NCBI GenBank assembly: GCA_041687695.1
Contig: JAWLBL010000044.1
Location: 1 to 34,461, forward strand
Direction: 5' to 3'
Source of the DNA: Myxococcota bacterium
Lineage (GTDB): Bacteria; Myxococcota_A; UBA9042; PHBI01; JAWLBL01
DNA: 34,461 nt
Position 1 is the stretch's first letter; each line of letters begins with the position of its first letter. Positions 1 to 34,461 of the stretch are shown here, one piece after another. The position numbers and the translations under genes were made by a program. The notes under the pieces are model-generated. The model did no database searches. It saw nothing but the letters and a program-made list of their open reading frames with translations, and had not been told where the DNA came from.

Positions 1-147
1 CACCCCATGCTTCTCGGCGGCCACGGCGAGCGCGTAGCCGAAGATCTGGCGGACCTTCTTCTCGGGGATGAAGGAGAAGCGGCGCCGGTGGGCGCGGCGC
101 GTGATGAGGACGATCTCTCCGGGGACGACCGGGCGGGCGCGCGACAT
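1..147 (-). CDS. N-terminus of a Y1 (HUH) tyrosine transposase, RAYT/IS200-like; runs off the left edge
   Basis: Manual translation from ATG at 147: MSRARPVVPGEIVLITRRAHRRRFSFIPEKKVRQIFGYALAVAAEKHGV. GGAGG RBS just upstream. The R-x-V-x-PG...(L/H)(I/V)TRR...F...F...LA.AAE..G pattern resembles RAYT N-termini. The HUH motif would lie outside the window. Confidence 0.7.
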   Translation of the reverse strand, partial: MSRARPVVPGEIVLITRRAHRRRFSFIPEKKVRQIFGYALAVAAEKHGV

Positions 148-214
148 GGGGGACCTCCGAATGAGGCCGGCGGGCGCTGCGAGGCGCGCGCCGGGCGGTT
201 CGGGGGCCGCGTAG

Positions 215-230
215 AGCAGAGGGTGTGCCA
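215..230 (-). promoter_or_regulatory. sigma54 (-24/-12) promoter motif upstream of the transposase
   Basis: Minus strand reads TGGCACACCCTCTGCT, i.e. TGGCAC with exact GG-N10-GC spacing, correctly oriented about 70 bp upstream of the ATG at 147. Confidence 0.55.
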
Positions 231-424
231 GTCGCGTGGAGGGGGGAGTCGGCCAGCAGTTGCGTCGCCGAAGGGGCGCGAACGAGCCCTCCGAGCGCTC
301 AGCCGGGGACTGATGACCCTGGCGCTGGGGACTCGGCGCGCGGCGCGGTCGGGGCTCGGGCCGGCGGCGGCACCAGCGCGCGACCTCCTCCGCCCTGGTC
401 GTCAGGCCGGGCACCCGGCGCGTC

Positions 425-1483
425 TCACCGTGAGATGGCCTCGAGGGCGCGGCGCTCGACGCGGCGCAGGAGCTCGGCCAGGGCGGTGCGGGCGGGGCTG
501 GGGGGCAGGGGGGCGAGGCCGGCCGTCGCCTGCGACAGCTCGGCGCGCAGGCGGGAGAGGACGCGCTCGGGCGCACCCGACGTTCGCACCCGCGCGGCGA
601 CCTCGGCGCAGCGCTCGGGGGTAGCTCGTCCGGTGGCCAAGTCGGCCAGCGACGCCGCCAAGGTGGGGTCGGCCTCGAGCGCGTAGACCAGGGGCAGGGT
701 GGGGGTGCCGCCTACCAGGTCCTGGCCCAGCTCCTTGCCCAGGGCCTGGGGGTCGGCGCCCAGGTCCAGGAGGTCGTCGGCCAGCTGGAAGGCCACGCCC
801 AGGTGACGCCCCAGCTGGTCCAGGCGCGCCTCGACGACCGGGCCGGCTTGGGCCGCGCGGGCGCCGCCCCAGGTGGCGAAGGCGAAGAGCGCCCCGGTCT
901 TGCAGGCCGCGATCTCGAGGCAATCGCGCTCGGTGGCGGGAGCGCCGCCGCGCCGCTCGAGCTGCAGCAGCTCGCCGCGGGCCAGCTCGCGGGCGACCTC
1001 GACCGCGCGGGCCATCAGGGCGGCGTCGTTGGCCGCCAGCAGCGCCTCGAGCGCCGCGAAGAAGCAGTAGTCGCCGGCCAGGACGGCGACCGAGTTGCCG
1101 TAGACGACGCGCGCGGTGGGCTGGCCGCGGCGCTGCTCGCCCTGGTCGATGACGTCGTCGTGCAGCAGGGTGCCCGTGTGCAGCAGCTCGACCGCCGAGG
1201 CGACCGGCAGCGCGGCCTCGGGGCGGCCGCCGGCGGCCTGGGCGGCCAACATGACCAGGGCCGGACGCAGGCGCTTGCCGCCCGCCTCGAACAGGGCGCC
1301 CGCGGCCTCGCGGGCCTGTCCTGGCAGGGTCGTGAGCCAGGCCTCGACGCCCTGCCTCACGAGGGCGTCGAGCTGGCGGTGCAGCTCGGCCAGCTCGGCC
1401 AGGTGCTGCGCCGGGCCGGGCAGGCCATCGGCCAGGCGCTCGAGCGTCGCTGGCGACAGCGGGGCGGCGGCGACCACGCTCAA
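425..1483 (-). CDS. trans-polyprenyl diphosphate synthase (IspB/HepT-like, probably long-chain)
   Basis: C-terminal part of ORF 425..2395: GGKRLRP, FARM LLHDDVID + RRG, KTG, SARM FQLADDLLD. A small residue (G) five positions before FARM suggests long-chain product. Start is TTG 1483 (overlaps upstream TGA) or GTG 1477. Confidence 0.9.
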   Translation of the reverse strand: MSVVAAAPLSPATLERLADGLPGPAQHLAELAELHRQLDALVRQGVEAWLTTLPGQAREAAGALFEAGGKRLRPALVMLAAQAAGGRPEAALPVASAVELLHTGTLLHDDVIDQGEQRRGQPTARVVYGNSVAVLAGDYCFFAALEALLAANDAALMARAVEVARELARGELLQLERRGGAPATERDCLEIAACKTGALFAFATWGGARAAQAGPVVEARLDQLGRHLGVAFQLADDLLDLGADPQALGKELGQDLVGGTPTLPLVYALEADPTLAASLADLATGRATPERCAEVAARVRTSGAPERVLSRLRAELSQATAGLAPLPPSPARTALAELLRRVERRALEAISR

Positions 1484-2823
1484 CCCCACAGGACGCCGCC
1501 GGCCATCAGCAGGCCGGCGACCAGGTGCAGGCCGATGGTGGCGGCGTTGGCGCGGACCAACTCGCGGTCCTGGTAGTGACGGAACAGATGCTGGGTGGCC
1601 CACAGGGCGAGCGGGACGCCGGCCAGCATCCACAGAGCGCCGGCGGGGACCAGGTCGGCCGCGACCAGGGCGACGGCGGAGCCGAAGGCGGCGACCATCA
1701 GCGCCAGGTAGCCCCAGCGGGCCGCGGCCTTGCCGAGGACCACCACCAGGTGGTTCTTGCCGGTCAGGGCGTCGCTGCGCGCGTCGGGGAACTCGTTGAC
1801 CCACAGGATGGCGGTGGTCAGCAGCCCGACCGGCAGGCCGGCGAGGAAGGCGCGGGCGTCGAGCTGGCCCGAGACGACGTAGGCCATGCCGGCCAGCATC
1901 AGCGGGCCGAAGTTGAGGCCGATGAACAACTCGCCCAGCCCCTTGCGGGCGACCAGGCGCAGGGGCGGGGCGGTGTAGAAGATGGCCGAGAAGGCGCCGA
2001 TGGCGCCGAAGACGAGCAGCTCGGGCCCGCGGACCGTCAGCAGGACCGCGCCGATGGCGGTGGCGACGGCCAGCGCGGCGAGGCCGACGTTGCGCATGCC
2101 CTTGGGCGAGACGAGGCCCAGCTCGATGGCGCGGCTGCCGCCGCTGAACGGCATGAAGTAGTCGGTGTTGGCCTGGTCGGTGCCGCTGGTCCAGTCGTAG
2201 TAGTCGTTGAGGGTGTTGGCCGCGACGTGCAGGGCCAGGCCGCCGACCATCGCCAGGGAGAACAGCCCCCATGGGAAGGCGCCCGCGACGTCGCCCCAGG
2301 CCACGGCCAGGGCCGCGCCGAGCAGCAGCGGGACGAGGGAGGCCGTCAGGAAGGGCGCGCGGGTGATGACGAGCCACTTGAAGACGCGGGTCCACAGCGA
2401 GATGGGGGGCATCGCCTCGGCCACCGGCACGTCCGGCCGCGGCGTCGTGACCCCGCAGTAGCCGATCTGGACGCCGTTCTTCTTGGTGGGCGTGATCTTG
2501 ATGTCGGCGGCGAAGGGCGTGCCGTCCTTTCGCACGAAGACGGTGCGGCCCTCGAAGGCGCCTTCGCGGCGCGCCGTCTCCAGCCAGCTCGCCACGTGGC
2601 CCAGGACCACCAGGCCCGGGCTGAACAGGCTCACCCGCGCCTTGCCGACGACCTCGTCCGCCGAGTAGCCGAAGACGGCCTCGGCGTCCTTGCCGAAGGT
2701 CTCGAGGCGCCCCTCGAGGTCGCAGGTGATGACGCTCTTGAGCCGCTTGCCGGTTGCAACGGCGGCTTCAGTCGAGGTCTTCGTCGCCGCCTCCGCCTTC
2801 GCTGCCGATCGTGTCGTCGTCAT
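1480..2823 (-). CDS. menA: N-terminal PAS domain fused to 1,4-dihydroxy-2-naphthoate prenyltransferase (MenA/UbiA family)
   Basis: PAS/PAC motifs (ITCDLEGRL...AEAVFGYSADEVVGK...VRKDGTPF) followed by MenA motifs TRAPFL, NDYYDWTSGTD, GGSR, YTAPP, GLGE, NEFPDARSDALTGK and many TM helices. ATG 2823 has a GAGGAGG RBS. Confidence 0.85.
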   Translation of the reverse strand: MTTTRSAAKAEAATKTSTEAAVATGKRLKSVITCDLEGRLETFGKDAEAVFGYSADEVVGKARVSLFSPGLVVLGHVASWLETARREGAFEGRTVFVRKDGTPFAADIKITPTKKNGVQIGYCGVTTPRPDVPVAEAMPPISLWTRVFKWLVITRAPFLTASLVPLLLGAALAVAWGDVAGAFPWGLFSLAMVGGLALHVAANTLNDYYDWTSGTDQANTDYFMPFSGGSRAIELGLVSPKGMRNVGLAALAVATAIGAVLLTVRGPELLVFGAIGAFSAIFYTAPPLRLVARKGLGELFIGLNFGPLMLAGMAYVVSGQLDARAFLAGLPVGLLTTAILWVNEFPDARSDALTGKNHLVVVLGKAAARWGYLALMVAAFGSAVALVAADLVPAGALWMLAGVPLALWATQHLFRHYQDRELVRANAATIGLHLVAGLLMAGGVLWG

Positions 2824-3403
2824 GGCTGTCGCCTCCTCGGCGGGCGACGCCGCCCGCCAGCATCCCGATGAGGCCACGCACGTCCAGCGTGGCCGTTCGA
2901 ATGAGCGTGGTGATGGCGCCGCCGACCAGCTCGGCGAGCTGCCGCATGCGCCGGATGCGCTCGAGCGCCAGCGGCGAGGCCTCGCCCGAGGCCCGCGCCA
3001 GACGCTCGGCCTCGCGCAGCTCCGTCTGCACGCGCGCGACGAGGTCGTTCTCGCGGCGCGACAGCACGCGCGTAATCATCTTCATCAGATCGGTGCGCGC
3101 CCCGTAGCGCCACACGCTGTCGCGCGGATCGCGTACCCGCTCGATGACGCGCCACTGCTCGAGCTCGCGGATGAGCATGGACACCGCGCCCTTGCTCAGC
3201 TCCAGCGTCTCCTGCAGCTCGGCGGCGCTCATCGCGCGGTCGCGCAGGTACAGCAGCGCCCAGATGCGCCCGTGGTTGCGCTTGAAGTTCCAGAACTCGA
3301 TGACGTGGCCCACCGCGCTGACGGCCAGCGCCTCCCAGGCGCGCAGGGACTCGGCCGATTCGCTGGGCTCGGGCCCGTCGGGGCTGTCGTCGGACGGGGA
3401 CAT
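2768..3403 (-). CDS. GbsR/MarR-family winged-helix transcriptional regulator
   Basis: VGHVIEFWNFKRNHGRIWALLYL...MSAAELQETLELSKGAVSMLIRELEQW is a GbsR-type wHTH signature. ATG 3403 with GAGG RBS. Its acidic tail overlaps the menA start by 56 bp. Confidence 0.85.
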   Translation of the reverse strand: MSPSDDSPDGPEPSESAESLRAWEALAVSAVGHVIEFWNFKRNHGRIWALLYLRDRAMSAAELQETLELSKGAVSMLIRELEQWRVIERVRDPRDSVWRYGARTDLMKMITRVLSRRENDLVARVQTELREAERLARASGEASPLALERIRRMRQLAELVGGAITTLIRTATLDVRGLIGMLAGGVARRGGDSHDDDTIGSEGGGGDEDLD

Positions 3404-3442
3404 CGCGGGGCGCCTCGCTACGCGGTTCGTGGTGTATTGATG

Positions 3443-3460
3443 GTTCAAGACGTTTTGAAC
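3443..3460. promoter_or_regulatory. near-perfect 18-bp palindrome, probable operator of the GbsR-type regulator
   Basis: GTTCAAGACGTTTTGAAC (one mismatched pair) in an AT-rich patch 40 bp upstream of the regulator ATG, abutting a -35-like TTGCAG on the minus strand (3460-3465). Confidence 0.6.
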
Positions 3461-3521
3461 TGCAAGCTTCAAGTCGCAGGGGCGAACATCGGGCGCCTTC
3501 CGAGGAGCATCGAGCAGGACA

Positions 3522-3612
3522 CCGGGACAGTGGCCGGGACCGCGACCGGGGCCGAGGCCGGGACGGTGGCCGGGACCGTGACGGGGGCCCGGGACCGTGG
3601 CCGCGACTGGGG
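3522..3612. repeat. degenerate hexamer tandem repeat (CCGNGR), about 15 units
   Basis: ccggga cagtgg ccggga ccgcga ccgggg ccgagg ccggga cggtgg ccggga ccgtga ... in the intergenic space. Confidence 0.75.
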
Positions 3613-3639
3613 ACCGCCACGGGCGACCGTCGGCCAGGC

Positions 3640-5571
3640 TCAGCCGGGTCGCGAATTCCTGTCGGCCTCGGCCTCGAGCGCCGCCTCGCCCGAACCCCTC
3701 ACCGAGCGCGGCAGCGTGACCTGAAACTTCGTGCCCTGGCCCGGTTGGCTGGTCACCTCGACCTCGCCTTGCATCCCCTCGACGATGCGCCGCACGACCC
3801 ACAACCCGATGCCCAGCCCGGCATAGGCCCCCGGCGTGACCGCTCGGGTGAAGCGGTCGAACACGGTGTGCAGGCGATCGGGCGAGATGCCGATGCCGTG
3901 GTCCTCGACCTCGATGCTCACCCGGTCGAGGCCTCCGCCCGCCCCAGCCGCTTGGGTCAGCCGGACCTCGATGGGCTGCCCCTCGCCGTATTTCACCGCG
4001 TTGCCGACGAGGTTGAACAGCAGCTGCTCCAAGCGCAGCCGGTCGAAGCGCCCGGGCAACGCCTCGGGGCCCTCGAACGTCAAGGTCGACCCCGCCTGCT
4101 CGGCCGCCAGCCGCAGCCGGCGGACGGCCTCGCGCGCAACGGCGGCCCAGTCCTCGTCCGTCGGCAGGATCACCAGGTCGCCGCTCTGGGCCTGCTTGAG
4201 ATCGAGCAGGTTCGCGATCATCTGGTTGAGCCGCTCGATCTGCGTCGCCATCGCGTCCAGGTTCTCCTCGAGCCACGTCGGCCCGCCGCCCGCCAGGTGC
4301 CGCCCGGCCATCCGCCGCGTCGCCTGCACCGCCAGGCTCAGGCCCGTCAGCGGCGTCTTCAGCTCGTGCGAGGCGACCGACAGGAACTCCTCGCGCGCGC
4401 GCACGGCCTCCCGGGCCTCGGTGATGAGGCGCTCTCGGGCGTCCTGCGCCGTCTGCACCGACGCGGCCATGTCGTCGAAGGCGCGCGCCAGCTGGCCCAG
4501 CTCGTCGGGCTCGTGGGCCAGCCCCGATCGCGCCGCCAGGTCACCGCGCGCCAGCGCCTCGGCCGTCTGGACCAGGGCGCGTGTGCGGCGCACCACGATG
4601 AGATCGGCGCCGTACCAGGCCAGCAGCGCCGTCACCAGGCCGACCAGGGCCAGCAGCAACAGGTTGCGGCCGGCGTGGGTCTCGACCCCGCGCTCGAGCG
4701 CCAGCATGGGGATACCGACGACCACGTGGACGTCCCCGGGCTCGGGCGACGGCTCGTTGATCGTGGTGAAGGCGAACAGGCGCTCTTCACCCGCCGGGCC
4801 GTATCCGGTGACGATCCCCATCCGCTGCGAGAGCACGACGTCCACCCAGGCCAGGCCGGCCAGCGAGCGGCCGAACCAGAGATCCTCGTCGGGGTAGCGG
4901 ATGATGACGCGCCCCGACGCGTCGAGCAGGGTGAGGATGGTGCCTTCGGGCAGATCGCCGACGTCGAGCCAGCTGGCCAGCCAGGTGAGATCGATGGCCG
5001 CGAAAAGGACCCGCTCGAGGGTGACGCCCGACTCGTCGAAGACCGGCAGGGCGACGTTGATGCTGGGGCTCCCCGTCAGCCGCCCGATCTGCGGGTCGCC
5101 AATGGCGAGCGCGCCCGTCGCGACGGCGCGCCGGAAGTAGGCGCGGTCGGCGACCGACACGGGTTCGTCGGGGGTCAGCGCGCCGCACTCGTAAGCGCCC
5201 TCGGGGGTGACCGAGGCCATGTTGTGGTAGCGCGGATAGGCGCGCATCACCCGGCGCATCAAGTCCGTGCACGCCCCGGGGGTGTCGAAGTGGTCCTGGG
5301 CGGCCAGGCCGACCAGGCGCAGGATCTCGCCGGTCTCGGTCAGGGCGCGCCGCTCGGCGTCCGCCACGCTCCGCGCCACCTCGAGCGCCCGGCGCTCGAG
5401 CGCCTCGCGCGCCTGCGTGTGATGTTCGTAGGCCGAGACGGCGAGCAAGGCCGCGGCGGGGGCGAGCGTCAGCACAACCAGCGCCAGGACTCGCGTCCTG
5501 AGCCCGGCGCCGCGCCATCTCCCGGTGCGCGCAGCTCCCCCGCGCCCGGAGAGGTCATCGGATGAGGTCAT
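3640..5571 (-). CDS. membrane sensor histidine kinase (TM-dCache-TM-HAMP-HisKA-HATPase)
   Basis: Cache motifs (VSVADRAYF, IGRLTG, AAIDL), HAMP (DELGQLARAFDDMA), H-box SHELKTPL, N-box NLVGNAVKY, G1 DHGIGI, G2 GLGIGL. Start placed at ATG 5571. Confidence 0.92.
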   Translation of the reverse strand: MTSSDDLSGRGGAARTGRWRGAGLRTRVLALVVLTLAPAAALLAVSAYEHHTQAREALERRALEVARSVADAERRALTETGEILRLVGLAAQDHFDTPGACTDLMRRVMRAYPRYHNMASVTPEGAYECGALTPDEPVSVADRAYFRRAVATGALAIGDPQIGRLTGSPSINVALPVFDESGVTLERVLFAAIDLTWLASWLDVGDLPEGTILTLLDASGRVIIRYPDEDLWFGRSLAGLAWVDVVLSQRMGIVTGYGPAGEERLFAFTTINEPSPEPGDVHVVVGIPMLALERGVETHAGRNLLLLALVGLVTALLAWYGADLIVVRRTRALVQTAEALARGDLAARSGLAHEPDELGQLARAFDDMAASVQTAQDARERLITEAREAVRAREEFLSVASHELKTPLTGLSLAVQATRRMAGRHLAGGGPTWLEENLDAMATQIERLNQMIANLLDLKQAQSGDLVILPTDEDWAAVAREAVRRLRLAAEQAGSTLTFEGPEALPGRFDRLRLEQLLFNLVGNAVKYGEGQPIEVRLTQAAGAGGGLDRVSIEVEDHGIGISPDRLHTVFDRFTRAVTPGAYAGLGIGLWVVRRIVEGMQGEVEVTSQPGQGTKFQVTLPRSVRGSGEAALEAEADRNSRPG

Positions 5572-5696
5572 GCGGCCCACCTTATCGCGGCGCGTCCACA
5601 GCGTCGAACGAGCGCCTCGGAGGCGCGTGCGACCTACGGACACGGCCACGTCCGGTGTGGTATGAGCGAGCCGTAGCCCCCTTGGAGACGAACCCG

Positions 5697-8600
5697 ATGA
5701 AGCTCCGTCCTTCGCTCGCCCGCGCCGGCCTGTCCCTCGCCACCGCGCTGTCCCTGTGCGTCGCTGCCTGCGGCGACTCCGAGCCGCTGCCCGGGTCGGG
5801 CACCTTCGACATCGGCCAGGACGCCCCCGACGCCGTCTTCGACGACACGCCCAAGGGCGACGTGACCGTCGACGCCGCCGACCCCGACGCAGCCGAGCCC
5901 GACGCCAGCCCCGACGGCCAGGGCGACGCCGAGCCCGACGGGACCCCGACCGTGGCGCCCCCGGCCGTGGGCCAGGTCGTCTTCAGCGAGATCATGCGCG
6001 ACCCGGCCGCCGTCGAGAGCGACTTCGGCGAGTGGTTCGAGCTGACCAACGTCGCGGCCGTCACGGTCGACCTTGGCGGCTGCACCGTCTCGGACCTGAC
6101 CGGCGAGTCGCACGTGGTCGCCGCCGACGCGCTGGTGGTCGCCCCCGGCGCCCAGGTCGTCTTCGCGGCCAACGGTTCGATCGATGACAACGGAGGCGTC
6201 GTCGCCGACTACGTCTACGGCGACGATCTGACCCTGGGCAACGGCCACGACGCGCTCATCCTGACCTGCGCCGGCCTCATCGTCGACCAGGTCGTCTTCG
6301 ACGCCGTGGCCTTCCCGGCCACCTCCGGCGCGGCGATGCAGCTGTCTCCCGAGGCGATGACCGCCGCCGGCAACGACGCCGGGGCCAGCTGGTGCAACGC
6401 CAAGTTCCTCTATGGGGACGGCGACCTGGGCTCGCCGGGCGAGCCCAACCCCTCGTGCGAGGTCGACCCCTGCGCCGAGGTGGCCTGCGACGCGCCTCCG
6501 GCCCCCTCGTGCCTGGGCGACCTCATCCAGACCTGGGCCGCCGTGGGCGTGTGCAAGGGCGGCCAGTGCACCTACCCGCTGGCCGGCTCGACCGACTGCG
6601 GCGCGCAGGACCAGACCTGCGAGGCGGGCCAGTGCGTCGTCAGCACCGACCCCTGCAAGCCCAACCCGTGCACCGACCCGCCCGCGGGCACCTGCGCCGA
6701 CGACGACCTGCTGACGGTCTACGCGCCCAAGGGCTCGTGCAACAGCGGCACGGGGCAGGCCGTCTGCACCTACGCCGACCAGCAGGTCTACTGCTCGGCC
6801 ACCTTCGCCACCTGCGAGGACGGCGCCTGCGTCGGCGGCGTGGTCGCGCCGGTGCCCGGCCAGGTCATCTTCACCGAGTTCATGCCCGACCCCAAGAGCG
6901 TCACCGACGTCGACGGCGAGTGGTTCGAGGTCAAGAACGTCGGCGCCGACAAGGTGAACCTGAACGGCTGCCGAATCGCCGACCTGGGCAACAACAAGCA
7001 CGTCATCAACGCGGGCGGCCCGCTCATCATCGAGCCCGGCCAACACCTGGTCTTCGGCCGCGTCGCCGACCCGGCCGTCAACGGCGGCGTCCCGGTCGAC
7101 TACTACTACGGCTCGGGCATGAGCATGGCCAACGACGAGGACGAGCTGATCCTCGAGTGTGGCGGCGTGGTCATCGACATGGTCGCCTACGACAACGCGA
7201 CCTTCCCCGTCGCCGCGGGCGTCGCGACGCAGCTGTCGCCCGGCGCGCACACGGGCGAGGCCAACGACGCGGGCGCCGCCTGGTGCCCGGCGCAGTCGGC
7301 CTTCGGCGACGGCGACAAGGGCACGCCCGGCGCGGCCAACGAGACCTGCCCCGACCCGTGCGCGGGCGTCGTCTGCGACGTCGCGCCGCCCGACGGCTGC
7401 GACGGCACCGTGCGCCAGACCTTCGGCGCGAACGGCACCTGCCAGGTCGGCAAGTGCGTCTACCCGACCGTGTCGACCTTCGACTGCGCGGCGGGCGGCG
7501 AGATCTGCATCGCCGGCCTGTGCCTGCCCGACGGCCTGGGCGCGCCCGCGGCCGGCGAGGTCCTGTTCACCGAGATCATGAAGGACCCGGCCGCCGTGAA
7601 CGACACGGCCGGTGAGTGGTTCGAGGTCATGAACGTCGGCCCCGACCCGGTCATCCTGGACGGCTGCACCCTCACCGACGCGGGCAGCGACAAGCACACC
7701 ATCAAGGCCGTCGGCGGCGTCCCGGTCGTGCTGGTCCCGGGCGACCCCTTCCTGTTCGCGCGCAACGGCGACCCCGCGGTCAACGGCGGCCTGACGGCCG
7801 ACTACGTCTACGGCGGCTCGGTGAGCCTGGGCAATACGCAAGACGCGCTGACGCTGACCTGCGGCGAGGTGGTCATCGACCAGGTCGCGTGGACCGTCCC
7901 GCCCTTCCCGGGCGGCGCCGGCGTCGCCATGCAGCTGCACCCCGACCAGCTCGACGCGGTCGACAACGACTCGGCCGAGTTCTGGTGCGGCGCCGCGGTG
8001 CCCTACGGCGCGGGGGACCTGGGCACGCCGGGGGCCCTCAACAGCTCGTGCGAGGACCCCTGCGCGGGCGTCAAGTGCAACACGCCGCCGGCCAACAGCT
8101 GCGACGGCGACGTGGCGCTGACCTGGGCCGCGTCGGGCGCCTGCCACGGCGGCGAGTGCCAGTACCTGACCATCGACGAGGTGAACTGCGCGGCCACCGG
8201 CGACGTGTGCGTCGTCGGGACCTGCGTCGACCCGGCCTCGCTGTGCGACCCCAACCCCTGCACGCAGCCGCCGGCCGCCTACTGCGTCGGTGACACCCTG
8301 TTCGCCACCCCCGCGGTCGGCGCCTGCGCCGCCCAGGGCGCCGACGTGACCTGCGAGTACGCCGAGACCCAGACCGACTGCACGGCCTCGGGCCAGATCT
8401 GCAAGGCCGGCGCCTGCGCGGCCGGCGTCCCGATGCCGAGCGCCGAGGGCGAGCTGCTCATCACCGAGGTCCACGCCGACCCGCTGACCGGTGGCACGGC
8501 CGGCGAGTGGTTCGAGGTGCACAACCCGACGGCCGCCCCGCTGCGCCTCGGCGGCTGCGAGCTGAGCGATCTCGGCACCAACAGCCACGTCATCGCGGCC

Positions 8601-8951
8601 GACGGGGCCTCGGACGTGGTCGTGCCGCCCGGCGGCTTCCTGGTGCTGGGCCGCATCGCCGACCCGACGCTCAACGGCGGGGTCCCGGTCGACTACGCCT
8701 ACGGCAGCGGCATGACGCTGAACAACACGGGCGACCAGATCATCCTGACCTGCGGGACCGTCGAGGTCGACCAGGTCGCCTACGACAAGGACTGGCCGAT
8801 GAAGGCCGGCGTCGCGGCCAGCCTGGACCTCTTCTTCATCGACCCGGTGCTCAACGACGACCCCGAGGCCTGGTGCCTGGCCACGGGCGATCCCTACGGG
8901 CCGCTGGGCGATCTCGGCACTCCGGGCCAGGCAAACCCCAGCTGCCCCTGA
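5697..8951 (+). CDS. large surface lipoprotein with four lamin-tail domains and five 8-Cys repeats
   Basis: ATG 5697 with GGAG RBS, lipobox VAAC, acidic linker. Four repeats of (S/T)E.(M/H).DP...GEWFE..N...L.GC...D...GTPG..N typical of lamin-tail domains, separated by DPC...C..PP...C modules. Confidence 0.85.
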   Translation: MKLRPSLARAGLSLATALSLCVAACGDSEPLPGSGTFDIGQDAPDAVFDDTPKGDVTVDAADPDAAEPDASPDGQGDAEPDGTPTVAPPAVGQVVFSEIMRDPAAVESDFGEWFELTNVAAVTVDLGGCTVSDLTGESHVVAADALVVAPGAQVVFAANGSIDDNGGVVADYVYGDDLTLGNGHDALILTCAGLIVDQVVFDAVAFPATSGAAMQLSPEAMTAAGNDAGASWCNAKFLYGDGDLGSPGEPNPSCEVDPCAEVACDAPPAPSCLGDLIQTWAAVGVCKGGQCTYPLAGSTDCGAQDQTCEAGQCVVSTDPCKPNPCTDPPAGTCADDDLLTVYAPKGSCNSGTGQAVCTYADQQVYCSATFATCEDGACVGGVVAPVPGQVIFTEFMPDPKSVTDVDGEWFEVKNVGADKVNLNGCRIADLGNNKHVINAGGPLIIEPGQHLVFGRVADPAVNGGVPVDYYYGSGMSMANDEDELILECGGVVIDMVAYDNATFPVAAGVATQLSPGAHTGEANDAGAAWCPAQSAFGDGDKGTPGAANETCPDPCAGVVCDVAPPDGCDGTVRQTFGANGTCQVGKCVYPTVSTFDCAAGGEICIAGLCLPDGLGAPAAGEVLFTEIMKDPAAVNDTAGEWFEVMNVGPDPVILDGCTLTDAGSDKHTIKAVGGVPVVLVPGDPFLFARNGDPAVNGGLTADYVYGGSVSLGNTQDALTLTCGEVVIDQVAWTVPPFPGGAGVAMQLHPDQLDAVDNDSAEFWCGAAVPYGAGDLGTPGALNSSCEDPCAGVKCNTPPANSCDGDVALTWAASGACHGGECQYLTIDEVNCAATGDVCVVGTCVDPASLCDPNPCTQPPAAYCVGDTLFATPAVGACAAQGADVTCEYAETQTDCTASGQICKAGACAAGVPMPSAEGELLITEVHADPLTGGTAGEWFEVHNPTAAPLRLGGCELSDLGTNSHVIAADGASDVVVPPGGFLVLGRIADPTLNGGVPVDYAYGSGMTLNNTGDQIILTCGTVEVDQVAYDKDWPMKAGVAASLDLFFIDPVLNDDPEAWCLATGDPYGPLGDLGTPGQANPSCP

Positions 8952-8964
8952 CCACGCAGCGAGG

Positions 8965-9735
8965 TCACCGCCCGGCCGCGATGGCGTAGGTGCCATCGCG
9001 CCGGGCCGTGACCCGCGGCGGCACCCGCGTGCGCTCGAAGAGCTCGTAGCCCGGCCGCAGCCCGTCCCAGAAGGTCATCAGCGCCGGATCCCGCGCGCCG
9101 GCCGCGATGAGCTTGGCCTTGCAGGCCGGCGTGTCCATGCGGCAGGGGAAGACGTGCACCGGCAGAGCGCGCTGGCCCGCCTCGCGCGCGTCCAGGGCCG
9201 CCACGAACAGCCACGCCACCGGCTCGTCGCGCAGCGGCAGGCAGCCCACCGTGAAGCAGCTGCCGTGGATGAAGATGTCGCCGCCGGGCGGGGCGCCGGC
9301 CGCGCGGTGGCGGTCGACCGTGTTGGGGTAGTCCAGCCCCAGCGACAGGTGGAAGCGGCTGCGGCGGTTGTAGCGGTCGACCGAGTAGAAGCCCTCGGGC
9401 ACCTGCAGGTCGCCTTCGCGCCGCTTGGGGCCCAGCTCGCCGCTGGCGGCGCAGACCTGGAAGTCGCGGACGTGGACGCGCGCGCGGCCGCCGCCGGCCG
9501 GCGAGGCCCACAGCTCGAGCACGCCCTCGGCCTTGAAGGCGCGCAGGAACAGCCCGCGTGGCGGCCAGGCGGCGCCGGCCCGGTCGAAGGCGCGCCGGAT
9601 GTCCGCGGCGTGGCGCTCGCGGGCGGCGGCGACGCGATCTTCGTCGCGGGCGGCGGGTTGGCCGTCGGCGCGGGCGGCCGGCGGGGCGAGGACGGCCGAG
9701 AGGGCCACGGCGAAGAGGGCGATGAGGCGGTTCAT
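8965..9735 (-). CDS. YafK/DpaA-like L,D-transpeptidase-family (YkuD) protein, secreted
   Basis: Signal peptide; LRAFKAEGVLELW, GPKRREGDLQVPEGFY, LDYPN, catalytic IHGSCFTVGC, VHVFP. Confidence 0.88.
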   Translation of the reverse strand: MNRLIALFAVALSAVLAPPAARADGQPAARDEDRVAAARERHAADIRRAFDRAGAAWPPRGLFLRAFKAEGVLELWASPAGGGRARVHVRDFQVCAASGELGPKRREGDLQVPEGFYSVDRYNRRSRFHLSLGLDYPNTVDRHRAAGAPPGGDIFIHGSCFTVGCLPLRDEPVAWLFVAALDAREAGQRALPVHVFPCRMDTPACKAKLIAAGARDPALMTFWDGLRPGYELFERTRVPPRVTARRDGTYAIAAGR

Positions 9736-9766
9736 GGGCGCTTCGACGCGCGGGCGCGGGAATCGA

Positions 9767-10588
9767 TCAGCGGCGAACGCGACGACCCCAGGCGGCCAGC
9801 GACACGGTCATCATCAGCGCCCCCGGATCGGCCAGGAAGGCGGCGGCGGCCTCGCGGGCTTCGGCCAGGGCGAAGTCGGTGGCCATCCCGGTCTCGAGCA
9901 GCGGGGCGAAGCGGTCGGGGTCGAGCTGGTGGCGGAAGGCGGCGAGGCCCACCTCGTCGGAGTGGGCGACGATGGCCTCGACGCCGACGTCGCCCAGCCC
10001 CGCCTGGGCCAGCAGGCGCGGGAGCCACCGGCCCAGGTGGCGGTGGGTGCCCTGCTGGTCGCGCTGCTCGGCGAGGCGCTGCGCCAGGCGGGCGAGGGCG
10101 GGCAGGGGCGGCAGGACCACCGGCTCGAGGGCGTCGTCGACGTCGAAGACGACCAGCAGGCCGCCCGGGACCAGCAGGCGCCGCAGGGCCTGCACGGCGG
10201 CGGCCGGGTCGGGGACGTGCTGCAGGACGTGGCGGACGATGACGACGTCGAAGGCGCGCGAGGGCAGGGCGGGGTCGGTCAGGCTGCCGGTCAATAGCTC
10301 GCAGCGGGTCAGGCCCTGGGCCGTCAGGCGGCGCTGGGCGTGCTCGAGCAGGCTGCGGTGCACGTCGACGCCGGTGACATGGGTCGTGGGGAAGCGCTCG
10401 AGCAGCCGCTCGGTGAGGTGCCCCGGGCCGCAGCCGGCGTCGAGGACCCGCTGGCCGTCGGTGACGCCCAGGCGCTCGAGCAGGGCGACCTCCTTGTCCC
10501 AGGTCAGCTCGACCTGGGCCTCGAGGCGCGCGACCTCGCGGTCCAGATCAGCGTGGGCGCGCTCGGGGTCGTAGGTCGTCGCGACCAT
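9767..10588 (-). CDS. class I SAM-dependent methyltransferase
   Basis: VLDAGCGPG motif I, FDVV, LVPGG. ATG 10588 overlaps the carbamoyltransferase TGA (ATGA). Confidence 0.88.
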   Translation of the reverse strand: MVATTYDPERAHADLDREVARLEAQVELTWDKEVALLERLGVTDGQRVLDAGCGPGHLTERLLERFPTTHVTGVDVHRSLLEHAQRRLTAQGLTRCELLTGSLTDPALPSRAFDVVIVRHVLQHVPDPAAAVQALRRLLVPGGLLVVFDVDDALEPVVLPPLPALARLAQRLAEQRDQQGTHRHLGRWLPRLLAQAGLGDVGVEAIVAHSDEVGLAAFRHQLDPDRFAPLLETGMATDFALAEAREAAAAFLADPGALMMTVSLAAWGRRVRR

Positions 10589-12285
10589 CAGGCGCCGGCC
10601 CCCTTCGTCAGCAGGAAGGGCCCGACGACCAGGGCGTCCATGTCGGTCGTGAAGAAGCACTTGAGGGCGTCGGGGACGCTGGTGACGATGGGCTCGCCGC
10701 GGATGTTGAAGCTGGTGTTGATGAGGACCGGGACGCCGGTCAGCGCGCCGAAGGCGGCGATGAGGTCGTAGTAGGGCGGGTTGGTGTCGCGCGTGACGGT
10801 CTGGACGCGCGCCGTGCCGTCGACGTGGGTGATGGAGGGCAGGGCCTCGCGCTTGTCGGGCAGGGTGTCGTAGGCGACCAGCATGTACGGCGCCGGGTCG
10901 GCGTGGCTGAAGAAGTCGCCGCAGCGCTCGGCGAGGACGGCCGGGGCGAAGGGGCGGAACCACTCGCGGAACTTCACGCGGGCGTTGAGGACGTCCTTCA
11001 TGTCGGGGCGGCGCGGGTCGGCCAGGATCGAGCGGTGCCCCAGGGCGCGGGGGCCGAACTCGGCGCGGCCCTGGAACCAGCCGACGATGTGGCCGTCGGC
11101 GATGAGCTGGGCGACGGTCTGGGACAGGTCGGCGGGGCGCGAGAAGCGGCAGCCGGCGATGCGCAGCTCGCGCTCGATGGCCTCGTCGTCATAGCGCGGA
11201 CCCAGCGCGTCGGTCTGCGGGTGAAAGCGCCGCGGGTCGTCGCCCAGGACGTGCGCGACGTGCAGCGCGGCGCCGATGCTGGTGCCGGCGTCGCCCGCGG
11301 CCGGCATGAAGTAGACCTCGTCGAAGCCGGCCTCGAAGCGCACGCGCGTGTTGGCCACGCAGTTGAGGGTCACGCCGCCCGCCATGCACAGCCGCGCCTC
11401 GCCGGTCAGCTCGCGCGCCATGCGCGCCATGTGCAGGACCATCTCCTCGGTCAGCTTCTGCATGCTGGCCGCGATGTCCATGTGGCGCTGCTCGAGCGCG
11501 CTCTCGGGCCGCCGCTCGGGCCCCAGCAGGGCCACAAGCTTGTCGGTGTAGCGGCGCCGCCGGCTCAGGAAGTAGCTGAAGTACGACAGGTCGAGCTCGA
11601 AGCCGTCGTCCGAAAAGCGCACCAGCGGCCGCAGCGCGTCGTAGTAGACGGGCTGCCCGTACGAGGCCAGGCCCATCGCCTTGCCCTCGCCGTCGTTGGG
11701 CTGGAACCCCAGGAACTGCGTGAAGGCGGCGTACCAGCTGCCCACCGAGTGCGGGAACTCGAGCGTCCGCAGCGTCTCGATGCCCCGTCCGGTCGCGTGG
11801 GCGATGTGGGTCGAGGTCCGCTCGCCGTAGCCGTCGACCGTCAGCACGGCGGCGTGCTCGAAGTTCGACCGGAAGAAGGTCGCCGCGGCGTGGCAGTCGT
11901 GGTGGGTCAGGTAGTGGACCCGCAGCGGCCCGCCCTCATCCAGGTGGAAGACCTGCTCGACCCGCCGCACCGACCGCCCGTCGAAGTGGCGCATCAGGTG
12001 CACCGGAACCGAGTACAGGTACTCGAGGTGGTCGCGCGGCACCGCGGTCAGCCGGTGGTTGGCCGGCTCGGCGTGGATGCCCGGGTTCCAGAAGAAGCCG
12101 ACCGCGTCGATGTCGCTCAGCTTCAGCCCGGCCTCGCCGAGCACCCAGCGCACCGCCCGCGCCGGAAACGAGCCGTCGTGTTTGACCCGCGACAGCCGCT
12201 CCTCCTGGACGGCACCCACCAGGTGTCCGTCGACCAGCAGGGCCGCCGCCGCATCGTTCGAGAAGTTGAGCCCGAGGACCTTCAT
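10588..12285 (-). CDS. O-carbamoyltransferase, NodU/CmcH family
   Basis: MKVLGL...DAAAALL..G...AVQEERLSRVKH, HHDCHAA, TVDGYGE, EGKAMGLASYG, AGGVTLNCVAN, EFGPRALGHRS, KFREWFRPFAP, HVDGTARVQTV, NTSFN. Confidence 0.93.
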   Translation of the reverse strand: MKVLGLNFSNDAAAALLVDGHLVGAVQEERLSRVKHDGSFPARAVRWVLGEAGLKLSDIDAVGFFWNPGIHAEPANHRLTAVPRDHLEYLYSVPVHLMRHFDGRSVRRVEQVFHLDEGGPLRVHYLTHHDCHAAATFFRSNFEHAAVLTVDGYGERTSTHIAHATGRGIETLRTLEFPHSVGSWYAAFTQFLGFQPNDGEGKAMGLASYGQPVYYDALRPLVRFSDDGFELDLSYFSYFLSRRRRYTDKLVALLGPERRPESALEQRHMDIAASMQKLTEEMVLHMARMARELTGEARLCMAGGVTLNCVANTRVRFEAGFDEVYFMPAAGDAGTSIGAALHVAHVLGDDPRRFHPQTDALGPRYDDEAIERELRIAGCRFSRPADLSQTVAQLIADGHIVGWFQGRAEFGPRALGHRSILADPRRPDMKDVLNARVKFREWFRPFAPAVLAERCGDFFSHADPAPYMLVAYDTLPDKREALPSITHVDGTARVQTVTRDTNPPYYDLIAAFGALTGVPVLINTSFNIRGEPIVTSVPDALKCFFTTDMDALVVGPFLLTKGAGA

Positions 12286-12339
12286 GCCCGCGCATCCTAA
12301 GCCCTCGGGGGTTCTGGGACAATCGGCTAGACTGCGGCC

Positions 12340-12828
12340 ATGAAGCCCTCGATTCGATGCTGTCTCTCCATCCTCCTTCCCTTCCTGCTGGCGCCTCCGG
12401 CGGCGTGGGGCGATCAGGGCGAGGTGCCGGTGACGCGGCTGGTGTGGGCGCGGGCGGGGCAGGGGGCGGCGGTGCAGGTGACGGGGACCAGCGAGGGGAC
12501 GCGGCATCCGCAGGCACACGGAGAGGTGCAGGCGGTGGCGGACCGACTGGAGGCGCTGAGGACGGTGCGGCCGCACGTGGTGTGGAAGCGGATCGTCTGG
12601 GAGGACGGGCGGGTCGAGGTGGAGGCCGAGGCGGAGGACGGGGTGCACGGGGCGGTGGCGCTGATGGCCGTGCGGGGGCTGTATCCGGGGCGGCGGACGG
12701 CCGGGTCGGGGGTGCAGCAGGTGAGGGCGCCGGTGGGCCAGGAGGTGTGGCGGGTGGTGGTGCGGATCGGGCCACCGGACTCGGCGGTGGACCGGGCCCC
12801 CGTCCGTGAGCATGATTCCGACCCATGA
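12340..12828 (+). CDS. hypothetical secreted protein
   Basis: Signal-peptide-like N-terminus (MKPSIR + hydrophobic + AWG). Stop overlaps the next ATG (ATGA). A TAGACT -10-like box lies just upstream. Confidence 0.55.
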   Translation: MKPSIRCCLSILLPFLLAPPAAWGDQGEVPVTRLVWARAGQGAAVQVTGTSEGTRHPQAHGEVQAVADRLEALRTVRPHVVWKRIVWEDGRVEVEAEAEDGVHGAVALMAVRGLYPGRRTAGSGVQQVRAPVGQEVWRVVVRIGPPDSAVDRAPVREHDSDP

Positions 12829-14303
12829 CGTTCAAGACCGACGACGCCCAGAGCCCCGAGACCCCCGAGACCCGCGCGCCGCAGGCGCGGCCCGCCTCGC
12901 ACGACTCGGCCAACCCGCCCGCCCTGCTGGACTTCATGATGCAGGGGTGGGCCCCCGCGCCGCGCGAGCTGCCCGCGCCCATCACCCACGCCGAGGCGTT
13001 CCGGGCGCGGCGGCGGACGCTGTCGGCCGCCTTCCCGGGCGAGGCGCTGGTGGTGCCGACCGGCCACGAGAAGGTCCGCGCCAACGACACCCACTACCGC
13101 TTCCGGCCGGGCACGGACTTCTACTACCTGACCGGCAACATGGAGCCCGACTGCGTGCTGGTGATGCTGCCCGAGGGCGACGGGCACCGGGATGTGCTGT
13201 TCGTCGAGCCGAACCCGGGGCGCAGCGACGCGACCTTCTTCACCGACCGGGTCAAGGGCGAGCTGTGGGTCGGGCCGCGGCTGGGCGTCATGCAGAGCCA
13301 GGCGCGCTACGGGGTCGACGAGGCGCGAGGGCTGCCCGAGCTGGCCGACGCGCTGCTGGGGCTGGGCACGCGCTACCGCGTGCTGCGCGGGATGAGCGAC
13401 CTGGTCGATCTGGCCGTCGCGGGTGACCGGGCGCAGCGCGAGCGGGACGACGGGCTGGCGACCTTCCTGAGCGAGATGCGCCTCGTCAAAGACGCGCAGG
13501 AGCTGGAGGAGCTGCAGACCGTGGTCGAGGCGACCCACCGCGGCTTCGAGGACGTCATCGCGCGGCTGGCTGTGGCGCGGAGCGAGCGCGAGGTCGAGGG
13601 CGTCTTCAACCTGCGCGCGCGGGTCGAGGGCAACGACGTCGGCTACGGCACCATCGCCGCCTCGGGCGCCCACGCGTGCGTCTTGCACTGGACGCGCAAC
13701 GACGGGCCGCTCCGCCCGGACGAGCTGCTGCTGCTGGACGCCGGCGTCGAGGGGCACTCGCTGTACACCGCCGACATCACGCGCACGCTGCCCATCGGAG
13801 GCCAGTTCACGCCCGCGCAGCGCGAGATCTACGACCTGGTCCACGCGGCGCAGGCCGCCGCCTTCGCCGAGGTCCGCCCCGGCAACGACTTCATGGCGCC
13901 CAACCGCGCGGCGATGCGGGTGCTGGCCCAGGGGCTCGAGCGGCTGGGCATCCTGCCGACCACCGCCGACGAGGCGCTGGCCGACGACAAGCAGCTCTAC
14001 AAGCGCTACACGCTGCACAACGTCAGCCACATGCTGGGGCTGGACGTGCACGACTGCGCCAAGGCGCGGCAAGAGGTCTACAAGTACGGCCCGCTGCAGC
14101 CCGGCATGGTGCTGACCGTCGAGCCCGGCCTGTACTTCCAGACCGACGACCTGACGGTGCCCGAGCGCTACCGCGGCATCGGCGTGCGCATCGAGGACGA
14201 CGTGGTGGTGACCGAGGACGGCTACCGCAACCTGTCGGCCGCCATCCCCAGCACCGCCGAGGACGTCGAGGCCTGGATGGCCGAGGTCTGGGCGCGCTCC
14301 TGA
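12825..14303 (+). CDS. pepP: Xaa-Pro aminopeptidase (M24B), actinobacterial-like type
   Basis: [53 protein letters not shown]. Confidence 0.92.
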   Translation: MTFKTDDAQSPETPETRAPQARPASHDSANPPALLDFMMQGWAPAPRELPAPITHAEAFRARRRTLSAAFPGEALVVPTGHEKVRANDTHYRFRPGTDFYYLTGNMEPDCVLVMLPEGDGHRDVLFVEPNPGRSDATFFTDRVKGELWVGPRLGVMQSQARYGVDEARGLPELADALLGLGTRYRVLRGMSDLVDLAVAGDRAQRERDDGLATFLSEMRLVKDAQELEELQTVVEATHRGFEDVIARLAVARSEREVEGVFNLRARVEGNDVGYGTIAASGAHACVLHWTRNDGPLRPDELLLLDAGVEGHSLYTADITRTLPIGGQFTPAQREIYDLVHAAQAAAFAEVRPGNDFMAPNRAAMRVLAQGLERLGILPTTADEALADDKQLYKRYTLHNVSHMLGLDVHDCAKARQEVYKYGPLQPGMVLTVEPGLYFQTDDLTVPERYRGIGVRIEDDVVVTEDGYRNLSAAIPSTAEDVEAWMAEVWARS

Positions 14304-14323
14304 GCGTAGGCGCGCGTCCGAGT

Positions 14324-14366
14324 CGAGCCCCGGCCCGGCCCCGTGGAGGGCAGGGCGCGGGGCTCG
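14324..14366. terminator. GC-rich hairpin between convergent genes
   Basis: cgagccccg (14324-14332) pairs with cggggctcg (14358-14366), plus inner gccc/gggc pairs. No U-tract. Confidence 0.4.
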
Positions 14367-14372
14367 GGCGTC

Positions 14373-15815
14373 TCAGAACAGGACCAGGCCGCTGTCGACC
14401 ACGACCCCGGGCACGCCCACGATCGGCGGCGTGGGGATGAAGTCGTCGTCGGCCAGGGCGGCCGGGACCAGCTCCAGCACCTTGCCGGTCGTGCCGCTCG
14501 GGCCGGCGCGCTCGCTGGACAGGATGTAGATCTCGCCGCCCAGATCCTGGCCGAAGCCGCGGATGAACTGGTTGAGGCGGCTGCTCGTGCTGCCCGCCAG
14601 GTTGACCCGGCCCAAGGTCCAGGTCGCGCCGCTGAGGATGCCGACGAGCAGCGTCCCGCGGGGCTCGTCGAGCGAGGCGGTCCAGTCGCCGAAGATGTAC
14701 TGGCCGACCCGGTCGGGCAGGTTGTCGCCGCGGTAGACGTAGCCGCCGACGACCGCCAGGCCGACCTGCAGCTCTTGCTGCAGGCGCAGCAGCGTGGCCT
14801 CGCTGAGATCGTCCTCGAGCGGCTCGAGCGGGTGGATGTAGCTGAGGATCGGGTCGCTCAGGGCCTCGCCCATCGGGCCGGTGGTCGCGCAGGTGGCCAG
14901 CGGGTTCAGCGCGTCCGCCGGGTTGAAGCACAGCTCGCCCTCGCGGACGTTCCAGCCGTAGTTGCCGCCGCGCTGCACGATGGAGATCTCGTCCATCAGC
15001 GCCTGGCCGGCGTCGGCCACGAAGAGCGTGCCGTTCAGCTGGTCGAAGGACAGGTACGCTGGGTTGCGGAAGCCGTAGGCCCAGATCTCGTCGGCGCCGG
15101 ACAGGTTCACGAAGGGGTTGTCGGCGGGCGTCTGGTAGGGCAGGCCATTCGAGGCGTCGACATCGAGGCGCAGGATGCTGCCGAACAGGGTGGTCACGTC
15201 CTGGGCGGCCGAGCGGTCCGGCTCGCCGGGGATGCGCTCATTGGCGTCGCCGAGGCCCAGGTAGAGCAGGCCGTCGGGGCCGAAGGCCAGGCTGCCGCCG
15301 TTGCGCTGGGCGATCGGCCAGTCGATGGCCAGCAGATCGCGGGCCGAGTCGAGGTCGGGCCGGCCGTCGTCGCCGACGGTCAGCTCGGTCAGGACGTTCG
15401 TGTGGTCGAAGCCCTCGGGGCCTTCGTCGCGCAGGGGCGCCGAGTAGTAGACGTACAGGCGGCCGTTGCTGTCGAAGTCGGGGTGCAGGGCGAGGTTCAG
15501 CAGGCCGCGCTCGTCGTAGTCGGGGTCGAGGTCGATGAGCCAGTCGCGGACGTCGAGCCAGGGGACCGGGTTGCGGACCCGGGCGCTGTCGAGCTCGTGG
15601 ACGAGGCCGATCTGGTCGACGACCAGCAGGCGGCCCGAGGCGTCGTCGGGCTGGACGAGGGCGATGGGGGCGGTGAGGCCGGTGGTGATGGCGCGGACGC
15701 CGACCGGATCGGGGGCCGGGATGACGCCGGAGGGCGGGGTGTCGTCGTCGTCGCAGGCGGGTAGGGCGCCCATCGCCAGGGGCAGCGAGAGCAGGAGCAG
15801 CAAGAGACGGCGCAT
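14373..15815 (-). CDS. PQQ-dependent glucose/sorbosone dehydrogenase-family beta-propeller lipoprotein (catalytic His replaced)
   Basis: ATG 15815 with GGAG RBS, lipobox LPAC; ERGLLNLALHPDF, NGGSLAFGPDG, EIWAYGFRNP, GGNYGW, GGYVYRG. Confidence 0.85.
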   Translation of the reverse strand: MRRLLLLLLSLPLAMGALPACDDDDTPPSGVIPAPDPVGVRAITTGLTAPIALVQPDDASGRLLVVDQIGLVHELDSARVRNPVPWLDVRDWLIDLDPDYDERGLLNLALHPDFDSNGRLYVYYSAPLRDEGPEGFDHTNVLTELTVGDDGRPDLDSARDLLAIDWPIAQRNGGSLAFGPDGLLYLGLGDANERIPGEPDRSAAQDVTTLFGSILRLDVDASNGLPYQTPADNPFVNLSGADEIWAYGFRNPAYLSFDQLNGTLFVADAGQALMDEISIVQRGGNYGWNVREGELCFNPADALNPLATCATTGPMGEALSDPILSYIHPLEPLEDDLSEATLLRLQQELQVGLAVVGGYVYRGDNLPDRVGQYIFGDWTASLDEPRGTLLVGILSGATWTLGRVNLAGSTSSRLNQFIRGFGQDLGGEIYILSSERAGPSGTTGKVLELVPAALADDDFIPTPPIVGVPGVVVDSGLVLF

Positions 15816-15975
15816 GGGTCTCTCTCCTGAGGGTTGGAGGTGCGGGTGGGAAGGCCCGACGGGGGGAGAGGGGTGCGCGCGTCGGCCGGACCGTTTGGGG
15901 GGCACGGCAAGCGTAAGCTCGTGAAAAGCCTGTCAAAGGGCTTGCCCGGGGGCGGGGCGCTCAGGCCTGGCTGGC

Positions 15976-17490
15976 CTAGGCGAGCGCGACGTCGGGCGTG
16001 GACGTGGAGGCGGCGGCGGCCACGGTGAAGACGTGGACGGCCTCGGCGCGGCCCTTGACGACCTGCGGGCCGAGGTCGACCAGGGCGTAGCGGTCGCGGG
16101 CGGGGCCCAGGGCGTCGGCGGTGGCCGCGGTGAGCAGGATGGAGGTGCCGAGGGCCTTGTTGAGGCCCTCGACGCGGGAGGCGGTGTTCACGGTGTCGCC
16201 GATGACGGCGTACTTGATGCGGCTGCGCGAGCCGATGTTGCCGGCGACCGCGGGGCCGGTGTGGACGCCGACGCGGACCGAGAGGCGGTCGAGGCCGACG
16301 CAGTGCCAGCGGTCGAGGGTGCCGTCGGCGCGCCACTCGGCGTTGAGGCGCTCGACCTCGTCGAGGATGCCCAGGGCCGCCCGGACGCCGCGCTCGGCCT
16401 GGTCGTCCAGATCGAGCGGGGCGCCGAAGACGGCCAGGACGGCGTCCCCCTCGAACTCGTTGATGAGGCCCTTCTCGAGGAAGATGACGCGGCTGACGCG
16501 CTCGAAGTAGCGGTTGAGCAGCTCGATGATCTCGGTGGGCGCCAGGCTCTCGCTGAGGGTCGAGTAGCCGGCGATGTCGACGAAGAGGACGGTGACCTGG
16601 CGGAGCTCGCCGCCCAGGCGCACGCGGGAGGGGTCCTCGAGGATGGAGTCGACGACCTCGGGCGAGACGTAGCGCGAGAAGGTGTCCTTGACGTAGACGA
16701 AGCGGGCCTGGGCCTCCTTGAGGCGGGCGCGGTACTCGTCGACCTTGCGGCGCAGGTCGATGACGTCGAAGACGCCGCGCTCGATGACGCCGCGGCGCAC
16801 GTCGGCCGATTGGCGGCGCAGCTGCCAGCCCAGGTAGGTCGACACGGGCAGGGCGGCGGCGGCGGCGGTCTGGAGCTTCTCGGGGAGCTGCAGGCCCGAC
16901 CAGCTGGTGCTGAGGCCGTACAGGGCGCCGAACACCAGGGCGTCGGCGGTCATGGCGGCCAGCAGCGCCGTGAAGAGCGGGACGACCTGGGGCAGGGCGG
17001 GCAGGCGAGAGAGCAGGAACTGGTAGGCGACCAGGATGACGACGAAGTCGACCAGGAAGGCGCCCAGCGAGCAGGCGCGGACCACGAGGGAGTGCTCGAC
17101 CAGGACGCTGTCCGACAGGTCGGGGCGGCCGGGCGGCGGGTGGCCGGCGTGCCAGGCGAGCAGGGTGTCGATGGCGCCGCCGAGGACGTGGACGGCGACG
17201 ACGGCGACGAGCAGCGCGCGGGCGGCGTGGGTGCCCTCGAGGACGTAGACCAGGACCATGCCGGCGAGCAGGAGCGGCAGGAAGAGCGAGTAGCCGATGA
17301 AGGCGGGATCGGTGCCGAAGAGGGCGACCGTGATGGGGGTGTCGCCCTTGTCGGCGACGAAGAGGAAGGTCTGGAACAGCCCGAGGGCGAGGTAGAGCGG
17401 CGCCAGGCCCAGGCGGGGCTTGAGCGCGTGGAGGCCGCAGAGGGCGGCGGCGAAGAGGGCGACCTCGCCGAGGAAGAGCAGCGGTTCCAT
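15976..17490 (-). CDS. membrane-bound class III nucleotide cyclase, candidate guanylyl cyclase
   Basis: About 7 TM helices, a coiled coil, then FSRYVSPEVV, VLFVDIAGYS, INEFEGDAV, RVGVHTG, GNIGS, KYAVIGDTVNTASRVE. Start at ATG 17490. Confidence 0.9.
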   Translation of the reverse strand: MEPLLFLGEVALFAAALCGLHALKPRLGLAPLYLALGLFQTFLFVADKGDTPITVALFGTDPAFIGYSLFLPLLLAGMVLVYVLEGTHAARALLVAVVAVHVLGGAIDTLLAWHAGHPPPGRPDLSDSVLVEHSLVVRACSLGAFLVDFVVILVAYQFLLSRLPALPQVVPLFTALLAAMTADALVFGALYGLSTSWSGLQLPEKLQTAAAAALPVSTYLGWQLRRQSADVRRGVIERGVFDVIDLRRKVDEYRARLKEAQARFVYVKDTFSRYVSPEVVDSILEDPSRVRLGGELRQVTVLFVDIAGYSTLSESLAPTEIIELLNRYFERVSRVIFLEKGLINEFEGDAVLAVFGAPLDLDDQAERGVRAALGILDEVERLNAEWRADGTLDRWHCVGLDRLSVRVGVHTGPAVAGNIGSRSRIKYAVIGDTVNTASRVEGLNKALGTSILLTAATADALGPARDRYALVDLGPQVVKGRAEAVHVFTVAAAASTSTPDVALA

Positions 17491-17558
17491 CGGGGTGAGG
17501 ATCGCCCGGTCGGCGGACGGGCGCAACCCGCGCCGGTCACAGCGCTGTCACGACCGGC

Positions 17559-18608
17559 TCAGGCGGCGCGGGGGCCCGACAGGCGACGCGCGATGAGCCA
17601 GGCGGCGGCGGCGGCGGCCGTCGCGGCGGCGATCTCGCGGTGGTGCAGGCTCAGCCACGGGTAGAGGCTGTGCTCGAAGGTGTGGCCCTCCCAGTGGCCG
17701 CGCTCGCGGCCGGCCTCCATGGGCGCGTGGAGGTTGTTCTGGTCGGGCGGGCGCGGCGGGTCGTGGCTGAGCTGCAGCGGGGCCATGATGTGGCGCATCA
17801 CGAGGTCGGAGCTGTGCGGCAGCAGCGTGCCGAGCCAGGTGATGAGGCGCCCGGCGCCGCCGACCAGGACCGTGCGGACCGGGCGCTGGGCGGCCTCGAG
17901 GATGGCGTGGGCGACCAGCTCGGGGGCGTAGACCGGCGCTGGGTTCTTGGGCGCCTTGGGGAGCAGGTTCATGGCGTGCTCCTTGTAGGGCGTGTTCACC
18001 GAGGCCGGCTTGACGAGCGTGACCGAGACCGGGCAGCGGTCCATCTCGAGCTCGACCCGCAGCGCGTCGGTCAGCGCCTTGACCGCGTGTTTGGTGGCCG
18101 AGTAGATGCCCTGCAGCGGGATGGCGCGGTCGCTCAGGACGCTGCCGACGTTGATGATGGCGCCGCCGTGGCGCCGCAGGTGGCGGGCGGCCACGCGGCA
18201 GCCGTTGACGTAGCCGAAGTAGTTGGTCTCGAAGACGCGCCGGTGGTCGTCCATCGAGACCCGCTCGATGCGCCCGTAGATCGACACGGCGGCGTTGTTG
18301 ACCCAGGTGTCCAGGCCGCCGAAGGCCTCGAGGGCCGCGCGGGCGATGGCCTCGACGTCGGCTTCGCGGGCGACGTCGGCGGTCACGGCGACCGCCTGGC
18401 CCCCCTCGGCGCGCAGGTCGCCGACGATGCGTCGCAGCCCCTGGGCGTTGCGGGCCGCGAGCACGACGCGGGCGCCGCGCCGGGCCGCCGCGCGCGCCGT
18501 GACCAGTCCGATGCCGCTGGTCGCGCCGGTCACGACCACGACCTGATCCTCGAGCGGCTTGAGCCGCGCCTTCGTCGCCGTCGCCATCGCCGTCGCCGTC
18601 GCCTTCAT
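17559..18608 (-). CDS. short-chain dehydrogenase/reductase
   Basis: C-terminus of the 1515-aa shadow ORF: TGATSGIG, VNNAA, NVGS, YSATK. ATG 18608 with GGGAGG RBS. Confidence 0.92.
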   Translation of the reverse strand: MKATATAMATATKARLKPLEDQVVVVTGATSGIGLVTARAAARRGARVVLAARNAQGLRRIVGDLRAEGGQAVAVTADVAREADVEAIARAALEAFGGLDTWVNNAAVSIYGRIERVSMDDHRRVFETNYFGYVNGCRVAARHLRRHGGAIINVGSVLSDRAIPLQGIYSATKHAVKALTDALRVELEMDRCPVSVTLVKPASVNTPYKEHAMNLLPKAPKNPAPVYAPELVAHAILEAAQRPVRTVLVGGAGRLITWLGTLLPHSSDLVMRHIMAPLQLSHDPPRPPDQNNLHAPMEAGRERGHWEGHTFEHSLYPWLSLHHREIAAATAAAAAAWLIARRLSGPRAA

Positions 18609-18694
18609 GGGCGTCCCTCCCCGAGTGACCGACCTGGGTCCTGCTTTAGCCGCGAGGGGGGCGAAATCAAGACGGGGCCGAGGGGCGGCGCGGG

Positions 18695-20890
18695 TCAGGG
18701 CTGGCCGATGAGGCGCTTGATGCGCTCCGCGTGGCGGGCGTAGAGCAGGCCGCAGGTGAGCAGGAGGGCGCCGACGACCAGCAGGACCACCATCTGCTGA
18801 AGGCGCGTGAGGCTCCAGATGTCGACGAGGGCGAGCTTGACGAGGGTGACCGCGAGGACGGTGAGGCCGACCCAGCGGCGGTGCGCGGCGCGGGTGAGGA
18901 AGCCGAGGGCGAGGGCGGCGGCGCCGTAGACGCCCAGGGTCAAGGTGGCGATGGCGGCCTTGCGGGTCAGGGCGGCGTCGGCGGCGGCCTGGTCGACGGT
19001 GGCGCTGAGGAGGTCCGGCGGCGCGGCGTCGAGGCCGAACAGGCGCACGGCGACGGTGATGGCGGCGCCGACCAGCAGGGCGTGGCCGGCGGTGAGGGCG
19101 GCCGGGAAGGCGCCGGCGGGGAGCGCGAAGGGCAGGGGCGGGCGCGCGGCGCGGGCGACGGCGAGGGTGGCCAGGCCGGTGGCGAGCAGGACCAGGGCGC
19201 GGCGGTCGAGCGGGCCGGCGAGGGGCGCGGGGGCGGCCCAGAAGTCGAGGGCCAGCAGGTGGACGGCGGCGAGGGCGACCAGGGCGGCGCCGCTGGCGAC
19301 GGCGTGGGGGACGGCGGTGCGGCGGCCGGCCAGGGCGAGGGCGGCGCCGAGGGCGGCCCAGGCGAGGGGGCGGCCGGGACCGTCGGCGGCGAAGAGGATG
19401 GCGACGGCGGCGCCGGCGGCGGCGAGGGCGATGGCGAGGCCCGCGGTCTGCAGGTGGCCGCGGCGGACGAGGAGGACGGCCGTGGCGAGGTTGGCGGCGG
19501 CGAGGGCGGCGAGGAGCGGCGCGCTGGGCGCCGGGGCGGTGGCGGCGAAGGTCCCGACGGCGAGGGTCGGCAGGGCGAGGGCCCAGGCGAGCAGGCGGGG
19601 GGCCGGGACGGGGCGCAGCGACGAGGCGAGGGCGGCCAGCCAGGGCGGGGCGGCCCAGGCGAGGTGGAGGGCCGGGGAGGCGCGCTCGGGGCTGGCGAGG
19701 ACCAGGGCGGCCGCGCTGGCGAGGGCCGGGACGACGAGGGCGGCGCGGCCGAGGGCCAGGAGGGCGGCCGCGGCGACGAGGAGGACGGCGCCGAGGGCGA
19801 GGGGGAGGGCGACCGGGTGGGCGCGCAGGAGCAGGCCGGTGGTGAGGACGAGGGCGACGGGGGCGGCGGCGAGGAGGGCGTCGGCGAAGTCGGGGGCGCC
19901 GGGCCAGCGGCGGGCGGCGGCGGCGACGGCGAGGGCGAGCAGGGTGGCCGCGATGAGGGGCGCGGGCAGGCCGGGGTCGGGGGCGAGGGCGGCCCAGCCG
20001 GCGAGCAGGGCGGCGCCGCCCAGGGTGGCGACGGCGGCGGCCCAGGGCCAGGCGCGGCGGCGGGCGATGGCGAGGGCGCCGGTGGTGAGGGGGACCATCC
20101 AGCCGACCAGGAGCAGGCCCGAGGGGGCGCCGGGGGCGAGCAGGAAGGGGTTGGCCAGGCCGGCGGCGAGGGCGGTGACCAGCAGGGGCTGGCTGGCGGC
20201 GCGCCAGGCGAGGGCGCCGCCGAGGGCGACGACGGCGGCGAAGGCGGCGAAGGCCGGGACCGCGGGGAGCAGGGCGTACCAGGCGTGGGCGGCCCAGACG
20301 GTGACGAGCAGGATGGCGAGGCCGCTGCCGGCGGCGACGTCGCGCCAGCGGGCGTCGACGCGGCGGCCCAGGGCTTCGGCGAGGCCGAGCAGGCCCAGGC
20401 CGGCGGAGGCGCCGACCAGGACGCGGCCGAGGGGGCCGAGCCAGTCCTCGGAGACGGCGACCTTGAAGAAGTAGACCAGGCCGGCGAGCAGGGTCACGGC
20501 CCCGAGGCGGGTGGCCCAGGTCAGGCCGACGGCGGCCTCGACGTCGCTGGCGCGTTGGGGCGCGGGCGCGCTGGGCCCGGCGGGAGCCGTGGTCGCGGCG
20601 GGCGCGGCGGGCTGCCAGGGTTCGCTCTCCGGCAGGGCGATGGCCCCCTCGTGAGCGGCCTGCGGCGCGGTGGCGTCTGGCTTGGGGCCGGCCTCGAGGG
20701 CGGCGAGGCGGCGGCGGAGGGCGTCGACGTCGGCGCGGAGGCGGCGCGCCTCGTCGAGCGCACGGGAGGCGCGGTGAAGCGCGGTCGCGAGCGCGACGAC
20801 CGCGACGAGCAGCAGGACGAGCCAGCCCTCGCCGATGGAGATGGAGGCCACCACGGCGGCACCATGCCCAAAGGGCGAGGGAAATTCCAT
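18695..20890 (-). CDS. DUF2339-like multi-pass membrane protein
   Basis: DVEAAVGLTWATRLGAVTLLAGLVYFFK...WLGPLGRV and C-terminal RWVGL...KLALVD...GALLL..GLLY. Extremely Ala/Leu rich. Start uncertain. Confidence 0.8.
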   Translation of the reverse strand: MEFPSPFGHGAAVVASISIGEGWLVLLLVAVVALATALHRASRALDEARRLRADVDALRRRLAALEAGPKPDATAPQAAHEGAIALPESEPWQPAAPAATTAPAGPSAPAPQRASDVEAAVGLTWATRLGAVTLLAGLVYFFKVAVSEDWLGPLGRVLVGASAGLGLLGLAEALGRRVDARWRDVAAGSGLAILLVTVWAAHAWYALLPAVPAFAAFAAVVALGGALAWRAASQPLLVTALAAGLANPFLLAPGAPSGLLLVGWMVPLTTGALAIARRRAWPWAAAVATLGGAALLAGWAALAPDPGLPAPLIAATLLALAVAAAARRWPGAPDFADALLAAAPVALVLTTGLLLRAHPVALPLALGAVLLVAAAALLALGRAALVVPALASAAALVLASPERASPALHLAWAAPPWLAALASSLRPVPAPRLLAWALALPTLAVGTFAATAPAPSAPLLAALAAANLATAVLLVRRGHLQTAGLAIALAAAGAAVAILFAADGPGRPLAWAALGAALALAGRRTAVPHAVASGAALVALAAVHLLALDFWAAPAPLAGPLDRRALVLLATGLATLAVARAARPPLPFALPAGAFPAALTAGHALLVGAAITVAVRLFGLDAAPPDLLSATVDQAAADAALTRKAAIATLTLGVYGAAALALGFLTRAAHRRWVGLTVLAVTLVKLALVDIWSLTRLQQMVVLLVVGALLLTCGLLYARHAERIKRLIGQP

Positions 20891-20917
20891 CGGCGGGGCG
20901 GCCTCTCGGAGGACCCG

Positions 20918-22471
20918 TCAGTTGGTGGCGGAGTTCTTGGCTCCCGGCGTGCCCTTGTTCTCGGTCGGGCCAAAGGTCTTGGTAGCCGTCTTCCAGGACG
21001 ACAGCTCGGCGCCGTTGTTCGTGTGCGAGATGCGCTCGAGGCTGGCGCCGAGCTTGAACACCTTGGGCTCGTCGAAGGCGCTGTAGCGCATCTGGTCCAC
21101 GAACTGTCCCTGCGCGTTGTACAGCAGGACCGAGCCGATGGTGTTCGGCAGGTAGAAGGCCTGGCCGTAGGCGTAGTCGACCGGGACGCCGCCGTTGAGG
21201 GTCGAGTTCGACGCGGCGCCGAGCACGAAGTAGCCCTTGGCGGGCACGACCGCGCCCGCGCCGATGAGGGTCACCTTCTGCGAGCCGCAGTCGCGGACGG
21301 ACCAGCCGTCGAGGCTCACCGGGTCGTTGCCCGGGTTGTACAGCTCGATCCACTCCTGCATCGTGTCCTCGCCGAACGGGTCGGGCATGACCTCGTTGAC
21401 GACCAGCTGGTGGGTGCCGAGGACGTCCATGCCGACGACGCACTGGGCCTTGATGCACTTGCTGAGGGCGCCCTCGCTGCCCTTGACCAGCACGACGAGA
21501 TCGTCGTCGGTGCGCGGCTCGAGCTTGTGGTTGCCGAAGGTGTAGTGCAGCGGCCCCGTGATGGAGGCGAAGTGGTCGCCCAGGCGCGCCGGGAACTTCA
21601 CGGCGACGTCGTCGACGCGGAGGCCGCCGGTCACCTCGAACTCGCCGTAGTCGTGCGGGCAGTCGGGCTGGGTGTGGGTCGTCTTCACGTCGGTCACCTG
21701 GACCAGGACGCCCTCGAACAGCTCGGCGACGGGGCCGGCGGTCGCGACGTGCGACGGGTGCGCGATGGGGTAGGGCGCGGGCGCGGGGCCCTGGTCCTTG
21801 ACCGTCCACTTGGTCAGGTAGATCTGGCTGTTGTCGAAGTACTCGGAGTAGCTGCCCTCGACGTCGACGACGGTGCCGGGCACCAGATCGCCCGTGAAGT
21901 CGCCATGCGAGAAGACGGCGATGCCGCTGTAGGGGCCGCCCTCGGGCTCCTGCACGAAGAAGGTGTCGCCGAAGCGGGCCGTGACGATGACGTCCTTGAC
22001 GACCACCTCGACGCCGTTCGAGCCGATGGGCGCGGGCGTGATGTGGTCGGGGCAGCCCGGGTTCTGGAGATCGTAGATGTTGCGATCGCCGCCGGGCGGC
22101 GAGCACAGCGTGAAGTCGACCACGACGTCCGGCTCGGGGATCGGCGGGGCGGTGTCGGTGGGCACGTCCTCGGCCACGTCGGGGTCCACCGGGACGTCGG
22201 GGGGCGGCTCGACGTCTTCGAGCGCGTCCGGCTCGGTCGCGTCGTCGAGGACGTCGGTGGCGTCGTCGAGCGCGTCGGGCTCGGGCGTCGCGTCGGCGTC
22301 GTCCTCCGGCTCGGGGACGTCACCCTTGGCGGTGTCGCCGCCGAGATCGTCGACGCCGAGGTCCGGCAGCGGGCCGGTCGCGCTGCCGGACGGATCCGAG
22401 CAGGCGGCGAGCGCGAGGGACAAGGCGATGGGGGCGAGGCGGCGGGCCGTGAGGCGGATGGGGTGGCGCAT
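20918..22471 (-). CDS. lipoprotein with acidic linker, two OB-fold-like modules and a C-terminal lamin-tail domain
   Basis: ATG 22471, lipobox LAAC; IYDLQ...VIVTA...FFVQE...YSGIAVF...PGTVVDVEG.YSEY; ELFEGVLVQV; VVNEVMPDP...EWIELYN...GTPGAKN. Confidence 0.82.
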   Translation of the reverse strand: MRHPIRLTARRLAPIALSLALAACSDPSGSATGPLPDLGVDDLGGDTAKGDVPEPEDDADATPEPDALDDATDVLDDATEPDALEDVEPPPDVPVDPDVAEDVPTDTAPPIPEPDVVVDFTLCSPPGGDRNIYDLQNPGCPDHITPAPIGSNGVEVVVKDVIVTARFGDTFFVQEPEGGPYSGIAVFSHGDFTGDLVPGTVVDVEGSYSEYFDNSQIYLTKWTVKDQGPAPAPYPIAHPSHVATAGPVAELFEGVLVQVTDVKTTHTQPDCPHDYGEFEVTGGLRVDDVAVKFPARLGDHFASITGPLHYTFGNHKLEPRTDDDLVVLVKGSEGALSKCIKAQCVVGMDVLGTHQLVVNEVMPDPFGEDTMQEWIELYNPGNDPVSLDGWSVRDCGSQKVTLIGAGAVVPAKGYFVLGAASNSTLNGGVPVDYAYGQAFYLPNTIGSVLLYNAQGQFVDQMRYSAFDEPKVFKLGASLERISHTNNGAELSSWKTATKTFGPTENKGTPGAKNSATN

Positions 22472-22521
22472 GGGCGCGCAGCCTAGGGATCGGGATCGGC
22501 TGCGGTCAAGCGACAAGCGCG

Positions 22522-22707
22522 CTACTGCGCGATGTCCAGGGACGCCCGCGCCGGCGGGGCCTCGCGGGGGCCGTCCGGGGGCGCGTCGTCGCGGCCGCCG
22601 AGCACCCAGAAGGTGGCCCCGAGCGACGCCGCGAGCAGCGCGATGAGAATAAGGACGCCCATCGACCACTTGAGTGGAACGTTGCGTCGCGTCGGTTCGC
22701 GTGGCAC
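22522..22707 (-). CDS. possible small single-TM protein
   Basis: Hydrophobic stretch MGVLILIALLAASLGATFWVLGG. Fills the gap upstream of the lipoprotein gene. Start GTG 22707 or ATG 22662. Confidence 0.4.
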   Translation of the reverse strand: MPREPTRRNVPLKWSMGVLILIALLAASLGATFWVLGGRDDAPPDGPREAPPARASLDIAQ

Positions 22708-22717
22708 GGGGGCGAGT

Positions 22718-23341
22718 ATGAGCTTGATACGAGGGACGGGCCAGGCGGTGGTCGCGGCCACCCTGGCGGTGGGCGTCGCCTGCGGGCTGGGCTGGGCGTC
22801 GCGGCTGGTCTACATCGCGGGCCTGTGGCCCTTGACCATCGGCCTCGCCGCCGGCGCGGGGGCCGCCTTCGCTGCGCTCGTCCTGGGCGGGCTGCCCGGG
22901 CGCGGGCCACGGGTCGCCGCCGTCGTCGCCTCGGTGCTGGGGCTCGGGACCCTCGCCGCCATGGACGACCTGCACTTCCGCGCCGCCTGGCGCGCCGATC
23001 TCGCCGCCGCGCGCTTCGCCGACAGCGGCGCCGGGCCGACCGAGGCCCTCGAGGCCGACGAGGTCGCCTTCTGGGGCGACAACGCCGACGTGCTGCTCGA
23101 CGCCCAGGCCATGGCCGACACCGGCGCCCAGGGCTTCGCCGGGCGCTGGCTGCTGCGCGCCGACGCGGGCGTGCGCCTGTTCGGTGGCTGGCAGGCCAGC
23201 CGAGGCCTCCCCGTCGGCGTCTGGGGCGCCGCGATCTGGTCCCTGCTCGAGCTGGCCCTCGCCATCGCCGTCGCCCTCGGGGTCATCCGCCGCGTCGAGC
23301 GCCGCCTCCTCGCCCCGCAGCCCGCGCCGACCACCGCCTGA
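22718..23341 (+). CDS. hypothetical membrane protein (about 4 TM)
   Basis: Three N-terminal and one C-terminal hydrophobic segments, high-GC3 codon usage. Start placed at ATG 22718. Confidence 0.7.
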   Translation: MSLIRGTGQAVVAATLAVGVACGLGWASRLVYIAGLWPLTIGLAAGAGAAFAALVLGGLPGRGPRVAAVVASVLGLGTLAAMDDLHFRAAWRADLAAARFADSGAGPTEALEADEVAFWGDNADVLLDAQAMADTGAQGFAGRWLLRADAGVRLFGGWQASRGLPVGVWGAAIWSLLELALAIAVALGVIRRVERRLLAPQPAPTTA

Positions 23342-23344
23342 GCG

Positions 23345-24283
23345 TCACTCCCGGCACTTCGCCTCGCGCCCGACGACCTCGACCTCGCCCCCCAGCGGCC
23401 CGGCCGTCAGCAGCGCCGCCACCTCGCGCGCCTGCCGCAGCGCCTCCGCCTGCCCATCGGCGCCCATCGTGATCTTCGCGCGCCCGCCGCCGATGCGCTC
23501 CATCACCCGCGGCGCCATCACGACCCGCCCCTCGAACGCCATGACCACGACCTGCCCCACGGCCCGCTCGGTCATCGCCGCGAAGCGCTCCCCGCCGGCC
23601 GGTGTGAACGTGACCTCGATCTCGGGCCCCCAGTCGGCGTCCGTCACCACCTTCGCGCCCGCCACGTCGCGCCCGCCGACCTCCGGCGCCTCGTCCACCG
23701 CCCACAACGCCACGGCCTCGTCGGTCCCCTCCCGCGCGGGCCGCCCCTCGGCCATCACCCGCACCCCGCTCGGCACCCGCAGCCCCGCCAGCCGCTCGGC
23801 GACCTGCGCGAACCCCATCCCCTCGACCACCACCGCGCCCAGCCCGTCCTCGCGCGCCGTCACCCCGGGCCACTCCAGCACCTGGGCCAGCACCCGCGCC
23901 GCAACCCCCGCCGTCGTCCGATGCAGCGTCAGCAGCCCCGACCGCGTCGCCCACCGCTCCAGCGACCGCACCGCGTCCCCCAGCGCCGCCTCGTCACACG
24001 CCCCACCCGGCAGCACCCCGACCCGCGCGCTCACCCGCTCCGGACCCGCCACCGTCACCTCGATGGCCCCCAGCGGCAGCAGCCCCTCGGCCGACAGCCG
24101 CTCCAGCCGCGCCCGCAGCCCGGCCGCGACCGCCTCGGCCCCGCCTCGGACCTCCAGCGTCAACGCCACCGATCCGGCGGCCGGCGCCGGCGCGACCCGC
24201 GCGGGCTCGGCGCGCTCACGCCCGCAGGCGGCCAGGATCGACAGACACAGGACGAACGCGATCGGGTAGGCATGGCGGTTCAT
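23345..24283 (-). CDS. lipoprotein with SecD/SecF P1 head subdomain
   Basis: Lipobox LAAC; C-terminal PEIEVTFTPAGGERFAAMTERAVGQ...EGRVVMAPRVMERIGGGRAKIT...AALLTAGPL. No RND-type TM domain. Confidence 0.75.
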   Translation of the reverse strand: MNRHAYPIAFVLCLSILAACGRERAEPARVAPAPAAGSVALTLEVRGGAEAVAAGLRARLERLSAEGLLPLGAIEVTVAGPERVSARVGVLPGGACDEAALGDAVRSLERWATRSGLLTLHRTTAGVAARVLAQVLEWPGVTAREDGLGAVVVEGMGFAQVAERLAGLRVPSGVRVMAEGRPAREGTDEAVALWAVDEAPEVGGRDVAGAKVVTDADWGPEIEVTFTPAGGERFAAMTERAVGQVVVMAFEGRVVMAPRVMERIGGGRAKITMGADGQAEALRQAREVAALLTAGPLGGEVEVVGREAKCRE

Positions 24284-24298
24284 GGCCCCGACCCTACC

Positions 24299-25267
24299 TC
24301 AAACGCTGAAGCGCAACACCTCGAACGCCAGCGCCCCCAGCAGCACCGCCCCACACACCCACGCCACCAGCCGCGCCTGCCGCGCCGCCTCGCCCACCTC
24401 GGGCCCGGGCGCCTCCCTCGGCCGCTGCACCCGCACCGTCCCCGACCGCCGCGGCGGCCGCGGCGCCCGCGCCGGCTTCGCCATGGCCGGCGAGTCACCC
24501 GCCTCCTGCGCCGCCTCGCCCCCGCCCTCGGCCGCCTCCTCGCGCTCGCGCTTCTTGATGAGCCGCTTGGCGAGCCGCGCCACCGCCGCCGCCCCGTCCG
24601 CCCCCGGGTCCAGCGGGAAGGCCGCCAGCGCCTCGTCCGCGTCGGCGAAGCTCTGATCGCCGTCCTGACACCGGTCCAGCCACGCGTCGATCTCGGCCGG
24701 CCACGCGTCCGTCATCTCCTGCGCCAGCCGCGCCACCGCCAGCAGATCCGTCTCCGGCTCGCCGACCGTCCCGAACCCGGTGACCCGCACGTCGCCGTCG
24801 CCGTCCAGCAGCACCGCGCCCGCGTCCAGCCGCCCGTGCACGATGACGCCGCCCTCGATCCCCGCCCGCGTCTCGCGCGCCGCCGCCAGCGCCGCCAGCA
24901 CGCCCCGCAGCACCCACGCGGCCGCCTCGACCTTCAGCCGCGCCCGCCCGCGCTTGGGGTACAGCGCGTCCAGCGACACGCCGTCGACCAGCTCCCACGA
25001 CGCCCAGGGCCGCCCGTCGGTCACCCCGTCGTCCAGCAGCGCCACGATGGCCCGGTGCGCCAGCCGCCGCGCCACGGTCGCCCGCTCCTGGAAGGCCGTC
25101 GCCTCGTCGGCGTCGTGCACGACGTGCGGGTGCAGCACCTCGAGCGCCACCGGCAGCGGCACACCGGCCCCGCCCTCTCGGATGGCCTTGTACACGGTCG
25201 CGCGCTCGCCCTCGGCGATGACGCGCATGAGACGGAAGGGCCCCAGCCCCTGGAGGTTCGATGCCAT
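24299..25267 (-). CDS. Ser/Thr kinase-like pseudokinase with C-terminal TM helix
   Basis: Kinase subdomains recognisable but degenerate: IAEGERATVY, VALE, LAHRAIV, ELVDGVSL, IVHGRL, VRVTGFG. Truncated C-lobe. Confidence 0.75.
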   Translation of the reverse strand: MASNLQGLGPFRLMRVIAEGERATVYKAIREGGAGVPLPVALEVLHPHVVHDADEATAFQERATVARRLAHRAIVALLDDGVTDGRPWASWELVDGVSLDALYPKRGRARLKVEAAAWVLRGVLAALAAARETRAGIEGGVIVHGRLDAGAVLLDGDGDVRVTGFGTVGEPETDLLAVARLAQEMTDAWPAEIDAWLDRCQDGDQSFADADEALAAFPLDPGADGAAAVARLAKRLIKKREREEAAEGGGEAAQEAGDSPAMAKPARAPRPPRRSGTVRVQRPREAPGPEVGEAARQARLVAWVCGAVLLGALAFEVLRFSV

Positions 25268-25301
25268 GGGCCGCCCAACGTCGCGGCAGCCCCGGCGAGC
25301 G

Positions 25302-26642
25302 TCAACTTTCCTGGCGCGCCTGGGCCATCAGGGCCTCGATCTCCTCGGGATCCTTGGGACAAGCCGCCGTCAGCACCCTCGGCGCGCCCTCGGTCACCAG
25401 CACGTCGTCCTCGATGCGCACGCCCAGCCCGCGGAAGCGCTCGGGCGCCTCCTGGTCGTCCTCGGCCACGTACAGCCCCGGCTCGACCGTCAGCACGAAC
25501 CCCGGCTCGAGCGGCCGCGACTCGCCGGCCACGCGGTAGGCGCCCACGTCGTGCACGTCCATGCCCAGCCAGTGCGCCGTCCCGTGCATGTAGTACCTCT
25601 TGAACTTGCCGTCCTTCACCAGCGCGTCGACGTCGCCCGACAGCAGCCCCAGCCGCACCATCCCCTCGGTCAGCACCCGCACCGACGCGTCGTGCACCTG
25701 CTCGTGGGTCACGCCCGGGCGGCACTGCTCGATGCTGGCCAGCTGCGCCTTCAGCACCAGGTCGTACAGCTCGCGCTGCGCCGGCGTGAACCGCCCGCTC
25801 GCTGGGAAGGTCCGCGTGATGTCGGCCGTGTAGTAGTCCACCTCGGCCCCGGCGTCGATGAGCACCAGGTCCTGCTCGCCGATGACCGCGTCGTTCTCGT
25901 GGTAGTGCAGGATGGTCGCGTTGGCGCCGCTGGCCACGATCGACTGGTAGCCGTTGCGCTCGCTGCCCAGCGTCCGGAACGTCCCCTCGATGACGCCCTG
26001 CAGCTGCCGCTCGGTCATCCCCGGCCGCACCGCCTTCATCGCCCGCGCGTGCGCCTCGGCCGACACGTCGGCCGCCCGCTGCATCGCCTCGGCCTCCTCG
26101 GGTCGCTTGAAAAGGCGCAGCTCGTGCAGCGTCGCCGCCGGGTGGTGCAGCTCGGCCGGCGGCGTCGGCCCGCGCCGCCCGCGCGCCCGCAGGTCGTTCA
26201 GCACGCCGATGATCTCGCGGTCCATCGCCTCGTCCTCGCCCAGCGCGAAGACCAGCACCCGCTTGTTCCCGATGGCCTCGACCAGCGCCTTCCTCCGATC
26301 CGCCGTCGCGTGCGCCGCGTCGGCCTTGTAGTCGCGCGTCGCCCCCTCGACGCCGGCGCGCCGCCCGTCCCAGGTCTCGCGCTCCGGGTCGCGCGGCCGC
26401 ACCACCAGCTCGAAGCGGCGCGTCTCGCCGTCCTTGACCAGCAGCACCAGCGTCTCGGGCTCGGTGAACCCGGTCAGGTAGTGCACGTCGCTGTGCTGGC
26501 GGTACTCGTGGCTCACGTCGTTGTTGCGCCGCGCCTCGGGCACCGACGCCAGCACCACGGCGCACGACTCGGGCAGGCGCTCGAACAGGGCGGCGCGGCG
26601 GGCGGCGTAGACCTCGGTCATGGCGGCGCTGGGAGCGGGCAT
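25302..26642 (-). CDS. pepP: Xaa-Pro aminopeptidase (proteobacterial PepP type)
   Basis: [77 protein letters not shown]. Confidence 0.93.
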
Positions 26643-26814
26643 CGGGCGTCTCCTGAGGGCGGTTCGGATGGCGCGGCACCATACGCCCCGGCCCGCCCCG
26701 CCTCAAGACGCCGATGACAGCCTCGCGCCGCGCCTCGTCCCGCGTCGTTGCGCGCCCCGACCGCCCCTGCTATGGAGCAGGCCCCCGAACCGGCCCCAGC
26801 GGAGCACGCCCCCC

Positions 26815-28437
26815 ATGTCATCGCCATCGTCAGCCGGCGAGCGGCTCACCAGCCACGTCGACCCGAACGACCCGGCCTTCCAGGCCAACCGCGACGCCAT
26901 GCAGGCCCTCGTCGCCGAGCTGCGCGAGCGCACCGGACGCGCCCGCGCGGGCGGCGCCGGCAGCGGCCGCCAGGAAGAGCTGGGCAAGCTGCCCGTCCGC
27001 GAGCGCATCGATCTGCTGCTCGACCCCGGCACGCCCTTCCTCGAGCTGAGCCCGCTCGCCGCCGAGGAGATGTACGACGGCCAGGCGCCGGGCGCCGGCA
27101 TCGTCACCGGCGTCGGCATGGTCGAGGGCGTCGAGTGCCTGATCGTCGCCAACGACGCCTCGGTCAAGGGCGGCACCTACTTCCCGATGACGGTGAAGAA
27201 GCACCTGCGCGCGCAAGAGGTCGCCGCCGCCAACAACTTGCCGTGCGTGTACCTCGTCGACTCGGGCGGCGCCTTCCTGCCGCTGCAGGCCGACGTCTTC
27301 CCCGACCGCGACCACTTCGGCCGCATCTTCTTCAACCAGGCCAACCTGTCGGCGCGCGGCATCCCGCAGGTCGCCGTGGTGCTGGGCTCGTGCACGGCCG
27401 GCGGCGCCTACGTCCCGGCGATGAGCGACGAGGCCATCATCGTCAAGGAGCAGGGGACCATCTTCCTGGGCGGCCCGCCGCTGGTCAAAGCCGCCACCGG
27501 CGAAGAGGTCACCGCCGAGGAGCTGGGCGGCGCCGACGTCCACACGCGCCTGTCGGGCGTCGCCGACCACTTCGCCCTCGACGACCGCGACGCCCTGCGC
27601 CGCGCCCGCAGCGTCGTCGCGACCCTCAACCGCAAGAAGACGGTCGACGTCACGCTGACCGCCCCCGAAGAGCCGGCCTATGACCCGGCCGAGATCTACG
27701 GCGTCATCCCGGCCGACCGCCGCATCCCCTACGACGTGCGCGAGGTCATCGCCCGCGTGGTCGACGGCAGCCGCTTCGCCGAGTTCAAGGCCCGCTACGC
27801 GACGACGCTGGTGACCGGCTTCGCGCGCATCCACGGCTACCCGGTGGGCATCATCGCCAACAACGGCGTGCTCTTCAGCGAGTCGGCCCTGAAGGCGGCG
27901 CACTTCATCGAGCTGTGCTGCCTGCGCAAGACGCCGCTGGTGTTCCTGCAGAACATCACCGGCTTCATGGTCGGCAGGGAGTACGAGAACAAGGGCATCG
28001 CCAAGGACGGCGCCAAGATGGTGCACGCCGTGGCGACCGCCAACGTGCCCAAGCTCACCGTCATCATCGGCGGCAGCTTCGGCGCCGGGAACTACGGCAT
28101 GTGCGGGCGCGCCTACGACCCGCGCTTCATGTTCTCGTGGCCCAACAGCCGCATCTCGGTGATGGGCGGCGAGCAGGCCGCGGGCGTGCTGGCCACCGTC
28201 AAGGAGGACCAGCTCTCGCGCCGCGGCAAGCCCTGGACCCCGGACGAGCGCCAGCGCTTCATGCAGCCCATCCTCGACAAGTACGAGCACGAGGGCAGCC
28301 CCTATTACGCGACCGCGCGGCTGTGGGACGACGGCATCATCGACCCGGCCGACACCCGCACCGTCCTCGCCCTCGCCCTGTCCGCCAGCCTGAACGCCCC
28401 GATCCCCGACTGGCGGCCGGGCGTGTTCCGCATGTAG
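26815..28437 (+). CDS. mccB: 3-methylcrotonyl-CoA carboxylase beta (carboxyltransferase) subunit
   Basis: [80 protein letters not shown]. Start at ATG 26815. Confidence 0.95.
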
Positions 28438-28449
28438 GAGGCCCGCGCC

Positions 28450-29271
28450 ATGACCGATCCGCTCGACTCCCTCCAGGTCGTCAACGACGGCGGCATCGTC
28501 CGCGTCTGGCTGAACCGCCCGCACGTCCACAACGCCTTCGACGACCACCTCATCCGGCGCCTGGTGCAGACCTTCGACGCCATCGCCGCCGACCCGGCCG
28601 CGCGCGTCGTGGTCCTGGGCGGGCGCGGCAAGAGCTTCTGCGCCGGCGCCGATCTCAAGTGGATGGCCTCGATGGCCGCCACCGGCGGCGCCGCCAACGG
28701 CGAGGACGCGCGCGTCATGGCGCGCCTGTTCGACACCGTCAACCGCTCGCCCAAGCCGGTCATCGGCCGCATCCACGGCGCGGCGCGCGGCGGCGGCATC
28801 GGCCTCGTCGCCTGCCTCGACATCCCGGTCGCGCTCGACTCGGTCACCTTCGCGCTGACCGAGGTGCGCCTGGGCCTGGCCCCCGCGGTCATCTCGCCCT
28901 TCGTCGTCGCCAAGATAGGCGTCACCGCCGCCCGCGAGCTGTTCGTGACCGGCGACCCCTTCGACGCCGAGCGCGCGCGCCAGCTGGGCCTGCTGGCCCA
29001 CGTCGTGCCCGACGAGGCCGCGCTCGACGCCAAGGTCGACGCGCTGGCCCGCTCGATCCTGGCCGGCGGCCCGCACGCGGTCGCGACCTGCAAGCAGCTG
29101 GCCCTGACCATCGCCTCGATGAGCCCCGACGAGGCCTTCACCCACACGGCCGGCCTCATCGCCCAGCTGCGCGCGAGCCCCGAGGGCCGCGAGGGCATGG
29201 CCGCCTTCATCGGCAAGCGGCCGCCGTCCTGGCTGGCGCCCACCAAGGCGCCGGGAGACGCCGACGCATGA
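28450..29271 (+). CDS. liuC: methylglutaconyl-CoA hydratase (crotonase family)
   Basis: LNRPHVHNAF, FCAGADLKWM, GGGIGL, TEVRLGLAPAVISPFV, EGREG; operon context. Confidence 0.88.
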   Translation: MTDPLDSLQVVNDGGIVRVWLNRPHVHNAFDDHLIRRLVQTFDAIAADPAARVVVLGGRGKSFCAGADLKWMASMAATGGAANGEDARVMARLFDTVNRSPKPVIGRIHGAARGGGIGLVACLDIPVALDSVTFALTEVRLGLAPAVISPFVVAKIGVTAARELFVTGDPFDAERARQLGLLAHVVPDEAALDAKVDALARSILAGGPHAVATCKQLALTIASMSPDEAFTHTAGLIAQLRASPEGREGMAAFIGKRPPSWLAPTKAPGDADA

Positions 29272-30782
29272 AGCGCGTCCTCATCGCCAACCGCGGCGAG
29301 ATCGCCGTCCGCGTCGCCCAGGCCTGCCACGCCCAGGGCCTCGAGACCGTCGCCGTCTACTCGCAGGCCGACGCGGCCGCGCTGCACGTCCGCACCGCCA
29401 CCCGCGCCGTCCTCATCGGCCCGCCGCCGGCCGCCGAGAGCTACCTGCGCGTCGAGGCCCTGCTCGAGGCGGCGCGCAAGACCGGCGCCGACGCCATCCA
29501 CCCCGGCTATGGCTTCCTCAGCGAGAACGCCGACTTCGCGCGCAGGGTCGTCGACGCCGGGCTCACCTGGATCGGCCCCGATCCGGCCGCCATCGAGGCG
29601 ATGGGCACCAAGATCGGCGCCCGCCGCCGCATGGAGGCCGCCGGCGTCCCAGTAGTCCCGGGCGTCCACGACGCGGGTCAGGACGTGGCCGCCCTCGAGG
29701 CGGCGGCCGACCGCATCGGCTTCCCGGTGCTGGTCAAGGCGTCCGCCGGCGGCGGCGGCAAGGGCATGCGGACCGTCGAGCGGCGCGAGGACCTGCGCGG
29801 CGCCATCGAGGCCGCCCAGCGCGAGGCCCAGGCCGCCTTCGGCGACCGCGCGGTCTACATCGAGAAGCTCCTGGTGCGCCCGCGGCACGTCGAGGTGCAG
29901 ATCTTCGGCGACCGCCACGGCGGGGCCGTCCACCTGCTCGAGCGCGAGTGCTCCATCCAGCGCCGCCACCAGAAGGTGTTGGAAGAGTGCCCGTCGCCCG
30001 CCCTGGACGCTGACCTCCGCCGGCGCATGGGCGAGGCCGCCGTCGCCGCCGCGCGCGCGGTCGACTACGTCGGCGCCGGCACCGTCGAGTTCATGGTCGA
30101 CGCCCGCGGCGACTTCTACTTCCTCGAGATGAACACGCGCCTGCAGGTCGAGCACCCGGTGACCGAGCTGGTCATGGGCGTGGATCTGGTCGCCGCGCAG
30201 CTGGCGGTGGCCCGGGGCGAGCCGCTGCCCTGGACACAGGCGCAGCTGCAGCCGCGCGGGCACGCCATCGAGGTGCGCCTGTACGCCGAGGACCCTGCCC
30301 GCGGCTTTCTGCCGTCGACGGGCAAGCTGCTGCGCTATCGGCCGCCGGTCGCGCCCGGGATCCGCCACGACGGCGGCGTGGCCGAGGGCGACGAGGTCTC
30401 GACCTGGTACGACCCGATGCTGGCCAAGCTCATCGCCTGGGGCGAGACGCGCGACCACGCCATCGGACGGCTGGCGCACGCGCTGGGCGCCTGGCAGGTG
30501 CACGGCGTGACGACCAACCTGGGCTTTCTGCAGGCGGTCGTGGCGCACCCGGCCTTCCGCGCCGGCGCGACCCACACCGGGTTCATCGGCGAGCACTTCG
30601 AGGACGGGGTCTTCGCGCCGGAGCCGGCCGGGGACGAGGCGCTCATCGCCATCGCCATCGCCGAGGCGATGGGCCTGACCCGCGCCGCGGCGGGGCAGGG
30701 CGGGGCGGGCGAGGGCGGGGACGGCCGCTCGGACCGCGTGTCGCCCTGGCGCGCGCTGGGCGCCTGGAGGAGCAACGCATGA
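29268..30782 (+). CDS. mccA: biotin carboxylase subunit of MCC (alpha chain without BCCP)
   Basis: MKRVLIANRGEIA, HPGYGFLSEN, GGGGKGM, ERECSIQRRHQK, FLEMNTRLQVEHPVTE, YDPMLAK. ATGA overlap at 29268. Confidence 0.9.
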   Translation: MKRVLIANRGEIAVRVAQACHAQGLETVAVYSQADAAALHVRTATRAVLIGPPPAAESYLRVEALLEAARKTGADAIHPGYGFLSENADFARRVVDAGLTWIGPDPAAIEAMGTKIGARRRMEAAGVPVVPGVHDAGQDVAALEAAADRIGFPVLVKASAGGGGKGMRTVERREDLRGAIEAAQREAQAAFGDRAVYIEKLLVRPRHVEVQIFGDRHGGAVHLLERECSIQRRHQKVLEECPSPALDADLRRRMGEAAVAAARAVDYVGAGTVEFMVDARGDFYFLEMNTRLQVEHPVTELVMGVDLVAAQLAVARGEPLPWTQAQLQPRGHAIEVRLYAEDPARGFLPSTGKLLRYRPPVAPGIRHDGGVAEGDEVSTWYDPMLAKLIAWGETRDHAIGRLAHALGAWQVHGVTTNLGFLQAVVAHPAFRAGATHTGFIGEHFEDGVFAPEPAGDEALIAIAIAEAMGLTRAAAGQGGAGEGGDGRSDRVSPWRALGAWRSNA

Positions 30783-31279
30783 GCCGCCTGGTCCAACGGG
30801 GCGAGACGTCGGTGGCGCTTGGCGCGCGGCCGGATCCCAAGGCGCCCGACACGTGGATCGTCACCATCGGCGAGCACCACCACACGGTGCAGGCGCGCCG
30901 GACGGGCGAGGGGACGCTGCTGGTGACCCTGGCCGACGGGCGCACGGCCGAGCTGGCGGTGACGCGCGACGCGCAGCGCTGGTGGGTGACCGGCGGCGGG
31001 CGCACGACCGTGGTCGCCGAGGCCGAGGCCGCCGGGCGGGCGCACGCGCACGAGGGCGGGCTGGAAGCGCCGATGCCCGGCAAGGTGTTGGCCGTGAAGG
31101 TGGCGCCGGGCGACCGGGTGGCCGCGGGCGCGACGCTGCTCATCGTAGAGGCCATGAAGATGGAGCACGCCATCAAGGCGCCCCACGCCGGCGTCGTGCG
31201 CGAGGTGGCGGCGCGCGAGGGCGACATGGTCAGCCCGGGCACGCCGCTGGTCACGCTGGACCGCGAGGAGGACGCATGA
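30779..31279 (+). CDS. biotin carboxyl carrier protein with N-terminal BT-like beta domain
   Basis: APMPGKV...EAMKME biotinylation motif. GGAGGAG RBS and ATGA overlap. Confidence 0.9.
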   Translation: MSRLVQRGETSVALGARPDPKAPDTWIVTIGEHHHTVQARRTGEGTLLVTLADGRTAELAVTRDAQRWWVTGGGRTTVVAEAEAAGRAHAHEGGLEAPMPGKVLAVKVAPGDRVAAGATLLIVEAMKMEHAIKAPHAGVVREVAAREGDMVSPGTPLVTLDREEDA

Positions 31280-32226
31280 GCGCGGCGTCCGAGGCGCGTC
31301 CGCAGGTGCTGGTGACCGAGGTCGGCCCCCGCGACGGCCTGCAGAACGAGAAGGCGGCCGTCCCGACCGAGGCCAAGGTCCGCTTCGTCGACGCGCTGGT
31401 CGCGGCGGGCGTGCGGCAGATCGAGACGACCAGCTTCGTCAACCCCCAGCGGGTGCCGGCCATGGCCGACGCCGCCGACGTGTTCGCGCTCTTGCCGCGC
31501 CGCCCAGGCGTCCGCTACGTCGCGCTGGTCCCCAACCTCAAGGGCTACGAGCGCGCGCGCGCGGCCGGCTGCGACGCCATCGCCCTGTTCACGGCCGCCA
31601 GCGAGGGCTTCGCCCGCGCCAACATCAACATGACCATCGAGCAGAGCCTCGCGGGCTTCCGCGACATCGCCAAGGCGGCCGCCGCCGACGGCGTCTCGAT
31701 GCGCGGCTACGTCAGCACGGTCTTCGCCTGCCCCTACGACGGCCCGACCGCTCCCGACCAGGTCCTGAAGGTCACCGAAGCCCTGCTGGATCTGGGCTGC
31801 TACGAGGTCAGCCTGGGCGACACCATCGGCGTCGGCACGCCCACCGACACCCACCGCCTGCTCGGCATCCTGCTCCGCTACCTGCCCTCGCGCATGCTGG
31901 CCCTGCACTTCCACGACACCTGGGGCATGGCGGTCGCCAACGTCGTCGCCGGCCTCGAGGACGGCCTGCGCAGCTTCGACGCCAGCGCCGGCGGCCTCGG
32001 CGGCTGCCCCTACGCCCCCAGCGCCTCGGGCAACCTGGCCACCGAGGACCTCGTCTACCTGCTCGACCACCTCGGCTACGACACGGGCATCGATCTCGAC
32101 GCCCTCGTCTCGGCCGGCGACGTCATCAGCCCCTTCCTCGACCACCCGCTGCCCGGCCGCGTCCACCAGGCCGTCCAGTCCCAGCGCGCCCGCCGCGCCC
32201 AGCTCGCCGCCACGGAGGCCTCCTGA
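31276..32226 (+). CDS. liuE: hydroxymethylglutaryl-CoA lyase
   Basis: EVGPRDGLQNE, SLGDTIGVGTP, HFHDTWG, GGLGGCPYAP.ASGNLATED. ATGA overlap at 31276. Confidence 0.95.
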   Translation: MSAASEARPQVLVTEVGPRDGLQNEKAAVPTEAKVRFVDALVAAGVRQIETTSFVNPQRVPAMADAADVFALLPRRPGVRYVALVPNLKGYERARAAGCDAIALFTAASEGFARANINMTIEQSLAGFRDIAKAAAADGVSMRGYVSTVFACPYDGPTAPDQVLKVTEALLDLGCYEVSLGDTIGVGTPTDTHRLLGILLRYLPSRMLALHFHDTWGMAVANVVAGLEDGLRSFDASAGGLGGCPYAPSASGNLATEDLVYLLDHLGYDTGIDLDALVSAGDVISPFLDHPLPGRVHQAVQSQRARRAQLAATEAS

Positions 32227-32744
32227 TGCTCCGCGCCGACGGCATGACCCCCGAGTCCTTCATGCCCCTGTGGCGCGACGCCATGTGGCACACCCCCGAC
32301 CCGGCCGAGCGCGTCCGCCTCGTCCTCGAGCTCGGCCGCCTCAACGTCCACCACTTCGGAAAGGCCGACCCCCTGGTCATCGGCTACGCCCAGCGCCGCG
32401 AGCCCCCCTTCCTCATCCTCTCGCTCCGCGAGCCGCCCACCCACGCCAACGCCTCCGTCCGCGCCTCGGTCCAGACCCGCCTCGCCGAGGTCGCCGCCAC
32501 CGAGGTCTACGTCGTCCTGACCCTCGCCACCCCGGGCGCCGCCTCCGCCCACCCCGGCTACCTCCTCGCCGCCTGGGCCGAGACCCTCACCGCCCCCGGC
32601 GAGCCCCCCGACCAGCACTGCTGGCTCCAACCCTTCCGCTGGACCCCCCAGGGCCTCGAAGAGGCCGAAGCCATGCCCACCCCCGACCCCAGCGCCACCG
32701 AGCTCAGCCGCCACCTCGCCGGCCTCCTCACCCCGCGGCACTGA
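32226..32744 (+). CDS. hypothetical protein, translationally coupled to HMG-CoA lyase
   Basis: TGATG overlap, GGAGG RBS, strongly C-ending codons. No recognised motif. Confidence 0.65.
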   Translation: MLRADGMTPESFMPLWRDAMWHTPDPAERVRLVLELGRLNVHHFGKADPLVIGYAQRREPPFLILSLREPPTHANASVRASVQTRLAEVAATEVYVVLTLATPGAASAHPGYLLAAWAETLTAPGEPPDQHCWLQPFRWTPQGLEEAEAMPTPDPSATELSRHLAGLLTPRH

Positions 32745-32753
32745 CCTCTCCGC

Positions 32754-32935
32754 CCCGCGCCGCGCCCTGGAGTGCCCGCGCTCGCGCGGGCTCGTCGGAT
32801 CGCGCCGCTCGCGGCGCCCCCCGCTCAGCCAGCGCCTCTCTCTGGAGCGCCCACCCGCTCGGCCCGCGCCGCGCCCTGGAGTGCCCGCGCTCGCACGGGC
32901 TCACTGGTCAGCAAGGCTCGCGGCGCCCCGCTCGG
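32754..32935. repeat. REP-like direct-repeat doublet with hairpins
   Basis: 40-bp unit cccgcgccgcgccctggagtgcccgcgctcgc(g/a)cgggctc at 32754-32793 and 32863-32902 (1 mismatch). Each contains a GCCCGCGC-TC-GCGCGGGC hairpin after GGAG and is followed by gctcgcggcgcccc. Confidence 0.75.
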
Positions 32936-32963
32936 AAGAGGAACTAAACGCATGACTCATTGC

Positions 32964-32977
32964 TCGTCCCGGGACGA
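32964..32977. repeat. perfect palindrome TCGTCCCGGGACGA, 8 bp past the HNH stop
   Basis: Read directly. The same motif occurs at 33642-33659 and in the array at 34390-34461. Confidence 0.8.
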
Positions 32978-32985
32978 CGGACGTC

Positions 32986-34152
32986 TCACAGCGCCAGCAG
33001 GCCGGTGGCGCAAAGCGAGCCTTCCGGCGCCCTCCGCGCTCGCCGCTTGCGCCCGATGAACCCGGCTCCCAGCTCCTGCCGAGCGATGAGTTGATTGTGG
33101 GCCTGACAGACCAGGCTGAGGTTGTCGGCGGAGTGAGCCCCTCCCACCGCGAAGGGCTCGTGATGATGGAACTCCAGCCGCCGGCGCTCCCGACAGCGCC
33201 CCGCCGGGCCCTGGTAGCTGCAGCGCAGCCCATCGCGCTCGACCACCGCCCGCTTCACGTCGACTGGGATAGCCCGGCTGCGGTCCTTCAGCTGGTCGGG
33301 TCCTCCGATTACGGCCTCACCCGGATCTTCATGGCGCTCCTGCTCATTCACCTCAGCAGCTGTCTCGGCCGGCGCCTCGGCCTCGGAAACGGCGGCGGCC
33401 TTCCTGACCTTCGCCTTCTGCCCCACCCCGAACCTCTGCTTCTTCTTGGCCGTGATCAATGCGTCAAAGGCCATCTCGAACAGGCGCTCATAGTCCCCGG
33501 CGGCGACCTGATGACCGGTCAAGGCCATCGCCTCCTCGAGCTTCCCCGCCACCCGCGCGTCCACGGTGATCTGGACCTTGAAGCGCGCCTCCGACAGCGG
33601 CTCGACCGTATGCCGAGGCCTCGGAGCCTTCAGCTCTAACCCGTCGTCCCGGGAGGACGCGTCGGTCTCGGCCGTCTTCGGCGCGACCGGCGGCTCCACT
33701 CGCTGCACCGGCACCTTCACGACCCGCGCAGGCACATCCGGCCGCGGCGCCCACCTGGCCATCAGCAACTGCAACTCCTGGCGGGTCTTGCCCGCGGCCT
33801 CTCGCAGCCGTTCGTCGCCATTGGCCTCAGACAAATGCGGCCGCAGCGCCCTCAACCCGCTGAGGCTCAACCGTCCGTCAGCCAGCAACTCCAAGCCCAG
33901 CGGGTGCTCGCGCACGACCTCGACGACCTTGGTGTACGTCCACGCCTGGTCCTCCGACAGCCCCCACCGCGCGATGCACCAATCAGCCAGCGTCGACGCG
34001 CCATCGAGCAGATGCAGGTCCCGCCGCACCACCTCCACGAGACACGCCACCAGGTTCGCCGTCGCCCTCCGATGCACCCCGACCACCCGGTCGGCCGTGG
34101 CCTTCAGCTCCCCATCGGAAAGCCTCTCCAGACAAGCCGTTCGCTCGCTCAT
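32986..34152 (-). CDS. HNH endonuclease with DUF222-like helical N-terminus (probable selfish multicopy family)
   Basis: N-terminal LSDGEL...ANLVACLVEV..RDLHL..G.STL..WC...GLSEDQA; C-terminal RAIPVDVKRAVVERDGLRC...RC......LEFHHHEPFAVGG.....NL...CQAHN. ATG 34152 with AGGAG RBS. More A/T-ending codons than neighbouring genes. Confidence 0.88.
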   Translation of the reverse strand: MSERTACLERLSDGELKATADRVVGVHRRATANLVACLVEVVRRDLHLLDGASTLADWCIARWGLSEDQAWTYTKVVEVVREHPLGLELLADGRLSLSGLRALRPHLSEANGDERLREAAGKTRQELQLLMARWAPRPDVPARVVKVPVQRVEPPVAPKTAETDASSRDDGLELKAPRPRHTVEPLSEARFKVQITVDARVAGKLEEAMALTGHQVAAGDYERLFEMAFDALITAKKKQRFGVGQKAKVRKAAAVSEAEAPAETAAEVNEQERHEDPGEAVIGGPDQLKDRSRAIPVDVKRAVVERDGLRCSYQGPAGRCRERRRLEFHHHEPFAVGGAHSADNLSLVCQAHNQLIARQELGAGFIGRKRRARRAPEGSLCATGLLAL

Positions 34153-34182
34153 CGCGCCCACTCCTGCTCCTGATGAGCGCGA

Positions 34183-34193
34183 AGCATACCACA
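34183..34193 (-). promoter_or_regulatory. extended -10 promoter candidate for the HNH gene
   Basis: Minus strand TGTGGTATGCT (TGn-TATGCT) about 30 bp upstream of the ATG. Confidence 0.4.
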
Positions 34194-34389
34194 GGGGTTC
34201 CGCGCCCTTCGGAGCACCCCCTGGACGGCCGTTCAGGCACTCCAGAGACCCCGCGAGGACCCTCACCCCTGATCAGTGCCCTCACGAGCACGCCAGGCCC
34301 CTCCACGCCCTCGCCAGCCCCCGACCCCCGATCGCGTCAGAACCCCGCCCCCAGACTGTCAACCTCTTTTTCGACTACCTGACATCTCG

Positions 34390-34461
34390 GTCGTCCCCGG
34401 ACGACCCTCGCCCCCGCGTCGTCCCGGGACGACGACCCTCGCCCGCGCGTCGTCCCGGGAC
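34390..34461. repeat. tandem array of palindrome GTCGTCCCGGGACGAC (at least 3 units, period 28-31 bp), cut by the window end
   Basis: Copies at 34390-34405 (1 mismatch), 34418-34433 (perfect) and 34449-34461 (truncated). Linkers cctcgcccccgc and gaccctcgcccgcgc. Confidence 0.85.

Follow-up and report, generated by a model that had tools for sequence, protein, structure and literature searches.

A PAS domain fused to a MenA-like prenyltransferase in a putative reduced menaquinone operon of a Myxococcota bacterium with no detectable naphthoquinone ring pathway

The closest described counterparts of the gene analysed here are MenA, the DHNA polyprenyltransferase, and UBIAD1, the vertebrate MK-4 synthase, which prenylates menadione in organisms devoid of a ring pathway, an activity also reported for gut bacteria (accessible part of PMC7928036). 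Ring synthesis is likewise missing and the prenyltransferase retained in the menA plus menG/ubiE pairs exemplified by Prevotella melaninogenica; salvage of DHNA by menA plus ubiE has been described, with the use of DHNA, menadione and MK-4 being strain-specific (accessible part of PMC5738691), and the accessible part of PMC8129789 contains nothing on the origin of the quinone ring of Thermoflexus. PAS domains are represented by sensors carrying heme (FixL, DosP), FAD (NifL, Aer) or FMN (LOV), and the GbsR family of repressors comprises GbsR, OpuAR, CudC and CydE, members of which repress adjoining operons, cydAB among them (accessible part of PMC6207618); the word menaquinone does not occur in the main text of that paper. 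Literature searches, outside the reach of which most subscription journals lie, yielded no GbsR-type regulator of men genes and no study of a PAS-MenA/UbiA protein, in line with the original prediction that such a fusion has no characterised example; searches of the same scope on MenA substrates and on Marine Group III quinones also returned no study of the fusion protein.

The window, that is, the whole stretch of 34,461 nucleotides that was analysed, belongs to a Myxococcota genome estimated to be 99.27% complete (the host genome, G000) and contains a three-gene cassette preceded by a palindrome:

425..1477, minus strand: polyprenyl diphosphate synthase of 350 aa, its gene beginning 2 bases past the stop of the fusion gene
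1480..2823, minus strand: PAS plus MenA-like (UbiA-family) prenyltransferase fusion gene, 447 aa, an uninterrupted open frame
2440..2739, minus strand: PAS domain of the fusion, residues 29-128, delimited by Pfam/NCBIfam matches, residue conservation and fold
2398..2439, minus strand: Pro-rich linker, residues 129-142, from the alignment and the predicted structure
1483..2397, minus strand: MenA-like membrane prenyltransferase domain, residues 143-447, from the profile match and the nearest structure
2176..2217, minus strand: first Asp-rich motif (N203, N206, D207, D210, D216), invariant in the alignment
1771..1797, minus strand: second Asp-rich motif (N343, D347, D351), invariant in the alignment
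2768..3403, minus strand: GbsR/MarR-type regulator of 211 aa whose gene runs into the start of the fusion gene; GbsR-type by resemblance only
3443..3460, no strand assigned: palindrome GTTCAA-N6-TTGAAC, predicted operator, 40 bases upstream of the regulator gene

The in-frame fusion, predicted from the sequence to join a PAS domain of about 100 residues to MenA, is genuine, both parts of the single frame being recognised by Pfam and NCBIfam models and the PAS domain having the expected extent. The protein scores above the cut-off of the sensory box model TIGR00229 and slightly below that of PAS_9 (residues 31-120, 26.8 bits versus 27), and the UbiA model PF01040 matches residues 168-423 with 109 bits (cut-off 34.2); residues 1-28 form a host-specific N-terminal extension of low prediction confidence. 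The same fused layout recurs in the 120 homologs listed, at 59%-66% identity and 90%-98% coverage, and proteins sharing it were found across several phyla, which, together with a GC3 of 0.98 in the PAS and the enzyme domain alike, rules out an assembly chimera. The Pro-rich linker is present, as predicted, and conserved; however, in the AlphaFold2 model (pLDDT 90.7, pTM 0.86) it is predicted to be ordered (pLDDT 95-97), so that it is probably not a flexible tether, and an ordered linker would allow the PAS domain to sit at a fixed position on the enzyme.

The description of the enzyme part as a complete MenA holds for its motifs, both Asp-rich motifs being unchanged in all 120 homologs aligned from the matches listed, but not for its family scores. 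Membership in the UbiA superfamily is evident from the PF01040 match, the two Asp-rich motifs and the membrane fold, and among NCBIfam models those of MenA rank at the top, yet every one of them remains below its cut-off (TIGR00751, 88.2 bits versus 102.15; PRK06080, 146.5 bits versus 264); the fusions of G018, G029, G035 and G036 narrowly exceed the TIGR00751 cut-off. The fusion thus shares with MenA the fold, the motifs, the top-scoring family and a place in an operon next to a regulator and a synthase of the same kind, whereas it differs in its N-terminal PAS domain, in its sub-cut-off scores, in an identity of 33%-38% to the ordinary MenA proteins found in relatives, in never co-occurring with menB in the 50 carriers listed and in often lacking menG. 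Assignment to MqnP, the futalosine prenyltransferase, is contradicted by the absence of PF02621/MqnC from the host and of NF041584 from the matches of the fusion. The nearest solved structure of the enzyme domain is UBIAD1 (PDB 8djk; Foldseek E 1.6e-8, phmmer E 1.4e-10), but the two are only 24% identical, UBIAD1 is a eukaryotic protein without PAS, and a common substrate is putative. Foldseek also matched the domain to archaeal UbiA, and no bacterial MenA was among the PDB matches. Just eight enzyme-domain positions distinguish the PAS clade from PAS-less relatives, and none of them could be linked to a substrate.

No menB, menD, MqnA/D, MqnC, menG or UbiD was detected above cut-off in the host genome, and Men proteins of relatives used as queries retrieved from it paralog-level matches or none. 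A 234.7-bit match to MenE proved to be a long-chain acyl-CoA ligase without men neighbours, and the best match to MenB is a short-chain enoyl-CoA hydratase (crotonase) encoded beside a hydroxybutyryl-CoA dehydrogenase. The fusion is the sole MenA-like gene of this genome, the five other UbiA-family genes being a heme O synthase, a decaprenyl-phosphate phosphoribosyltransferase and three to which no function could be assigned at E 1e-12. Given that the genome also encodes NuoH and a QrcA/QrcB-like pair adjoining the heme O synthase, the host likely needs a quinone. Among the 48 carrier genomes listed, a count that omits L049 (same genome as L026), menB above cut-off occurs in none, and it is also absent from the host genome and G207; menD was found in 0 of 5 carriers tested, and PF02621 is matched in 3 of the 48, strongly in one. 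In the sample of the host's phylum, menB is present in 116 of 201 genomes, compared with 0 of 11 carriers from this phylum; the naive P of 8e-5 overstates the contrast, given the kinship among genomes and a completeness that is not known. The corresponding control in Anaerolineae is weak, since most of these genomes lack ring markers anyway (113 of 151 are without both, 38 have either). Gene loss mimicked by incomplete assembly is unlikely for the host and for the carrier G072 (99%) and may hold for many other carriers listed, which are mostly MAGs or single-cell genomes of unstated completeness. With no ring pathway found, neither menB nor menF, menD, menC and menE, the idea of the fusion as the housekeeping, DHNA-prenylating MenA that completes a de novo pathway in its host is not supported.

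The broader link to menaquinone synthesis, by contrast, is upheld by the conservation of the family and by a regulator, a palindrome and a synthase that are common to the cassette and to men operons. In G144, a genome of the same order, the operon consists of a divergent regulator, menF, menD, menB, menA, menC-menE, a polyprenyl synthase gene and menG, and the layout in G204 is identical. The synthases of such operons in same-order relatives find their best host match in the window synthase (42%-44%), and the regulators theirs in the window regulator (31%). The latter resembles CudC weakly (NF047500, 31.4 bits), far below the cut-off of 218 that would place it with the CudC/GbsR repressors, and MarR_2 is present in its homologs. 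The palindrome has its only perfect copy in the host genome at 3443-3460; among 10 other carrier loci from the phylum, 9 have it ahead of the cassette (one with two mismatches) and the tenth is cut by a contig end. It has no copy in 373 kb of other loci and is represented by near-copies ahead of the men operons of all three relatives examined (G144, G204 and G090). Among 16 loci from a blind search for the palindrome in relatives, a synthase gene lies directly downstream in two, menF/D in one and menG in one, and in a fifth the regulator is located approximately 1.2 kb away; many other matches fall in coding sequence and look like chance, and the palindrome is only partly useful as a genome-wide regulon marker. 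A search for a sigma-70 promoter found none. The operon comparison identifies the cassette as a menaquinone operon in which the fused gene stands in the place of the menFDBACE and menG of relatives.

Scanning of species genomes with the PAS domain as the query revealed at least 52 loci, of which 49 were retained after the weak loci L050-L052 had been dropped. The gene is fused in 46 of these, split by an apparent frameshift in L008 and truncated by a contig edge in L038, and in L048 the PAS domain is encoded by a separate gene directly 5' of the enzyme gene. The carriers listed include Anaerolineae and other Chloroflexota, Myxococcota, Gammaproteobacteria, Marine Group III archaea, SAR202, Bacteroidota and Ignavibacteria and, by their record titles, represent marine, groundwater, digester and hot-spring lineages. 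Within taxa the fusion is rare: it is found in 3 of 201 genomes of the host's phylum, and in 2 of 151 Anaerolineae, while the 17 other genomes from the host's order lack it, 14 of them having an ordinary MenA. In a tree of 69 enzyme domains, built by a quick method and omitting L007, L026 and L038 as too short, the 46 fused-type enzymes, including those of the window and L008, form one group (SH-aLRT 98), with L048 outside it on a long branch; this topology suggests a single fusion event followed by horizontal spread. Stand-alone PAS proteins of approximately 105-130 aa, labelled Thermoplasmatota where named, are encoded directly upstream of a MenA-like gene in all 10 close loci, some of them near-duplicates, and the other 17 loci of that scan contain distant PAS matches without a MenA-like neighbour. 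As the split-form PAS proteins lack W80, R63 and mostly F96, a single pocket common to all family members is not assured. A PAS-less sister clade, 41%-48% identical, is present in 16 of 16 ring-less Anaerolineae, has menG as a neighbour in 4 of 10 loci inspected and resembles the menA plus menG/ubiE salvage pairs, so that salvage can evidently do without PAS. A profile search of cluster representatives returned mostly multi-PAS proteins; its 18 single-domain matches align to the fusion PAS at 42%-66%, with six reaching well into the enzyme and the others being short, and the ESM Atlas contributed generic PAS clusters only.

The PAS domain is under stronger constraint than its partner, mean identity across 43 full-length fusions being 62% for PAS and 48% for the enzyme, and 893 of 903 protein pairs being more alike in PAS than in the enzyme; C34, E37, R63, S65, S68, V73, W80, L81, F96 and G124 are invariant. 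This pattern points to PAS as a dedicated partner of the enzyme, for which some gating role is possible. The more specific proposal, that heme, flavin or a redox-active Cys in PAS gates prenylation by O2 or redox state, is improbable in our judgement. It had named one His and two Cys residues as candidates, of which only C34 is retained throughout (43 of 43 fused and 43 of 46 split-form proteins); H76 (codon 2596-2598) occurs in 113 of 120 close homologs but in 31 of 43 diverse fused and 0 of 46 split-form proteins, and C123 (codon 2455-2457) in 40 of 43 and 0 of 46, respectively. In the alignment, C34 occupies the position at which Aer and NifL have a Thr preceding Asp, and consequently may be structural. 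The fold does speak for a cofactor, with TM scores of 0.81-0.87 against the FAD-PAS domains of NifL and Aer and of 0.73-0.77 against heme-PAS domains (Z 13.9-15.7 for the cofactor sensors), but the best structural match is 3lyx (Z 17.2, rmsd 1.2), the title of which names no cofactor, followed by the MAP3K PAS 5iu1, Aer, MmoS and NifL. Similarly, of the two residues that mark FAD-PAS domains, the helix Trp of Aer and NifL has a counterpart in W80, whereas the position of their strand Asn, which contacts flavin, is taken by the invariant F96. H76 is located seven residues past a conserved Pro, which is the spacing of the FixL heme ligand, but the FixL alignment requires three additional residues and heme-PAS domains are characterised by a conserved proximal His on the long helix; the photoactive Cys motif of LOV domains is absent in the alignment with phototropin LOV1. 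Thus, binding of heme, FAD or FMN in any of the known ways appears unlikely from residue conservation, the carriers are scattered over all the habitats listed above, and, unlike in the sensors, the partner here is a membrane enzyme.

The distribution of menG bears on the choice of head group. Among 50 distinct carriers listed (the host included; G072 and G023, the same genome, counted once), menG/ubiE is present above cut-off in 29 and missing in 21, the host and G072 among the latter. Canonical menA (150-291 bits) accompanies the fusion in 12 carriers, all 12 of which have menG, adjacent to menA in four; the other 38 comprise the 21 without menG and 17 with menG/ubiE but no canonical menA, the gene possibly being UbiE in the four Gammaproteobacteria among them. 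By contrast, all five menB-positive relatives possess menG; one of them, G090, belongs to the same genus as G072, a carrier without the gene. Since the 12 carriers keep the canonical pair, the fusion must do something that the pair does not, and this co-occurrence, together with the loss of menG, fits an already methylated acceptor outside the range of the pair. The 17 carriers with menG alone and the genes directly upstream of the fusion in three loci (menG in L045 and L046, a MenI-like thioesterase gene in L044) fit DHNA as the substrate instead, and the enzyme may accept both head groups.

We infer every chemical step of the following scheme from what was observed, namely the fusion itself, the lack of genes for ring synthesis and methylation, a regulator, palindrome and synthase common to the cassette and men operons, and the constant pairing of this PAS with this clade of enzymes. 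We favour, tentatively and at a little less than an even chance for the scheme as a whole, a cassette that amounts to a reduced menaquinone operon and likely makes a respiratory quinone by salvage. The synthase would provide the tail, which the MenA-like domain would join to a scavenged naphthoquinone, likely already methylated (of the menadione/menadiol type, as with UBIAD1); the PAS domain, placed on the cytoplasmic cap, would bind the scarce ring and deliver it to the catalytic site or activate that site; and repression of the cassette by the regulator likely operates at the palindrome. That the naphthoquinone comes from outside by salvage is the best-founded element and is probable. If it holds, preference for a methylated ring is somewhat favoured, with indirect support from the absence of menG in 21 of 50 carriers and from UBIAD1 as the nearest structure, and we identified no natural source of free menadione. 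The role given to PAS, with its placement on the cap, its capture of the ring and its supply or activation of the catalytic site, is a conjecture that falls short of an even chance.

Demethylmenaquinone can serve as a respiratory quinone, and the enzyme might simply prenylate cross-fed DHNA in the manner of ordinary MenA, producing demethylmenaquinone where menG is lacking and menaquinone where it is present, with PAS as a modulator. The menG and MenI-like neighbours, the occurrence of the PAS-less sister clade in menA-menG pairs and the menA plus ubiE precedent (accessible part of PMC5738691) all lend this alternative weight, but it leaves unexplained the 12 carriers that combine the fusion with canonical menA and menG, as well as the loss of menG in the host and G072 when menB-positive relatives keep it, and we regard it as rather unlikely. 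A de novo ring route of a new kind, or an acceptor other than a naphthoquinone, would suit an enzyme that falls below all MenA cut-offs and the frequency of ring-less genomes with MenA-like genes in Anaerolineae; nevertheless, the 49 loci listed share no biosynthetic neighbour beyond the synthase, the regulator, SnoaL and menG, and the cassette still has the regulator, the palindrome and the synthase that are found with true men operons, which makes this explanation very doubtful. Least probable, in our estimation, is an exchange of tails, whereby menaquinones of prey or dead cells are taken up, stripped of the foreign tail with the help of PAS and given the host's own. Such an exchange would explain why menG was lost and the synthase kept, why the fusion is not redundant with canonical menA and why PAS is strongly constrained, but no catalytic motif was found and PAS domains are not known to act as tail-removing enzymes. 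Side-chain replacement does occur in mouse gut, the responsible agent being left open, whereas human gut bacteria left side chains uncleaved in vitro (accessible part of PMC7928036). A bolder reading, which we consider rather unlikely, would see the family as a mobile vitamin-K recycling module, in which the PAS-equipped prenyltransferase captures methylated rings or strips and re-tails the menaquinones of prey and dead cells. Were this the case, predatory or scavenging bacteria and marine archaea could drop both the ring pathway and menG, and PAS would be a quinone-head receptor within a membrane enzyme, possibly part of a side-chain-removing activity.

If salvage prenylation of a menadione-type ring is the correct reading, a single transferable gene marks dependence on other organisms for respiratory quinones in uncultured lineages of Myxococcota, Anaerolineae, SAR202, Marine Group III archaea and marine Bacteroidota, for which menadione or DHNA would be candidate culture supplements. 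The fusion would then also represent a bacterial UBIAD1-like enzyme suitable for assaying head-group choice and vitamin K remodelling, and a case in which a PAS domain is coupled to a membrane biosynthetic enzyme rather than to a signalling output, and the cassette adds a predicted regulator and a predicted operator for the menaquinone genes of the host's phylum.

The absence of the ring-synthesis markers menB and PF02621 from genomes carrying the PAS-MenA-like fusion has a single strong exception, a lone PF02621 match (123 bits; L089:3990-4784), flanked by unrelated-looking genes, in the marine archaeal carrier G012.

SnoaL-like genes adjoin the fusion at two loci (L018 and L022), with the same cluster also present in L007 and L016, and in genome G401 a small gene, resembling these by eye only, is divergent from menG. 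In marine archaea, a geranylgeranyl-reductase-family gene lies 5' of the fusion in L012, and in L025, L028, L033, L034 and L049 a polyprenyl synthase gene lies downstream, convergent with genes for complex-I-type membrane subunits.

L018:5206-5670, SnoaL-like gene
L022:7258-7623, SnoaL-like gene
L102:2032-2388, similar-looking small gene
L012:900-2105, geranylgeranyl-reductase-family gene

Within the window itself, imperfect GC-rich tandem repeats with periods of 12, 13 and 18 occupy positions 3521-3629, in the interval that separates the palindrome from where the upstream Cache-HAMP histidine kinase gene ends. The ORF truncated by the contig end is one that we take to resemble a REP-associated tyrosine transposase, and two large proteins with repeated domains, taken from the ORF list only, are probably secreted.

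1-147, (-), ORF start, truncated by contig end
5562-8951, (+), large Cys- and Asp-rich protein, repeated domains
20918-22975, (-), large Cys- and Asp-rich protein, repeated domains

A related regulator and the palindrome also occur in G410, an 88%-complete genome from the same order as the host, in which no MenA-like gene was matched; its regulator (L098:9639-10103) is 56% identical to that of the window, and palindromes lie near this gene and precede a synthase gene (L097).

MenA-like enzymes were found in further architectures. In Thermoplasmatota-type loci, a stand-alone PAS gene is immediately followed on its 3' side by a MenA-like gene, and the PAS protein has an invariant His where the fusion has S68. 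At two other loci, the MenA-like protein carries an N-terminal extension of ~170 aa, without a Pfam match, and is preceded by a pyridoxamine-5'-phosphate-oxidase-family gene. Finally, in five Anaerolineae genomes, in which neither menB nor PF02621 was matched, an SsuC/TauC-type ABC permease is fused N-terminally to the MenA-like domain.

L048:5890-7262 (also L117-L126), PAS gene followed by MenA-like gene
L077:1303-3142, MenA-like with N-terminal extension
L078:1372-3211, MenA-like with N-terminal extension
L073:2214-3923, permease-MenA-like fusion
L074:2155-3855, permease-MenA-like fusion
L075:1623-3308, permease-MenA-like fusion
L076:1430-3103, permease-MenA-like fusion
L084:1317-3002, permease-MenA-like fusion

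In L075 and L076, genes for an ATPase and an NMT1-type binding protein immediately precede the permease fusion, and in G008, a genome likewise lacking matches to both markers, a canonical menA is convergent with an NMT1/ATPase/permease operon of the same type (L083:2-3076). The permease-MenA-like system is a putative uptake route for DHNA or some other quinone head; according to a 2017 article, transporters for such compounds were undescribed (PMC5738691).
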